A DNA stretch of 64,000 nucleotides from contig OY776562.1 in assembly GCA_963675785.1 (NCBI GenBank), positions 2,016,001 to 2,080,000 of the forward strand. The letters are read 5' to 3'. The DNA is from Anaerolineae bacterium (lineage in GTDB: Bacteria; Chloroflexota; Anaerolineae; UBA1429). Position 1 is the stretch's first letter; each line of letters opens with the position of its first letter. Both the position numbers and the translations under genes were made by a program. Shown here piece after piece: positions 1-64,000 of the stretch. The notes beneath the pieces are model-generated. The model did no database searches. It was not told where the DNA came from and saw only the letters and a list, made by a program, of their open reading frames with translations.

Positions 1-46
1 CGGCCCGGTTGGCACGGGGCTGAATTTTACCTGGTACTAGTACCCG

Positions 47-75
47 TTGACCCTCTTGGGGCAACCCTCTATAAT
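47..75 (+). promoter_or_regulatory. sigma70-type promoter for the udk-glycosyltransferase operon
   Basis: TTGACC (47-52), 17-bp spacer, TATAAT (70-75). Confidence 0.75.
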
Positions 76-165
76 GACAGCGTTGAAAACACTGGGGCCT
101 GTTCTGGCAGGCCCCGCTTTCTGCCAATAATCAGCGGCGATAAGCAGCCTGTGCTATTGAGGTGA

Positions 166-810
166 TTGCCTGTGCAAGCGTTCGAACGCCCCATCCTGGT
201 GATCGGTGTGGCCGGCGGAACCGGTGCCGGAAAGACGACGATCTCCCACACTATCCTCGATCGTGTGGGGGCTGACCGCATCGCCTATATCCAACACGAT
301 TCTTATTACCGCGACCTCGGCCATTTGACGATGGACGAGCGTAAAACACGCAATTTTGACCATCCCGACTCTTTAGAGAACGAGTTACTCATCGAGCACT
401 TGCTCGCCCTGCGTGCAGGCAAATGCGTCGACGTGCCTACCTATGATTTTCTCACCTACACGCGACGGTCAGAAACCGAATGCCTCTGCCCACAACCTAT
501 CATCCTTGTCGAGGGCATTCTCGTATTTGCGGACCGCGCGCTGCGCGAGTTGATGGACATCAAGATCTATGTCGATGCCGACGCTGATGTACGCCTCATC
601 CGCCGCCTGGAACGTGATATCGTCGAACGAGGGCGATCGTTCAACTCGGTCATTAGCCAGTATTTGAACACGGTGCGCCCCATGCATCTTGAGTTCGTTG
701 AACCCAGCAAGCGCTATGCCGACATCATCGTGCCCGAAGGAGGTCGGAACACCGTGGCGCTGGATATGATTTGCGCGCGCATCATCACCCTCTTGGATGG
801 AGGAGCCTAA
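166..810 (+). CDS. udk: uridine kinase
   Basis: P-loop GGTGAGKTT, DSYY, NFDHP, EGIL, RDIVERGR, FVEPSKRYADII; RBS GAGGTG just upstream (start may be GTG 172). Confidence 0.93.
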   Translation: MPVQAFERPILVIGVAGGTGAGKTTISHTILDRVGADRIAYIQHDSYYRDLGHLTMDERKTRNFDHPDSLENELLIEHLLALRAGKCVDVPTYDFLTYTRRSETECLCPQPIILVEGILVFADRALRELMDIKIYVDADADVRLIRRLERDIVERGRSFNSVISQYLNTVRPMHLEFVEPSKRYADIIVPEGGRNTVALDMICARIITLLDGGA

Positions 811-811
811 A

Positions 812-1951
812 GTGCAGCGGGTGCTCTTTGTTGACCACGCAACTGTGCTTGGCGGCGCCGAGCACAGCCTGCTGCTGCTCCTCAAATACCTAAACCGCGA
901 TCTGATTGAACCCCTTTTGGCGTGCCCGCCCGGCAAACTGGCCGAAAAAGCCCGAGAAGAGCACATCGCCGTCGAATGTATGGAGCTGCCTCGCCTAAGG
1001 CGATCGGCATTGTCCCCGTGGCACCTGTTGCATGGAGCACGGCAATTGGCTCGTTTGGCCCAAAATCAGCATTGCGACTTGGTGTGCAGTAATACCATGC
1101 GTGCCTCTATCTATGCGGCCGCTGCCGCACAGTTTGCCCACAAGCCCTTGCTCTGGTATGTGCGCGATGTCTTTTCTCCCGGGCACTATGTGAGTGCAAT
1201 GACACACCGTGCCGCAAGTATTATCGCCGTTTCGCAGGCTGCGGCAGCCCCTCTGCGAGCAGCGGGGGCTGAGGTTCATGTTATTTACAATGGTATTGAG
1301 TTGGACGCCTTTGGAAGATCATCGGACGTCAGTGTACGCTCAAAATGGGGAATCCCTGCCTACGCCCGTGTGGCGGGCATTGTAGGTCGGGTACGCAATA
1401 TCAAGGGGCAGCATCACTTTATCGAGGCCATCGCCCGCGCCCATCCGCAGAATGGCCATATCTGGGGGGTCATCATCGGCGGCACCCTGTTTGAAGGTGA
1501 AGAAGACTATGTCCCGTCGCTGCACAAGTTAGCCGAACAGCGCGGCGTTCAAGATAGAATCGTTTTTGCTGGCCACACTGATGACGTTCCCCACGCACTG
1601 CTGGGATTGGACATGCTCGTCTCCTGCTCCATCGAACCCGAATCCTTTGGCCGCACTGTGATTGAAGGGATGGCTGGAGGGTTGCCAGTTATCGCTTACA
1701 GCCACGGCGGCCCTTCAGAACTGATTACGGATGGGTGGGATGGCTGGTTGGTAGAGCCACGCAACATCGGTGCCTTGGCTGAGCGAATCGCCCTGCTGGC
1801 CAATGATGCCGAACGCTGCCAAGCTATGGGTGCAAGCGCCCTTGAAACGGCAAAAAAGTATGATATCGGGCCGCTTACCCGGCAAGTGGAAAGAGTCATC
1901 CTGTCCACAATTAATGAGGCGAACCACGAGGAAGTAACGCCATGCGCATAG
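812..1951 (+). CDS. glycosyltransferase family 4 (GT-B)
   Basis: GGAE N-terminal motif, IYNG, KG, ESFGRTVIEGM (ExFG-x4-E); GTG at 812 follows RBS GGAGGAG (ORF track starts at 797). Confidence 0.88.
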   Translation: MQRVLFVDHATVLGGAEHSLLLLLKYLNRDLIEPLLACPPGKLAEKAREEHIAVECMELPRLRRSALSPWHLLHGARQLARLAQNQHCDLVCSNTMRASIYAAAAAQFAHKPLLWYVRDVFSPGHYVSAMTHRAASIIAVSQAAAAPLRAAGAEVHVIYNGIELDAFGRSSDVSVRSKWGIPAYARVAGIVGRVRNIKGQHHFIEAIARAHPQNGHIWGVIIGGTLFEGEEDYVPSLHKLAEQRGVQDRIVFAGHTDDVPHALLGLDMLVSCSIEPESFGRTVIEGMAGGLPVIAYSHGGPSELITDGWDGWLVEPRNIGALAERIALLANDAERCQAMGASALETAKKYDIGPLTRQVERVILSTINEANHEEVTPCA

Positions 1952-3045
1952 GCTTTGATGGGCGCTGCATTCAGGATCATTTCCCGGGTATTGGTCGCTA
2001 TGCCTATAATTTGATCGAGGCCATGACACGCCTTGACCGGGAAGATACCTTTACTGTCTTTGAGGCGGAGGGGGCTGTCAATTCGCGTTTCGATCTTTCC
2101 GCTCTGGCAGAACGCGCCAATGTGCAGCTCGTGCCTGTTTCCTGTTCGTACTTTGGGATCAAACAACACGTCATCATGCCCAGGCTGGCTCATCAATTCG
2201 GTTTCGAGCTGTACCACAGTCCCTATTACATGCGTCCTCTGAATATGCCCTGCTCTGTTGTAACTACCCTGCACGATATTATTCCGCTAGTGGTTCAGGA
2301 TGCTGAACCCAATGTTATGAAAAAAAGTATCTATCGCCAGTGTGTACGAACTGCACTCAAGCGTTCGCAAGAAATTATTGTAGATTCGGCAGCGACACAA
2401 CGTGACGTATTGGCCCAATTTGGTGTTACAAAGAACAAAATAACCATTATCCCACTAGCGGCCGATGTTGCTACCGATGATGCGCCAGAGAGACTGGCTC
2501 GACCTGCCAGCATTGAACGGCCCTTTGTGCTGGCCGTGGGCACAAACAAACCTCACAAGGGGTTGGGGGACCTGGTCAAAGCCTGGCAAACGCTGCCCTC
2601 CTCGTTGCGAGATGCCTACCAGTTGGTGCTGGCCGGGCCGCGCCTACCGGGAGAGAGCGCTCTGCCATCTGGAGAAGCAACGAATTCCATCGTCGAAACA
2701 GGAGCCGTATCAGAAGCAATACTAGATTGGCTCTATGAACATGCCGAGTTGTTTGTCTTTCCCTCATATTATGAGGGATTTGGCCTGCCAGTGTTGGAAG
2801 CCATGATCCACAGCACACCTGTACTGGCTCGGGAAAATGTCACTTCGCGCGAAGTGGCCAGCGATGCTGCCGCTTATTTTACTGGGGATGCATTGGCTTT
2901 GAGCATCGAATCGCTAATGCTAGACGAAGCCCAGCGGTACGCCTTGGCCCAAGCAGGAAGAGAACGCGCCCGGCAATTCAGCTGGGAAGAAACAGCCAGA
3001 CGGACATTGGATGTTTACAGACGGGCGGTAATCACCTTTACATGA
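1942..3045 (+). CDS. glycosyltransferase family 4 (MtfB/WbaZ-like mannosyltransferase type)
   Basis: GIGRY, TLHD, HKG, FPSYYEGFGLPVLEAM, FSWEETA. Confidence 0.88.
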   Translation: MRIGFDGRCIQDHFPGIGRYAYNLIEAMTRLDREDTFTVFEAEGAVNSRFDLSALAERANVQLVPVSCSYFGIKQHVIMPRLAHQFGFELYHSPYYMRPLNMPCSVVTTLHDIIPLVVQDAEPNVMKKSIYRQCVRTALKRSQEIIVDSAATQRDVLAQFGVTKNKITIIPLAADVATDDAPERLARPASIERPFVLAVGTNKPHKGLGDLVKAWQTLPSSLRDAYQLVLAGPRLPGESALPSGEATNSIVETGAVSEAILDWLYEHAELFVFPSYYEGFGLPVLEAMIHSTPVLARENVTSREVASDAAAYFTGDALALSIESLMLDEAQRYALAQAGRERARQFSWEETARRTLDVYRRAVITFT

Positions 3046-4160
3046 AGATTCTGCATGTCTATAAGGACTATGCTATTGCAGGCGGCATAGAAAACCACAT
3101 ACGCCTGGTGGCAGAACGGCAAGTTGCCGCCGGTCATGACGTTACTGTGTTAGTCACCAACGACAATCGACATACTGTGAGAGAGGTCTTGAACGGCGTT
3201 AAGGTGATCAAAGCAGGACGCCTCGTCAAGATCGCATCCACGCCGATCAGCACGGCTATTTGCCGAGAGATAAACCGACAACACCCGGATATCACCCACT
3301 TGCACTTTCCCTACCCCGTTGGCGAAACGGCCAGTCTGTTTTGCGGTCATGGCCCCACCGTCATGACTTACCATAGCGATGTCATTCGCCAGAAACGCTT
3401 CTTGGCTCTGTATAAACCTTTGATGATGCGTGTCCTCACCAAAGCCGAATACTTGATAGCAACCAGCCCGCAATACATTGAGAGTTCACCAGTACTCAGC
3501 CAGATGCAAGCTAAATGTGTTGCCATACCCCTGTGCATCGAGACCACGCGATTCCGTGCGCCCCATCCCCAAGCAACGATTCTGCGCCAAGACTGGGCGG
3601 GCTCACCCACTATACTGTTCGTTGGTCTGCTGCGCTATTACAAGGGACTAGAATATCTCCTCCAAGCTATGTGCGAGGTAGATGCACGACTGGTCATCGT
3701 AGGCGTGGGAGATCTGGAAGGCGAGCTAAAAACGCTAACCCACAATCTGCGCTTGGAAGACAAAGTGACCTTTGCCGGCGAAATCAGCGACGCACTGTTG
3801 CCGGCCTATTATCAAGCAGCCGACATCTTTTGTTTGCCCGCCTGCGCGCGTAGCGAGGCTTTTGGCATTGTGCAACTGGAAGCGCTCGCCGCTGGTTTGC
3901 CCATTGTCAGCACAGAACTGGGCACCGGTACGAGTTATGTCAATAAGCATGACGTGTCGGGCCTAGTGGTTGCGCCGCGTGATTCGGCAGCATTGGCGCG
4001 CGCACTGCAACAATTGGTGCAAAACAAAGAGCAGCGCCGACGCCTGGCCAGCGGCGCTGCTCTACGCTCTGACGAATTTGATGTCAATATCATGATGCAG
4101 CGTATCGATGATGTCTATCACCAAGCACTGGCCCAATGGGCCAAGCCCACAGCCCCTTAA
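3042..4160 (+). CDS. glycosyltransferase family 4 (WfcD-like)
   Basis: GGIE, HLHFPYP, TYHSD, YYKG, RSEAFGIVQLEA. Confidence 0.88.
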   Translation: MKILHVYKDYAIAGGIENHIRLVAERQVAAGHDVTVLVTNDNRHTVREVLNGVKVIKAGRLVKIASTPISTAICREINRQHPDITHLHFPYPVGETASLFCGHGPTVMTYHSDVIRQKRFLALYKPLMMRVLTKAEYLIATSPQYIESSPVLSQMQAKCVAIPLCIETTRFRAPHPQATILRQDWAGSPTILFVGLLRYYKGLEYLLQAMCEVDARLVIVGVGDLEGELKTLTHNLRLEDKVTFAGEISDALLPAYYQAADIFCLPACARSEAFGIVQLEALAAGLPIVSTELGTGTSYVNKHDVSGLVVAPRDSAALARALQQLVQNKEQRRRLASGAALRSDEFDVNIMMQRIDDVYHQALAQWAKPTAP

Positions 4161-4184
4161 CCCAGATCCCAACAAACCCGGAGA

Positions 4185-7100
4185 ATGCGAATGAAAACCC
4201 GTATCAGCGCCTTTTGCGATACTATCCTTGAAGCAGGATGGTTGCTAGCACTCGTGCTGGTGCCGCTATTTTTTAACTTGTTCTCCAGTCGCGTATTCGA
4301 GCCGGACAAAATCGCCCTTCTTCGCTCTATTGCCACATTGATGGCTGTGGCCTTGCTAACCAAATGGATTGAAGAGACAGAAAAGGGTTCGCTACGCAAG
4401 CGCCTGGCTAGCACAGTGCGCAAACCGCTGGTTTTACCTGCCCTATTGATAGCTATTGCCTACTTGGTGGCAACCGTATTCTCGGTATCACCACGTATCA
4501 GTTTGTGGGGGTCTTATCAGCGGCTGCAGGGAACCTACACCTGGTTCAGTTATTTGGTCATATTCGCTTCGCTGCTGACCAGCCTACGCAAACGCGAACA
4601 GCTCGACCGATTGCTGAATACTATTATTCTGGCCAGCCTGCCAGTGGCGCTATATGGTATTGTTCAACACTATCAGCTCGATCCTCTGCCCTGGGGCGGC
4701 GATGTGACCTACCGCGTGGCAGCCAACATGGGTAACGCCATCTTTGTGGCTGCCTACCTAATCATGGCCATCCCGCTCACCCTCAGCCGAATGATGGCCT
4801 TGAACCAGGAAAATGCTGCTGATACCCCCACTTTCAAGTTTTTGCGCCTCACCACCCTGCTGCTCGTAGCGGTACAAACGATCATCTGGTCGGTAGGCGG
4901 TTTTTGGTGGGGCCTGTTTGGCGGGCTGGCTGGCATCATCGTCTGTTGGTTCATCGCCGAACGGCGTAGTTTGCCAACAGCAACACTGTTGCTCATTGGC
5001 GCTTTTAGTTGGACATTATCGGCTCAGCTCACCTGCGTGTTCTATTCTCAAAGCCGCGGCCCCTGGTTGGGTCTGGTTGCCGGATTGGCTCTATTCACCC
5101 TGCTGTTGGCTCACACCAAAGGCTGGCGCAAGGGACTCTACATTGTGCTGGCCGTAACCCTACTGCTGGGCAGTGTGCTTGGCTGGTTGAACCTCTCTCA
5201 AAGCGCTCTAGCCGAACGCATCCGTGAGGTACCTTATGTGGGCCGCCTTGGTGAACTGTTGTCAGTGGAGAGCGGAACGGGCAAAGTGCGCGTCTTGATT
5301 TGGGAGGGCGCCGTAGAGATGGTTTTTGACGACCCGATGCGCACGCTGGTGGGATACGGGCCTGAAACCATGTACGTCGCCTATCCACCCTTTTACAATC
5401 CCGATCTTGCCCACTATGAATCGCGTAATGCCACGCCCGATCGCTCGCATAACGAAATGTTCGATGCCCTGATCACCACAGGGTTGGTTGGCTTTGCGGC
5501 TTATATCCTGCTCTTTATGAGCGTCTTTTATGTGGCGCTCAAGTGGTTGGGCCTAGTGCCAGACAAAAAGCGCCGCAATCTGCTCATCACCCTGCTGTGC
5601 GCCAGCGGTGCCCTGGGCATCGCGCTTCCCCTGCTCATCGATGGCAGCCTGCGCTACATGGGCGTGGGGGTACCCCTTGCCCTGTTGGCGGGAATCGGCA
5701 TTTATGTGCTGATCGTCACCTTGAAGAAAACCCAAGTCGAACAGCCCGTATCTCTAGACTCCTGGCACGTAACCCTGATCATCGGTATTCTCGCGGCTAT
5801 CACAGCTCACTGGGTAGAGATTCACCTAGGCATCGCCATCGTCTCCACGCGTATCATGTTCTGGGCGCTAGCCGGTGTGTTGGTTGCCGTGGGAACAGGG
5901 TCTATTACCGAAGCGCAGGTCATGCCTACACCCAGGGCCAAGGCCAGAGCACGCAAAAGCTCCCATCGCGAGCAAGAACACAATGGTGGTGTATTGGCCG
6001 GCATATTGAGCGGCGCCATTGGCTGCATATTGATTTGGGATTATGTCACCAACCCAGACGGGCTCTCTGATCCCATCTCGGTGCTGTGGCAATCGTTTAC
6101 GACCATGACAGCTAGCCAGCAGCCTGAAGTGACGAACCTCGCCATTCTGGGTCTTATCATTGTCAGTGTTTGCACTGCTATTCTCGTTCTGGTGGCACAG
6201 GCGAAAGCACAAAAGAACGTACTTCAGGCTAGTTGGGGTAAGAGCCTGGGCACAGCGGCGGCTATCGCCCTGATTGTCATGCTCGCTTATGGCTTGCTGC
6301 ACGCCTCCAGCCTAGATACGCGCGAATCGCTGCATAACCTCATTTATGGCTTTGCCGCGCTAATGCTGGGCTTTTGGATATTGCTCGCCGCGGCACTCTG
6401 GAACAAGAACGAAAAACTACAAACAACAAGCAGGTCCGCTTTATCCTATATCAGCATTCCCTTGCTGATAGGCGCGCTGTTCTTTTGCAGTAGCCAGAAC
6501 CTGTCCAATATCAAAGCTGATGTCATCTACAAAGAAGGCTTACGCTATGATTCGGCAGAACTTTGGGAAGAGGCAGCTGGCATTTACGCCGAGGCCATAG
6601 AGCTGAACCCAATCGAGGACTACTATATGCTGTTCGAGGGTCGGGCTCTGTTGCAGATAGCTACTGAGGCAACAGATTCGGCGACTCGGGAGAGCTATTT
6701 CACGCAAGCATTGGCTTCTCTACAAAATGCGACCGATACGGCGCCGTTGAACCCGGATCATGCAGCCAATATCGCACGGCTTTACTCCCGCTGGGCTGCG
6801 GTGACCACGGATTCTGAGTTGCTGCAAGAAAGGCGAGGATTATCCGTTCAATACTATGAAAAAGCCTCCGAGCTCAGCCCCAATAATGTGGGCCTGCTGA
6901 ATGAGTGGGCCATTGCCCTGGCCGAACTAGAACGTTATGACGAAGCCATGGCATTGCTTGACCATTCATTGGCGCTCGACCCTATCTACACCGAGACTTA
7001 TCAGGCTATCGGTGAGCTGTACTACCGTCAACAGGCCTGGAGCGAAGCCCTAAGCTATTATGAACAAGCCGCCAGCGGAGATGAAACGAATGCAGCACTG

Positions 7101-7559
7101 GTGACAGCTGTGGCCCATTGCTATGCCAACTTGGAACAGTGGGAGACGGCTACCGAGTGGTATTCTCGTACGGTCGAACTCTCACCCGAATCGGCCCAGG
7201 CTTGGCTCTATCTGGGCAACAGTCAGGAGAATGCTGGCGATCTGCAAGGAGCAGAAGCTTCGTACCTGCAGGCGAATACGCTGGCATCTGGCTCTGAGAC
7301 TGTGCTGCGAAGACTCGTTTCCACTAGCATCCAACTAAATGATCTGACCACTGCAGAATCGGCACTGTTGCAGCTGGCGGCAGTGGTACCTGATGACTGG
7401 ACCGTATATCACGATCTAGCCATCGTTTACAGCGAACAAGGGCGAATCGATGAGGCCCTGGCCCAAATCGATACAGCCCTCTCATTAGCCTCAGGATCAG
7501 ACTTGGAACGCCTTCAAACGCTCCAGAGCGAGATACTAGTCCAGGAGGATACCCCATGA
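4185..7559 (+). CDS. O-antigen ligase (Wzy_C)-family polytopic membrane protein with C-terminal TPR array
   Basis: Many TM segments; SQSRGPWLG, R-x-x-IW, GYGPET, DRSHNE ligase motifs; about 340 aa of TPR-like helical repeats at the C-terminus. Confidence 0.85.
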   Translation: MRMKTRISAFCDTILEAGWLLALVLVPLFFNLFSSRVFEPDKIALLRSIATLMAVALLTKWIEETEKGSLRKRLASTVRKPLVLPALLIAIAYLVATVFSVSPRISLWGSYQRLQGTYTWFSYLVIFASLLTSLRKREQLDRLLNTIILASLPVALYGIVQHYQLDPLPWGGDVTYRVAANMGNAIFVAAYLIMAIPLTLSRMMALNQENAADTPTFKFLRLTTLLLVAVQTIIWSVGGFWWGLFGGLAGIIVCWFIAERRSLPTATLLLIGAFSWTLSAQLTCVFYSQSRGPWLGLVAGLALFTLLLAHTKGWRKGLYIVLAVTLLLGSVLGWLNLSQSALAERIREVPYVGRLGELLSVESGTGKVRVLIWEGAVEMVFDDPMRTLVGYGPETMYVAYPPFYNPDLAHYESRNATPDRSHNEMFDALITTGLVGFAAYILLFMSVFYVALKWLGLVPDKKRRNLLITLLCASGALGIALPLLIDGSLRYMGVGVPLALLAGIGIYVLIVTLKKTQVEQPVSLDSWHVTLIIGILAAITAHWVEIHLGIAIVSTRIMFWALAGVLVAVGTGSITEAQVMPTPRAKARARKSSHREQEHNGGVLAGILSGAIGCILIWDYVTNPDGLSDPISVLWQSFTTMTASQQPEVTNLAILGLIIVSVCTAILVLVAQAKAQKNVLQASWGKSLGTAAAIALIVMLAYGLLHASSLDTRESLHNLIYGFAALMLGFWILLAAALWNKNEKLQTTSRSALSYISIPLLIGALFFCSSQNLSNIKADVIYKEGLRYDSAELWEEAAGIYAEAIELNPIEDYYMLFEGRALLQIATEATDSATRESYFTQALASLQNATDTAPLNPDHAANIARLYSRWAAVTTDSELLQERRGLSVQYYEKASELSPNNVGLLNEWAIALAELERYDEAMALLDHSLALDPIYTETYQAIGELYYRQQAWSEALSYYEQAASGDETNAALVTAVAHCYANLEQWETATEWYSRTVELSPESAQAWLYLGNSQENAGDLQGAEASYLQANTLASGSETVLRRLVSTSIQLNDLTTAESALLQLAAVVPDDWTVYHDLAIVYSEQGRIDEALAQIDTALSLASGSDLERLQTLQSEILVQEDTP

Positions 7560-8656
7560 GCCAGCCCCATTATGCGCTTGTGCTAATCGCTGCTCTAGCC
7601 TTTGCATTAACAGCCACGCCACTCTTTCGGCGCTTGGCCGTCAGGATAAATTTTGTAGACCAACCCAACGCCCGTAAACTGCATAATCAACCCATTCCAC
7701 TCATGGGGGGACTGGCCATTTACGGTGGCATTGCCATCGCCCTCTTTGTGTTCGGTGAGGCCTTTTATGTGCGCGAATTGGCTGGTATTGCCATCGGTGC
7801 AACGCTTTGCGCCGCCGTCGGCCTATGGGATGACCGCAATGGGATGCGTGCCAGTGTAAAGATGGCCTTTCAGTTGGGGGCAGCCATCATCCTGGTGGTT
7901 TCCGGCGTGCAGGTTCAGCTGTTTGCCTGGCAACCTCTCAACTGGCTGTTGACCATCCTCTGGACGGTGGGCATCACTAATGCGCTCAACTTGCTGGATA
8001 ATATGGATGGACTTTCCAGCAGCATTTGCATTGTCGCGGCCACTTACATGCTGCTGCTGGCTGCGCTCAGTGGTCAATACCTAGTTGGTCTGATGTGTGC
8101 TTCTCTGGTAGGCGCCTGCATAGGCTTTTTGGTGTACAATGCACCACCGGCTTCTATATTCATGGGCGATGCAGGCAGCCTGCTACTGGGCTTTATGCTC
8201 TCTGCAGCCGCCATTAAGCTGCGTTTCCCTGCCAATATAACTCTGGTTACCTGGATGATCCCCCTTTTCGTACTGGGCATCCCGATCTTTGATACGACCT
8301 TGGTGATCATCTCGCGCACCCGGCGAGGCCTAAACCCACTCACTCACCCAGGAAAAGATCATGTATCACATCGGCTAGTGCGTATGGGTTATACCAAACG
8401 TGAAGCCGTACTCAGTTTGTGCCTTGCAGGTGGTGCACTCGGCATAGCCGCGGTTTACATTAGCCAGGCGGCGCCACTAGAAGCCTACATCATCGGAGCA
8501 GTGGCTTTGGCCGCTGCTGTTTGGATGCTGTATCGCCTGCTCAAGCTAGACAATCAGAATACAGCAGTTTCAAAGACACCCGTCGGAGAAGGAAATGAGC
8601 AACAAGCGCGACAAGATGCAACGCCAGCGTCAGGTCAACAAAGCCCGCAAGGGTAA
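7556..8656 (+). CDS. undecaprenyl-phosphate GlcNAc-1-phosphate transferase (WecA/TagO, MraY-like)
   Basis: [36 protein letters not shown]. Confidence 0.9.
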
Positions 8657-9398
8657 CAGCAGCACCAGTTCTCACAGAACCAACAAAAAGCCAGTGATTC
8701 AGGAAAAGAAAAAGGCTATCAGTGATTTGTGGATTGCCATTATCGTGGTGGCTATTCTGGTGACGGCTATGCTCTTGATTTATCATTATGCCAACAAAGA
8801 TTCGGATGCTTCTATCGTGGTGGAGACGCCGACGATTACCGGTACGGCGACACCGACGACAGAGGCTACGCAGGAGAGCGACGACGTGAGTTTGATGCAG
8901 TGGGACAGTGCTCCCGATATGATCATCGACACTTCCAAGGACTATCAGGCCATCATCAAAACGGCCAAGGGCGACATTACCATCGAATTAGCCGACGACC
9001 TAGCCCCCATCACGGTGAACAACTTTGTTTTCCTGGCACGGCAGGGCTATTACGACGGGGTTACCTTTCATAGAGTCATTGAGGGGTTCATGGCTCAAAC
9101 GGGTGATCCCACTGGCACTGGAACTGGCGGACCCGGCTATACCATTCCTGATGAGTTCAGCGACGAGCTGCGACATGACGCTGCTGGCATCGTCTCCATG
9201 GCTAACACAGGCTATGCCGACACTGGCGGAAGCCAATTCTTTATTACTTATTCTGCCCAATCTCACCTGGATGATGTACACTCTGTCTTTGGACATGTCA
9301 TTGACGGCATGGATGTGCTGGAAAGCCTGACTTTACGTGTCCCCGGTGATGAGATTCAAGGGGATGTAATCGAAACCATCGAGATCATCGAAAGCTAG
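8595..9398 (+). CDS. membrane-anchored cyclophilin-type peptidyl-prolyl isomerase
   Basis: [31 protein letters not shown]; basic N-terminus, one TM helix, Thr-rich linker. Confidence 0.9.
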
Positions 9399-9401
9399 TT
9401 G

Positions 9402-9971
9402 ATGACTGAGGCCGAGCCCCGGCAGGGCTTTTGGAAGCACTATGGAACGCGCATTCTGGCGATCGCGTTCTCGGTAGCAATAACCGTCGTAGTTGTGCTG
9501 AATGCTGATCGTATGCAAGAGATGCAGCGATTGGGCTACTTGGGCGTGTTTATTGTTGCCCTGGCTGGTAATGCGACCGTAGTGCTGCCTGTGCCCAGCA
9601 TGGCTATGACCTTTGCCAGCGGTTCGGTGTTGAATCCCTGGTTAGTGGGGGTAGTAGCCGGCCTGGGGGAGCCCCTTGGTGAACTGACGGGGTATTTGGC
9701 CGGTTATGGTGGAAGCGCCATCATCGAAGAAAGTGCTCGGTATCAGCGCATCAAAGCAAGCCTGGAAAAGCACGCCTTTTTGACACTGTTCATTCTCTCA
9801 GCCATTCCTAATCCTTTGTTCGATCTGGCAGGCATGGCTGCAGGCGTACTGCATTATCCGGTGTACAAGTTCCTCATAGCTTGTTGGTTGGGTAAAACGC
9901 TCAAGGCCTTGACTGTAGCTTTTATCGGCTCTATCTCATTGGGGGCAGTCCAACAGATCTTTGGCCTTTAG
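9402..9971 (+). CDS. VTT-domain (DedA/YqaA family) membrane protein
   Basis: GELTGYLAG, IPNPLFDLAG, GK motif; hydrophobic. Confidence 0.82.
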   Translation: MTEAEPRQGFWKHYGTRILAIAFSVAITVVVVLNADRMQEMQRLGYLGVFIVALAGNATVVLPVPSMAMTFASGSVLNPWLVGVVAGLGEPLGELTGYLAGYGGSAIIEESARYQRIKASLEKHAFLTLFILSAIPNPLFDLAGMAAGVLHYPVYKFLIACWLGKTLKALTVAFIGSISLGAVQQIFGL

Positions 9972-9983
9972 CAGGAATCAAAC

Positions 9984-10032
9984 AAAAAGCAGGGAAGGAT
10001 GCAAGAGCATTAGATCCTTCCCTGCTTTTTTT
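9984..10032. terminator. bidirectional intrinsic terminator
   Basis: AAAAAGCAGGGAAGGAT...ATCCTTCCCTGCTTTTTTT between convergent genes. Confidence 0.85.
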
Positions 10033-10070
10033 GCCAAACCAAAGTCAACCGGATTTTGGTTGGAATCCCT

Positions 10071-11423
10071 TCAACCCTGAAGCACTGCCGAAGCGATAGA
10101 AAAATAGATCAAGAGGCCTGTGGCGTCTACCACAGTGCTCATCAACGGGCCGGAAACCAAGGCAGCATCAATGCCGACACGAACGGCCAAAAGCGGCAGC
10201 AGCGTTCCTGCAAATTCGGACCAAACCACGATGCAGAGCATGGCCAACCCCACCACCAGCGCCACTTCGATGCCACTATTCCACAGGGCGAGGGCAACCA
10301 AAAATCCGCCCAGGGCCAGCAACAATCCAAGAAGCAGCGAAGTACGCAACTCTCGCCATAGAACTGCCAGTGCATCACGTGTGTGAATATCGCCAACAGC
10401 CAGAGCACGAATGATGGTTGCAGTAGTCTGCGAGCCAACATTGCCACCGGTGCCAGTGAGCAGCGGCACAAAAACGCTGAGAATGATCACACTGTTTAGC
10501 AGCTCTGAGAATCTGCTCATAACGGTACCCGTTAGCGTGCCGGTTACAAAAAGGAGCAACAACCAGCCGATTCGCTTGCCCACCGAGCTGAGAATCGTCG
10601 TATCCAGATAAGGGCGCCCCAAAGGTACGCTACCGCCAAAGCGCTGCACGTCCTCCGTCGCTTCGTCTTCTAGCACATCAACCAGGTCATCGACGGTGAT
10701 AACACCTACAAGGTGATGTTCTGCATCCACAACCGGCACGACACTCAAGTCATAGCGCGCCATCAGACGGGCCACATCCTCCTGTGGCGTATCCGTAGTG
10801 GTAAAAAGCACATCGGTATCCATGATGGAGCGCATGGTATCGTGGCTTTCGGCACGGATGAGATCAAGAGCGCTTACCGAGCCAAGAAGCCGGCCCTCTG
10901 CGCCAATAACGAAAAAATATGAAAACTCGGGACCGCGTGGTTCCCAGGCTCGTACAAGAGCCGGTGCTTCTCGGGCCTGCATACCCGCCGGAAAAGCAAG
11001 GAACTCGGTCGTCATCAGACCGCCGGAGGTGTCATCTTCGTGTTCAAGCAGCGATTCGACTTCGGCTGAATCTTGCATGACGTCCAAAGTAGCCTGGGCC
11101 ATTTCGGGAGACAGATCGTTCAAAAGGTCTGCCGCCTCATCGGGCTCCATCTCGTCCAAAATTCCGGCAAGATCGCCAGCATTCAGACGCGTCGCTACTA
11201 TAGCCGCATCCTCATCCTCCAGTTCCTGAAGGATGTCGGCAGCAGATTCGACATCAAGCTCGGGCAGCAATGCATCCTGCTGTTCGGGCAGCAGGTCTTC
11301 AAAGACATCCGCCTGGTCGGGCGGCAAAAGGGATTCGATGATTTCGATGGCACTGGTGACGTCGTCACGCTCAAGAAGCTCGCGGACACGCATCAAGGTG
11401 CGATCAAGAGTACGGGACTCCAT
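10071..11423 (-). CDS. mgtE: magnesium transporter MgtE
   Basis: Acidic N domain, two CBS domains (GGLMTTE, GVITVDD), GGNVGSQ and SGPLMSTVVD TM motifs; ATG 11423 after AAAGGAGG. Confidence 0.95.
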   Translation of the reverse strand: MESRTLDRTLMRVRELLERDDVTSAIEIIESLLPPDQADVFEDLLPEQQDALLPELDVESAADILQELEDEDAAIVATRLNAGDLAGILDEMEPDEAADLLNDLSPEMAQATLDVMQDSAEVESLLEHEDDTSGGLMTTEFLAFPAGMQAREAPALVRAWEPRGPEFSYFFVIGAEGRLLGSVSALDLIRAESHDTMRSIMDTDVLFTTTDTPQEDVARLMARYDLSVVPVVDAEHHLVGVITVDDLVDVLEDEATEDVQRFGGSVPLGRPYLDTTILSSVGKRIGWLLLLFVTGTLTGTVMSRFSELLNSVIILSVFVPLLTGTGGNVGSQTTATIIRALAVGDIHTRDALAVLWRELRTSLLLGLLLALGGFLVALALWNSGIEVALVVGLAMLCIVVWSEFAGTLLPLLAVRVGIDAALVSGPLMSTVVDATGLLIYFSIASAVLQG

Positions 11424-11488
11424 ATGGCCTCCTTTGCAGAGCAGCAGATTGGCTTGCCAATACCGCTCCACACCAGAAGGCTGGCCTG

Positions 11489-11611
11489 TTAAAGGCCGAG
11501 GCAACTCCTATGGGGTGAGGTGGGGTAAGGGGTCAAGACCAACTCTGCACAACCCTGACGATAGCTAGGACTCGGTATCGGTATGTCAGGTTGTGATGAG
11601 GGGTCTTCCAT
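11489..11611 (-). CDS. putative proline-rich leader peptide (uORF) of mgtE, 40 aa, MEDPSSQPDIPIPSPSYRQGCAELVLTPYPTSPHRSCLGL
   Basis: Hand-translated (below the ORF-track cutoff); SD-like GGAAGAGGT 5' of the ATG; 8 Pro in 40 codons; stop 65 nt before the mgtE ATG. Confidence 0.55.
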   Translation of the reverse strand: MEDPSSQPDIPIPSPSYRQGCAELVLTPYPTSPHRSCLGL

Positions 11612-11692
11612 GTTATCTACCTCTTCCAATAGATGCAGGTGATGGGTTGACTGCATCGCAATCGAATAATTCGCGCTGGTGCTCGTAAGCTC

Positions 11693-12175
11693 TTACTTGA
11701 GAGACGAAAGACGTCGCTGCACTTCATCCAGCTGTTGCTCAAGGGCTTCTGCCTCTTCGTGCAAACGTCCAACAGCATCATGCTCGCAACCACCCTCGGC
11801 GGGCGTTTCAGCATCATGATCATGACCCGCGCACGCTTCAACCCCATCGAGCTTGCCACCTAAAAACTGCTCGACTGACTGTTGAACCGTACCCATAGCG
11901 CCAGTCACGGGCTTGATGCCAAACTGCTCAAAAAACTCTACCGCACGAGCGCCCATGCCGCCGGACAACATTACGTCCGCACCCAAAGAGTTGATAAATT
12001 GCGGCACCTGGCCTGGTTGATGCGATGTATAGAATGGATTATCTACTGTTTTGACGGCCTCAACTGTACCGCCTTCAGAGACATCCACGAGCACAAAGAA
12101 AGGGCAACGCCCAAAATGGGGCGCTACAACCGAGATCAATCCATTATTGTTATCAGCCGATACAGCAATACGCAT
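11693..12175 (-). CDS. NifB/NifX-family (dinitrogenase FeMo-cofactor-like) protein with His/Cys-containing tail and coiled coil
   Basis: MRIAV, HFGRC, GGMGARA, C-terminal CAGHDH...CEH. Confidence 0.8.
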   Translation of the reverse strand: MRIAVSADNNNGLISVVAPHFGRCPFFVLVDVSEGGTVEAVKTVDNPFYTSHQPGQVPQFINSLGADVMLSGGMGARAVEFFEQFGIKPVTGAMGTVQQSVEQFLGGKLDGVEACAGHDHDAETPAEGGCEHDAVGRLHEEAEALEQQLDEVQRRLSSLK

Positions 12176-12177
12176 GG

Positions 12178-12663
12178 CTATTGCTCCCTCTCTAGTTCGC
12201 TTATGCGGACCATAATTGCCGCCAATCGCTTTCGAAGTTCTGCGGCTTCACGAGCCAGACTGGCGATCTCTTCTTCTCTGGTCTTTTGTGCAACAGCTAC
12301 AGAAGGGCCTGCGTGCGATCCAACCGTCGCATCGGCCACGGCAACAGCCTTTTTACTCAGGACCTGCGCCACAGCCTCACGAATAGTGCCGCTCTTGATC
12401 TGATATACAGCAATACCCGCAGCCGAAAGCACTTCCATCGCGTTGGGGCCTACGTTGCCCGTAATAACAGCCTCTGCGCCACGCTCTACAATGAACTGCG
12501 CACTTTGGATACCGGCCCCACCACTGGCCCCCGCCGAAGCATTCTCTGCCGCCTCGATTGCCATCGTCTCCGTATCAACAAAAACGAGATTCGGGCACCG
12601 CCCAAACATCGGACTGATGGGGTCATCCAACTGAGACCCTTTGGCCGAGACAGCTATAAGCAC
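12178..12663 (-). CDS. NifB/NifX-family protein with C-terminal coiled coil (DUF5320-like)
   Basis: FGRC, GGAGIQSAQ, ITGNVGPNA, SHAG. Confidence 0.82.
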   Translation of the reverse strand: MLIAVSAKGSQLDDPISPMFGRCPNLVFVDTETMAIEAAENASAGASGGAGIQSAQFIVERGAEAVITGNVGPNAMEVLSAAGIAVYQIKSGTIREAVAQVLSKKAVAVADATVGSHAGPSVAVAQKTREEEIASLAREAAELRKRLAAIMVRISELEREQ

Positions 12664-12736
12664 GGCGTACGCTCCCCTCTATTGATGCGTAAAAGTAACC
12701 TTAGCCGGAACATCCTAACACCGCCAGCAGGCCCTG

Positions 12737-13732
12737 TCAACTGTCTTCCGCAGCACCGGCAAGACCTGCCACACAAGCTTGCTCGATTATGTCGAGAAGA
12801 TGGAGCATCACCTCTAGATCGACCGGCTCTAGTAGCTGATTGCGCCATTCGGTAGCCTTATGCAGGCCCCGCACATAACGCACCAGGTGTTTACGAAACT
12901 GAATGATGCCTCGCTGCTCACCATCAATGGCAACCATCTCCAGCAAATGCCGTCGGATCATAGCAAAGCGTTGCTCTAGCGGCACGTTCTCAATATCGAC
13001 GCGGGCGAATATCCAGGGGTTCCCCACAGCGCCACGACCGATCATCACACCCTGACAGCCAGTAACCTCATAAATGGCATCGATGTCGGCGACACTGCGC
13101 ACATCGCCATTGGCGACTATGGGAATCTGCACCGCTTTAACCACGCGAGCAATAGCCTGCCAATCGGCCTGACCACTGTATGCCTGTTCTTTGGTGCGAC
13201 CGTGTACAGCTACCATGGCCGCACCGTTATCCTCCAGAACTCGAGCAGCCTCAACATGAACAAGGGACTCGGCATCCCAGCCCAGGCGAATCTTGGCCGT
13301 AACCGGCACCGACAGCGATGAGGTCAGGGCGTTCATGATGACACCTATGTGGTCTAGTTCTTTCAGGAGAGCGGCGCCGCGGCCTCCCCCGGCAACACGG
13401 CGTGCAGGGCAGCCCATGTTTATGTCGATGAAATTGGGGTGTGCATAGGCGATAACTGCCTCAGCTGCACGCAAGAGTTGTTCTGGCTCGCGGCCCAACA
13501 GTTGAACCGATAGTGGGCGTTCTTCTTCTGTATAGGCGAACAGCGGCTGGCCGCGTTCGACCATGTGAACCAGCCCCTCATCAGAAAGAAGCTCAGTATA
13601 GCTGATAGCCGAACCCTGCTCGCGGCAGATGCGCCGAAAGGGAGCATCCGAGTACCCGGCCATGGGGGCCAGGATCAGATCGCCATCCAGCTCTTTGTCC
13701 GCAATTGTCAGAGGAGGGTGTGAACCCTGCAT
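12737..13732 (-). CDS. dusB: tRNA-dihydrouridine synthase B
   Basis: LAPMAG, INMGCP, KIRLGW, HGRT, NGD, MIGRG, RKH. Confidence 0.92.
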   Translation of the reverse strand: MQGSHPPLTIADKELDGDLILAPMAGYSDAPFRRICREQGSAISYTELLSDEGLVHMVERGQPLFAYTEEERPLSVQLLGREPEQLLRAAEAVIAYAHPNFIDINMGCPARRVAGGGRGAALLKELDHIGVIMNALTSSLSVPVTAKIRLGWDAESLVHVEAARVLEDNGAAMVAVHGRTKEQAYSGQADWQAIARVVKAVQIPIVANGDVRSVADIDAIYEVTGCQGVMIGRGAVGNPWIFARVDIENVPLEQRFAMIRRHLLEMVAIDGEQRGIIQFRKHLVRYVRGLHKATEWRNQLLEPVDLEVMLHLLDIIEQACVAGLAGAAEDS

Positions 13733-14866
13733 TTAACGCACCGTTCTCTTGCCACCACCCTGCTCCCAGCTAGCAAGCAAGGCCTGGACTTCTTCTCGGG
13801 TCACCACAGGCAGATCGAACATCATGGTCTGCTTGAGGCAGCTAGCTGCATCGCCCACCAGAACACCCTTTTGCAAGGCTGCTGCAGCACCAGTTTCTGT
13901 GAGCAAACCATAATAAAAGCCGGCATTCCAGGCATCGCCGCCACCCAGACGGTCCAATAAGGTGATGCTACGCACGGCAGGCGAGCGATAAAAATGCCCC
14001 TCGGCATCCATGGCCGCAGATTCCCAACGATGCTGCTCAAAACTATCAGGGTAGCGCAGCGTAAGTGCTACCAAACGCAGGCCAAAACGCTGCAACAGCC
14101 CGCGCATAAACACTTGCAAGTCATCATCAGACACAGGCCCCAGATCACCGTTCACAATCGCCTGGGGGCTATACTGGCCAATGCCAATATCGTACAAGCC
14201 GGCGATGTTGACGATACTGGTGATAAGAATGTCTACCTGCTCCTCCAGGATTGGCGTCATCACCGCCAACGCTTCCTGTTTGCCCCACAGGGTAGAGCGA
14301 TAGTTATAATCCAAGCCGACCAAACAATCCGTGGGGCGAGCCACCATAGCCTCATTAAAGGCTTCGAGCAGATAATTGCGGGCATAACCGCTGTGGCGGG
14401 CCAAACCAAAGGAGATGCCAGATGTGTGAAAGAGCCGGCAGCCTGCTAGCGCTTGTTCCCAGTCCACCATGCCAGCACCGAGCTTGCTGGCCGCCGAGTG
14501 CATTCGCTGATACCAGCCCGCACCAGGGCGCGGCGTACGGCCCAATTCATACAAAAACCGCCCGATGGGCTCTGTTTGAGGGGCCCAACAAAAATGCTCC
14601 GTGTTGACGCCCATAGAACGGGCAATATCCCGTACCTGCCAGCCATAGGGATTATCGGGTACGCGCGTGATAAAGGAAGAAGACAGCCCCAGACGCTGCA
14701 GAGCAATAGCCAAAGAGTATTCACTGCCTGCTAAAGAGACATCCACTCGCCGCGTACGCTCCAAACGCTCGCCATCAGCGGGCGTATCCCGTACCATCAC
14801 TTCGCCAAAGGTGACAAAGGCGTTTGCACCCAACGCCTCAGGAGTATCTGCTAGGATATCGAACAT
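13733..14866 (-). CDS. PfkB-family sugar kinase, 2-keto-3-deoxygluconate kinase-like
   Basis: TFGEVM, DYNYRSTLW, DRLGGGDAWNAG. Confidence 0.8.
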   Translation of the reverse strand: MFDILADTPEALGANAFVTFGEVMVRDTPADGERLERTRRVDVSLAGSEYSLAIALQRLGLSSSFITRVPDNPYGWQVRDIARSMGVNTEHFCWAPQTEPIGRFLYELGRTPRPGAGWYQRMHSAASKLGAGMVDWEQALAGCRLFHTSGISFGLARHSGYARNYLLEAFNEAMVARPTDCLVGLDYNYRSTLWGKQEALAVMTPILEEQVDILITSIVNIAGLYDIGIGQYSPQAIVNGDLGPVSDDDLQVFMRGLLQRFGLRLVALTLRYPDSFEQHRWESAAMDAEGHFYRSPAVRSITLLDRLGGGDAWNAGFYYGLLTETGAAAALQKGVLVGDAASCLKQTMMFDLPVVTREEVQALLASWEQGGGKRTVR

Positions 14867-14904
14867 GCACTTCCTCCTTCATCTATCCGGGTTCTTCTTA
14901 TTTG

Positions 14905-14965
14905 CCGGATACAAAACAATCCGGACGGATACAAAACAATCCGGGCGGATAAAAAACAATCCGGA
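14905..14965. repeat. three tandem 20-bp units, each internally palindromic (CGGAT-N8-ATCCG)
   Basis: cggatacaaaacaatccgga / cggatacaaaacaatccggg / cggataaaaaacaatccgga at 14906, 14926, 14946. Confidence 0.9.
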
Positions 14966-14970
14966 TGATG

Positions 14971-15003
14971 AAAAGCACCGCACGACCAAGGCCGTGCGGT
15001 GCT
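14971..15003 (-). terminator. intrinsic terminator of the flotillin operon
   Basis: GCACCGCACG...CGTGCGGTGC stem with a T-tract on the minus strand. Confidence 0.75.
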
Positions 15004-15020
15004 GCGATGCGAACTAACGA

Positions 15021-16526
15021 TCATTCAGCCTTGCTGGTTGACATCTCTCCAGCGTCGGTCTGCGTGTCTGCGGCACTGGCAGGCTTATCTTCCGTAGAAG
15101 CATCCTTTGCCAAAACCTGGCTTGATTCAGACTCGATGTTCCCCAAATACTCGGGGAGCTCAAGCCCTGCCATTTTGGCTACTTCGTGCATGGGAGGCAG
15201 CACGCCAACCAGGCGTCGTCCAAGGCCAGAAAGTCCTCCTTCATCAGAACCCGAATCCCAAACCATGACCTTTTCGATGGGCAGGTCTTTGATGGCCTGA
15301 GCCTGAACGCCAGCCACCTCAGCGAGCTTTTCGATGACCAGGAAGGTCGATGCGGCCTGAGAACCACCGCAGGCGTTCACAAGCTGCTTGTATCCATCAG
15401 CCTTGGCGTCCAGAATTGCCTGGGTGCCCTCAGCCTCGGCGAACATCTTGGCCTTGACGGCGTTGGCAGCACCTGTAGCGACCAATTCCTGGCGCTGCTT
15501 TTCGGCTTGTGCTGCAATCGTAACCTGTTCGAGGTTTGCCTGAGCAGGCACAATCACTTCGGCCTTTAAGCGTGCATTCTCGCGCTCGGCACGGGCGATT
15601 TCAGCGTTACGCTGGGCATTCTCTTCTGCCACACGGATGGCACCATCAGCCACGCGAGAAGCCTCTTGCGCCAGGCGTCGCGCCTCTTGCTGAATGACTT
15701 CTTTATCGGCCGTGTACTGGGCCTTTTTAGCATCGTTTTGCGTTTCGGTTTGAACAGCCTGAGCATCCAGGTCAGCAAGTTGCTGACGGCGATCTCGCTC
15801 GGCCTCTTTTTCGCCGATCTCGGCAGCAGCCTCAGCGGCGGCAACAGACCGACGACGGTCACGCACGCGCTCAGCAACACCCGTCTGACCCGTCTTTTCC
15901 TGCTCTGCCACATCAATCAAAGCCTGGTTGATGGCCTCAGCGGCAGCCTTACGGCCGATAGCCTGGATGTAGCCGCTCTCATCCGAAATATCTCGAACGT
16001 TGACGTTGATAACCGAAAGGCCGACTTTTTCCAATTCGCCAGAAAGCGCTTCATTGACGCGCTCCATAAAGGCCAGTCGGTCACGGTTGATCTCTTCAAT
16101 CGCCATGGTAGCAATGACGGCACGCATCTGACCAAGGATGATGTCCTCGGCCTGACTCTGAATCTGCTCTTTGCTCAGGCCCAACAGGCGCACTGCGGCA
16201 TTGGCCATCAGCGCCGGATCGGTCGAAATAGCAGTTGTGACCGTGGTGGGCACAGAAACACGAATGTTTTCGATGCTCAGTGCGTTATCGAGCTCGATGG
16301 GCACTGCAAAGGGCTCAAGGCTCAGATACGCATAATCCTGGATGAGCGGCCACACGAACGCCGCGCCACCGTGGATCGTCTTGGCAACGCCCCGATTTGT
16401 TTTACCATAGACTACCAGTATCCGGTTAGACGGACACCTCCTAAAGCGCCGCGCCAGCGTGAGGAACAACGCCAGCACAATGAGTGCCAGGATAAAAGCC
16501 AAAATTACAGCTTGACTACCGTCCAT
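15021..16526 (-). CDS. flotillin-family (SPFH domain) protein
   Basis: N-terminal TM, RRCPSNRILVVYG, GGAAFVWP, AEA-rich coiled coil; ATG 16526 after AAAGGAG. Confidence 0.9.
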   Translation of the reverse strand: MDGSQAVILAFILALIVLALFLTLARRFRRCPSNRILVVYGKTNRGVAKTIHGGAAFVWPLIQDYAYLSLEPFAVPIELDNALSIENIRVSVPTTVTTAISTDPALMANAAVRLLGLSKEQIQSQAEDIILGQMRAVIATMAIEEINRDRLAFMERVNEALSGELEKVGLSVINVNVRDISDESGYIQAIGRKAAAEAINQALIDVAEQEKTGQTGVAERVRDRRRSVAAAEAAAEIGEKEAERDRRQQLADLDAQAVQTETQNDAKKAQYTADKEVIQQEARRLAQEASRVADGAIRVAEENAQRNAEIARAERENARLKAEVIVPAQANLEQVTIAAQAEKQRQELVATGAANAVKAKMFAEAEGTQAILDAKADGYKQLVNACGGSQAASTFLVIEKLAEVAGVQAQAIKDLPIEKVMVWDSGSDEGGLSGLGRRLVGVLPPMHEVAKMAGLELPEYLGNIESESSQVLAKDASTEDKPASAADTQTDAGEMSTSKAE

Positions 16527-17247
16527 TCTGAACTCCTTTATTTGCTTCAATGTCGCCAGCCAAAGAGACGGATAGAACCCCATCACTACTGACGCTACGA
16601 ACAATGACCTCTTGCCCCGCTACAAGCTCGCTCCCCTCGGCGGATCTCGCCCGAAGATACGAAAGCCGATCGTCGGCAAGAACTCGCACTTGCCCAGTGC
16701 CTTCCGCAGGTATACGAATGTACACCGTAGCCGTTTTCCCAATCGTCGATGATAGCTTTAGATTTCCTTCTTCGGTCAGCTTGGGCAAGAGCCAGAAAAA
16801 ACCAGCCACAATCAGCATACCAGCCAAGCCCCAAGCCAGGGCGATCAACAAACTATTTGCGATGCTAGCGTTATCTTGCAGGTACAGGGCCCCAGCCCAG
16901 CTAAAAAGCGTGCCAAAGGCAAGTACCGAACGCACAGACAGTAAACGGAAAGTAGCCAAACCACCGCTATCTTCGACAAGGTTGCCATCTGCTGTGCCGG
17001 CGTCCCCATGAATGTCACCGTGGATATCGCCATGGATATCCATGTGCAAATCCACATGAGACAAATCCACATCGCCACCCATATCAACATCCATGCCGCC
17101 AGTGCCTGCGTCCAGGTCGGCATCTCCTGCGCCGCCCAACCCAATGATCGAGGCGATGAGTTGCCAGCCAAAGAGCACGCTGAAGAATACAGCGCCACCC
17201 CAGAAAATCTGATTCAAAAGCGAAAGATCATTCCACCAGGCAGCCAT
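16516..17247 (-). CDS. NfeD-like (YuaF-type) membrane protein, flotillin partner
   Basis: TM segments, Asp/His-rich loop, C-terminal OB-fold-like GKTATVYIRIP...GQV. Confidence 0.8.
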   Translation of the reverse strand: MAAWWNDLSLLNQIFWGGAVFFSVLFGWQLIASIIGLGGAGDADLDAGTGGMDVDMGGDVDLSHVDLHMDIHGDIHGDIHGDAGTADGNLVEDSGGLATFRLLSVRSVLAFGTLFSWAGALYLQDNASIANSLLIALAWGLAGMLIVAGFFWLLPKLTEEGNLKLSSTIGKTATVYIRIPAEGTGQVRVLADDRLSYLRARSAEGSELVAGQEVIVRSVSSDGVLSVSLAGDIEANKGVQNGR

Positions 17248-17284
17248 GAAATCTCCTTATCTGCCGCAACAAATACACAAACTA

Positions 17285-18247
17285 CTAGAACTGTATGGAT
17301 TCGCCAGCCTGTGCGGCCCAAGCGATCTCGATAGATCGTAGCGAATCGCTGACAGTGGGCGACAATGCCTTTTGAGCACGGAGCGCTTCCACAAAGGCTG
17401 CACTCTCGCCCCAAAAGCCGCAGATACGTTCTGGCGGCTCGGAATCCTCATTCTCCAGGCGCTCAACCAGCTTGCCGCGTTCATATCCCTCATAAAAGCC
17501 AGGATAGTGCGTCAACCAATCAGTGAGGCCATCGGCAATGCAGGTGTAATCGCCAGCATGACCAGAATAGCGCTCACTCTGGACGCCCACCTGCGGGAGC
17601 ATCTCCATACGACCGCTGGCCCCACCCGCAAAAGCAAAGGCGACCAAACGACTGCCTCGACGCCCGACGATCGTCTCGATTGAATCCACGCGATCATCAG
17701 CCAAATAGCACAGCGCATCTAGGCCGTGCAGGCCAGTGGCAAAAGGGAACACATCTTCATCGCGATGCGTACGGTAAAACTGGCAGGACACTGCATCCGC
17801 GCCGCCGCGGGCTCGAAGCTGATCGCGCATGCGCACCAAGAAAGGCGTAAACCGCCGGTTAAAGGCCACCATGTTGGGCGTTCCGGTTTCCCGGGCGATG
17901 GTTGCTAACTCGCGCGCCTCAGCCAGATTTGCTCCGGGCGGCTTTTCCATCAGTGTGGGTACGCCTGCCCGCAGAAAATAGCCGGAAACTTGACACGTGA
18001 GTGCCACCGGCACCAACACCCAAACAGCGTCGAGCTGCGCTCGTTCGACGAGTTGATGGTAATCACTATAGGCAGCCTCAAAGCCGTATTGTGCCGCCGC
18101 GGCAGATGCTCGATCGGCATCGACATCACAGACGGCAGCCAGCACCAAATCGCCGTGCTCACGCGCCAAAGCACGTAACGACGGCAAATGGTAGCGGTTT
18201 GCAATGCTGCCCACGCCTACAACGCCGATACGCACATATGCCTCCAT
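17285..18247 (-). CDS. Gfo/Idh/MocA-family oxidoreductase
   Basis: GVGSIA, EKP, FNRRF, H-x-x-D. Confidence 0.85.
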   Translation of the reverse strand: MEAYVRIGVVGVGSIANRYHLPSLRALAREHGDLVLAAVCDVDADRASAAAAQYGFEAAYSDYHQLVERAQLDAVWVLVPVALTCQVSGYFLRAGVPTLMEKPPGANLAEARELATIARETGTPNMVAFNRRFTPFLVRMRDQLRARGGADAVSCQFYRTHRDEDVFPFATGLHGLDALCYLADDRVDSIETIVGRRGSRLVAFAFAGGASGRMEMLPQVGVQSERYSGHAGDYTCIADGLTDWLTHYPGFYEGYERGKLVERLENEDSEPPERICGFWGESAAFVEALRAQKALSPTVSDSLRSIEIAWAAQAGESIQF

Positions 18248-18380
18248 GAATAACAGACTGCCTCATCTTAGGTTGACAGCGAACGCGCGTCAACTATATA
18301 CCATATCGCGGTTGCACTTGATGCACTGCCTGCCTATGATGCAGCCATTATTTATTGCACATCAGGAGTGCGTGCCAATT

Positions 18381-19601
18381 ATGCCAACTGTTCGCGCCGT
18401 CAAATGCTCTCATGATGCCAGCGATGACCAAGTACTCGCTTCGCTGATCCGCGCTACAGATCCGCTGGCCGATGCCTGGGCAAAGCTGGAAACTGCCAAA
18501 CTAATCACCATCAAGTTCAACCAAGCCTGGCCCAATGCCCGAATAAGAACATTCCGCGGCCAAAACCAGGAACACGTCGATGAGCGAGTGGCTCGCGCCC
18601 TGCTCACACTGCTCAAACAACGCACCAAGGCCCGTATCGCCATCTGTGATATTAGTGTAGAGGGCGGAGGCGGTGGGCTGGGCGATTATGCCCTTATGCC
18701 AGTCTTTCGTGAATTCGATGTCGATGTCATCGATGGCGACCAGCCACCCTACACCTTGGTCGATGTGCCACATGATCAGGGGCTATTCAAACGCTATATG
18801 TTGCCCGAGTGCGTAGCCCATGCCGACGCCGTCATCTCGGTGCAAAAGATCAAAAACCACAAAGCGATGGGCGTCACCTTGTGTATGAAGAACCTCTTTG
18901 GCTTGCTTACCCGCGATCCCTGGTTCCACGGCCGACACTATTTTCACCACTTTGTACGGTTGCCTCACATGTTGGCAGATCTGGGCGCCATCATCCAGCC
19001 CTGCCTGAATGTGCTGGATGGCCTCTCTTCACAAAGAGGGGGCGAATGGAACGGAAAGCCCTTTGTAACGAACACGCTCATGGCTGGTGACAATGTGGTC
19101 TCCACGGATGCCATGGCCACCCACTTGATGGGACACAACCCCTTGGGTGATTATCCATCGCCCCCCTATATACGCGATAAGAACCATTTAGGTATCGCCC
19201 ATCGGGCCGGAACTGGCACAGCCGACCGCAGTGAGATTGATTTCGAGAGCGAAGTGGACGAGCCCATTGGCCAATTCTACTGCGAGCGCATGTCTTCGCC
19301 TGAGCAGACGCGTAGCTGGCTGAGGACAACCTGCGAACAGGCCCTTTATTATCGCGATAACATGGCACGCTTTTCAGCTTACGCCGGACGATATATCCTA
19401 TTGCAGGATCAGGTGGTGCGCTGGGTGGGTGATTCGGCGCGACTGCAGATTAGCCGCAGTGTGCTGTCAGGCGGGAATCCCGATAGCGCCATGTGGCTCA
19501 AGTATGTCGACCCCGACGAGACCGAGGGTGAGAACTATGCCATTTACAAAGATCTTCTCCAGGAGCTCGACTGGATAGAGCGTTATCGCCGGCACAGTTA
19601 G
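18381..19601 (+). CDS. DUF362-family protein with extra C-terminal domain
   Basis: IKFN, KIKNH, TLCMKNLFG, LDG, VSTD motifs of DUF362; RBS CAGGAG upstream. Confidence 0.75.
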   Translation: MPTVRAVKCSHDASDDQVLASLIRATDPLADAWAKLETAKLITIKFNQAWPNARIRTFRGQNQEHVDERVARALLTLLKQRTKARIAICDISVEGGGGGLGDYALMPVFREFDVDVIDGDQPPYTLVDVPHDQGLFKRYMLPECVAHADAVISVQKIKNHKAMGVTLCMKNLFGLLTRDPWFHGRHYFHHFVRLPHMLADLGAIIQPCLNVLDGLSSQRGGEWNGKPFVTNTLMAGDNVVSTDAMATHLMGHNPLGDYPSPPYIRDKNHLGIAHRAGTGTADRSEIDFESEVDEPIGQFYCERMSSPEQTRSWLRTTCEQALYYRDNMARFSAYAGRYILLQDQVVRWVGDSARLQISRSVLSGGNPDSAMWLKYVDPDETEGENYAIYKDLLQELDWIERYRRHS

Positions 19602-19611
19602 GAGAGTAACA

Positions 19612-21081
19612 ATGCAAGCCGAACGCCCCAATATCCTCATCTTTATGAACGATCAGCAAGGCGCTGAACCGACCATGCCTGGGCACCCCTGTGCCACGCC
19701 TAACGCCGACCGATTGGCTGCTGAGGGCGTTCTCTTTGCCAACGCCTACACTTGCACGGCCCACTGCTGCCCCTCGCGGGCCTCGTTTATGACAGGGCTA
19801 ATGCCCAGCCGTCACGGCGTCTATAACAATGTGCTCAATGATGCCGCTATTCACGAATCGCTCAATCCTGGGATCACCACCTTTAGCGAGGTGCTGGCGG
19901 GGAATGGCTACAACCTGGCTTATTCGGGCAAGTGGCACGTCTCTGCCACCGAAGGTCCCTCGGAGCGGGGTTGGGAGACCTATTTCAGCTCGGCGGTAGA
20001 GGGCGAATGGCACGGCACCCGCTGGGAGCGCTACAGAGCCATGGCCCAAGAGCCAGAGGATACCTCACCGCGCGGCCAAGGTGAGCTAGACCGGCCCGGC
20101 TGGGGGCGTTACCGTTTGTACGGTACTCGCCCCGCCGATCCCGAGACGGATCCGTTCAACCCACATGACTTGCAGGCCATACAAAGCGGCATTCGGGCAC
20201 TCAATAATCTGGCGTCTGGCAACAAGCCCTGGTGTTTATATGTTGGCCCTGTGGGCCCGCACGACCCCTATATCATTCCCGAGCATTATGCCACCATGTA
20301 TGATCCGGCCAGCATTGAACTGCCACCCAGCTTTTATGATAACCTGCTGGACAAGCCCCGCGTCTATCAGCGACAACGCCAATTCTGGAACCAGATGAGC
20401 GAGGATGAGTATCGTCAGGCTATCGCCCATTACTGGGGCTTTTGCACCATGCAAGATGACTTGTTGGGTATGGTACTGGATGCCCTGGACGAATCTGGCC
20501 AAGCTGAAAACACACTGGTCATTTTCATGTCGGATCACGGCGATTACTGCGGCGCTCACGGCTTGTTCATGAAGGGTGTAGCGGCCTTTGACGAGTGCTA
20601 CCACATTCCCTGCATCATGCGTTGGCCACGCGGCATCAAGAACCCAGGGCGTGTCATCGACGAGTATATCTCTCATATCGACTTTGCCCCCACCTTTTGC
20701 CAGATGACCGGCTGCCAAATGCCAGAGAGTTCCGGACGCAGTATGATCCCCTTGTTACACGACAAGGAGATGGTGGATTGGCCCGATGCCATCTACAGCC
20801 AGATGAACGGCGTTGAGCTATACTATTCACAGCGCTTTGTGCGCACCCATGAATGGAAATACGTCTATAACGGATTCGATTTCGACGAGTTGTATAATCT
20901 GGTGGAGGATCCCCACTGCATGCGCAACCTGGCCCAAGATCCCCGCTATCTGCCAGTGATCAAAGAAATGTGCAGCCGCATGTGGAAAAAGGGCTATGAG
21001 GAGCGGGACATCAATTGCAATCCCTATCCTACTGTAAGTCTGGCACCCTTTGGCCCTATGGTAGGATTGCAAGACCTTTAG
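19612..21081 (+). CDS. formylglycine-type sulfatase / alkaline phosphatase superfamily hydrolase
   Basis: PNILIFMNDQQ, CCPSRAS (CxPxR), GKWH, PHDP, SDHG, ELYNL. Confidence 0.9.
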   Translation: MQAERPNILIFMNDQQGAEPTMPGHPCATPNADRLAAEGVLFANAYTCTAHCCPSRASFMTGLMPSRHGVYNNVLNDAAIHESLNPGITTFSEVLAGNGYNLAYSGKWHVSATEGPSERGWETYFSSAVEGEWHGTRWERYRAMAQEPEDTSPRGQGELDRPGWGRYRLYGTRPADPETDPFNPHDLQAIQSGIRALNNLASGNKPWCLYVGPVGPHDPYIIPEHYATMYDPASIELPPSFYDNLLDKPRVYQRQRQFWNQMSEDEYRQAIAHYWGFCTMQDDLLGMVLDALDESGQAENTLVIFMSDHGDYCGAHGLFMKGVAAFDECYHIPCIMRWPRGIKNPGRVIDEYISHIDFAPTFCQMTGCQMPESSGRSMIPLLHDKEMVDWPDAIYSQMNGVELYYSQRFVRTHEWKYVYNGFDFDELYNLVEDPHCMRNLAQDPRYLPVIKEMCSRMWKKGYEERDINCNPYPTVSLAPFGPMVGLQDL

Positions 21082-21123
21082 ATCTAGAACCTTTAGATCT
21101 GCGATCTATGGAAGGAGTTGGCT

Positions 21124-22548
21124 ATGAATCGACCCGAATTTGCAGAGAGCCTGGCAGCACTTTTGGATTCACCGCAGGATGAGGCAGCACGCGATTTTGT
21201 CTATCACTATGCACCCATCATCTTGTTCGATGAGCGCGAACCGTTTCTGCCCTTAGCAGGCGGATATACAGTGTTCACCGAGGATGGCCCTTCGGCCTCT
21301 TTTCGGCGAGACGTGGCCCTACGTGGCGCTGACGCTGCCATCGAATACGCCATCTGGTGGGACTGGGATATCGAGCACCTCTATGAACTCGAACATGTGT
21401 GGGTGTATGTCAAAGACGATGAAGTAATGCGCGTCGAGGCCAGCTGGCACGGTAAGATGCACGACATGCTTTCTGGCCCCCACGAACCCGTCCGCGGCAC
21501 GCATCCGGTGGTTTATTCACAGCCGGGCAAGCACGCCTTTGCTGCTATGCCCGATTGGTATGATGAGTTCAAAGCCTGGGCGCCCCGCCAGAGCCAGACC
21601 AATCGCCTGGCCGGAGCCGGCGGCGTGTTAGCTCCAGCTATGTTTGGCGGCAAAATCAGCGAGTGTCCCTTGTACAACACCCTGGTGCGCACCTATATGC
21701 AAAGGATGTGTTTTGATGCATCCTGGTCCTTCACCAACGAATTCTCTTTCAACCGCGAGCAGATGGTGCCCTGGAAAACGCTATTCGAGTGGATTCCGAG
21801 CCGGGTGAACCTGTGGACGAGCATTATGGAGCAAGAGATCGCCCCTTCTGAATACCGCTATCTCAGGATCGGCCATCGCGGTGCACGCGCTTATGCGCCG
21901 GATAACACACTGACTTCATTCAAAAAAGCCATTGAATTGGATGCCGATTTCTCCGAGCTGGATGTTCATCTGACGGCAGATGGCAAAATAGCCGTCATCC
22001 ATGACGACATGCTACGCACCAACGATGGGCAATTTCTCAAGGTGCACGAACACACTCTGGAAGAGTTGCAGCGCGTTGATTTGGGCGGCGGAGAACGCGT
22101 CCCCGAGCTCAAAGAGGTTTTTGCCTTGGCTCGACAGTCTTTCATGGGGCTTTTGATTGAGATCAAGGACGGCCGTGTCATCCCCCAGCTTGCCGGGCTG
22201 TTCACCGAATCATGGATGAAACGTCTGGTTATGGTGAGCTCTTTTCGGCCAGACTGGGTGGCAGAGTTTGGGGCTGCTGTGCCAGGCGTGTCTACGGCTG
22301 TGCTCTTTGAATCGGCCAACATCAACGCCGTGGCGCTAGCCAAGGCCGCAGGAGCCCAGTATGTAGACCCCTGTTGGGAAGGCCTGAGGGATGATCCCGC
22401 AGATTTATTGACCGAGGAATGGATGAAAGCCGTGCGCGAGGCTAACTTGGGTATCATCTGCTGGAGCGAACAACGCCCCAAGGTCATCGAGCACTTGAGG
22501 CAAATTGGGGTGGATGCCCTATGCAGCGATCAGCCTGATCTGTTGTAG
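21124..22548 (+). CDS. fusion: uncharacterised N-terminal domain plus glycerophosphodiester phosphodiesterase (GDPD)
   Basis: C-terminal GHRGA, PDNT, ELDV, IHD, EIK, CSD; about 245 N-terminal aa with WWDWD..ELEHVWV and VYSQPGKH; ATG 21124 after AAGGAG. Confidence 0.82.
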   Translation: MNRPEFAESLAALLDSPQDEAARDFVYHYAPIILFDEREPFLPLAGGYTVFTEDGPSASFRRDVALRGADAAIEYAIWWDWDIEHLYELEHVWVYVKDDEVMRVEASWHGKMHDMLSGPHEPVRGTHPVVYSQPGKHAFAAMPDWYDEFKAWAPRQSQTNRLAGAGGVLAPAMFGGKISECPLYNTLVRTYMQRMCFDASWSFTNEFSFNREQMVPWKTLFEWIPSRVNLWTSIMEQEIAPSEYRYLRIGHRGARAYAPDNTLTSFKKAIELDADFSELDVHLTADGKIAVIHDDMLRTNDGQFLKVHEHTLEELQRVDLGGGERVPELKEVFALARQSFMGLLIEIKDGRVIPQLAGLFTESWMKRLVMVSSFRPDWVAEFGAAVPGVSTAVLFESANINAVALAKAAGAQYVDPCWEGLRDDPADLLTEEWMKAVREANLGIICWSEQRPKVIEHLRQIGVDALCSDQPDLL

Positions 22549-22553
22549 TGAAC

Positions 22554-22581
22554 AAAGGGCCCTCTTTCTGAGGGCTCTTTT
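22554..22581 (+). terminator. hairpin / intrinsic terminator
   Basis: AAAGGGCCCTC...GAGGGCTCTTTT. Confidence 0.6.
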
Positions 22582-22595
22582 GCCAAAGGAGTGCC

Positions 22596-23495
22596 ATGGA
22601 ACACATCATCAAACTCGTACACCATAGCGCCAACCGAGAGCACGGCTTTCCCTCAGGCTCGTTAGCGGCAGTACGTAACTGTATCGAGAACAAGGCCAGC
22701 TATATCGAAGTGGACATCTGCCCTACCGTCGATGGACGCTGGGCGCTGCTGCATAATCCCACCCTCGAAGGGCAAGTCACTGGCAAAGGCCGTGTGGATG
22801 CTCACACCGCCGCTGAGCTGGCTGGCATGAAGTTGATAACAAACGGCCAACCCACCGCAGAGCCGGTATCCTTCCTCAGCGACCTGCTGATTCTGATGGA
22901 AACGACCCCCTATCCCCTTGAGCTCCAACTCGACCTCAAGGCACACTCACCTCTTCCCCTACCTTTGTTGGAAGGGCTAGTACAGGCCTGTGAACCACTG
23001 CTGGGGCGCATTCGCATCAGTAGCGTGGCCGATTGGGTGCTGCGCCGTTTGGCACGCATCGAACCGCAGCTGGCTTTGGGATTCGATCCCCTAGCTTATT
23101 TGGATGTGGGCAACGGTCAGGAACGCAAATCACCACCCAGGCGAGTTGGTGCCTACGGCTATCATGACGAGCACCCTTTGGCGGAAACTGTGTGGGGCAC
23201 CCCTGCAGAATATCTGGCTACGCGGGCCGAGATCCTCTACGACCAAGCTCCTGCTGGCGCGGTCTGGTACATCCGCGCCTACATGCTGGATCAAGCCCTA
23301 CGAAACGGCTTTGACTGGATCACCTTTTTGCACAACCGCGACGCAGAAGTGGATGCTTGGACACTAGATAACACCCGATCGTTGGATACCGCACTCATCC
23401 CCCAATTGGCCCAGGCTAACGTCGACCGTATTACCAGCAATACGGCGCCAGCCATTGCTGCACTGCTTCAAGAATCTTGTTGCGTGCAGCTTTAG
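22596..23495 (+). CDS. divergent GDPD-family phosphodiesterase
   Basis: VHHSA, EVD, LLHN, QLDLK, DAWTLD, DRITSN. Confidence 0.7.
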   Translation: MEHIIKLVHHSANREHGFPSGSLAAVRNCIENKASYIEVDICPTVDGRWALLHNPTLEGQVTGKGRVDAHTAAELAGMKLITNGQPTAEPVSFLSDLLILMETTPYPLELQLDLKAHSPLPLPLLEGLVQACEPLLGRIRISSVADWVLRRLARIEPQLALGFDPLAYLDVGNGQERKSPPRRVGAYGYHDEHPLAETVWGTPAEYLATRAEILYDQAPAGAVWYIRAYMLDQALRNGFDWITFLHNRDAEVDAWTLDNTRSLDTALIPQLAQANVDRITSNTAPAIAALLQESCCVQL

Positions 23496-23498
23496 CAC

Positions 23499-23526
23499 TT
23501 GACAAAAAAACGACCTTGCCTATACT
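23499..23526 (+). promoter_or_regulatory. sigma70-type promoter of the LacI-iol operon
   Basis: TTGACA (23499-23504), 16-bp spacer, TATACT (23521-23526). Confidence 0.78.
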
Positions 23527-23536
23527 GCTGTGCATG

Positions 23537-23605
23537 TGCACACGTGTGCATCAAGCCCTACCTCCTCTGGGCGGTTTTTTTGACTAACCGATGCACACGT
23601 GTGCA
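23537..23605. promoter_or_regulatory. two identical LacI-type operators TGCACACGTGTGCA (23537-23550, 23592-23605)
   Basis: Perfect 14-bp palindromes with central CG, just downstream of the promoter and upstream of a LacI-family gene. Confidence 0.8.
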
Positions 23606-23635
23606 ATGCGTTGATTGCAACTTTCGAAAGGGAAG

Positions 23636-24643
23636 ATGTTGGGCGGCGTATCCATTAAGGACATTGCCAGAGAAGCCGGTGTCTCACATTCGACTGTCTC
23701 ACGTGCTTTGAGAAACAGTCCACTCGTTAATTGTGAGACCGCCGAACGTATTCAAAAACTGGCCCGACATATGGGGTACTCACCCGATACCATCGCCCGC
23801 AGCCTGGTAACCGGTAAAACAAACACCATTGGTGTCGTTGTAACCTCGATCGTCGATCCTTTTGTGGCGGGCATCGTTCAGGCCATCGAATCCCAAGCCA
23901 GCCAACAAGGCTATACCGTCATCCTGGCATCCTCAGCCGCCCAGCCCGTTCGTGAAATGGAAGCTGTACGTATGCTGCGCGAAAAGCGCATTGATGGCAT
24001 TATTGTAACGTCATCCCGCGTTGGCAGTCTCTATGCCAATGTCCTCGATCAACTCGGTATACCCATTGTGCTGATCAACACCCACGCTGAAGGCGGTACC
24101 CAATACACCTATTCGGTTACGATTGATAACGAGCACGGCGGCTATACAGCTACCAAACACCTCATTGCCCAAGGACACGAGCGCATCGCCTATATTGCCG
24201 GCTCGGATCGACATAGTGACGACATCGGCCGCATGGCCGGATACCGCCGGGCATTGGCAGAAGCCGATGTCGAATTCGATAACGCATTGATCCTTCGTGG
24301 CGACGGCACCGCCGAAGGTGGCCGATGTATCCTAGAACAGCTATTGACATTGCCCGGCCGCCCTTCAGCTGTGTTTTGCTATAACGACCTGACTGCAATT
24401 GGCGTGATGAGCCGTGCGCGCGAGCTGGGATTGTTCGTGCCCAACGATATCGCCGTGGTTGGCTTTGACGATATCCCTTTTAGTTCATTGATGTGGCCCA
24501 CCCTAACGACTATAGCCCAGCCGATTGAGCGTATGGGCTCTTGTGCGGTAGATATGATGATGCAGCTTCTCAAGCAGCGCGGCGATGGCGGCGTTCATAA
24601 CCAGGTGCTACAAGGATATCTTGTGGATCGCGCTTCAACGTAG
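23636..24643 (+). CDS. LacI-family transcriptional regulator (probable inositol regulon repressor)
   Basis: SIKDIAREAGVSHSTVSRAL HTH, ARSL hinge, VVGFDD, PTLTTI. Confidence 0.93.
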   Translation: MLGGVSIKDIAREAGVSHSTVSRALRNSPLVNCETAERIQKLARHMGYSPDTIARSLVTGKTNTIGVVVTSIVDPFVAGIVQAIESQASQQGYTVILASSAAQPVREMEAVRMLREKRIDGIIVTSSRVGSLYANVLDQLGIPIVLINTHAEGGTQYTYSVTIDNEHGGYTATKHLIAQGHERIAYIAGSDRHSDDIGRMAGYRRALAEADVEFDNALILRGDGTAEGGRCILEQLLTLPGRPSAVFCYNDLTAIGVMSRARELGLFVPNDIAVVGFDDIPFSSLMWPTLTTIAQPIERMGSCAVDMMMQLLKQRGDGGVHNQVLQGYLVDRAST

Positions 24644-24719
24644 TGTGTAGGCTGGTGGTAAAAGCCACCAGTTTCGCTTTTTGGTTAGCGATCAGCGTGA
24701 CGCAGATCAAGGAGGCACC

Positions 24720-25880
24720 ATGAAAGGTCTAGTTCTCAACGCAGAGTGGGATCCCCGCCCGGAGTATCAAGTTTCGGACTGGGAAAAGGAAACCGGAAAG
24801 GTCATCAACGGCAACAAAGTTTGGCGCAATCCATCTCTCGAGGTCAAAGCTTGGCCCGATCCCGAGATTGGCCCCAAAGACGTACTATTAGAGATTCAGG
24901 CTTGTGGCGTTTGCGGTTCAGACATGCACTTTTACGAGACCGACAAGGACGGCTATATCCTCTATCCAGGCTTGACCCGCTTCCCGACCATCTTGGGTCA
25001 CGAATTCTCTGGTAAGGTCGTCGAAGTGGGCCCCGATGTTGTCGATCTCAAGGTTGGCGATATGGTTACCGCCGAAGAGATGATTTGGTGCGGTTACTGC
25101 ATCCCCTGCCGCAACGGCTATCCCAACCATTGCACCAACCTGGAAGAAATCGGCTTTACCATCCCCGGCGCCTTTGCCAACTATATCTCGGTGAACGAAA
25201 AATACTGCTGGAAGATCGACGCCATCGCCGAGCGCTTTGGTGATGAGACCAAGGCCTACGAAGTAGGTGCTCTGACCGAGCCCACCACCGTAGCCTACAA
25301 TGGTATGTTCGAGCGCGCCGGCGGCTTTCGCCCCGGCCACTATGTCGCCATCTATGGTGCAGGCCCCATCGGTCTGGCCGCAGTGGGTCTGGCTCGCGCA
25401 GCTGGCGCAGGCAAGATCGTCTCTTTTGAAATCTCTCCAGAGCGCCGCGAGTTGGCCAAAAAAGTCGGCGCCGATTATGTATACGACCCGCGCGAAGTCA
25501 AGCCCTCGGAAGTGCTAAAGGAATTGAGTGCCGGAGCCGGTTTCGATTTTCAGGTAGAAGCCGCTGGTGCCCCCGGCATCACCATTCCCGAAATGCAGGA
25601 ATCTCTGGCCATCAACAGCAAGGTCGTACAAATCGGCCGCGGCGCTCAGCAAGTGCCCATGTACCTCGAAAATTTCCAGGTCCGCCGCTCGCAGATATTT
25701 GGTGCACAGGGTCATTCGGGCCATGAGACCTTCCCGAACGTCATTCGCCTGGTCGCCTCGGGTCGCTTGGACCTAAGCCCCATCATCACGTCCAAGTATG
25801 ATCTGGTTGACACAGTCAGTGCCATCGCCAAATCGACGCAACGCCGAGACGGCAAGATTTTGGTCAAACCGAACGCCTGA
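24720..25880 (+). CDS. iolM: scyllo-inosose 3-dehydrogenase (Zn-dependent ADH family)
   Basis: CGVCGSD, YPGLT, GHE, EEMIWCGYCIPCRNG, GAQGHSGH; adjacent to iolG/iolN/iolO. Confidence 0.85.
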   Translation: MKGLVLNAEWDPRPEYQVSDWEKETGKVINGNKVWRNPSLEVKAWPDPEIGPKDVLLEIQACGVCGSDMHFYETDKDGYILYPGLTRFPTILGHEFSGKVVEVGPDVVDLKVGDMVTAEEMIWCGYCIPCRNGYPNHCTNLEEIGFTIPGAFANYISVNEKYCWKIDAIAERFGDETKAYEVGALTEPTTVAYNGMFERAGGFRPGHYVAIYGAGPIGLAAVGLARAAGAGKIVSFEISPERRELAKKVGADYVYDPREVKPSEVLKELSAGAGFDFQVEAAGAPGITIPEMQESLAINSKVVQIGRGAQQVPMYLENFQVRRSQIFGAQGHSGHETFPNVIRLVASGRLDLSPIITSKYDLVDTVSAIAKSTQRRDGKILVKPNA

Positions 25881-25899
25881 TTAGGGCAGGAGCAAGCTC

Positions 25900-26919
25900 A
25901 TGGCAGAAAAATTGAGGTTAGGTCTGCTCGGCGCCGGCAGGATCGGCAAATTGCATGGGCGTAACATCGCCAATCGCATCGAGAATGCAACATTAGCGGC
26001 TATTGCCGATGTATACGTGGCCGCTGCACAGGCGCTGGCTGACGAACTCGGTGTTGCCCAAGTGTACAATGACCCGATGCACGTGATCAACGATCCCGAG
26101 ATTGATGCCGTCATCATTTGCACCAGCACCAACACCCATGCCGAATTGATTGAAGCGGCAGCCAAAGCGGGCAAGCATATCTTTTGCGAAAAGCCCATCG
26201 ATCACGATCTGGCGCGCATTGACCAGGTACTTGAGGTTGTGAAAGAAGCGGGCATCAATCTGCAAGTAGGGTTCAACAGACGCTTTGACCCAGGATTTGC
26301 CCGAGCCCAGCGCGCGGTAGCCGAGGGCCAGGTGGGCGATGTGCAGATCATGCGCATCACTAGCCGCGACCCGGCTCCCCCCCCCATCGAGTATGTCAAG
26401 GTTTCTGGCGGCCTGTTCATGGACATGATGATCCACGACTTTGACATGAGCCGCTTTTTGGTGGGCCGTGAGGTAGAAGAAATCTATGCTGTAGGCGCCG
26501 TGCTCATCGATCCAGCCATTGGCGAGGTCGGCGATGTGGATACAGCAGTTGTCACCATCCGTTTTGAGAACGGCGTCATTGGCACCATCGATTGCAGCCG
26601 CCAGGCTGTGTATGGCTATGACCAGCGCATCGAGGTGTTTGGCTCCAAAGGTATGGTCGCAGTGGGTAACAACACGCCAGATCAGGCCGTTGTGACCACA
26701 ATAGACGGCGCCTTGGCTGCCAAGCCAGTCTATTTCTTCCTGGAACGCTACGAGCAGGCCTATATCGCCGAGATGACCGCCTTTGCCCAGGCCATTCTTG
26801 ATGGTACCGAAACACCGGTAACAGGATGGGACGGACGCATGCCCGTGGTTATGGCTGCTGCAGCACTCAAATCACTGAAAGAAGGGCGACCCGTTCGCCT
26901 GGATGAAATCAGAGCATAG
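25900..26919 (+). CDS. iolG: myo-inositol 2-dehydrogenase
   Basis: GAGRIG, CEKP, GFNRRFD, ITSRDP, SGGLFMDMMIHDFD, YGYDQR. Confidence 0.9.
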   Translation: MAEKLRLGLLGAGRIGKLHGRNIANRIENATLAAIADVYVAAAQALADELGVAQVYNDPMHVINDPEIDAVIICTSTNTHAELIEAAAKAGKHIFCEKPIDHDLARIDQVLEVVKEAGINLQVGFNRRFDPGFARAQRAVAEGQVGDVQIMRITSRDPAPPPIEYVKVSGGLFMDMMIHDFDMSRFLVGREVEEIYAVGAVLIDPAIGEVGDVDTAVVTIRFENGVIGTIDCSRQAVYGYDQRIEVFGSKGMVAVGNNTPDQAVVTTIDGALAAKPVYFFLERYEQAYIAEMTAFAQAILDGTETPVTGWDGRMPVVMAAAALKSLKEGRPVRLDEIRA

Positions 26920-26933
26920 GATTGGAGAATATC

Positions 26934-28049
26934 ATGTCAGAAACACCCAAGGGCCTTTTGGCCACCGGTCAGCCCGATTTGTTCTTTGAGGACAATGGGG
27001 TTGGCAGGATGAAAAAGCAGATCTGGGAGGCGACAGCCGCAGAGATCGATGCCATCCTGGAAGAATACGACGTGCCTTCACCCATCGAATGGGGCAAAGC
27101 TGGTTCGTATATTCAGACCACCGTTCGCCATCAGGTTGAACAAGAGCGCAGAAAGAACGACATCGTGCTGATTCCGGTGGGCTGCACCGAGCTTCACGGC
27201 CAGCACATGGTCAGCGCTTCGGATACCATCTATGTCAGCGCCATCTGCGAAGGCGTACGCCGCTACACCGCCAAACGCGGCGCCCCCGTAGCTGTAGCCC
27301 TGCCACCGCTCAACTATGGCTCGCACCCCTACCATCATCTGGGCATGCCCGGCACGGTGATTGTACGCGAGAACGTGGCCCGCGAGTTGTTGATCGACGT
27401 CATGCTTGGCCTGTGGAACGACGGCTATCGCAAGCAGATCATCGTCAACAACCACGGCCACCTGTGGATGCTAGAATCGGCATTGCAGCAGTTCTGCAAG
27501 CGCTACCAGCTCCCCGGCATCTATCGCGTTATCGACTGGCACCGTGCCACTCGCGAGTTCTGGCGCACCAAGGAACGCGGTGGTGAGTGGGACACCAACT
27601 TTGTACATGCCGACGAGTCCGAGACCTCGCTAAGCCTGCTCTTTACGCCGGACATGGTCGATATGAACTATGCTGTCGATACTGTAGGCAAGAGCTATCT
27701 GCCCGAAGGCCATTTTGACAAGTCGGTCGATCCCTTTGGTCGGCCCAGTCGCTGGTCAGAAGGCGAAGGTCAGTCCCCCATCGAGATCTCTGGCACGCCC
27801 GAGGGTGTGGTCGGTTTGGCCACCCACGGCGATGCCCAAAAGGCCAAGCGCCCGGTGGCAGCCATCCTCAAGTACCTCACCTTACTGGTTGATGACATCC
27901 TGGAGGCCTTCCCAGCCGGCACCCTTCCGCCGACCGAAGAAGTCAGCCTGCGCGATCCAGAAGAGCTGGCCCCCTACCTCAAGGAACCGTTCAGCGAGGG
28001 TTGGAAGCCTGTTTACGGCCTGCCCCGCGTTGGCCAGGACACTTACTGA
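26934..28049 (+). CDS. iolN: 3-dehydro-scyllo-inosose hydrolase (creatininase family)
   Basis: PVGCTELHG, YGSHPYHH, NNHGH, HADESETS; position within the iol cluster. Confidence 0.85.
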   Translation: MSETPKGLLATGQPDLFFEDNGVGRMKKQIWEATAAEIDAILEEYDVPSPIEWGKAGSYIQTTVRHQVEQERRKNDIVLIPVGCTELHGQHMVSASDTIYVSAICEGVRRYTAKRGAPVAVALPPLNYGSHPYHHLGMPGTVIVRENVARELLIDVMLGLWNDGYRKQIIVNNHGHLWMLESALQQFCKRYQLPGIYRVIDWHRATREFWRTKERGGEWDTNFVHADESETSLSLLFTPDMVDMNYAVDTVGKSYLPEGHFDKSVDPFGRPSRWSEGEGQSPIEISGTPEGVVGLATHGDAQKAKRPVAAILKYLTLLVDDILEAFPAGTLPPTEEVSLRDPEELAPYLKEPFSEGWKPVYGLPRVGQDTY

Positions 28050-28076
28050 GTAATCAACGAATAACGGAGCAGCTGC

Positions 28077-28892
28077 ATGAATTTGAGCATCGTTCTCTCG
28101 ACACATCAGGCCAGTTTTCAGGCTGTGGCCTTTAAAGGAGACCTGGAAGAGAATATCAAACGCGTGACGGGATGGGGTTATCGCGGTGTTGAACTGGCTA
28201 TCCGTGACCCACGGTTGGTGAATGCTAACCAGCTCTTGGAGCTGGTAGCCAAATACAATGCGGTGATCCCTGCCATCGGCACCGGGCAAGCCTGGGGAGA
28301 GGAGCACCTCTCTTATACTGATCCGGATCCGGCCGTGCGGCGCGCCGCTATTGAGCGAACCAAGTCACACATCCCTTTTGCGGCGAGGGCCGATGCACTC
28401 ATTATCATTGGGTTGCTACGCGGGCTGGTGCGCCCCGAGATAGAACATGCCCAGGCTATGGAATGGATGATCTCGGCACTACAAGAGTGCTGTGATGCAG
28501 CTGCTGACGAAGGCGTTCGTATCGCTCTTGAGCCGCTAAACCGCTACGAGACCACCCTAATCAACACTACCGCCCAGGGACTCGATATGCTGGCGACCAT
28601 CGCCCGGCCCAATATGGGCCTGTTGCTGGATACGTTCCACATGAACATCGAGGACCCCGACATCATCGCAGCCATCGTCCAGGCCGGAGATCGCGTGTTC
28701 CACTTTCACATTGCCGATTCGAACCGTTGGTATCCTGGCGCCGGCCATCTCGATTTTGGGCACATCCTGCGATCGCTGGACGACAGTGGCTACAAGGGCT
28801 GGGTTTCGGGCGAGTTTATGCCCATACCCGACGCTAATACGTCGGCGCTACGCTGCATCGAACACCTGCGCGTGCTTCAACTAGTCGATTGA
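28077..28892 (+). CDS. iolO: 5-keto-L-gluconate epimerase (xylose-isomerase-like TIM barrel)
   Basis: FKGDLE, ELAIRDP, IGTGQA, EPLNRYE, DTFHMNIE, HIADSNRWYPG. Confidence 0.85.
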   Translation: MNLSIVLSTHQASFQAVAFKGDLEENIKRVTGWGYRGVELAIRDPRLVNANQLLELVAKYNAVIPAIGTGQAWGEEHLSYTDPDPAVRRAAIERTKSHIPFAARADALIIIGLLRGLVRPEIEHAQAMEWMISALQECCDAAADEGVRIALEPLNRYETTLINTTAQGLDMLATIARPNMGLLLDTFHMNIEDPDIIAAIVQAGDRVFHFHIADSNRWYPGAGHLDFGHILRSLDDSGYKGWVSGEFMPIPDANTSALRCIEHLRVLQLVD

Positions 28893-28901
28893 TCGACAAA
28901 G

Positions 28902-28937
28902 AAAAAGGCTCCGACCATGATGGTCGGAGCCTTTTTT
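28902..28937. terminator. bidirectional intrinsic terminator
   Basis: AAAAAGGCTCCGACCA-TGA-TGGTCGGAGCCTTTTTT. Confidence 0.88.
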
Positions 28938-28950
28938 GATGCCCAAAATG

Positions 28951-29607
28951 CTACCAGTTACGAGATGCTATGGTTACCTGAAAGCTGGAATCGATCGAGA
29001 AATAGGAATAGGCCGAAGAGGCGACTGTGCCCAGCCAAACCCAGGCTGCATCCGAAAGGAATGCCGGAGCGTTATCAGTAAGGAGCACTGTAAGCAACGA
29101 AGCGGCGCCAGTGATGAAATACACGCAGAAATAGAGGACGGCCAACCAGACGGCGCTGGTTGAGGATGTGTCATCATCGGGCTCAACGACCTCTTCGTCA
29201 TCCAATGCACCCACCACCGCCACGGGCAGGGCCACGCGCGCACCAAGGAATGAGGCCAGCCCGAGCATCTTGCAGCGAGCCCGAGAAGGCGATCTAAGGG
29301 CATGCCAGCCCACACTGAGGGACTTGTGTTTGGCGGGATCCTTGAGAGCCACCACAGAAGTGCTCGATTGACTGCCACGACTAAAGCCAGCCGTTACCAC
29401 CGCACCAACCAAGCCCGAGAGTCCAGCCACAACGCGCGTCCAGGCGTCTGTGAACACAGGATCCGGTTCGGTGAGTGTGCGATAAATGGCAATGCCCATG
29501 ACCAACGCATAAATGAGAACTGCCATCACCGTCAGCATGAGCGAAAGAATCCTTCGCAGACGTTGAGGCAGCAATTCGCTCTCGATAATTTCTTCCACGT
29601 CACCCAT
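28951..29607 (-). CDS. hypothetical membrane protein (two TM-hairpin halves)
   Basis: Four hydrophobic segments; GTG start after CAGGAGG. Confidence 0.7.
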   Translation of the reverse strand: MGDVEEIIESELLPQRLRRILSLMLTVMAVLIYALVMGIAIYRTLTEPDPVFTDAWTRVVAGLSGLVGAVVTAGFSRGSQSSTSVVALKDPAKHKSLSVGWHALRSPSRARCKMLGLASFLGARVALPVAVVGALDDEEVVEPDDDTSSTSAVWLAVLYFCVYFITGAASLLTVLLTDNAPAFLSDAAWVWLGTVASSAYSYFSIDSSFQVTIASRNW

Positions 29608-29659
29608 CCTCCTGTATTCCTGTCGGCATTATAACGGGTTCACATGGTTGACGTCAACG

Positions 29660-29687
29660 AAAAAGGGGCATCTCGTAAGATGCCCCT
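29660..29687 (-). terminator. intrinsic terminator of tyrS
   Basis: AAAAAGGGGCATCT...AGATGCCCCT. Confidence 0.8.
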
Positions 29688-29705
29688 CATATACTCGTTG
29701 GATAG

Positions 29706-30935
29706 CTATTCTTTTACAACGATACGGCGATAGCGCTTTTTGCCTGCACGCAATGTCGCCGAGCCTTTTTCAAGATCAGCCAGGGTGAACATCTGATCAA
29801 AAGAGTCAACCCGTTCGTCGTTGATGTAGGCACCGCCCTGCTGAATCAGCCGACGCACTTCACTGGCTGAAGCACACAAGCCTGTACGTTGAAAGACCTC
29901 GGCAAACGACACACCGGCTTTGAGTTCCTCACCAGAAATCTCGGTGGTGGGAATGTCGATATCGGCATTGCCAGCCCCAAACAGAGCCTTGGAAGCCTCT
30001 TCAGCCTTGTCCGCCTCTTCTTTACCATGCACGACCGAGGTCACCTCATGAGCCAACACTCGCTTGGCCCGATTGATTTCAGCGTCCTTGAGCTTGGCCA
30101 ATTCGTTGATCTCTTCCATTGGCAAGAAGGTGAACAATTTGAGGAAGCGTACGACGTCTGCATCCTCGGCATTCACCCAATACTGGTAGAAATCATAGGG
30201 CGAGAGGCGATCTGGATCCAGCCAAACGGCGCCAGCTGCGGTTTTGCCCATTTTAGCGCCCGATGAGGTCGTTAGGAGGGGGAAGGTTAGGGCAAAAGCT
30301 TCGCCACCTTCCACACGGCGAATCAATTCGACGCCCGCTAAAATATTGCCCCACTGATCGTTACCACCGCATTGGAGCAAGCAATTCTCGTATTTGAAGA
30401 GGTGCAAAAAGTCATAAGCCTGCAAGAGCTGATAGTTGAACTCGATGAAAGAAAGGCCCCTTTCCAGACGCTGCTTGTAGGCTTCGGCAGCCAACATGCG
30501 GTTCACCGAAAAGTGGCGACCAATATCACGCAGGAATTCGACATAGTTAAGCTTACGCAGCCAATCGGCGTTATTGAGCATCACCGCTTTGTCGTCCGAA
30601 AAGTCGATGAATCGACTAATCTGCTTTTTGAGGGCTTCTGCGTTCTCATCAATCTGTTCCACAGTAAGCAGCTGGCGCAACTCTGTTCGCCCACTGGGAT
30701 CTCCGATCATGCCCGTACCACCACCAATGAGCGGGATGGGCCGATGACCAGCTCGTTGCATATGCGCCAGAACCATCAAGGTGACCAAGCTACCACAATG
30801 CAGGCTAGAAGCCGAGGGATCATAGCCAATATACAAGGAGATGCTCTTCTCTTCGAGGACGGCACGCAAGCGCTCTTCATCCGAGACTTGTTCGACAAAG
30901 CCCCGTTCCTTTAGGACATCTAGTACGTTAGTCAT
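29706..30935 (-). CDS. tyrS: tyrosine--tRNA ligase
   Basis: YIGYDP, HCG (HIGH variant), GDPSG, YQLLQAYD, GGNDQWGN, KMGKT, C-terminal S4 domain; ATG 30935 after CAGGAG. Confidence 0.96.
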   Translation of the reverse strand: MTNVLDVLKERGFVEQVSDEERLRAVLEEKSISLYIGYDPSASSLHCGSLVTLMVLAHMQRAGHRPIPLIGGGTGMIGDPSGRTELRQLLTVEQIDENAEALKKQISRFIDFSDDKAVMLNNADWLRKLNYVEFLRDIGRHFSVNRMLAAEAYKQRLERGLSFIEFNYQLLQAYDFLHLFKYENCLLQCGGNDQWGNILAGVELIRRVEGGEAFALTFPLLTTSSGAKMGKTAAGAVWLDPDRLSPYDFYQYWVNAEDADVVRFLKLFTFLPMEEINELAKLKDAEINRAKRVLAHEVTSVVHGKEEADKAEEASKALFGAGNADIDIPTTEISGEELKAGVSFAEVFQRTGLCASASEVRRLIQQGGAYINDERVDSFDQMFTLADLEKGSATLRAGKKRYRRIVVKE

Positions 30936-31045
30936 GGCATCTCCTGTGATTTGACGCAATTGCTCTAGCACATTAGCATCAGCAAAATGTGACTATATCG
31001 ATGGTATTCGCGGCACGAGCAGGTGTCAAATGAACGGGGGACCGG

Positions 31046-31768
31046 GTGCTGGATAATCTTTTGCTGCTGGCGTTGATTTGCGCCTGCGGCGCGTTTGTAT
31101 CAGGCCTAGCGGGTTTTGGCTCTGGATTGGTTCTAATGGGCACCCTGGTGGCATTTATGGATATCCAAGTGGCCTCCTCCGTCACCGCAATTATCTCGTT
31201 GGGGTTGGCACTGGCCAACATGATCTCCGTCTGGAAGCATGTCCCCTGGAACGAAGTCTGGCGCCCAGCCGCTACAGCGTTGCCCATGGTGTGGGTTGGC
31301 GTCTTTATGCTGCAAAACCTCAACGACAGTGTGCTCAAGGGTCTGCTGGTCTTTATCATCTTGGCAGGCTGTGCTATTTCTTTGTGGTCTCCGGGCAAGC
31401 AAGAAATCAAAAGTCCCCTTTGGGCTTATGCCACAGGCATCATCGCAGGCCTGTTTGGCGGCTGCATGAACACTGCCGGCCCTCCGGTAGTGCTGTACAC
31501 CCTACTGAGTGGTTGGGACAAGAAAAAGAGCAAGGGCTATATGTCCTTCCTCTTCCTGGTTCTGGTGGTAATGCGCATCATCCTGCTGTCCACCAGTGGA
31601 TTGATGCCCACCACTGTCGTCTCGACGGGACTTTTATTATTGGCGCCCGTATTCGTGGCGTGGTATGCTGGGAAAACTGTGTTCGCACGCCTGTCGGATG
31701 ATCGATTCCGCTGGATTGCGGTCATAATCCTAGTCGGCATTGCCATCCGCTTGTTGGTTACACTCTAG
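31046..31768 (+). CDS. sulfite exporter TauE/SafE family membrane protein
   Basis: GLAGFG, AGLFGG..AGPP; about 8 TM segments. Confidence 0.82.
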   Translation: MLDNLLLLALICACGAFVSGLAGFGSGLVLMGTLVAFMDIQVASSVTAIISLGLALANMISVWKHVPWNEVWRPAATALPMVWVGVFMLQNLNDSVLKGLLVFIILAGCAISLWSPGKQEIKSPLWAYATGIIAGLFGGCMNTAGPPVVLYTLLSGWDKKKSKGYMSFLFLVLVVMRIILLSTSGLMPTTVVSTGLLLLAPVFVAWYAGKTVFARLSDDRFRWIAVIILVGIAIRLLVTL

Positions 31769-31804
31769 CTCAACCTGATAGCGATAGATTGTGAGGTGTA
31801 GATT

Positions 31805-32719
31805 GTGAGTACGTTCCTGCACATTTTCTCCAACAACATCCTGCCCGTATTTATCACCATCGGCATCGGTTTTCTGCTAGACCGCACATCCCATATCGAT
31901 AAAAAGACCCTTTCCAGGGTTACGGTCTATGTTTTTTCGCCTTGTTTGGTATTTGCTACACTCGTCAAGAATACGGCCGACCCCAGAGACTTTGCTATGA
32001 TGATGGTGTTCGCCACAGCCCTACACCTCGTCATGATCGTTATATCCATGCTAGTCGGACGTCTGCTCGGCTGGGATGCTCGACGACGTGATGCACTCGT
32101 GCTGGTTTCATCTTTTCTGAATGCCGGAAACCTGGGGCTCTCTGTTGTTTTGCTTTCCTTTGGTGAAGATGGACTGGCGTTGGCCATGGCTTATTTCGTC
32201 ATCAGCAACCTGATGAACAACACGTTTGGGGCCTTTTTTGCTGCCCGCGGTGGGGGACAGGGTGGCGTCAAAGACGCCCTGAAAAAAGTGGTACGCCTGC
32301 CAAGCCCCTATGCGTTTATTTTGGGATATGGCCTGAGTTTGCTACATCTTGAGGTTCCCTCACAGATACTGACCCCTCTGGCCACACTGGGGAATGCCGC
32401 TTTGCCAACAATGCTGCTCATGTTGGGCATTCAACTCGGGCAGACCAAGCTGAACAATCAGTTGGGCGATGTTTCGATTGGTGTGTTCCTGCGGCTTGTA
32501 GCCAGCGCTGGCGTTGCCGCACTTATGGCCCCACTGTTTGGCCTAACCGGCGTGGCCTCTCAGGTAGCCATCATGGAATCTGCCACACCAACAGCGGTTA
32601 CCACATCTCTTTTGGCCATCGAATTTGATGCCGATGCAGATTACGTGGTCAGTGTCATCTTTGGTTCTACACTACTGAGTGCCATTACGCTCACCGTTGT
32701 GCTGGCGCTATTACAATGA
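31805..32719 (+). CDS. AEC-family (auxin efflux carrier-like) transporter
   Basis: PCLVF, NAGNLG, P-x-A motif, STLLS; about 10 TM segments. Confidence 0.85.
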   Translation: MSTFLHIFSNNILPVFITIGIGFLLDRTSHIDKKTLSRVTVYVFSPCLVFATLVKNTADPRDFAMMMVFATALHLVMIVISMLVGRLLGWDARRRDALVLVSSFLNAGNLGLSVVLLSFGEDGLALAMAYFVISNLMNNTFGAFFAARGGGQGGVKDALKKVVRLPSPYAFILGYGLSLLHLEVPSQILTPLATLGNAALPTMLLMLGIQLGQTKLNNQLGDVSIGVFLRLVASAGVAALMAPLFGLTGVASQVAIMESATPTAVTTSLLAIEFDADADYVVSVIFGSTLLSAITLTVVLALLQ

Positions 32720-32732
32720 GTTCCAGATAACG

Positions 32733-32766
32733 AAAAGAGGGCAGTCGATGACTGCCCCCTTTTTTT
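32733..32766. terminator. bidirectional terminator
   Basis: AAAAGAGGGCAGTC-GAT-GACTGCCCCCTTTTTTT. Confidence 0.8.
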
Positions 32767-32785
32767 ATTTGCCAAAGATCAAGTT

Positions 32786-33763
32786 CTAGTCTTGTTCAAA
32801 CCGTTTCCCCAAGCCCGATGGGCCTGAAGCATCCATGATATGCGCTAAAGCCCGACGCAAACCCGTGGGTAAATAACGCCCCAGCTTGTCAGGATTTGAG
32901 GCTGACACGACCAACAAAGCCACGACCATGAGCGCAAAGGGAGCCGCCTGAAACACCTGTGAGGGAATGTTGGGGTATACAGGCTGCAAGATACTGCCCA
33001 GCGATTTGAGTGCGCCAAATAAATAGGCGCCCAAAGCCACGCGAACTGGCCGCCATCCGCCAAAGATGACAATGGCCAGCGCCACCCAGCCAAAGCCCGC
33101 AGTATGTCCTTGGCTCCAGCCCAGTTTAACACTCAAAGAATAAGCTGCACCGGCACAACCCACAAGGGCGCCGCCAATGGCCGTATAGATGTAACGCATA
33201 CGGTTCACTGGTAAGCCGCGCGCAAAAGCGGATTCGGGGCGTTCTCCGATCGCGCGCAAATTCAGCCCCTGGCGCGTATGGTTGATCCAGAACCAGGCCG
33301 CCAAAACCAGAATAAAACTAGCATACACCACGATATTCTGATCGAAAAACATCGGGCCGATAACCGGTAACTCTGCCAGTACAGGGATCGTCAGATGCGG
33401 AACACTTGGCCCCGGAATGCTTACATACGATTTGCCCAAGAAGGTGCTCAAGTCCGTACATAGCAATGTCAGCACAAAACCCACAGCTACCTGATCTTGT
33501 TTGAGAGCGATACTGCTGGAGGCCACAATGAGAGCGATGATAGAGCCAACAGCCATGGCAGCTGCAAATCCCCAGAGTACACTCCCAGAAGCATAAGCCG
33601 CCACAAAACCAGCCATGGCCGAGAGTAGGATTGAGCCATCCAGAGAGAGGTTAGTGATGCCGGCTTTTTCATTCAGCATCTCACCAATACCGGCAAACAC
33701 CAGCGGCGAACCGGCGGCTATGACTGAAGCAAGGGTTTTAACCCACAAGGCGTCATTGACCAC
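32786..33763 (-). CDS. nucleoside/sugar ABC transporter permease
   Basis: GEMLNEKAGITNLSLDG, LRAIGE, GWVALAIVIFGGW. Confidence 0.88.
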   Translation of the reverse strand: MVNDALWVKTLASVIAAGSPLVFAGIGEMLNEKAGITNLSLDGSILLSAMAGFVAAYASGSVLWGFAAAMAVGSIIALIVASSSIALKQDQVAVGFVLTLLCTDLSTFLGKSYVSIPGPSVPHLTIPVLAELPVIGPMFFDQNIVVYASFILVLAAWFWINHTRQGLNLRAIGERPESAFARGLPVNRMRYIYTAIGGALVGCAGAAYSLSVKLGWSQGHTAGFGWVALAIVIFGGWRPVRVALGAYLFGALKSLGSILQPVYPNIPSQVFQAAPFALMVVALLVVSASNPDKLGRYLPTGLRRALAHIMDASGPSGLGKRFEQD

Positions 33764-34820
33764 GGGCGAGCCTCCGTTCAGCCAGGCGCTGGCGAATGCC
33801 GCGCACGATTACGAAAAAGAAGACGACGCTGGCCTGCAACACACCACCGAGGGAAGCATCCAAACCTAAGCGCAGTTCAAGGCGCGGACTACCAACCTGC
33901 ACAGCCGCAAAAAAGGCCACTACCAGAGGGACAATCTCGGCCCTAAGGCCTGAAAGCAATACGACCAGCTGTGATAAATAACCAATGCCTCCCGAAACAC
34001 CAGGGATTAGGCGATAGCGGACTGCCGTAACCTGCACAGCGCCCGCCAAACCCGCCATGATGCCCGCCACCATAAAGGCCATCAGCAGGCTTTTACGATC
34101 TTTGATGCCCAAACGCCGGGCGGCTTCATCGTTCAAACCAATGGCTTTGAGACGCAGGCCCCAACGCGTGTTCCGTAACAAGTAATAAACTGCCACAATC
34201 GCCACAACAGCCAGAATGATTGCCAAAAGACTGGCACGTGTATCACCCAGGGTGGACATGCGCGCCGCTTCAGGGAAGGGTTCCGTACCACTCATGGTAG
34301 CGCCTTCAGCACGCTTCCAGGGGCCCAGAATCAAATAATTTGTAATAGCCTGCCCCACATAGTTGAGGCCGAGTCCAGCAAAAATCTCGTTAACGCCGCC
34401 ATAAGCGCGAATGAGCCCTAGCAAGAGTCCCCAAAACACGCCGCCAACGACACCCCCTAGCAGCACCAGAGTGATGAACAATGCAGGCGAGGTGATGTCT
34501 GGAAAGGTTTGTACAACAAACGTCGCGCCTATCGCTCCAGCAATAATCTGACCCTCAATGCCAATGTTCCATAATCCGGCTGCAAAGGTGATAAGCATGC
34601 CTGCAGAACACAGCATCAGCGGTACCATGGACATGGCAACATCTGTAATATTGTTAACGCCTCCAAAAGCACCCGAGACGATAGAACCAAAGGCCTCAAG
34701 TGGATTGGCATCGGCGCCAAGAAGCAAAACACTGGCAAAAGCCAGTGCAAGAAAAACCGGCAAGAGTACAGGCGAAACTTTGTACCAGAGTTTCAGCCCG
34801 AATCGAGGCTCGGAACTCAT
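33753..34820 (-). CDS. nucleoside/sugar ABC transporter permease
   Basis: GLWNIGIEGQ, VNEI, GLRLKAIG. Confidence 0.88.
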   Translation of the reverse strand: MSSEPRFGLKLWYKVSPVLLPVFLALAFASVLLLGADANPLEAFGSIVSGAFGGVNNITDVAMSMVPLMLCSAGMLITFAAGLWNIGIEGQIIAGAIGATFVVQTFPDITSPALFITLVLLGGVVGGVFWGLLLGLIRAYGGVNEIFAGLGLNYVGQAITNYLILGPWKRAEGATMSGTEPFPEAARMSTLGDTRASLLAIILAVVAIVAVYYLLRNTRWGLRLKAIGLNDEAARRLGIKDRKSLLMAFMVAGIMAGLAGAVQVTAVRYRLIPGVSGGIGYLSQLVVLLSGLRAEIVPLVVAFFAAVQVGSPRLELRLGLDASLGGVLQASVVFFFVIVRGIRQRLAERRLARGQ

Positions 34821-36280
34821 GCGCGGCTCCCTCCAATCATATAGCCGAGTTGCTCGCAAGTTACCTCAGAACTGGAGACTGGTTCAGAGATGATACCACC
34901 TGAGAACACCAAGATACGGTCGGCATAGTCTACCAACTCGTCGAGATCCGTTGAGGTAAAGATAATGGCTGAGCCCTGATTGCGGCGTTCCAAAAGCCGC
35001 GCCCAGATGCGCGCCGAAGAATCGATATCGAGCCCACGCGTAGGATGTTCAAGCAACAATAGGGAGAGTTCATCAGGCAGAAGAGAGAGCAAGGCACGCT
35101 GCTGGTTACCGCCGGAAAGTTCCTCGACACAGGTATCGGGATGCCCAACGATGCCATAATCGCCGATTCGCGTCCGTGTCAGCACCTCGGCGCTCTCCCA
35201 ATCCACCAGAATCCCTTGCTTTTGATAAGCAAGGGCGAAATGTTCGCAGAGTGTCATGCCGGGAATGAGCCCCTCTTCAAGACGTGCGGCGGGCACATAC
35301 GAAACACCGGCCCGTCGAAACGCTGCGTAGGGAGCCGAAGAGAGCTCTTTATTGCCCAGAACGAGATGCCCCGCAGATAGAGAACGAATGCCCGCGCAAG
35401 CTTCCATAAAGAGGCGCTGGCCGCTTCCTTCTAATCCCGCAAGGCCAATGACCTCACCAGCACGCACGACGAGGCTAAAAGGAGCCACATCCAAACGGTA
35501 TGAGCGAATGGCCGCATCTTCAAGCCTGAGCAACGGCGCGCCGAACTGCACTTGAGAACGCTGGTTGCGCGCCAAGCATTGTCCAAACATCATCTCGACA
35601 AGCGCATCGCTAGTGAAGGGCGCGCGAATCCGCCCCGAAACTTGACCCTGGCGCAGTACAGTCACCTCGCTGCACAATTCTTGAACTTCTTTGAGTTTGT
35701 GGGAGACGAAAATGATCGAAAGTCCGTCATCAGCGAGTTTGTGCAGCGTCTTGAATAAAAGCACACGCTGCGGCTCCGAAATGCCCGTGGTTGGCTCATC
35801 CAAAATGATGGTGCGTACACCCATGTTTAACAGGCGCAGGAGCTCTAGTTGCTGGCGTTCTCCCATAGTCAGATTGCGCACCAATTCATCGGGGTCTAGC
35901 TCAAAGCCAAAGCGCTGACAGAGGTCCAGTAGTTTTTGTCGAGATTGGCGGCGATAAAGGCGCAAGAAACCAGGGGATCCGAGGCAAAAATTCTGCAACA
36001 CAGAAAGCCTGGGGACATCCAACGGATCCTGATGGAGCATGCCAATGCCGAGACGGGTAGCAACAGCAGGAGAGCCGACCTTGACCAGGCGGCCATCGAG
36101 GTAGATGGAGCCGGAATCGCAGGAGATATAACCAGTGAGGACCTTCATCAAGGTCGTTTTACCAGCGCCGTTTTCGCCGAGCAGCCCGTGGATTGTGCCG
36201 CTTTCTACAGTGAGGGAGATATTTGAGTTGGCTTGTACGGAGCCGAACGCCTTGCAGATCCCATCGAGTTCTATTTGCAT
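34817..36280 (-). CDS. ABC transporter ATP-binding protein (duplicated NBD, CUT2 type)
   Basis: GENGAGKTT, LDEPT, SHKL, LSGGNQQ, PTRGLD. Confidence 0.92.
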   Translation of the reverse strand: MQIELDGICKAFGSVQANSNISLTVESGTIHGLLGENGAGKTTLMKVLTGYISCDSGSIYLDGRLVKVGSPAVATRLGIGMLHQDPLDVPRLSVLQNFCLGSPGFLRLYRRQSRQKLLDLCQRFGFELDPDELVRNLTMGERQQLELLRLLNMGVRTIILDEPTTGISEPQRVLLFKTLHKLADDGLSIIFVSHKLKEVQELCSEVTVLRQGQVSGRIRAPFTSDALVEMMFGQCLARNQRSQVQFGAPLLRLEDAAIRSYRLDVAPFSLVVRAGEVIGLAGLEGSGQRLFMEACAGIRSLSAGHLVLGNKELSSAPYAAFRRAGVSYVPAARLEEGLIPGMTLCEHFALAYQKQGILVDWESAEVLTRTRIGDYGIVGHPDTCVEELSGGNQQRALLSLLPDELSLLLLEHPTRGLDIDSSARIWARLLERRNQGSAIIFTSTDLDELVDYADRILVFSGGIISEPVSSSEVTCEQLGYMIGGSRA

Positions 36281-36342
36281 ATTAACCCTTGGGATAGACG
36301 GGGCAGAGGAGAATCCCCTGCCCCGTAATGTGAGAAATCAAA

Positions 36343-37602
36343 CTAGTTGCTGGCGCCATCCATGCCCTGAAGCAACTGTGGGAGATACCAGATCTGCTCT
36401 TCTGTAGCCACTTCACCCTCGGCAACATAAAGTGTGCCGTCCTGCAGATAGAGGGGGCCTTCAAAGAGTTGGAACTCGCCGCTGGCCAGATCAGCAATGA
36501 AATCGTTCAGGTTAGCGATGTCTTCATCGGAAAGGCCTGCACCAAAGTCATAGCCAACCGGGCTGACTGTCGTGTCGTTGATGTCGTCCCAGTTGGGGGC
36601 GTTCCATTCCCAAACCTGCTCCAGCTCGCCGTTCATAGCGCGCGTGACAAAGTCAACATAGTCAGGGCCCCAGTTAAAGTACGGTGTGCCCAAGCAAACC
36701 TCAGGATAGACATCGCAAGCACCGACATAATCGTAAGGAATGGCCCAAACTTGCTCGCCCTGCTCGTAGCGCTGGCCGGCCACAACAATAGCCTCAGTGG
36801 TGTCGATGCCAGAAAGAAGCACGTCAACGCCGTTGTTGAACAGGTCATTGGCTACGTCTGTCGGGTCAAGGGTAACACCGGGGATATTGAACCAGAAGCC
36901 GATCCAGTTGACGATAAAGGTAAGGTCTTCGGCATCGCCATCGCGATAGCGCTCATAGCACTCTTTGCAGCCGAGGTAGCTGGCAGAAACCAGGCGACGG
37001 GTCTCATCGTTGACGAGGGGACCAAGGTAGCCAATGGTATCTGTCTCGGTCTTGAGGGCTGCTGCACAACCAGCAATAGCCTTCATGTAGATCATCTGCC
37101 CCATAAAGTTGGAGAGGTTTTCGGAGGCTTCGCCGGTGAGAACCTGGTCACCAGTGCATTGTACAAACTCAACATCAGGGTACTTGGTTGCGACAGCAGT
37201 GGTGTCAGCAGAAAAGTCATCCGAAGTGGTAAAGATGAGTTGGGCACCCTGCGAGACCATCTCGTCTACAACCTGCTCAAGGGTTGTATCGGGTCGATCC
37301 GACGTGTTTAGGCTTTCGAGGATAATGGCACGCGTGCCGGGGATTTGCTCTTCGACATAGGCAGCAGCCTCAGCATGAGCCTGGCTATAGCCATGATCGT
37401 TGGCAGGACCAACAAGCACTACGCCGAATACAAATTCTTCACTCTCATCGGGCACACTTGTCGCCGTCGCGGATTCACCCGCCGCTGTAGTTGCCGTCGC
37501 AGGTACGCTAGTCTCCTCGGGGGTGCCGCAGCCAACCAAAATGGTTGATGCCAACAACACGAGCGCGAGGAGCAAACCGACATGCTTCGTAAGCTTTGTC
37601 AT
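36343..37602 (-). CDS. BMP-family ABC substrate-binding lipoprotein (probably nucleosides)
   Basis: Lipobox LVGC, Thr/Ala-rich linker, GPANDHGYSQAH, WIGFWF, YFNWG. Confidence 0.88.
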   Translation of the reverse strand: MTKLTKHVGLLLALVLLASTILVGCGTPEETSVPATATTAAGESATATSVPDESEEFVFGVVLVGPANDHGYSQAHAEAAAYVEEQIPGTRAIILESLNTSDRPDTTLEQVVDEMVSQGAQLIFTTSDDFSADTTAVATKYPDVEFVQCTGDQVLTGEASENLSNFMGQMIYMKAIAGCAAALKTETDTIGYLGPLVNDETRRLVSASYLGCKECYERYRDGDAEDLTFIVNWIGFWFNIPGVTLDPTDVANDLFNNGVDVLLSGIDTTEAIVVAGQRYEQGEQVWAIPYDYVGACDVYPEVCLGTPYFNWGPDYVDFVTRAMNGELEQVWEWNAPNWDDINDTTVSPVGYDFGAGLSDEDIANLNDFIADLASGEFQLFEGPLYLQDGTLYVAEGEVATEEQIWYLPQLLQGMDGASN

Positions 37603-37907
37603 CCCTTTTCCTCCCAAATACAGATGAAAAAAACAATTATGCCCCAACCCTGGTCAAGCGGCTTGTTTTACGCACGCAGGTCGGTCTCTGTTATCAGCCA
37701 GAAACAGAGAAACGGCGACACCACCAAATATTGTGTGGCCGCCGTTGGACATACCGCAGTGTAGCACACAAAGATGCGCTTGTCCAACGACATATCATCA
37801 TGCTAGATAAACAATATCACCCTGGAATGCAGGATGACTTGCAGTCATTTAAAGGGTGTGTTATGATTAGGATTGGTGCTCCTCTCTTTGGAATCAAGGA
37901 GGTCTGC

Positions 37908-38609
37908 GTGAGCGTTCTGGTGATTGAAGCGGATACCCGCTATGCGCAGCAGCTAAAAGAGAACCTCGCTTCAGCCGATGGTCTTGGCCTTGATGTTCAT
38001 ATCGTGCCCGACATACAGCAGGCTTGCAAGTCACTTGAAGAGGCTTGCCCTCGCTTGATTGTTTTGAGTTTGGAGGACGACGAGACCAAACCGGGTGCAC
38101 AATGTGCCAAACTCCACAAGACGAGAACGCCGCTCTTGGTGCTCGCTCCTCCTGATAAAAAAGAGTGGTGTGTTCAGTGCCTTTCCGCTGGAGCAGATGA
38201 ATGCATCTGCAAACCCATAGGCCGCCGTGAACTTTTGGCTCGCGCCAGGGTTTTACTTCGCAAGGATCCACGAGCCAGAGCATCTCACGAGTATTTTGAC
38301 GGCCACATTCAAGTCGACACACGAATACAGTGGGCGTGCCGCAACGATATTCCCCTACACCTCTCCAATATGGAAAACCGTTTGTTTGGTCTTTTACTCG
38401 AACGGCGTGGTCAATCTATTACCTATGAAAGCCTATGCGTTGCGTTGTGGCCGGAAAAGGACATGGAATCGGCCCGCCAACAGTTGGCCATTCTGGTGCA
38501 CGCCCTGCGAAACAAAGTAGAAGACGATCCTTCTCACCCCGTCTATATCAGAACCCGCCGAATGGTTGGGTACTATTTTTCTCCCCAAAACGCTATTGAC
38601 CGCAAGTAA
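37908..38609 (+). CDS. OmpR/PhoB-type response regulator with atypical, Asp-less receiver
   Basis: GAD..KP, ELLAR, winged helix LRNKVEDDP..YIRT..GY; phospho-acceptor position reads LIVLSL; GTG after AAGGAGG. Confidence 0.8.
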   Translation: MSVLVIEADTRYAQQLKENLASADGLGLDVHIVPDIQQACKSLEEACPRLIVLSLEDDETKPGAQCAKLHKTRTPLLVLAPPDKKEWCVQCLSAGADECICKPIGRRELLARARVLLRKDPRARASHEYFDGHIQVDTRIQWACRNDIPLHLSNMENRLFGLLLERRGQSITYESLCVALWPEKDMESARQQLAILVHALRNKVEDDPSHPVYIRTRRMVGYYFSPQNAIDRK

Positions 38610-38657
38610 AAGACTGGTTATAGTTCCGGCATCCTAGTTGATTGCTGGAGGATTCTT

Positions 38658-39734
38658 ATGCCCAAAAAGCTTAGAGCTGCCGTCATTGGCGCTGGTGCCA
38701 TTGCGACACACAGCCACATTCCCGCCTACCAAGCTTTGGATGATGTCGAGATTGTTGCCCTATGCGATATCAATGCCGCACGTGTTGAAGAAGAAGCACA
38801 AATACTCGGCATTCCTGCATGGTACACCGAGTACCAGAAAATGCTGGATACCGAGGCACCCGATCTTGTTAGTGTTTGCAGCCCCAATGCCTTTCATGCA
38901 CCCATGACTATTGCCGCACTCAGGGCTGGTGCCCATGTGATTTGCGAAAAGCCCATGGCCTTAACCTACGCGCAGGCCTGTGAGATGGTGAAAGCCAGTG
39001 AAGAAACTGGCAAAACACTTACTTTTGGTTTTCACATGCGCTCTGAGCCAACCAGCTTGGCGGCACTGCAGGCGATCAAGAGCAACAAATTGGGGCAGAT
39101 TTACTATGCCAAGGCCAGCTACTTGCGCAAGTCGGGAATCCCCGGATACGGCAGTTGGTTTACCAGCAAAGACTTGGCTGGCGGCGGTGCGATGATGGAT
39201 ATCGGCTGTCATATGCTTGATTTGACCCTTTGGCTCATGGGGCATCCCAAGCCAATAAGCGTTACTGCCAGCACTTATGCTGAATTCGGACCGAGGGCTA
39301 AAGGCCTCGGTGGCTGGGGAGCTGATCATTACGGACTGGGTGCACGCTTTGATGTCGATGATCTGACCTCTGCTTTTGTGCGTTTTGAGAACGGTGCAAC
39401 TATGCTGCTCGAAGCAAGTTGGGCCACCATGGGGACTCAGGGCCAGCACTTTCAGCTCTACGGCACCGAAGGCGGTTTGGAGCTCAATCCAAACCTCTTT
39501 GGCCAGGATGAACCCCTGCACTATTTCACAGAGAGTGACCTGGCTGAAAACGGCTCGCCTGTCGAACTCGTAGATACGGATGAGCGCGGTCACAAGAGCA
39601 TCATTAAGAACTGGATCGCAGCCATTCGCAAGGGCGAACAACCTGCCATCAAAGCCACCGAAGCGGCTATGGTCGTCAAGATCGTCGAGGCAGCCTATGA
39701 ATCTGCCAGAACTGGCAAACAAGTCGACCTCTAA
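38658..39734 (+). CDS. Gfo/Idh/MocA-family oxidoreductase
   Basis: GAGAIA, CEKP, GIPGYGSWFT, GGGAMMDIGCH. Confidence 0.9.
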   Translation: MPKKLRAAVIGAGAIATHSHIPAYQALDDVEIVALCDINAARVEEEAQILGIPAWYTEYQKMLDTEAPDLVSVCSPNAFHAPMTIAALRAGAHVICEKPMALTYAQACEMVKASEETGKTLTFGFHMRSEPTSLAALQAIKSNKLGQIYYAKASYLRKSGIPGYGSWFTSKDLAGGGAMMDIGCHMLDLTLWLMGHPKPISVTASTYAEFGPRAKGLGGWGADHYGLGARFDVDDLTSAFVRFENGATMLLEASWATMGTQGQHFQLYGTEGGLELNPNLFGQDEPLHYFTESDLAENGSPVELVDTDERGHKSIIKNWIAAIRKGEQPAIKATEAAMVVKIVEAAYESARTGKQVDL

Positions 39735-39746
39735 AGACTATTGAAC

Positions 39747-39784
39747 AAGCAGGGTAGCTCAATTTGCTGCCCTGCTTTCCTTTT
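39747..39784 (+). terminator. intrinsic terminator
   Basis: AAGCAGGGTAGC...GCTGCCCTGCTTTCCTTTT. Confidence 0.75.
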
Positions 39785-39878
39785 GTTCATAGCAACATCC
39801 CCCCTACAAAAGTTGCAAGCGCTCATCTTTATTCTCATTCAACTATTACGTTATATTGGATAAATACTATCTCTAATG

Positions 39879-39907
39879 TTGACTGAATGCATTGTATCGT
39901 GTAAGAT
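39879..39907 (+). promoter_or_regulatory. sigma70-type promoter of the HTH_17 gene
   Basis: TTGACT, 17-bp spacer, TAAGAT in an AT-rich stretch. Confidence 0.6.
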
Positions 39908-40057
39908 AGTGTTAATCAGTCAGTGTATTCTTACAGAAGGCAACTGTGTTCTTACGTCAAGCGCCTGTGACCCTTGCCAACTTGGAATGCGCTGCTGGGC
40001 ATAGTTTCAGCTATCCGCCCGAGGATTGCGGGCGGGCAAAACTGGGGGGATAAAAAG

Positions 40058-40255
40058 ATGGCTCAAGAGACTCTCTTGAACGTCAAACAGGTTGCAGATT
40101 ACCTGCAGCTGAAAGAGTCGACGATCTATTCGTGGGCTCAGGACGAAAAGATTCCTGCAATCAAGATTGGCCGAACCTGGCGCTTTCGTGAGACAGACCT
40201 AAACGAATGGCTCGAACGCCATTTGCAGGGTGAGGCTGAACCACTCAGCGAGTAG
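40058..40255 (+). CDS. small excisionase/BldC-like helix-turn-helix (HTH_17) DNA-binding protein
   Basis: LLNVKQVADYLQLKESTIYSW..IPAIKIGRTWRF; 65 aa. Confidence 0.88.
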   Translation: MAQETLLNVKQVADYLQLKESTIYSWAQDEKIPAIKIGRTWRFRETDLNEWLERHLQGEAEPLSE

Positions 40256-40367
40256 TTTTTGCTTGCGTGGACGCTCTTGATGCCCCGGAAGACGTTACTG
40301 CGAATTCATCATCGCCTTTATATTCTAGTTGCAGAACAGGCGAACCGGGGATCCGAGTTTGACTGAG

Positions 40368-40401
40368 AAAAGAGGATTGGCATATGCCCAATCCTCTTTT
40401 T
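40368..40401. terminator. intrinsic terminator
   Basis: AAAAGAGGATTGG...CCAATCCTCTTTTT. Confidence 0.85.
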
Positions 40402-40454
40402 GTATTGCATAGATTCTGACTAGCAGTAGAATGCGCGTTGGAGGTAATGAGCAC

Positions 40455-41816
40455 ATGGAATTCTCCCCACAACTCTACCAGCAGCCCCAACCACAAGCCG
40501 GTCGACGACACGCCCTTGCAGATATTATGCTGACCGCATTGCAAGCCGTGGACCCTACAGACGCCGTACAGCAAAGTGTTCACCTCACGGACACGGAACT
40601 CTTCATAGGGAACTCTGCCATCGCGCGTAATAGCATCGAGCACATCTGGGTAGTTGGTGCTGGCAAGGCCACTGCCGCCATGGCTGCTGGTTTGGAAGAG
40701 CAGTTGAACGATGCCATAACCGGCGGGCATATTGTGGTCAAATACGGCCACGGGTTACCTCTAGAGTATATTCGAGCTACTGAGGCGGGCCATCCTGTTC
40801 CCGATGAGAACGGCCTGCAAGGTTCCGTTGCCATTCTCGCACTGCTGAACTCGGCCACCGAGCATGATCTGGTCATCAGCCTCATCTCTGGTGGCGGCTC
40901 TGCGCTGCTTACCTGCCCACCTAAAGGTGTAGCGCTGGATGATCTGCAGCACCTTACCAAACAGCTCTTGCGCGCTGGCGCCACCATCAACGAGATCAAT
41001 ACGATTCGCAAGCATCTCGATCAACTCAAAGGCGGTGGTTTGGCACGTGCGGCTGCACCGGCGCGCGTCATCTCACTCATTCTCTCAGATGTGGTGGGGA
41101 ACCCGCTCGATGTCATCGCCTCTGGCCCTACTGTGGCCGATCCCACTACCTACGCCGATGCCTGGCGCATTCTGGAACGCTACGATCTGCTTTCATCAGC
41201 CCCCGAAGCCGTGCTGACTCATCTGCAAACAGGACAAGAGGGTCGCGTCGCCGACACACTCAAACCAGGCGCGCCCGAACTGGCACGCGTGACTAATCTC
41301 ATCATCGGTAGCAACGAGATCGCCGCCCATGCCGCCCTACAGGCCGCCTCTGAACAGGGATTGAATGCCTTGCTGTTGAGCACCTACGTAGAAGGCGAAG
41401 CACGCGACTTGGGACAAATGGCCGTGGCTATCGCCCGGCAGATTCTGGCGAGCGGCGAACCACTGGCCCGCCCGGCCTGTGTGGTATTGGGTGGAGAAAC
41501 CACCGTGACCGTACGCGGCACGGGACGTGGTGGACGCAATCAGGAGGCAGCACTGGCCGCAGCTATCGCTCTCGATGGGCTGGAGGATGTAACCATCGCC
41601 TTTTTTGCCACCGACGGCACCGATGGCCCCACAGATTCGGCGGGGGCTATGGTTGATGGGGATACGCTAAATCGCGCCCGCGCCCACGGGTTGGATGCCT
41701 ACGCTTACCTACAAAACAACGATGCCTATGCTTTTTTTGAGGCCCTGGGCGATCATCTGCTGACCGGCCCCACACGCACCAACGTCAACGACCTGGCCTT
41801 TGTGGTGGTGTGGTGA
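40455..41816 (+). CDS. glycerate 2-kinase (GckA/TtuD, MOFRL family)
   Basis: GAGKA, AGHPVPD, LISGGGSAL, SDVVG..IASGP, GGETTV, GGRNQE, TDGTDG, TNVND. Confidence 0.92.
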   Translation: MEFSPQLYQQPQPQAGRRHALADIMLTALQAVDPTDAVQQSVHLTDTELFIGNSAIARNSIEHIWVVGAGKATAAMAAGLEEQLNDAITGGHIVVKYGHGLPLEYIRATEAGHPVPDENGLQGSVAILALLNSATEHDLVISLISGGGSALLTCPPKGVALDDLQHLTKQLLRAGATINEINTIRKHLDQLKGGGLARAAAPARVISLILSDVVGNPLDVIASGPTVADPTTYADAWRILERYDLLSSAPEAVLTHLQTGQEGRVADTLKPGAPELARVTNLIIGSNEIAAHAALQAASEQGLNALLLSTYVEGEARDLGQMAVAIARQILASGEPLARPACVVLGGETTVTVRGTGRGGRNQEAALAAAIALDGLEDVTIAFFATDGTDGPTDSAGAMVDGDTLNRARAHGLDAYAYLQNNDAYAFFEALGDHLLTGPTRTNVNDLAFVVVW

Positions 41817-42370
41817 TGCAAGAAACAGCCTTTATCCTCATCACCGGAGAAAAGCGCGTCGGCAAGTCGACGCTTGCTGCTCGTGTAGCTGCTCGTGCCC
41901 AAAATAAGGGACTAGAGGTCGGTGGCATCATCGCCGAAGCGACCTGGAAAGATGATGGCAGCAAAGATGGCATCGAGGTTTATAACCCGGCCAGTGGCGA
42001 ACGCCGCAGATTAGCCAATGTGATTCACGATAGCAGGACGCCCACTATCGGCGAATACGCCTTTGAAATGAAAACAGCAGACTGGGCATTGGAAGTGATG
42101 CAACAAGCCCTGGCCTCCCCACTCGATCTGGTTATCATCGATGAAATGGGGCGCCTGGAGCTGTTCTATGGCTGCGGGTACGCGCCACTTGTCCCTCTGT
42201 TCAAGCAAGCACAATCTCGCATAGTCATAATCCTTGTGCGAAATGGTTATGTCAATACTCTCATAGAAAAGAGTGGCATTGAACCCAATGCCACAATCGA
42301 AGTAGACGAACTAAACCGCGACAAGCTACCAGAACGGGTGTACCGACGTTTGCGAAAGTTGCTGAAATGA
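41816..42370 (+). CDS. nucleoside-triphosphatase (THEP1/DUF2478-like P-loop NTPase)
   Basis: GEKRVGKST, VGG, IIDEMG. Confidence 0.8.
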   Translation: MQETAFILITGEKRVGKSTLAARVAARAQNKGLEVGGIIAEATWKDDGSKDGIEVYNPASGERRRLANVIHDSRTPTIGEYAFEMKTADWALEVMQQALASPLDLVIIDEMGRLELFYGCGYAPLVPLFKQAQSRIVIILVRNGYVNTLIEKSGIEPNATIEVDELNRDKLPERVYRRLRKLLK

Positions 42371-42371
42371 C

Positions 42372-42399
42372 AAGAGGGGCTGCCAGGCAGCCCCTCTTT
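42372..42399. terminator. bidirectional terminator
   Basis: AAGAGGGGCTGCC-A-GGCAGCCCCTCTTT. Confidence 0.8.
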
Positions 42400-42402
42400 A
42401 GT

Positions 42403-44676
42403 TTAGGCATGAATCGTAAATTCAGTCTGCCCCACCGGCAAAGTAGCGCTCTTTAGCATTGGCCCCTCCCTACTGGGGAAAGCCACGAACACTTGCACTG
42501 GGTAATTCCAGCACGTCTCGATGCGCCCACTCACAGAGTTTGCATCCGCCTGCACCTCAGCCATTTCGACACCGCCCATAGAGAAATGTAGATCGGTAGC
42601 CACAAAGGTGGGCTGTTCGTGCCAGGGCAACAGTTTGACCAGGGCATTGCTGTGAGCTGCGACATTCGGAATGGTTAGCGTCTCCCCGGAGGAGAAGACC
42701 CCCAACAAGCGCTGACTCCAGAACTCGTAGGCCAAAAACTTTTCGGTGATACGCTGGCAAACGGCCTCATCTAGCGTCAAATGCAGATCAGTGCGTTCAT
42801 CGTTCCAATTGAACAGGGCCACAGTGACCCAAGGTTCAAGCGCCGCACAGACGGGTTGTATGGGCGTAAGCAACTGCGAGGGGCATTCGGGCGCAAAATA
42901 ATCCAATGGTAGCGAGGGCGAATTCACCGAAGGAATGACGTGGCGATAGAGCGCCTTGCGATCGGCGTCCAACTCGCAGAATTTCTCAGTGAAACAGACG
43001 ATACCGCCGCCCACATACTGATTGAGGGCAATGGTACGAGCTTCATCGTCGTTCCATAGGCCCAGGCTCAGTACGCCATGACGCGTATCGTTGATGGGCA
43101 TAGTGCGACGCCGTACCATCATGGCATCGGGATCTACATGCCACAAGCGTGACATCCAGGTGCGGTAGATGTTCTGTTTGATCTTGGGCAGCGCCGGGGG
43201 ATTATCCCACATACCGGAGACATCGCTGCCGCTACGCTGCGAATTGGCCAGCCCCAGTGAACCACCATAATGCCCGCCGCACACCGAGAGATAAGCCTCA
43301 GGGCCAATGCCACGCCGCACAGCTTGTAAACCACGCTCGTAAGCTTCCAAACGGGTGGCTGAGCGATCGTAAAAACGCACCCGCGGATCGACAAACACCG
43401 AACGCAGGAAATCCAGTTTGTGATAGGTAAAGCCCCAATCCTCGGTCAGACGGCGGTATAGGGTTTCGATATGGTCGCATACGCCAGGATAGGTTGGATC
43501 GAGAACATAGTTAGGACCATCCATAGCGAATTCATGTAGAGTGCCATCTTCCAGACGCAGCAAGGCGTCGGGATAGGAAAAAGCACGCTCTGCATCAGCC
43601 TTGACCAAATAGGGGCAAGTCCAAATGCCGGGACGGTAGCCCAGAGCGCGAATCTTGTCGGCAGCGCGCTTCATGCCACTGGGCCAAAGCTCGTTGCCCC
43701 ACCAATCGCCCCAGTGCATATCCCAGCACTCGTCGATGAGGAACACATCAAGGGGTAGCCGATCCTTCTTCAGATAAGCCAGGTCCTCATCAAAATCCGC
43801 CTCGGCGAAATGGGGGCCATAATAGTACCAACTGCACAGCACCGAAGGCGGGCGTTCGGCAGGTGGCTCCACGTGATGATAGGCACCCACCAAATCGGCA
43901 AAGACAGCGATCAGTTCGTGTTCATCATCGCCGGCCATCAGCAGTACCCACTGGCTGGTGCGCTCGCCGCCGCGCGGCAATACCACATGATCGAACTCGC
44001 ATTCGGCCTGGAACAGCTCCAACTCCTGGCGCTCGATATCAGTGCGCAAGGTAAGGCGGGCCAAATGCCCCTTTTGGCTCAGATAGCCAACCAGCAGCCG
44101 TGTGCCCTCCGACAAGCAGCGATTCTTGAGCACCCCAAAGCTGTCCATCTCGATCTGTCGTGCCGTACCATCAGCTTGGTTGATATAGCCCTGCTCACTG
44201 GCGCGAGCCACGTTTTGAGCATAGTCGCCATCGAATAGACCCGGGCGAACGGAGGTGGGAATGCCATTCTTGTAACGAGCCTGAGCCACTAACTCCCAAC
44301 AGCCGACAGAAGCCCCGTCCAACAGAAAGCCTTCGTGCCCCCGACAGCAGAGAGGATGCAGCGCAACCAGCTCAGCCGGTTCGCTGCCCCGATACATCAA
44401 TCGCTGGCGCAATGCTGTAAGCTTGCCACATAGAGATACCCAAACCTGCCAATAGAGCACAGCCGCCGGTGTCTCGTAACAGTATTCGGTCAAAGAACCC
44501 TCTGCACCGGCAAGGTTCATCGGACGTTCGACAACCTCACGCAGCACCCAACGATCGGCAGCAGGCAGCGCAGGCGATATAGCTGGCAAGGCTAATTCGG
44601 TAACAAGCGCCACCCCTTTAGCATGAACAGTCAGCTTTTGGTCAGCTTGTTCTATCTGAAATGCGAACTGCGTCAT
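42403..44676 (-). CDS. GH36/GH27-like glycoside hydrolase (alpha-galactosidase-like)
   Basis: CSWYY, LIDECW, GIW, LDPT, KLDF nucleophile, RSGSD, DPD. Confidence 0.78.
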   Translation of the reverse strand: MTQFAFQIEQADQKLTVHAKGVALVTELALPAISPALPAADRWVLREVVERPMNLAGAEGSLTEYCYETPAAVLYWQVWVSLCGKLTALRQRLMYRGSEPAELVALHPLCCRGHEGFLLDGASVGCWELVAQARYKNGIPTSVRPGLFDGDYAQNVARASEQGYINQADGTARQIEMDSFGVLKNRCLSEGTRLLVGYLSQKGHLARLTLRTDIERQELELFQAECEFDHVVLPRGGERTSQWVLLMAGDDEHELIAVFADLVGAYHHVEPPAERPPSVLCSWYYYGPHFAEADFDEDLAYLKKDRLPLDVFLIDECWDMHWGDWWGNELWPSGMKRAADKIRALGYRPGIWTCPYLVKADAERAFSYPDALLRLEDGTLHEFAMDGPNYVLDPTYPGVCDHIETLYRRLTEDWGFTYHKLDFLRSVFVDPRVRFYDRSATRLEAYERGLQAVRRGIGPEAYLSVCGGHYGGSLGLANSQRSGSDVSGMWDNPPALPKIKQNIYRTWMSRLWHVDPDAMMVRRRTMPINDTRHGVLSLGLWNDDEARTIALNQYVGGGIVCFTEKFCELDADRKALYRHVIPSVNSPSLPLDYFAPECPSQLLTPIQPVCAALEPWVTVALFNWNDERTDLHLTLDEAVCQRITEKFLAYEFWSQRLLGVFSSGETLTIPNVAAHSNALVKLLPWHEQPTFVATDLHFSMGGVEMAEVQADANSVSGRIETCWNYPVQVFVAFPSREGPMLKSATLPVGQTEFTIHA

Positions 44677-44755
44677 TTATCCCCCCCAATGAACATATAT
44701 AAACAACGAGGGCTCTTCCCTAAAAGGAAAAAGCCCTCGCCACAAAGCATTACAG

Positions 44756-45829
44756 TTATTCGACCTTGACGGCCTGCATCTCACACTTGACGCAAAGCTC
44801 AGCAGCCTTGAGCGCATGCTCCTGGGTCATGGCTTTATCGGTACGGTTGATGCAGTCGAGAATCAGCTCACCAAAGTAGGGGAAGCCGATCTTGCCATGG
44901 ACGTCAAAGCGATGCTCGCCTTCGTGGTTGACCATGTATACATGATCGCCCTCAGGATCGCGGGTTATATCGATGTACTTGCGCATCTCGATATAGCCTT
45001 CGGTGCCCAGCAAGAAGGTGCGACCATCGCCCCAGGTACCCAAACCATCGGGGGTGAACCAGTCGCAGCGGAAATAGCCCGTGGCGCCGTTATCAGCCAA
45101 CAATGAAGCATCACCAAAGTCCTCGAGCTCGGGGTAATCCTTGAACTTGTAGTTGGCAACCTTGGCCGAAAGCACGGTAGCATCTTGGGCTCCTGTGTAA
45201 TACAGGAACTGCTCGATCTGATGGCTACCAATGTCCGTCAGGATGCCGCCATAGTACTTTTTGATAAAGAACCAGTCGGGGCGGGTCTCCAAGCGAATGC
45301 GGTGTGGGCCCATGCCAAGTGTTTGTACTACGCGGCCGATGGCGCCCTGCTTGACGAGCTGTCCGGCGTAGACGGCGGCCTCAACATGGAGACGCTCTGA
45401 ATAGTAGACCATGTACTTGAGACCGGTTTCAGCCGTCTTGGCCCGAACCTCAGCCAGCTGACCGAGCGTGGTCAATGGGCATTTGTCGGTAAAATAATCC
45501 TTGCCAGCATCCATGACGCGCAACCCCAGCGGAGCACGCTCTGAAGGAACTGCCGCGGCAGCAACGAGCTTGACTTCGGGATCTTCCAGTACCTCGGCCT
45601 CGCTGCGGGCCACTTTGGCGTCGGGAAAACGGCCGCGAAACTCTTTTACTTTGGCGGGATCGGGATCATACACCCATTTGAGCTCGGCACCAGCCTCGAC
45701 TAGGCCATTGCACATGCCAAAGATGTGCCCGTGATCCAACGCGACTGCAGCGAACTTGAACTCACCAGGACCTACAACGGCCGAAACCTTGCCCTCGGGA
45801 GCATAGTTCATGCCATCTGCTTTTTGCAT
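44756..45829 (-). CDS. Gfo/Idh/MocA-family oxidoreductase
   Basis: DHGHI, TDK, YSERL, GPHR, YGGILTDIGSHQ, WFTPDGL. Confidence 0.88.
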   Translation of the reverse strand: MQKADGMNYAPEGKVSAVVGPGEFKFAAVALDHGHIFGMCNGLVEAGAELKWVYDPDPAKVKEFRGRFPDAKVARSEAEVLEDPEVKLVAAAAVPSERAPLGLRVMDAGKDYFTDKCPLTTLGQLAEVRAKTAETGLKYMVYYSERLHVEAAVYAGQLVKQGAIGRVVQTLGMGPHRIRLETRPDWFFIKKYYGGILTDIGSHQIEQFLYYTGAQDATVLSAKVANYKFKDYPELEDFGDASLLADNGATGYFRCDWFTPDGLGTWGDGRTFLLGTEGYIEMRKYIDITRDPEGDHVYMVNHEGEHRFDVHGKIGFPYFGELILDCINRTDKAMTQEHALKAAELCVKCEMQAVKVE

Positions 45830-45903
45830 GTTGCCTCCTATAAATATCCATAACTGCGCCCTATTCTAGACATCTGAATCAAAATGTGCAATCGAATGCG
45901 CAG

Positions 45904-48402
45904 CTAATCCTGGAACCCTTCGACAATGCGGGCATAGCGCTGGACAAGCTCTTCGGCCTGCGCCTCACTTCGTGACTGGGTATAGATCTGAAAGCGCGGT
46001 TGGTCTTCATCCGGTGAAATCAACACCCATTCATCTTTGCCCAACTCTACCTTGACACCATCCATCTGGCGCCCCATCAGGCGATCCTTGAACTGTTCGT
46101 TCAACAAGCGCATGACTTGCCCCTTTGTCTCCCAGGGACAGGCCACTACACCCTGCGCCGTATAGTACTCGGGTATTTGGGCCAACGCACCAGAAAGTGA
46201 GCAGGCCTGCGTAGTCATAAACTCGCTCATCTTGACCACTGTCATAATGCCATCAACCACAGGTTGAAAATCTGGCCAGATAAAAGCGCCATAGCCATTA
46301 ACTGCCAGAATAACCTCCGGATCGTTGGCAGCTGCCATCAAGGCATAGCTGTTGTTCTTGGTACGCGCAACCCTACCGCCATTCTGCTCGGCAATTTTTT
46401 CAAAGATGTTGGGCATTGAAACAGGCACAGCAATGGTACCGCCACCCCGTTTGCGAAGAGCCATTAAAGCAACAGCCGCAGCCAGGCGGACACCCGAAAC
46501 CATCTTGCCCTGCTCATCGACGACATAGACACGCTCGCCACCAACATCGAGGCGAACGCCAAAGCAGATATCTAGAGCGCCGCAGATGCGCCCCAGTTGG
46601 ATCAACGCCTCTTGAAATTCCTGGGAGGGGATGGACATCTTGGTTTCATCGACCGAGCTGTTGAGTGCCACAGCGCGAATGTTCAGGCCGGCCTCCAGGC
46701 GAGGCAAGAGCTCGGCAGCAGGCGCGTTGGCAAAATCGAGCACCATACGCGGGCTGGCAGCGGCAATGGCCTCAACATCGACCACACGCATGAATGCTTC
46801 CATATAGCGGTCATAGACGTGTTCGGCATAATCGATGGTGCCGATTTCATCCAAATAGACTCGCCGAAAATCCTCGCGGAAATAGATCTTTTCAATGTTG
46901 CGCTCGGCGTCTTTGCTAAGGTCCTGGCCTGAGGCGTCAAAGAACTTGATGTCGACCACGCGATTATCAAAAGGTGATAGTCGCACATGCATACCCCCCT
47001 GGGCATCGCCAGAGCGGGTGATAAAGCGTGCTACGGGGATGGGCACTGAACCCACGTCGGACACATTGACGCCAGCCGAAGGCAAGCCAGAGATAGCACC
47101 GCGCTTGAGCATGCGCGGACTGCGGTGCGGATCACGGTTCATGATAACCGTGCTGCCTTTGGGCAGCGTAGCGGCAAAAGCTGCCCCAAGTCGTGCAGCA
47201 AACTCGGGAGTGAGGTCCACGTTCACCAGGCCAGTTACGCCATAGCGGCCAAATAACACGCGGCGCCCCTGTGCTCCCCAGATAATGCTGGTGCGCACGG
47301 TTGCGCCAGCTTCTATTTCCTTTTGCGGCCAAATTTTGACGCCAGGATGAATGACAGCGCCCTCGTCGATGACAGACGAGTCGCCCACAACAGCCCCTTC
47401 AAAGATGACAGCTTTGCTCTTGATAGCACAGTGTCGACAGATGATGGCTCCGCGCAATTCCACGCCTTCACCAATGTAGCAGTTGCGCCAAATGATACTG
47501 TGCTCTACATGAGCGCCGTTATCTACAACGCTGTAATCCCGAATGACTGTGGGGCCATGAATAGTCACGCCGCCTTTGATTTTGACGCCCTGCCCCAAGT
47601 AAATGGGGCCATAGAGCTGAGCATCCGGCGCAATCTCGACACCCTCGGCGCAATAAATGTCCTCGCCCAATCTTTCACCCAGAGGCTCTGTCTTGACAAG
47701 GCCACTCAATACATCACCAGTAGCACGCATGTACTCGGCAATGTTGCCCACATCGCACCAATAGCCCTTGCCCACAAAGCCATAGAGCGGCTCTTCTTTT
47801 TCCATCAAAAGAGGAAAGAGGTCTTTTGAGAAATCGTACTGGATACCGGGTGCAAAGTAATCCAAGACGCGCGGCTCCAGCACATAAATGCCAGTGTTGA
47901 CGGTATCCGAAATAACTTCGCCCCAGCTGGGTTTTTCCTGAAAGCGCTGAATGCGTCCCTGGTTATCGGTAATGATGACGCCGTATTCAAGGGGGTCTGA
48001 AACATGATACAGGGTCAGCGTCGCAGCGGCGTGGCGCTCTTTGTGAAAGTTGATGACCTCGGTAAGGTCGATATCCGTGATGCTATCACCGCTGATGACA
48101 ATAAATGTGTCATCCAATAATTCCTGAGCCTGCTTGACACTGCCAGCCGTCCCCAGCGGTGACTCTTCGATGCTGTATTCGATGTTCATGCCCAAACTGG
48201 AGCCGTCACCAAAAAAGTCTTGCACATCGGAAGCACGATACTGTAAGGTCACGATGACATCGGTAATGCCATGGCGCTTGAGAAGATCGAGAATGTGGCC
48301 AATGACGGGCTTGTTGGCAACAGGGACCATTGGCTTGGGGCGGTTCATCGTCAGCGGGCGCAAACGAGTGCCACTACCACCTGCCATCACAACTGCTTTC
48401 AT
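45904..48402 (-). CDS. mannose-1-phosphate guanylyltransferase / phosphomannomutase-like fusion
   Basis: [27 protein letters not shown], hexapeptide repeats, then a PGM/PMM-like domain. Confidence 0.88.
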
Positions 48403-48535
48403 AGCATCATACCTCCAGACGGCATCGGAAAACGTTTGAAATCTATACGAAGGCTAACCTAAAGCGCTTGAATTATAACACACGCCTGGGCTCTCTGGTA
48501 GGCGAAAATGGGGGCGCGGCTGGTTGCCCGGTCGC

Positions 48536-48566
48536 AAAAAAAGCGCCCTCTCATAGAGAGGGCGCC
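48536..48566 (-). terminator. intrinsic terminator of rplY
   Basis: AAAAAAAGCGCCCTCTC-ATA-GAGAGGGCGC. Confidence 0.8.
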
Positions 48567-48587
48567 TGAACGTGCCTAACTTGACAA

Positions 48588-48878
48588 CTAGGCCTGCCGC
48601 AAGAAATCGACGTGAACTAGTACACTGGTTACAGGATCGCGCTGAAGTTCTTTGACAACAACAGCTTCGGTGCCGACACCTTCGATCTCGAGATTGAGCT
48701 CCATATCCAGGCCAGTCTTACCAAAGAGCATATCAAGAGTATGGGTGTTGATCTGCAGATGCCTGGTCTCATAGCCGGGGCCATAGATCACCGCCGGAAT
48801 AAAACCGGAACGACGCAAGGCGCGCGGATTCATGCTCTCATCGCGCAGAGTGGCTGCAAGTGCAGCTTTGCTCGCCAT
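48588..48878 (-). CDS. rplY: 50S ribosomal protein bL25 (short, single-domain form)
   Basis: LRRSGFIPAVIYG, KELQRDPV..HVDF; 96 aa. Confidence 0.9.
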   Translation of the reverse strand: MASKAALAATLRDESMNPRALRRSGFIPAVIYGPGYETRHLQINTHTLDMLFGKTGLDMELNLEIEGVGTEAVVVKELQRDPVTSVLVHVDFLRQA

Positions 48879-48914
48879 AATTCATAACCCCCTATTGTGC
48901 CCATATGGGCTGCC

Positions 48915-48968
48915 GCGAAGAGCCGACACCCGAGCGAGGGCCTAGACGGGGTGACCACTGCTCGAAGG
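48915..48968 (-). promoter_or_regulatory. putative structured 5' leader of rplY (candidate ribosomal-protein leader)
   Basis: Minus-strand CGAGC-AGTGGTCACCCCGTCTAGGCCCTC-GCTCG stem-loop between the promoter (TTGACG 49032-49027, TATACT 49010-49005) and the RBS. Confidence 0.45.
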
Positions 48969-49131
48969 ATACATGCTCCTCACATGTATACTTATCAATT
49001 AACCAGTATACCTTGCCCCAAGTTTGCGTCAAATAGAGCACCCTAGCACTTGACGCCCTGGCACTATAGAGCTAGATTCCCAGCCAGCAAGGTCGGCACC
49101 TCTTTAAACCGCAAAAACAAGGAGTTGCAGC

Positions 49132-50253
49132 ATGGGTATATCCGTTGCCATGGTGGGTTTGGGCGCCTTTGGCAGTAATTTCGTCGAACTCTATCGAGAT
49201 CATCCGCTCGTCTCGCGCATTGCCTTATGCGACCTAGACCCTCAAAAATTGGCAACAGCCTCGGAAAAATTCGGTATCAGTGAATGCTATGACAGCCTAG
49301 AGGCCGTCCTTGCTTCGGATATCGAGGCCGTGGTCATTATCACCCAGCATTGGATGCACGCCAAGCAAGCTATGCAGGCACTGAAAGCTGGCAAGCACGT
49401 TTATTCGGCCGTGCCAGCTGTGTACGGACTAGAGAGCGATGCCATCCTAGAATTGTTGGATGAATTGGTCGATACCGTCAAGAGGACCGGACAGGTATAC
49501 ATGATGGGCGAAACCAGCCGATATCGCGCCGAAACCATTTTTGCCCTGCAGCAAGCCGCTCAGGGAGCTTTTGGCGAGATAACCTATGCCGAATGTGAAT
49601 ACTGGCATGACTTGGATAGCCCCGAATCCAATCTGCGTAACGTGTTCCGTCGCAGATGGGGCGCCAATTGGGGAGATGACAAGCGGGGTGATATCCCCAT
49701 GTTCTATCCTACCCATGCCTTGTGTGGCCCTATTACAGTGCTCGACACCCATATGGCTAGTGTATCTGCCCGAGGCTATGTCTATCCCAATGATGACTGG
49801 TTTTTGGCGGACGGTTATTGGGGGAATGTGTTCTCTAACGAATTGGCCATGTATCAAGCAGCCAACGGCACACTGGTGCGTCATTGTGAATTTCGCCGCA
49901 TTGGCCACACCAACCTGGAGGCCTTTTCGGTGTACGGCACCGAGGCTTCGTTCGTCAACGATGCTGCTGGCCCACATTGGGTAACTCGGAGCAAAGTGGA
50001 GGCCGTCGATTTGAGTGCGTTGCGTGAGGAACTGCCCGCTCCTCTGGCCAAAGACTTGGGAGGGCACGGCGGTTCGCACGCCTACCTGGTGCACGAGTTC
50101 GTCTCGGCCTGCGCCGAACAGCGCCAACCCAGTGTGAACGTGTGGCAGGCGGCGCGCTATCTGGCGCCGGGCATAGTAGCGCATAAATCCGCCCTACGAG
50201 ATGGTGAATGGCTCAGTATCCCCGATTGGGGCGATACGCCGAATAGTCTGTAA
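49132..50253 (+). CDS. Gfo/Idh/MocA-family oxidoreductase
   Basis: GLGAFG, HVYSAVP, MMGETS, YPTH, GHGGSH. Confidence 0.85.
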   Translation: MGISVAMVGLGAFGSNFVELYRDHPLVSRIALCDLDPQKLATASEKFGISECYDSLEAVLASDIEAVVIITQHWMHAKQAMQALKAGKHVYSAVPAVYGLESDAILELLDELVDTVKRTGQVYMMGETSRYRAETIFALQQAAQGAFGEITYAECEYWHDLDSPESNLRNVFRRRWGANWGDDKRGDIPMFYPTHALCGPITVLDTHMASVSARGYVYPNDDWFLADGYWGNVFSNELAMYQAANGTLVRHCEFRRIGHTNLEAFSVYGTEASFVNDAAGPHWVTRSKVEAVDLSALREELPAPLAKDLGGHGGSHAYLVHEFVSACAEQRQPSVNVWQAARYLAPGIVAHKSALRDGEWLSIPDWGDTPNSL

Positions 50254-50256
50254 AAC

Positions 50257-50293
50257 ATCAAGGGGCGCCGCTAGTAGCGGCGCCCCTGATTTT
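50257..50293. terminator. bidirectional terminator
   Basis: AGGGGCGCCGCT-AGT-AGCGGCGCCCCT. Confidence 0.8.
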
Positions 50294-51461
50294 ACCTTGA
50301 AAAGTAGATACGCAATGTATCCTCTTGAATGGAAGCGGAAGTTGGCTGCATGGCCGCCAAATAGGCCGGCAGCACAAGCCGCCGCTGATTGTTGCCCAGC
50401 CGCACCATCAGTTCATCGCCATGTTTTTCCAGCTCAATGTTCTGACTCGAGACACCCGAAATCCTCAAGGCCATAATCTGCTGCTCCCCCTCAGCGTAGA
50501 ACCAAAGTGTATCCTCGCTGGAAAGGCGTTCGTGGGGATCTAGCTCGCCAAAGAGACCCTCGGCCAATTGAACCAGAGCCTCAACACCAAGCACTTCGGA
50601 GGGCATGAGCGGCACCTCGAACACCGGCAGCGGCGCAAACATCTCTTTGACGTCCTCAGTCAGCCGGCGCTGATCAACTTTCCAACGCTCAAAGAAGGTG
50701 TCCTCCAACGTATCGGGATAGAGGCGGTTGACAAACAGCGCATCCACCGAAAGGCCAAAGAGGCTGGCATAGGTAAAAGCACGCTGAGTTTCGCGTACGG
50801 CCATGGTTTCGGGGTTGAGCACCAGGCGAACCGAGGTATGTTCGCCATCGGTAAGGATGGCTCGCAGATCATTGATCTCGTCGACGATGTGTTCCAGTTG
50901 AGATTGCACGGCCTGTTCGGTGATGGGCAAACTGGTCGCTTTGCGCAGGGCCGGCGCTGCAAAGCGCATCAATCCACGCGATAGGCCGGCAATGTTGCGC
51001 GTATACCAGCGGGCCAGATCGGGAGCACTAAGCAGCCGCATGGCGGCACCCGTAGGAGCACTGTCAATCACCAATGTGTCGTACTCGCCCGCTTCCGATA
51101 TCTCGCGGATGCGTAAAAGAGCAATGATCTCGTCCAAACCGGGAAGCACAGCCAGCTCGCCGGCAATGCCATCGGGCATACCTTTGTCACGCAGCACGGC
51201 GGTCAGCCGAGCACGAATGTTGCCCCAATAGCGTTCCAACTCCTGACTGGTGTCTAATTCAGCCGCCCAGAGATTATCCTGGCCAGCAACGGGCACGGGA
51301 TCGTTGCCCAGAGTTACATCCAGCACATCGGCGAGGTTATGGGCCACATCGGTGCTAATGGCCAGAGTGCGATGGCCCCGTCGAGCGCAAGCCAAAGCCG
51401 TAGAAGCAGAGAGCGTGGTTTTACCCACGCCCCCTTTGCCTGTATAGAGAATCGTTCGCAC
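50292..51461 (-). CDS. ArsA/Get3-family ATPase with C-terminal Hsp20-like domain
   Basis: GKGGVGKTT, STDVAH, PGLDE, DSAPTG, LVLNPE, VNR; alpha-crystallin-like tail; only one Cys. Confidence 0.88.
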   Translation of the reverse strand: MRTILYTGKGGVGKTTLSASTALACARRGHRTLAISTDVAHNLADVLDVTLGNDPVPVAGQDNLWAAELDTSQELERYWGNIRARLTAVLRDKGMPDGIAGELAVLPGLDEIIALLRIREISEAGEYDTLVIDSAPTGAAMRLLSAPDLARWYTRNIAGLSRGLMRFAAPALRKATSLPITEQAVQSQLEHIVDEINDLRAILTDGEHTSVRLVLNPETMAVRETQRAFTYASLFGLSVDALFVNRLYPDTLEDTFFERWKVDQRRLTEDVKEMFAPLPVFEVPLMPSEVLGVEALVQLAEGLFGELDPHERLSSEDTLWFYAEGEQQIMALRISGVSSQNIELEKHGDELMVRLGNNQRRLVLPAYLAAMQPTSASIQEDTLRIYFSR

Positions 51462-51462
51462 G

Positions 51463-51957
51463 CTATTCGAGGCCTAGAAGCTCATCGATGGCGGCGACTA
51501 GTTCTTCACGGTTCTTGGTCGTGATTTCGTGCTGACGGATTACATTCAACTGCTCGGCAGAAAGCCCGGCAAGACGAGCGATGACTTCTTTGGGTTCAAG
51601 CGTGTCATAGCCGTCGATGGCCAGCACCGGTACGCGCAAGGGCTTGGTGTCAGCCTGAGCAGGCTCGTCTTTGCGCCTTACAACGCGCATAACTGCCTGC
51701 GTGACGGGTCCCGGATGCTCGATCTCGTCGGCACCAGCCTCAGCCGCTTTTTCTACAACCTTGATGGCGCCGCGCACCAACAAAATACCAGCACCCAAAC
51801 CGATAAGAAGGACTTTTTTAGCAACATTGGCCACCGGCTGCAAATCAACCTCGGGCAGTTTAATGTCCTCCAGCTTGGGCATCTTGATTTCGTACTCGAC
51901 AACCCGTTCCTGGGCATCCACATGAGGTGCGGTGCCCGCGAATTCCTGACTGGACAT
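51463..51957 (-). CDS. hypothetical protein, phasin-like amphipathic segment plus small helical C-terminal domain
   Basis: AKKVLLIGLGA..VEKAAEAG; C-terminal LAIDGYDTL..V..RL..LS..KNR; stop 1 nt before the ATPase start. Confidence 0.65.
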   Translation of the reverse strand: MSSQEFAGTAPHVDAQERVVEYEIKMPKLEDIKLPEVDLQPVANVAKKVLLIGLGAGILLVRGAIKVVEKAAEAGADEIEHPGPVTQAVMRVVRRKDEPAQADTKPLRVPVLAIDGYDTLEPKEVIARLAGLSAEQLNVIRQHEITTKNREELVAAIDELLGLE

Positions 51958-52098
51958 ATTAATACTCCTATTCTAGGTCTATATAAGACGTACACTATAC
52001 GTAAAACCCCGCCCAGAGTTGCGAAGATACGCGTTAACGGTTTGTGAGCGTTCCTCTCGCGTGTTAGAATAGGCCTCGCAAGACTAAACTGGATAGAC

Positions 52099-53439
52099 AT
52101 GGCTGAAAATGATCTAAGCAAGCGAGAGCTTGAGATTCTCGAAAGGGTCGCCACAGGGGTGACCAACCAGCAAATCGCCTTGGACCTTGACATCAGTGTC
52201 AACACGGTCAAGGCGCATCTGCGTAATATCTATGCCAAGCTGGAGGTCGAATCACGGACTGAGGCTGTGATGGTGGCCATTCAGCAGGGCCTCATCACCG
52301 TCGAAGGGGAATCGACTGACGGCCAGAATGCGTTTGCCGACGACCCGGAATCATCTTCCGAGCAAGCAGCGGATACGCCCCGGGCAATCTCCCGGCTGAA
52401 ATGGTGGTATGTGCTGCTCTGTGTAGCCATTGTGGCCGCCCTGGTGGTTGCCGCCCTACTATTGACTGACGATTCGCGCCACATCACAGGTGATCCCTTT
52501 GGCGACGAGCCGGGTGTAGCCTCGGGCGAACAGCCTGGTCAGGAGCATCTACGTTGGGAGCTGCGTTCGACCATGGAAGAAGGGCGCGCCCGCTTTGCAA
52601 CGGTTGCCCTGGGAGATCTTGTGCTCGTTATCGGCGGCACAACGGAACAAGGCGTAACGAATAGCGTGCTGGGCTATGCCTATGAAAGCAAAACCTGGCA
52701 AGAACTCGCCAGCAAGCCCACCGCAGTAACAAACATCAGCGCCATTACCCTGGATGACCGCGTGTATGTGCCTGGCGGATATGACACAGACGGCCGTGTT
52801 CTTGATATACTAGAGATATATGATGCCGCCAATGATGCCTGGCTGACGGGGGCTAGCCTCCCATCGCCCTTGTGTGCTTATGCAATCACTATTCAAAATG
52901 GGTTGATCTATGTCCTCGGTGGCTGGGATGGTGTCAATTACCTGGACGATGTATTCTGCTACGATCCTGAACAGGACACATGGACGGTGGTTGCGCAGTG
53001 CCCCTCGTCCATTGGCTTTGGTGCAGCAGTCAGTGACGACAGCCGCATCTACTTGATTGGCGGCTTTGACGGCCAGCAAGAACTGGCCAATTGCTGGATG
53101 TTTGATCCAGCAGCCAGCGCCGAAACGGCCTGGGAAGAAAAAAGCCCCATGGAGATGGCTCGCCGCGGACACGCTGCTGTGGTCTCCGACGGCAAGATCT
53201 ATGTTCTCGGTGGAGGCTGGAGCGAATACTTGCTCTATAACGAGCGGTACGATATCGCTACGAATACCTGGGCACGTTTCGAAAGTCCAATCATCGGCAC
53301 CTGGTACAATCTGGCCGCAACCCTAGTAGATGAGCCCGAAGGCGGCTATGTTTACGCCCTGGGGGGATGGGACGGCACTTATCTAAGCACCATAGAAGCA
53401 TATCAGGCATCCTTCCGCATTTACTTGCCCGGTTCATAG
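52099..53439 (+). CDS. LuxR-HTH / transmembrane / six-bladed Kelch protein
   Basis: LSKRELEILERVATGVTNQQIALDLDISVNTVKAHLRNIYAKL; TM WWYVLLCVAIVAALVVAALLL; six GG...W Kelch repeats. Confidence 0.88.
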   Translation: MAENDLSKRELEILERVATGVTNQQIALDLDISVNTVKAHLRNIYAKLEVESRTEAVMVAIQQGLITVEGESTDGQNAFADDPESSSEQAADTPRAISRLKWWYVLLCVAIVAALVVAALLLTDDSRHITGDPFGDEPGVASGEQPGQEHLRWELRSTMEEGRARFATVALGDLVLVIGGTTEQGVTNSVLGYAYESKTWQELASKPTAVTNISAITLDDRVYVPGGYDTDGRVLDILEIYDAANDAWLTGASLPSPLCAYAITIQNGLIYVLGGWDGVNYLDDVFCYDPEQDTWTVVAQCPSSIGFGAAVSDDSRIYLIGGFDGQQELANCWMFDPAASAETAWEEKSPMEMARRGHAAVVSDGKIYVLGGGWSEYLLYNERYDIATNTWARFESPIIGTWYNLAATLVDEPEGGYVYALGGWDGTYLSTIEAYQASFRIYLPGS

Positions 53440-53450
53440 GAGGTAGACAG

Positions 53451-53903
53451 ATGTCAGAAGTCAATATTCAGGCCTCGTGGGTTTCAGGATTACAGTTCGT
53501 CGCCACCGGTGAAGGTTCTAATGCTTCCTTCGTGCTGGATGGCGCTCCAGAGCACGGTGGTAAGGACGCCGGCATACGCCCCATGGAAGCGCTGCTATGC
53601 AGCCTCGCCGGGTGCACGGGCATGGACGTGATCTCCATCCTCAAGAAAAAGCGCCAAAAGATCACCGATTTTCAGATCAACATCACCGGCGATCGCGCCG
53701 AAGAGCACCCTATGCGCTACACCAGTATCCATATCGATTTTGTAGCTCGGGGCAACAATGTCTCGCTCGAAGCCCTGCAACGCGCCGCCGAACTCTCACA
53801 AACCAAATATTGCGGCACTGCGGCGAGTATTGGCGCGCCCATCGACTTTACTTGCCGAGTCGAGCAGGACGAGAACATTTCTGAGGCTGATGCAAAGGCA
53901 TGA
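53451..53903 (+). CDS. OsmC/YhfA-family protein
   Basis: RPMEALLCSLAGCTGMDV, KYC; ATG after AGGAGG. Confidence 0.88.
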   Translation: MSEVNIQASWVSGLQFVATGEGSNASFVLDGAPEHGGKDAGIRPMEALLCSLAGCTGMDVISILKKKRQKITDFQINITGDRAEEHPMRYTSIHIDFVARGNNVSLEALQRAAELSQTKYCGTAASIGAPIDFTCRVEQDENISEADAKA

Positions 53904-54184
53904 TCATCGGGGCTCTGACGGTCGAACTGCAAGTGCCAGCCAGTCAGTCTCTCAAGGATAAGCGCAGCGTGCGCGAATCATTGATCAGCAAACTGCGTAG
54001 AGAGTTCAATATTGCCATCGCCGAGATTGACAATCAGGATAGTTGGCAATTGCTGACACTGGCCGTGGTCGGCGTCTCCAACGACAAAGCCTATCTGCAA
54101 GGCCTGCTAGATCGCGTACTAGACGCAATAGAAGAGAGCCGCCGCGACGTGATGCTGCTCGATTACGAGATGGAAATCATCTAG
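53900..54184 (+). CDS. DUF503 (YlxP-like) protein
   Basis: SLKDKR, FNIAIAEIDNQDSWQ. Confidence 0.88.
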   Translation: MIIGALTVELQVPASQSLKDKRSVRESLISKLRREFNIAIAEIDNQDSWQLLTLAVVGVSNDKAYLQGLLDRVLDAIEESRRDVMLLDYEMEII

Positions 54185-54202
54185 CGAGCGAGGAGAGCGA
54201 AT

Positions 54203-54490
54203 TTGAAGGCTTTGGAAATTGCCCGAGATTGGTCCATTATTCTATTGGCACTAGAGGGCATTGTATTTGCCACTATCGCCCTGCTGGCGGCATTTTATGC
54301 ACAAAAGGGCCTGGGGCAGGCTTTGCCCAAGATCGAGCAATTCCTCAAGACCGCGCGGGTTCAGGTCGCTTCCATCCGAGAGTCAGTACGCCTGATCCTA
54401 CGAAAAATCGCCAGCCCGTTTGCAGCTATACGCTCTGTAAAATGCGCTATTAAGACTTTTTTGCGCGTCCTCATCGGTCGCTATAACTAG
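54203..54490 (+). CDS. hypothetical small membrane protein
   Basis: ARDWSIILLALE, TM, basic amphipathic tail; RBS GAGGAG. Confidence 0.6.
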   Translation: MKALEIARDWSIILLALEGIVFATIALLAAFYAQKGLGQALPKIEQFLKTARVQVASIRESVRLILRKIASPFAAIRSVKCAIKTFLRVLIGRYN

Positions 54491-54501
54491 GAGAATAGAA
54501 C

Positions 54502-54705
54502 ATGCGGAATCGAACGAACCTTATCGTAGGAGGCGCTGCTCTCGGCGCAGCGTTGGGCGGCGTTGCCGGTTGGTTCTTGTTCAAGCAGCGCTTTGAGGCC
54601 GTCGAAGAAGGCATTGGAGAAAAGGCCCCTATCGACCGCGGTCAGATCGTACGTTTGGGGTGGAACATCATTGCTCTGCTCAGACAGATCACAGAATTAG
54701 CCTGA
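54502..54705 (+). CDS. hypothetical small membrane protein
   Basis: Gly-zipper TM GGAALGAALGGVAG; RBS AGGAG. Confidence 0.6.
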   Translation: MRNRTNLIVGGAALGAALGGVAGWFLFKQRFEAVEEGIGEKAPIDRGQIVRLGWNIIALLRQITELA

Positions 54706-54735
54706 ATTAAACATACCTGTAACATGAGTCATTCT

Positions 54736-54753
54736 TTGTGCATTCGTGCACAA
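54736..54753. promoter_or_regulatory. probable Rex (NADH-sensing repressor) operator
   Basis: TTGTGCA-TTCG-TGCACAA against the Rex consensus TTGTGAA-N4-TTCACAA; upstream of nfnAB. Confidence 0.7.
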
Positions 54754-54830
54754 ACTTTTGGCAGATTTCCAAAGAAAGGCCTAGAATAAGCTTGTAGGGG
54801 CTTTACGTACACGGCCCTGACTGGGAGGTA

Positions 54831-55709
54831 TTGGTGTATCGCATTCTGGAAAAGCAGGCTTTGACGCCTGTTAGCAAATTGTATGTTGTAGAGGCGCCCC
54901 AGATCGCGCGCAAAGCACGAGCGGGGCAGTTTGTTGTGCTGCGCATCCATGACAAAGGAGAGCGCGTGCCCTTGACCATTGCCGATTCGGACGCCGAACG
55001 CGGCACCATCACGCTCGTCGTCCAAGAAGTTGGCAAGTCGACGAAGCAAATGGGCGATATGGCCGTAGGCGATTCCTTGACCAGCCTGGCCGGCCCACTG
55101 GGCCACCCTACCGAGATAGAACGCTATGGCACCGTGGTCATCATCGGTGGCGGTTTGGGCGTCGCGCCCATTCATCCTATCTGCAAAGCGCTCAAAGAAG
55201 CAGGCAATACCGTCATCAGCATCATTGGCGCCCGCAACAAGGAGCTCTTGTTTTGGGAAGACCAAATCAAGGCCGTCTCTGACGAGGTCATTGTGGTGAC
55301 CGACGATGGTAGCTATGGCCGCAAGGGTTTGGTGACAGAGCCGCTCAAAGAAATGTTAGAGGCCGGGCGCCAGATCGATGCCGTATGGGCCATTGGCCCC
55401 GCCATCATGATGAAGTTCGTCTCGCTCACCACCAAGCCGTACGGCGTCAAGACTTTTGTCAGCTTGAACTCGATCATGGTCGACGGCACGGGTATGTGCG
55501 GCGGATGCCGCGTCAGCGTGGCTGGCAAAAACATGTTTGCCTGCGTCCACGGACCCGAGTTCGATGGTCACGATGTCGATTGGGACCTACTCCTGAGTCG
55601 TCAGCGACAATACACGGACATGGAAAAGGTTGCCAACGAAGCCTACGAAGAGGAACACGAGTGTAATCTCGAAAAAGCACTCCGCCAAGCTGAACAGAGG
55701 AGCCGATAG
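54831..55709 (+). CDS. nfnA: NfnA/SudB-type FAD/[2Fe-2S] subunit of the electron-bifurcating transhydrogenase
   Basis: GQF, ERVPLTI, GPLG, GGG, TDDGS, MVDGTGMCGGCR, C-x-x-GP. Confidence 0.85.
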   Translation: MVYRILEKQALTPVSKLYVVEAPQIARKARAGQFVVLRIHDKGERVPLTIADSDAERGTITLVVQEVGKSTKQMGDMAVGDSLTSLAGPLGHPTEIERYGTVVIIGGGLGVAPIHPICKALKEAGNTVISIIGARNKELLFWEDQIKAVSDEVIVVTDDGSYGRKGLVTEPLKEMLEAGRQIDAVWAIGPAIMMKFVSLTTKPYGVKTFVSLNSIMVDGTGMCGGCRVSVAGKNMFACVHGPEFDGHDVDWDLLLSRQRQYTDMEKVANEAYEEEHECNLEKALRQAEQRSR

Positions 55710-55714
55710 CCGGT

Positions 55715-57136
55715 ATGGCCAAGAACACAACGCCGCGCCAGGCAATGCCGACGCGCGATCCGATAGAACGCGGTTCAACGTTTGAAGAAGTAGCCCTGGG
55801 CTATACCATGGAAATGGCCATTGCCGAGGCCAATCGTTGTATTCAATGCAAGAAACCGATGTGCGTCACCGGCTGCCCGGTGAGCGTGCGCATTCCCGAA
55901 TTCATCAAGGCTCTGCGTGAGGGCGATATGCCCACAGCCGTAGAGATTCTAAAAGACAAGAACAGCCTGCCCGCCATTTGCGGGCGCGTGTGCCCCCAAG
56001 AGAGCCAGTGCGAGGCCCAGTGCATTCTGGGGCGCAAGGGCGAACCGGTGGCCATTGGCCGCCTGGAGCGTTTTGTGGCCGATTGGGAGCGCGAGCAGGG
56101 TATCAACGTACCGCCGCGAGCCCAGGCCACTGGCAAGCGTATCGCCATTGTGGGCTCTGGCCCCGCTGGTCTCACCTGTGCCGGCGATCTGGCTAAAAAA
56201 GGCCATCTAGTGCATATTTTTGAGGCGCTACACGTGGCTGGCGGCGTGCTCATGTACGGTATCCCCGAGTTCCGTCTGCCCAAAGACGTGGTGCAAGCCG
56301 AAGTGCAGTATCTGGAAAAGCTCGGCGTCGAGATTGAGACGGACGCCGTGATTGGCCGCCTGTACACGCTGGATGAACTGCTGGATACTTATGACGCCCT
56401 TTTTGTGGGCTCTGGCGCGGGCCTGCCCATGTTCCTAGACATCCCCGGCGAGAACCTCAACGGCGTTTATTCGGCCAACGAGCTGCTTACTCGCACCAAT
56501 CTGATGAAGGGCTACCTGTTCCCCGAATACGACACGCCCGTCAAGGTGGGTGAAAAGGTTGCCGTGGTGGGCGCAGGCAACGTGGCCATGGACTCGGCCC
56601 GCTCATCCCTGCGGCTGGGCGCCAAAGAAGTGCATATCGTCTACCGCCGTTCACGTGAAGAAGTGCCCGCCCGCGCCGAAGAAGTGCATCACGCCGAGGA
56701 AGAGGGCATCATCTTTGATTTTCTCACCAACCCCATCGCGATTCTGGGTGAGAACAACAATGTTACCGGCATTCGCTGCATCCGCATGGAACTGGGTGAA
56801 CCCGACGCCAGTGGCCGGCGCCGTCCTGTGCCCATTGAAGATTCTGAGTTCGATATGCCCATGGATACGGTCATCATGGCTTTGGGCACGCGGCCCAATC
56901 CCCTGGTCTTTGAGGATTCGGCCAACATCGAACGCACCCGTTGGGGTACGCTGGCCGCCAGCGAAGAGACCGGACGCACCTCGCGCGAACGCATCTGGTG
57001 CGGCGGTGATATTCTGACCGGCGCAGCCACTGTCATCAGTGCCATGGGCGCTGGGCGTGTAGCTGCCACCGATATCGACCAATACCTCAATGGCAAAGAT
57101 ACAGTATGGTCGGCGAAAGAACCTGCGGGAGAATAG
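55715..57136 (+). CDS. nfnB: NfnB/SudA-type subunit (NADPH-dependent glutamate-synthase-small-chain-like)
   Basis: RCIQC..CVTGCPV, CGRVCPQESQCE, GSGPAG, YGIPEFRLP, GAGNVAMD, GAATVI. Confidence 0.85.
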   Translation: MAKNTTPRQAMPTRDPIERGSTFEEVALGYTMEMAIAEANRCIQCKKPMCVTGCPVSVRIPEFIKALREGDMPTAVEILKDKNSLPAICGRVCPQESQCEAQCILGRKGEPVAIGRLERFVADWEREQGINVPPRAQATGKRIAIVGSGPAGLTCAGDLAKKGHLVHIFEALHVAGGVLMYGIPEFRLPKDVVQAEVQYLEKLGVEIETDAVIGRLYTLDELLDTYDALFVGSGAGLPMFLDIPGENLNGVYSANELLTRTNLMKGYLFPEYDTPVKVGEKVAVVGAGNVAMDSARSSLRLGAKEVHIVYRRSREEVPARAEEVHHAEEEGIIFDFLTNPIAILGENNNVTGIRCIRMELGEPDASGRRRPVPIEDSEFDMPMDTVIMALGTRPNPLVFEDSANIERTRWGTLAASEETGRTSRERIWCGGDILTGAATVISAMGAGRVAATDIDQYLNGKDTVWSAKEPAGE

Positions 57137-57158
57137 TCAGCATATCAGTGCAAGAACG

Positions 57159-57184
57159 AGGGCCGAGCGATGCTCGGCCCTTTT
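57159..57184 (+). terminator. intrinsic terminator of nfnAB
   Basis: AGGGCCGAGC-GAT-GCTCGGCCCTTTT. Confidence 0.8.
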
Positions 57185-57257
57185 GCATTCCACCCAATTT
57201 GCAGCAGTCAAAAGCTCCGCTATGATGAGGCCAGATAAACATAGCGAAGGAGTCCCC

Positions 57258-58295
57258 ATGGCAACGCTTCTTGATGAAATCATGGAACAGCCGGACGTTC
57301 TGCAAGGCCTGTTGGATCACGAATGGCCGCGCATCAAGCAAGTTGCAGAACGCATCAAAGCTGCCAATCCTAAATACATGGTGATTGCCGCACGAGGCAC
57401 ATCGGATAATGCCGCGACCTATGCCAAGTATCTGTTCGGCGCGGTGAATGGCCTGCCAGTATCGTTGGCTACCCCTTCGCTGTTCACGCTGTACAATCAG
57501 CCACCGCGCATGGATGGCGCCGTGGTATTGGCCGTATCACAGGCCGGCATGTCGCCCGATATCGTTTCGGTGATCCAAGAAGGCAACAAGCAGGGTTTGC
57601 TGACCATTGCTATCACCAACAACACCGATTCCGACCTGGCCTTGGCCGCCAATGAGGTGCTCGATATTCGCGCTAACCAAGAGACCTCTATAGCAGCCAC
57701 CAAATCCTATACGGCTTCTCTCATGGTTTTGGCGTTACTCTCGGTAGCTCTCTCAGGCAGCCAGAAGGATTTCGAGACGTTGGCCACTGTACCCAACCTT
57801 GTGGCCGAGGTGCTCTCCAGCTGCGGCACTCTGGAGCAGCGCACCGAGCGCTACCGCTATATGGAACAGTGCGTCGTGGTGGGTCGCGGCTATAACTATG
57901 CCACCACCCTGGAGATGGCCCTCAAGCTCAAGGAGCTGAACTATATCGGCACTACGCCCTACTCTTCTGCCGATTTCCGCCACGGCCCCATTGCCGTTGT
58001 GGAAGAGGGCTTTCCTTCGATTCTGATTGCGCCTCATGGCAAGGTATTCGCTGATATGGCCAACCTGGCAGATGAGCTTATCGCGCGACGCGGTGAGTTG
58101 CTGGTTCTCAGCAACGACGCCGCCCTGCTAAAACGCGCTGATCTAGCTATCGAACTGCCTGCGGCTATGCCCGAATGGATATCCCCCATTGTAAGTATTG
58201 TGCCCGGCCAGCTCTTTGCTCGACACCTGGCCAAAGCACGCAAGCTAGATACCGCCCAACCGCGAGGGCTAAAAAAAGTAACCAAAACCACCTGA
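57258..58295 (+). CDS. double-SIS-domain protein (isomerising glucosamine-6-phosphate deaminase, NagB-II-like)
   Basis: EIMEQP, ARGTSDNAA, SQAG, AATKS, EMALKLKE, HGP, PRGLKKVT; no glutaminase domain. Confidence 0.85.
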   Translation: MATLLDEIMEQPDVLQGLLDHEWPRIKQVAERIKAANPKYMVIAARGTSDNAATYAKYLFGAVNGLPVSLATPSLFTLYNQPPRMDGAVVLAVSQAGMSPDIVSVIQEGNKQGLLTIAITNNTDSDLALAANEVLDIRANQETSIAATKSYTASLMVLALLSVALSGSQKDFETLATVPNLVAEVLSSCGTLEQRTERYRYMEQCVVVGRGYNYATTLEMALKLKELNYIGTTPYSSADFRHGPIAVVEEGFPSILIAPHGKVFADMANLADELIARRGELLVLSNDAALLKRADLAIELPAAMPEWISPIVSIVPGQLFARHLAKARKLDTAQPRGLKKVTKTT

Positions 58296-58383
58296 TTCTC
58301 GACGAACCCAAGCCTTGAACATGATGACAATACCCTTTACAATAGAGACGTTATTACGCCCACACTGAACAGGGGAGAAGATC

Positions 58384-58713
58384 ATGGTAGAAAAGAAATT
58401 CAGGGTACTACGGTTCGTCGGTTCACTTGCCAAGATCGTGGCTTGGATCGCGCTGGTTGGCGGAGCCATCGGCGGTGTCGTCGTGCTCATCGCAGCAATC
58501 GCCGGGGGATCTAGCTACAGCAATTATTATGGTAGCAGCAACGCCTTAGGCGGCGCACTAGCTGGTGGTGTCGCTGGCGCACTCTCCGGGTTGGGCATAT
58601 TCCTCGGCTCACTTGTCACCTTTGTAGCGCTCTATGGCGCTGGTGAGATGATCTTTTTGCAGCTGGCCATTGAGGAAAACACCCGTGCCGTTGCCACCGC
58701 GATGAAGGATTAG
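58384..58713 (+). CDS. hypothetical Gly-rich two-TM membrane protein
   Basis: Two hydrophobic segments, C-terminal IEENTR; RBS GGGGAG. Confidence 0.65.
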   Translation: MVEKKFRVLRFVGSLAKIVAWIALVGGAIGGVVVLIAAIAGGSSYSNYYGSSNALGGALAGGVAGALSGLGIFLGSLVTFVALYGAGEMIFLQLAIEENTRAVATAMKD

Positions 58714-58750
58714 CTCACCCCGAATCATTGCCAAACACCATGAGTAGAGC

Positions 58751-58787
58751 AAGAGCCCCGGAGGGCAAGCATCTTCCGGGGCTCTTT
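58751..58787. terminator. bidirectional terminator
   Basis: AAGAGCCCCGGAGG...TCTTCCGGGGCTCTTT. Confidence 0.8.
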
Positions 58788-58806
58788 CATGTGCGTCAAT
58801 CTCATC

Positions 58807-59670
58807 TTAACAAAACCACACAGCCTCATCCCAAGCAGCGCAAAAAGCAGCAATGGATGGATAACGTTCTACCCTGTTAGCGCTGGTTGCTTGGCTTGCC
58901 ACCTCGAATAACGCTCTAGGGGCGTGCCATTCGGCCAATGTGCGCTCACGATTGTTCCCCAAAAACTCGAAAGCTAAGGCTCCCATGGTGAAAACGTTGG
59001 TCACCTCATCGATCTGTGCGCCAAGCACATACTCCTCGGGTGACATGAACCGGGATGATCCCCACAGTCTGCCCATCTCATTCGCATAAGGAGCTTTTTT
59101 GTATAGATCAATGTCGCAGATTGTCGTATGGCCCGTCGCAAAGTCGTACATGACACTGCCATCGTAGAAATCGATGGCGACATAGCCAGCTTTGGTAACG
59201 CGTTGGTGCAAAGAATAAATGGAAGCCAGACATTCTAATTTGGCTTCCAAAGGAAGAGCGGCAAAGCGGACATTGGGGGATTGGGGATGTGTGTATTTGG
59301 GATAGTGTTGAAAATTCCAGTGGGCATGGAGGCAATCTCCATCAACCCACTCAAAAATAGCTGCATACCCACCCGGTAGAGCGAAATGGTCGAGCAGTTT
59401 GATCAGGTTTGGATGCTGAATCGCCTCATAGATAGAGATCGCTTGCTGTAGCCTATAAATGGCATCGCCTGGGCCGCAGTCATAATACAACGTGGGCGCG
59501 CCAGCGTATTTGATGAAACGCCGTGTTGTCCCGTCATCGACGCCAAAGCAGATATTGCCCGAATCCTGCTGATCGAACACAGCAAAAACCCGGCCGTATT
59601 CATGCAGCCAGGACAAGTCATGTTCTGCTCGCAAGCCAAACTGAACGCCGTCCAGCACCTGAACAACCAC
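58807..59670 (-). CDS. protein-kinase-like (Ser/Thr kinase fold) protein
   Basis: FIKYAG, HPNLIKL, DFYDGS, ICDID, GSSRFMSPEE, NVFTMG. Confidence 0.72.
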   Translation of the reverse strand: MVVQVLDGVQFGLRAEHDLSWLHEYGRVFAVFDQQDSGNICFGVDDGTTRRFIKYAGAPTLYYDCGPGDAIYRLQQAISIYEAIQHPNLIKLLDHFALPGGYAAIFEWVDGDCLHAHWNFQHYPKYTHPQSPNVRFAALPLEAKLECLASIYSLHQRVTKAGYVAIDFYDGSVMYDFATGHTTICDIDLYKKAPYANEMGRLWGSSRFMSPEEYVLGAQIDEVTNVFTMGALAFEFLGNNRERTLAEWHAPRALFEVASQATSANRVERYPSIAAFCAAWDEAVWFC

Positions 59671-59779
59671 TCACGCATCCTTACGCTCTGACGTACAGCC
59701 GATCTCACCTCAGAGCAAAAGAAAAGGGCAAGTGGCCAACCACCTGCCCAACGCTCACCAATCGCAATACATCCGGTAT

Positions 59780-60379
59780 TTAGGCGTGGCCACCGCAGCG
59801 CGGTTTGCAGATTACCTCAAGCACGCGCAAATCAAACAAATCCTGCGCGTTGGCCGGTAATAGAAGGAGCGCCGTATCAGCGCCATGCCCTGTGCCGCCA
59901 ATAGCGATGATCGGCTCCCCAGTAGGAATCAGGCCAGCATCCGCTGCCATCAGGCTGATCTCACAACTCACCTTGGTGCCCTCGCAAAACGTGCGCAGGG
60001 TAAAGGCAACGATCTCATCCACTTCATAGGTGCCAAGTTTACGGCGCACAGCCCTGCCAATACCGCCAAAGGCGTGGGTAGTCGTTAACAAGTGCGCCGA
60101 CGAAGCCTGTATTTTCGCTATGGTCTCAGCGTCCATCTCTTGGTCGTTCGGAGCGTGAAACCCACTGGAATGGCTCACCACCACCAAATCATAGTCTGCA
60201 AATACCTCGAGTGCTTTGAGCGCCGTCGCCCCTGAGGTAGATGCCACCACAATGTGGCGAATGCCAAGCTCCTCAGCCCGTTCCCTAGCAAATTGGAACG
60301 TCAACTCGGTGTTTTCTACACCTGGCGTATCAAAGTAGGTACAAATAGCCTGTCGATAACCGTGATGCTCAGCATTCAT
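59780..60379 (-). CDS. pyruvate kinase alpha/beta (PK_C)-domain protein
   Basis: YFDTPGVENT, VVASTSG, GTKV..MAADAG, GGTGHGADTA, EVICKP. Confidence 0.8.
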   Translation of the reverse strand: MNAEHHGYRQAICTYFDTPGVENTELTFQFARERAEELGIRHIVVASTSGATALKALEVFADYDLVVVSHSSGFHAPNDQEMDAETIAKIQASSAHLLTTTHAFGGIGRAVRRKLGTYEVDEIVAFTLRTFCEGTKVSCEISLMAADAGLIPTGEPIIAIGGTGHGADTALLLLPANAQDLFDLRVLEVICKPRCGGHA

Positions 60380-61202
60380 CTTTATCCGCCTTGTCTGTGC
60401 CCTCTTTAGCCCGGTATTGTTCAAGCTCCGTCTCCAGCCAGCCTTGGTGTGTGCGTAGCGTCTCGATCTTTTCTCCCGCAGCGTGGATATGGCGCTTGAC
60501 GCCGCGGCTGTCATCTTCGAGTTGGCGCAACAACTGCTTGACATAGGTTCGCCGGGAGACCAGGCTCTCGGGGCAACGGTCTCCGCCAATTGGGAAACCG
60601 CTGGCGCGAACAAACGGAGGAATGTTCTTTTCCTCAAGAAAAATCAAGGGGCGGATGATAGTAAGCTGACCATCAAAAAAACTCCCCCGCCCCTCCATGC
60701 CCTCAAAGCGCCCTGCGTAGAACAGATTCAGCAGTACAGTCTCTACATAGTCGTCGGCGTGGTGGCCAAAGGCGAGCTTGTTACAGCCTAGCTCATCTGC
60801 CAGAGCAAATAGCGCCTTACGCCTTTCCCAAGCACAACGAAAACATCGACTGCGGTCCATCTGCTCTAGTTCATCGGCTACTTTGATGGGGCGAGAGACA
60901 TAGGGCACACCCAGCTCGTGGCAATAAGCCTCGATCCAGGGTTCGGGGACAGCCAACCCGCAAGAATAGTCGCTTTGGACATGTGCGGCGATAAGCGTGT
61001 ATTTTTCAGCTGCGGTGCGCCGACGTCGATGAAGCAGGTCGAGCAGGGTGAGGCTATCCTTACCGCCAGATACAGCCACCAAAATCCGGTCGCGATCCTC
61101 GAGAACATGATAGCGTTTGACGGCCCGGGTTATGGTCTTGTTCAAGTAAAAGGCAAGCTTGTCGGCCTGCTCGGGATTGCGTGTATCGGTATAGTCAACC
61201 AT
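60369..61202 (-). CDS. ttcA: tRNA 2-thiocytidine biosynthesis TtcA-family PP-loop ATPase
   Basis: SGGKDS, CFRC, GHHADD, IIRPL, CP. Confidence 0.82.
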   Translation of the reverse strand: MVDYTDTRNPEQADKLAFYLNKTITRAVKRYHVLEDRDRILVAVSGGKDSLTLLDLLHRRRRTAAEKYTLIAAHVQSDYSCGLAVPEPWIEAYCHELGVPYVSRPIKVADELEQMDRSRCFRCAWERRKALFALADELGCNKLAFGHHADDYVETVLLNLFYAGRFEGMEGRGSFFDGQLTIIRPLIFLEEKNIPPFVRASGFPIGGDRCPESLVSRRTYVKQLLRQLEDDSRGVKRHIHAAGEKIETLRTHQGWLETELEQYRAKEGTDKADKDEC

Positions 61203-61204
61203 GC

Positions 61205-61843
61205 TCAGGCCTTACCCTGCTGTTCGGCCTCCAGCTCATTGAAAAAGGACACCATAAAGGCGTGTCGATGTTCAGCCAACTCTCGGCCGGTCTGCGTGTA
61301 GAATTTATCCTTGAGTTTGACCAGCTTGAAATGGAACTCGTGAACCGGTGTATGCACGCCGTTCTCATGATCGCCCAGGCCAGCCTTGCGTGGCCTGTTG
61401 GCATAGTCCTCATCCACAGGGGCCCAGAGTTTTTGCTGATGGACACCCGCCCAGGCATAGGCTCGGGCCACGCCAAAAGCACCAATCGAGTCCAGTTTGT
61501 CGGCATCAAACAATACCATGGCTTCAAGAGAGCTGGGTTGCGTGTTGGCTCGGTAGCGATGCTGTTCAATAACTTTTGCCACGGCATCCACATACTCGGG
61601 ATCGTTGCCCATCAGAATTTCTCGGGCCATGCGCGCCGAAATAACGGCATGGGATTCGCCCGTTTCCAGCTCTTCGGGACGACCAATATCATGCAGCAGA
61701 GCAGCAGAGCGAAGAATATCGAGATCAGCCCCCTCAGCAGCACCAATGCGCTCTACCAGATGGTAGACGCGCAGCACATGGTCAAAGTCGTGTGATGAAT
61801 CCCTCAAGGTATATAGAGGCCGCGCCTGTTCAATCGTAATCAC
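61205..61843 (-). CDS. HD-domain phosphohydrolase
   Basis: HDFDHVLRV, LLHDIG, H-R, DADKLDSIGAFG. Confidence 0.88.
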   Translation of the reverse strand: MITIEQARPLYTLRDSSHDFDHVLRVYHLVERIGAAEGADLDILRSAALLHDIGRPEELETGESHAVISARMAREILMGNDPEYVDAVAKVIEQHRYRANTQPSSLEAMVLFDADKLDSIGAFGVARAYAWAGVHQQKLWAPVDEDYANRPRKAGLGDHENGVHTPVHEFHFKLVKLKDKFYTQTGRELAEHRHAFMVSFFNELEAEQQGKA

Positions 61844-62520
61844 ATGCGCTCAATATCAGGTGTATAGCGAATCAAAAAGGCCGAGAGGCCGAACAGCACG
61901 GCGAGCTCGATAGCAATGGCTACGCCGTACTTCCACACAGCATCCATCCAGAATGGCTCTGGGTAGAGCTGAATGAGCGTGTCTTGGGCGTAGAACAGCC
62001 ACGTGCCCGACTGAAAGAACAGGCCGTGAAAAGCCTCGAAAAAGACATCAAAGTTGATGAGAGAAGCAGCAACAATACCAGCGATGATCACAGCCCCAAG
62101 CCAAATGCCCCCACGGATGGCACTGGCCAACTCGCGGCGCTCGGCACGATAAAGCAAATACAGCACTAGTACCAGCACAACGCCAGCCGCGATGACGGCT
62201 GCATCATAGAGCCCATCCATGACATAGCGCACATCCTGCATGTGTGAGATCTCGCGCTCATTGACTGCCGCCGTACCATCGGCCAGAGCGATATTGGCCA
62301 AATCATCCGCGGTGGCGCGACCCCGCAAAAAGTCGATCATGACATGCGATATGCTCAGTCGCTCCGAGTCGGTGAAACGAGCCGAAGACGGCATATCTGC
62401 AAGGCCATATTCGTGCCTGACAAACGCATCGGTAACGAACACATAGAGTGGTGCAAACAACACCATCACAGGTATGGCTACAACTAGTATAACCTGAATG
62501 ATGCGAGTCAGAGTCTTCAT
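61840..62520 (-). CDS. TIGR01906/DUF1461 membrane protein (Lit lipoprotein transacylase-like)
   Basis: NEREISHMQDV, FFEAFHGLFF..W, DTLIQLYPEPFW. Confidence 0.78.
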   Translation of the reverse strand: MKTLTRIIQVILVVAIPVMVLFAPLYVFVTDAFVRHEYGLADMPSSARFTDSERLSISHVMIDFLRGRATADDLANIALADGTAAVNEREISHMQDVRYVMDGLYDAAVIAAGVVLVLVLYLLYRAERRELASAIRGGIWLGAVIIAGIVAASLINFDVFFEAFHGLFFQSGTWLFYAQDTLIQLYPEPFWMDAVWKYGVAIAIELAVLFGLSAFLIRYTPDIERM

Positions 62521-62585
62521 GCCCAGGCCTTTCAAATTGGGAGACAACGCCCGTTCAGTATACGGTAGCTAGCCCATGGAGCAAA

Positions 62586-64000
62586 CTAGCTTTTACGAAC
62601 GGCCTCTTGCTTCTTGCGCTGGAAGAGCATTCTTACCAACACCATACGAAGCCGTGTATAAGCCTCTCGCGCAATCCTGGCCGTAAGGTTGGTAGGCGGA
62701 TCCTTTTCGTAGGCAGCCATCTCGTAGGCCTGCCCGATGGTATTCACATCGTTGGCAGATCCCTTGGCAAAGCGAGCCCTGCGCTCCAGCGCCGGACCAA
62801 GGCTGGCCACGAATTCACGCGGCGTCTCGCTAGACACAGGCCCAAAGCCGATCCAACGTGAGAGGCGAACCATCTTTCGATAGATAGATGTGACCTCAAC
62901 CTCTGGTGAGACAAAGCGAACTCTCTCATCCCCCTTGGGGCGCATAAGCAGGAACAGTCCTGTACCAAGAATGGGGATAATGAGCCACCACAACTGCGGC
63001 AGTGTGACATCCTGATCCGGTTCTATTGGCGTAGAAAGCGGCAGAGGCAATACTTCAATATCTTCTGTTTCTTCGGCTTCTTCCGAAGAGCGATCAAACA
63101 CATTTTGGGATGGCGTCGGCTCGAATTCTACCCAGCCAATCCCCGGAAAGTAAACTTCGGGCCAGGCGTGGGCATTGTAATCCATCACCAGCCAGGCACC
63201 ACGAAGAACATCAAACTGCCCCTGGTTATAGCCCGAGACATAGCGCGCAGCAACGCCCACTGCACGCAGCATAACAACCATAGCCGAGGCGGAATAGTCG
63301 CAAAAGCCTTCTTGAGTTTCAAAGAGGAAATAGTCTACCAGGTCCTCGCCATAAGGCACCGGCTCCACATCAAGATTGTACTGGTATTGACGCAGATAGG
63401 CTTCGATCGCTCGCGCCTTTTCATAGCGCGTCGTGGCACCCGCATGGTCGACAATTTCCTGTGCCCGTTCAATCACCCTTTCGGGCAGTTCTTCAGGGAG
63501 CTGCAGGTATTGCGCTGTAATCCAATCGGGGTAGTCTTCTTCGGCAGCTATCAGGTCTTCACGCGCGGGAGTAGCCACCAACGACGTCACCGTATAGCGT
63601 GTTGCCTCGATGCTATAGGCGGCCATATCACCTTCATCGCGGAGCAAAACCGTGTAGGGCTCATCCACACTCGCCATAGCATTCACGCCCAAACCATACT
63701 CACTGGAATACGCGAGAAGCGTATACGTTTGGGTCACAATCTCAGTGGGATAATCAATCTCAACCCAGGTATCATCTGCACCCCACAGCTCAGTGACTAC
63801 TTCGCTGGTATCCCAACCGCGCCCCGTATAGATGTCATAGGTGCGTTCGCGCCAATAGCGCTTGGGCAACTGCCCTATTACATAATCCTGCAGAGATTCT
63901 TCATAGGCCAATTCTTCTTCGTCCACATGGGGTATCGGATCGCTGGTGCGCACTAGAAGCATTCTGTCGTTCTGAAACACAGGGGCACTATAAACGCTGT
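62586..64000 (-). CDS. transglutaminase-like membrane protein with DUF4129-like C-terminus (5' end outside the window)
   Basis: YWR..YD, GFCDYSASAM, AHAWPEVY, WVEFEPTP, TM, ETPRE; frame open to the window edge. Confidence 0.85.
   Translation of the reverse strand, partial: SVYSAPVFQNDRMLLVRTSDPIPHVDEEELAYEESLQDYVIGQLPKRYWRERTYDIYTGRGWDTSEVVTELWGADDTWVEIDYPTEIVTQTYTLLAYSSEYGLGVNAMASVDEPYTVLLRDEGDMAAYSIEATRYTVTSLVATPAREDLIAAEEDYPDWITAQYLQLPEELPERVIERAQEIVDHAGATTRYEKARAIEAYLRQYQYNLDVEPVPYGEDLVDYFLFETQEGFCDYSASAMVVMLRAVGVAARYVSGYNQGQFDVLRGAWLVMDYNAHAWPEVYFPGIGWVEFEPTPSQNVFDRSSEEAEETEDIEVLPLPLSTPIEPDQDVTLPQLWWLIIPILGTGLFLLMRPKGDERVRFVSPEVEVTSIYRKMVRLSRWIGFGPVSSETPREFVASLGPALERRARFAKGSANDVNTIGQAYEMAAYEKDPPTNLTARIAREAYTRLRMVLVRMLFQRKKQEAVRKS

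Follow-up and report, generated by a model that had tools for sequence, protein, structure and literature searches.

To our knowledge, how free cytoplasmic Mg2+ is measured is known in detail for few systems: the M-box and the enterobacterial MgtL, MgtQ and CorL. The M-box (ykoK) riboswitch is the known regulator of mgtE in Bacillus. In MgtL, CorL and MgtQ, as described in the excerpts cited here, ribosomes become unstable at low Mg2+ owing to D/E/P residues near the beginning of the leader peptide (PMC11282234; bioRxiv 10.1101/2021.02.02.429294; PMC11552253; PMC8092293). According to the same excerpts, MgtL has an EPDP motif and shows ribosome drop-off at low Mg2+ (PMC11282234; bioRxiv 10.1101/2021.02.02.429294), whereas MgtQ combines acidic codons with a sequestered ribosome binding site (RBS) in an intergenic region within an operon (Choi et al. 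2021, PMC8092293). The search criterion given in the cited part of one source is D/E/P enrichment in the six residues after Met, or four such residues per six-residue window (bioRxiv 10.1101/2021.02.02.429294).

Here we describe the leader of an mgtE gene of an Anaerolineae genome, found in a 64-kb stretch of DNA (hereafter the window, meaning the whole stretch analyzed). We consider, with a probability of about 0.55, that this leader is a cis-regulatory, uORF-based ribosomal Mg2+ sensor of the MgtL/MgtQ kind, acting on another transporter and found in another phylum. Comparison with related leaders shows that the lineage retains both the uORF and the helices; that the uORF is translated, that it responds to Mg2+ and which way it acts on mgtE are what we infer. 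The type of mechanism is already known from MgtL, MgtQ and CorL, and what is new is probably this variant before mgtE in Anaerolineae.

Features of the mgtE leader

The leader occupies the gap between mgtE and the gene upstream of it, and comprises the following elements (positions are those of the window).

10071..11423, minus strand: mgtE coding sequence, 450 aa, Mg2+ channel (Pfam MgtE_N, CBS, MgtE)
11428..11435, minus strand: Shine-Dalgarno sequence (SD) of mgtE, AAAGGAGG, 4 nt before the ATG, read directly from the sequence
11437..11472, minus strand: hairpin between anti-SD and SD, predicted in the minimum free energy (MFE) fold
11475..11481, minus strand: anti-SD GCCUUCU, 8 nt past the uORF stop, predicted (MFE) to pair with AGGAGGC of the mgtE SD across the hairpin
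11489..11611, minus strand: uORF of 40 codons plus stop, MEDPSSQPDIPIPSP..., with a D/E/P-rich N-terminal part (E2, D3, P4; PDIPIP at residues 8-13)
11512..11532, minus strand: C-rich tract CCCCUUACCCCACCUCACCCC in the uORF, including an anti-SD-like CACCUC
11549..11594, minus strand: long irregular hairpin in the uORF, ACAACCUGAC / GUCAGG-G-UUGU, with an inner GAUA/UAUC stem and a loop formed by the IPIPSPSY codons
11620..11623, minus strand: GAGG, core of the SD-like sequence GGAAGAGGT of the uORF, 8 nt before its ATG
11632..11657, minus strand: 5' hairpin GAUGCAG-N12-CUGCAUC, upstream of the uORF SD, arms of 7 nt, 100% complementary
11693..12175, minus strand: upstream gene, encoding a 160-aa Nitro_FeMo-Co domain protein and separated from mgtE by the 268-nt gap that contains the leader

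The uORF runs on the minus strand from ATG (11611-11609) to TAA (11491-11489), reads MEDPSSQPDIPIPSPSYRQGCAELVLTPYPTSPHRSCLGL and contains eight prolines. It is nested in a 55-aa ORF of the ORF listing (11489..11656) and ends 65 nt before mgtE. The first inverted repeat has arms at 11549-11559 and 11585-11594 with one bulged G, and its outer part was recovered by an inverted-repeat search as arms at 11543-11554 and 11589-11600 that are 83% complementary. The arms of the 5' hairpin (GATGCAG/CTGCATC) lie at 11632-11638 and 11651-11657. Over the C-rich tract, GC skew of the plus strand is +0.5. Thus, the elements on which the original prediction of a translation-based Mg2+ sensor was built, that is, the 40-codon minus-strand ORF with its SD-like sequence and eight prolines, both hairpins and the C-rich tract, are all present in the sequence.

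The statement that no M-box occurs here agreed with the Rfam search. The cmscan of positions 9000-14000 at E ≤ 10 returned seven matches, among them no Mg2+ element (neither M-box/ykoK, RF00380, nor the Mg sensor of mgtA, which we take to be RF01056) and none that explains the region. Rfam scans of 38 related loci likewise gave no M-box, the matches being tRNAs and chance miRNA/sRNA hits. The corA gene of the same genome lacks such a leader; its gap is approximately 90 nt long, with no acidic uORF. A consensus scan of 11300-12300 found no sigma-70-like promoter, and by eye there were only weak candidates of the TTGCGA type, so that cotranscription of mgtE with the Nitro_FeMo-Co gene is possible. 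Of 22 sequencing runs, one was of RNA; it matched 5% of the sequence words and placed no reads on 11300-11800.

A near-identical strain contig (X9) had no differences within the 123-nt uORF and four in the 83 nt directly upstream. Two of the variants, at 11617 and 11626, spare the uORF SD core and alter codons of the in-frame TTG extension (D>Y, E>K). Another, at 11656, changes A-U to G-U in the 5' hairpin and retains pairing. The hairpin of the anti-SD/SD element has one change, at plus-strand position 11448. ATG 11611 is the likelier start of the uORF, because the strain variants leave GAGG intact but change the extension codons. An in-frame TTG (11629) and an in-frame ATG (11656) were considered as starts and are less likely: neither is preceded by an SD, and in the strain contig two acidic codons of the extension and the ATG itself are altered.

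Predicted folding

The 286-nt leader folded more stably than shuffled sequences (z = -2.56), with 2 of 200 shuffles folding as well. In the predicted ensemble of the free RNA, the mgtE SD was wholly paired (probability of being unpaired, 0.00); SD sequestration is thus predicted for the window leader. Placing a ribosome at the uORF stop raised this probability from 0.00 to 0.23, a partial opening only (footprint folding, a method that leaves pseudoknots outside its scope). The C-rich tract paired with the SD region of the uORF itself in the free-RNA MFE. Mutually exclusive helices in the window are predicted by folding only, and no covariation-supported alternative pair was found for it. Among five relatives, the layout of anti-SD, hairpin and SD also appeared in the MFEs of three (L003, L005 and L032). 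In the other two, L002 and L004, local pairing instead involved the region of the start codon or part of the SD.

One 40-codon ORF in 268 nt is by itself not beyond chance. The case against chance is comparative.

R1-type leaders

We built a covariance model, R1, of Anaerolineae mgtE and corA leaders, which contains helix P1, helix P2 with a C-run in its loop, and an anti-SD/SD helix. All 35 metagenome loci scoring E < 1e-10 had the R1 match immediately before mgtE. In genomes it preceded mgtE at nine loci, corA at three, a gene for an MgtE_N+CBS protein at one and an ABC permease gene at one; one locus (L131) had a partial leader only. P1, P2 and the anti-SD/SD helix were 85% paired, compared with 36-48% when the partner columns were slid, and contained 16 doubly changed pairs, compared with 4-8 in the slid controls (a number reached by 0 of 500 shuffles). 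An alternative helix between the C-run and the tail of the anti-SD was 83% paired, with 11 doubly changed cells. The stem covariation proposed as a check of the original prediction was found in the R1-type helices.

Such covariation would also be expected of a pure RNA sensor, riboswitch-like or with an Mg2+-dependent fold, in which sensing would fall to the conserved helices and to the competition among C-run, anti-SD and SD, and the ORF is a by-product that is untranslated or whose translation is irrelevant. In the most conserved stretches (GUAG, GGGAC/GUCCC, CCUGCCAACCAAAUA and the C-run), the nucleotides are kept but the residues they encode vary (R/S/G at xGU, S/R at AGx). From group to group the frame changes relative to the P2 loop, and the start codon at the GAA-GAC anchor may be ATG, GTG or TTG. 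There is also a precedent, since the initial description of the Salmonella mgtA leader, by Cromie and colleagues in 2006, was reportedly of an Mg2+-sensing RNA. We nevertheless regard a pure RNA sensor as unlikely, given how the reading frame is kept. A start codon at most 12 codons upstream of the anchor, with no intervening stop, was found in frame in 34 of 36 leaders and in the other frames in 5 and 7 of 36; where the start adjacent to the anchor was lost in correctly aligned leaders, an in-frame ATG lay 2-6 codons upstream in 10 of 10. The stop codon varies in type (TAG, TAA or TGA) but in 30 of 33 leaders lies immediately 5' of the C-run, at alignment columns 189-198. Acidic/proline N-termini recur in leader variants that cannot be aligned at the nucleotide level (MSEDPVP, MPEDPAP, MNDSDVPD and MDEVPSP), SD-like purine runs precede most uORF starts (by eye, uncounted), and no Rfam family matches the leaders. 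Column entropy showed a codon period (1.21, 0.74 and 1.30 at positions 1, 2 and 3; permutation P = 0.013), a weak one, with P ranging from 0.013 to 0.14 by block.

The original prediction had pointed to Rho-dependent termination, in which full translation of the uORF would expose or cover a C-rich rut site and Rho would terminate transcription before mgtE. In favor of this reading, the RNA has C-rich, G-poor stretches at 11500-11539 and 11560-11619, the genome encodes Rho (Rho RNA-binding domain, 116 bits), and the cited parts of the literature describe mgtL-mgtA and corL-corA as acting via Rho. However, the stretch that is C-rich is short (approximately 20 nt), is interrupted by the G-rich strand of a hairpin and lies inside the uORF, and the C-run of R1-type leaders has a covarying base-pairing partner. 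Every variant examined has an anti-SD/SD helix, which would suffice for control of initiation; this points to translation initiation as the step controlled and leaves Rho unneeded. Some relatives instead have hairpins resembling intrinsic terminators, located further upstream. We consider a Rho-dependent attenuator quite improbable.

Relatives of the window leader

Searched against positions 9000-14000 with filters off, R1 gave a best leader match of 3.4 bits (E = 0.88), and by this test the window is a nonmember of R1; nhmmer with the window leader as query returned nothing at E ≤ 10. A second model, R2, was built from five family relatives with the window left out. Its best match in the 64-kb window was the start of the uORF, but this match scored only 10.1 bits (E = 0.47) and did not include the hairpin. 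The start region of the uORF and the overall layout are common to the window and R1-type leaders.

Orthologues of this mgtE in the same family are 57-62% identical to it. In four other genera of the family, an upstream ORF starting with ME[DE] or VEE lies 190 to 250 nt upstream of mgtE: MEDGSQASADP... in L004, MEESSQRPADP... in L005, VEETSSHEADL... in L003 and, reached from an upstream ATG, ...EPEDQPD in L002. In the alignment by eye, the window differed from the relatives by exactly one codon before the 5' strand of the uORF hairpin, with the frame preserved up to the hairpin, and that strand encoded [P/A]-D in the same frame in the window and all family relatives. The equivalent hairpin is GCCGAC/GUCGGC in L004, L032, L005 and L034, and GCCGAU/AUCGGC in L003; in this comparison, also aligned by eye, compensatory changes occur at three stem positions. 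The C-rich tract has counterparts in the relatives (UUAGCCCCCACC, CUAACCCCCAC or GAGCCCCCUGG). No counterpart of the 5' hairpin (11632..11657) was seen in them. A long-range helix between the GAAGAC codons and GUCUU/UUUCC past P2 was present in the window MFE and, by eye, in some relatives, inconsistently.

In the 3' two-thirds of the uORFs, the peptide is not conserved: the same conserved nucleotides occur in differing frames, and the hairpin-loop CCUAGC, for instance, is translated in different frames across groups. Because conserved nucleotides are read in different frames, much of what is conserved is RNA, from which some of the seeming peptide conservation could follow as a by-product. 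Of the original prediction, the general idea of a translation-based Mg2+ sensor gains partial support: an acidic/proline uORF recurs before mgtE and corA in this lineage within conserved helices, in keeping with the logic published for MgtL, CorL and MgtQ. Its details gain none. At the site of PSPSYR, which had been proposed as the arrest motif, relatives have unrelated residues (ADPVERY, ADPDDRS or ADLDDQR), and the stretch forms the loop of a conserved hairpin; the P-x-P-x-P run is likewise not conserved.

We took the motif M[DE][DE] from the family genomes and counted it at other loci, where, because many of the compared leaders are related, the counts overstate significance: a uORF with this motif was found in 18 of 60 dereplicated metagenome mgtE leaders on the sense strand and in 1 of 60 on the antisense strand (200 shuffles, 2.1 ± 1.4, maximum 7), and in species genomes in 20 of 67 and 2 of 67, respectively (shuffles, 1.9 ± 1.4). 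Approximately 30% of dereplicated Anaerolineae mgtE leaders thus have an M-[D/E]-[D/E] uORF. With the published-style criterion of at least four D/E/P in residues 2-7, and with the same overstatement, the counts were 17 of 112 sense and 1 of 112 antisense leaders (shuffles, 4.7 ± 1.9). The window uORF has three of six in residues 2-7 (EDPSSQ), below the strict threshold of at least four, and four of six in residues 8-13 (PDIPIP). Residues 2-15 include eight D/E/P, and the uORF has at least four D/E/P per six-residue window within residues 2-13.

A chance ORF in an ordinary structured spacer, with constitutive SD masking or an effect on mRNA stability and only coincidental likeness to relatives, would fit the lack of a significant covariance-model or nhmmer match to other leaders, the fact that a 40-codon ORF is not rare at 55% G+C, the failure of the consensus scan to find a promoter and the lack of RNA reads over the leader, but it is very improbable in view of four family genera with an ME[DE] uORF at the same distance and the same hairpin in the same frame, an enrichment that holds in two data sets, and a uORF that is unchanged in the strain contig against four differences in the 83 nt upstream.

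Proposed mechanism

Under the favored reading, a uORF-based ribosomal Mg2+ sensor, the leader would have two parts. The first would be the translated 40-codon uORF, with approximately its first 15 residues rich in D/E/P; the second would be made up of RNA elements: the long uORF hairpin, the C-rich tract and, spanning the small hairpin, the pairing of the anti-SD with the mgtE SD. The ribosome on the uORF would itself be the sensor of Mg2+. At low Mg2+, the D/E/P-rich start would make elongation falter or abort through intrinsic destabilization of the ribosome, as for MgtL and MgtQ, and the distance traveled along the uORF would decide among competing helices and thereby whether the mgtE RBS is open or shut. 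The output looks to be at the level of translation initiation through the predicted anti-SD/SD helix, closest to Salmonella mgtQ-mgtB.

In the window, ribosomes that reach the end of the uORF should open the SD, as in mgtQ-mgtB, because the stop lies 8 nt before the anti-SD. In the R1 type, complete reading of the uORF should close the SD, because the stop adjoins the C-run, the rival of the SD for pairing with the anti-SD. The window type and the R1 type thus seem to differ in the direction of control.

A broader proposal is tentative, and we rate it at somewhat less than even odds. Ribosomal Mg2+ sensing through acidic/proline peptides may be widespread, perhaps ancient, rather than an enterobacterial speciality. 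In Anaerolineae it may take the form of an undescribed cis-regulatory RNA family, comprising R1 with its variants and lacking an Rfam entry, that serves mgtE and corA and in which the uORF stop lies beside a C-run competing with the SD for a shared anti-SD. The window would then be a diverged form, with the uORF extended through the C-run to the anti-SD and the coupling maybe reversed.

If confirmed, this leader would show that a distant phylum, too, uses the ribosome to sense Mg2+, and that it does so for both the MgtE channel and CorA with a translational rather than a Rho-mediated output. The alignment of natural variants (in start position, stop position and covariation of C-run and anti-SD) would make the mechanism directly testable, and the annotation of Chloroflexota, in which such gaps are now blank, would gain a new cis-regulatory family.

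Comparison with known systems

Like the M-box, the window leader is found before mgtE, and both would be expected to turn the gene off when Mg2+ is high. Unlike the window leader, the M-box has no uORF, and it had no match in the window (E ≤ 10) or in the 38 related loci.

CorL of E. coli and Salmonella is similar in that, in the portions of the source cited, a uORF lies within a stem-loop of the leader of an Mg2+ channel gene, corA, and its translation is inversely related to channel expression (PMC11552253). R1-type relatives of the window leader also precede corA. The same portions describe CorL as acting via Rho and as having few acidic or proline residues (PMC11552253), and corA of the genome to which the window belongs has no such leader.

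The resemblance to MgtL (E. coli and Salmonella mgtA), as far as the cited excerpts describe it, includes D/E/P residues right after Met (EPDP there; EDP and then PDIPIP here), an ORF that overlaps alternative RNA helices (predicted for the window), control of an Mg2+ importer (putative here), and drop-off at low Mg2+ as the proposed sensor. The differences are that transcription is terminated by Rho there, whereas SD sequestration is predicted here, that the controlled gene is mgtA there and mgtE here, and that the window peptide falls below the strict D/E/P criterion (at least four of residues 2-7).

MgtQ, again from the cited parts of its description, differs in length (8 codons versus 40 here), transporter (the P-type ATPase MgtB versus the MgtE channel) and taxon (Enterobacteria versus Chloroflexota); for the mgtQ ORF those parts give neither a long hairpin nor a C-rich tract, whereas the window uORF has a C-rich tract and a predicted long hairpin. 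The likenesses are a short ORF in a long intergenic region (219 nt within an operon for mgtQ; 268 nt here, with no promoter found), a position before an Mg2+ transporter gene whose RBS is held in a stem-loop (predicted here), early acidic codons that destabilise the ribosome (here by analogy) and an output at the level of translation (predicted here).

The mgtE leader of the window

Features of the mgtE locus
11423 (start) to 10071 (stop), minus strand: mgtE, product of 450 aa with Pfam domains MgtE_N, CBS and MgtE
4 nt 5′ of the mgtE start codon, minus strand: Shine-Dalgarno sequence (SD) AAAGGAGG, from reading of the sequence
Stop at 11693, minus strand: upstream gene, Nitro_FeMo-Co domain protein (Pfam), separated from mgtE by a 268-nt gap (the leader)
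11611 (ATG) to 11489 (TAA), minus strand: upstream ORF (uORF) of 40 codons, 8 of them Pro, with GGAAGAGGU 5′ of the ATG
11549-11559 / 11585-11594: bulged inverted repeat, its loop holding the IPIPSPSY codons
11632-11657: perfect 7-bp hairpin in the 5′ part of the leader
11512-11532: C-rich tract in the leader

The ORF, bulged repeat, 7-bp hairpin and C-rich tract of the original prediction were all present in the gap, and its statement that the region holds no M-box agreed with an Rfam search (E ≤ 10), which returned neither an M-box nor any other relevant family. The leader, which is single-copy in the genome (one contig, 3.2 Mb), folded somewhat better as a whole than its shuffles (z = −2.56). 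A consensus scan of 11300-12300 detected no sigma-70-like promoter.

Two tandem Nitro_FeMo-Co genes (PF02579; 11693-12663; 160-161 aa), both encoding a C-terminal coiled-coil-like tail, lie directly 5′ of mgtE; among relatives, locus L002 retains one such gene upstream of mgtE and in L004 the adjacent upstream gene is instead dihydrouridine-synthase-like. A perfect 17-bp hairpin (AAAAAGCAGGGAAGGAU ... AUCCUUCCCUGCUUUUU; 9974-10035), with A-runs and U-runs on both flanks, lies between mgtE (stop 10071) and a convergent plus-strand gene that ends at 9971. It matched Rfam only through a chance miRNA hit and looks like a bidirectional intrinsic terminator.

The uORF in the family of the window

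We gathered mgtE loci and their upstream DNA from family and class genomes, 80 metagenome contigs and 80 species genomes. The closest loci in the species collection were from Anaerolineae, Caldilineales, Thermoflexales, Ardenticatenia and Promineifilaceae (all Chloroflexota); no congener of the source organism was among the genomes compared, and the best MgtE orthologues were 57-62% identical.

Four other genera carry, at −190 to −250 from mgtE, a small ORF with the same beginning as the window uORF: MEDGSQASADPVERY... in L004 and MEDASQANADPAERC... in L032 of the same genus, MEESSQRPADPDDRS... in L005 and its tandem paralogue L034, VEETSSHEADLDDQR... in L003, and MSAEPEDQPDSR... in L002. Aligned by eye, the window and family uORFs have in common [A/G]UGGAAGA, followed by UCA CAA and by a hairpin with 5′ strand xCCGAC, which all of them read as [P/A]-D in one frame; before this strand the window uORF is exactly one codon shorter. 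The stem shows compensatory changes (CCUGAC/GUCAGG in the window, GCCGAC/GUCGGC in four loci, GCCGAU/AUCGGC in L003), with covariation of the inner stem even between the two congeners, and third-position differences (GAC/GAU, CCC/CCU, GAA/GAC, CGC/CGG) preserve residue or charge. Because length differences 3′ of the hairpin loop are not multiples of three and the peptides there diverge completely, the Pro run and PSPSYR, previously suggested as an arrest motif, are peculiar to the window.

The window leader scored 3.4 bits (non-significant) against R1, the covariance model of better-sampled Anaerolineae mgtE/corA leaders. With nhmmer it had no significant match among the other leaders, and the best match of R2, a model of five family relatives, across the whole window was the uORF start (E = 0.47, non-significant), so that the putative link to the family leaders rests on shared position, uORF start, frame and hairpin.

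Upstream of the ME[DE] uORF, L003, L004, L005, L032 and L034 have an extra element (about −600 to −290 from mgtE) that is absent from the window; a similar one occurs in L038, L039, L044, L045 and L134 (about −330 to −70). It comprises a TTGACA...TAnAAT promoter, another small ORF, a G+C-rich hairpin and then a U-run. The small ORF begins MKPNYDPLST..., MKSGSEPPSY... or MKKSAEPPSS... in the family relatives, where it ends in a conserved UAGCC, and MSQEESNSESGEYPGSPG... in L038 and L134. No Rfam match was found for this element, which looks like a tandem, terminator-type attenuator.

R1-type leaders

Many mgtE leaders share an element of ~175 nt directly 5′ of the start codon, made up of a promoter (TTGACA-17-TAcAAT), a uORF, hairpin P1 (GUAGCA-GGGAC/GUCCC-UGCUAC), helix P2 (9-10 bp, loop AAAUAACCUAGCCCCCC) and CGCCUCCGGG, paired as anti-SD with the SD strand CCCGGAGGUG. 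RNAalifold returned both P2 and the anti-SD helix, and R1 was built with the P1, P2 and anti-SD/SD helices. R1 gave 35 matches at E < 1e-10 in 99 sources (window plus loci), all directly 5′ of mgtE, and 21 in 80 species-genome loci; it matched 13 of 151 genomes sampled from the class and 2 of 151 from the phylum. In an alignment fitted to the model, and so biased towards the structure, 85% of helix cells were paired (36-48% with slid partners), and double-sided pair changes numbered 16 vs. 4-8 in slid controls, a value reached by 0/500 shuffles. A second pairing, exclusive of the first, joins the P2-loop C-run to the anti-SD tail (83% paired, 11 doubly changed cells; CCCCCGG/CCGGGGG, ACUCCGG/CCGGAGU in L125, UCCCUGG/CCAGGGA in L095); since each partner is a homopolymer run, its control slid by +1 was high as well. 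No Rfam family matched the R1-type loci.

At 15 genome loci, the gene 3′ of R1 was mgtE in 9, corA (PF01544) in 3 (one of them behind an MgtE_N remnant), and a gene for an MgtE_N+CBS protein or an ABC permease in 1 each; the remaining locus had a partial leader only. The occurrence of one leader before two unrelated Mg2+ channel families argues for a Mg2+-related signal. The permease locus, L130 (genome G088; leader 1501-1675, ORF from 1663), has an R1-type leader of 77 bits with uORF MDDNQLEDGRP..., and its downstream gene is an ABC-transporter permease (BPD_transp_1), not a Mg2+ channel.

Tandem mgtE paralogues occur in G004 (L005/L034), L064 and L084. Each paralogue has its own leader copy in G004 and L064 (second R1 match at 2636-2793), and the second mgtE of L084 (L084b) is preceded by a different, repeat-rich region. 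In L048, L062 and L097, a second short ORF just 5′ of the R1 promoter (about −260 from mgtE) starts GUG-GAU/GAA-GAC (MDDASPT..., MEDTSPT...) and could be what is left of a leader duplication, or chance. The last ~130 nt before mgtE in L009, L068, L069, L085 and L089 form another leader type without an acidic uORF, in the order promoter, GCCGAUACGCUUGGCAUCUAUCCAACUGAUAGCCCAG..., then the terminator-like GGCCAGGUGUUCGGCUUUUAUUUU; its Rfam scan covered L009 alone (gathering threshold), and it may be an RNA element of another kind.

Signs of uORF translation

The motif M[DE][DE] was defined on family genomes and tested elsewhere, in ORFs of 12-70 codons up to 350 nt upstream, with dereplicated leader sets and dinucleotide-preserving shuffles. 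It occurred in 18/60 metagenome leaders in sense and 1/60 in antisense (shuffles 2.1 ± 1.4, max 7 of 200), and in 20/67 and 2/67 leaders of species genomes (shuffles 1.9 ± 1.4); at least four D/E/P (Asp, Glu or Pro) in residues 2-7 were found in 17/112 of all leaders in sense and 1/112 in antisense (shuffles 4.7 ± 1.9), many leaders being related and hence non-independent.

An in-frame start at most 12 codons 5′ of the GAA-GAC anchor, with no intervening stop, was present in 34/36 R1 leaders, the two exceptions being anchor misalignments; the other two frames had a start in 5/36 and 7/36. Correctly aligned leaders without an anchor-adjacent start had an in-frame ATG 2-6 codons upstream in 10/10 cases (MEEIKPEDEPP, MDEFESEDGPA, MDDNQLEDGRP and similar). 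In 30/33 leaders the stop was located in alignment columns 189-198, immediately before the C-run, with TAG, TAA and TGA interchanging at one column; a second group stops 5 columns earlier, at a UAA in a different frame. Column entropy by codon position was 1.21, 0.74 and 1.30 over nine codons (p = 0.013), and the codon-period signal was weaker in other blocks. Leader variants with unalignable nucleotides also showed acidic/Pro starts (MSEDPVPRKKR..., MPEDPAPGSR..., MNDSDVPDSRP..., MDEVPSPRANAG..., MDEISSPSNPG...). However, the most conserved nucleotides (GUAG, GGGAC, CCUGCCAACCAAAUA) are kept as RNA while the encoded residues vary, and the frame across the P2 loop differs between groups. In our reading, the first ~10 codons would behave as coding sequence and the remainder as structured RNA passed by ribosomes.

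A family of longer uORFs (53-55 codons; in L051, L139, L183, L192 and L200; about −340 to −55 from mgtE), with the pattern M[DE]E.SSP..PG...LQPRP....RAAWGR..MNN.IRR.P.G, appears conserved over its full length, unlike other uORF types.

A proposed leader-peptide switch and its direction

The reading of the window leader with most support is that of a leader-peptide switch: ribosomes advancing along the D/E/P-rich uORF would determine which of the helices form, and hence whether the mgtE SD is open or closed. The SD was predicted to be closed in the free-RNA ensemble (P unpaired 0.00), its partner GCCUUCU (11475-11481) lying on the far side of a hairpin; when the fold included a ribosome at the uORF stop, 8 nt 5′ of this anti-SD, predicted P unpaired rose to 0.23. 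In the minimum free energy structure, the C-rich tract was paired with the SD region of the uORF itself. The anti-SD-hairpin-SD layout recurred in the predicted folds of 3/5 family relatives, and by eye the relatives' uORF stops lie 0-20 nt 5′ of an anti-SD-like CCUCC/CCUUC. A near-identical strain contig (X9) matched the window throughout the uORF and over nt 1-123 of mgtE; it differed from the window at four positions within the 83 nt 5′ of the uORF and at one in the spacer hairpin. Two upstream changes hit acidic codons of an in-frame TTG extension, which favours ATG 11611 as the uORF start, and one put G-U in place of A-U in the 5′ hairpin. Rho is encoded in the source genome, but the C-rich patches of the leader are short. 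Rho-dependent control, as originally predicted, is not required at this leader but may contribute.

Comparison with known Mg2+ leader peptides

MgtL translation is described as aborting within its first six residues (MEPDPT) owing to a destabilising EPDP motif, more strongly at low Mg2+, which is harnessed for mgtA induction; N-terminal D/E/P clusters are said generally to provoke "intrinsic ribosome destabilisation" (PMC11282234; bioRxiv 10.1101/2021.02.02.429294). MgtQ is reported as an ORF of 8 codons within the 219 nt between mgtC and mgtB, with acidic codons required to free the sequestered mgtB ribosome-binding site (PMC8092293), and CorL is placed before corA (PMC11552253). A full-text search of openly accessible papers returned nothing on such mgtE leaders in Chloroflexota. 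The window peptide MEDPSSQPDIPIPSP has 8 D/E/P among residues 2-15; the six-residue-window D/E/P criterion picks out residues 8-13, not 2-7.

From the geometry of R1 leaders, early abortion at low Mg2+ would leave the C-run uncovered, able to pair with the anti-SD and thereby open the SD, and complete reading would place a ribosome over the C-run and leave the SD closed. In the window, whose uORF extends past the C-rich tract and stops beside the anti-SD, complete reading may instead open the SD, as has been proposed for mgtQ.
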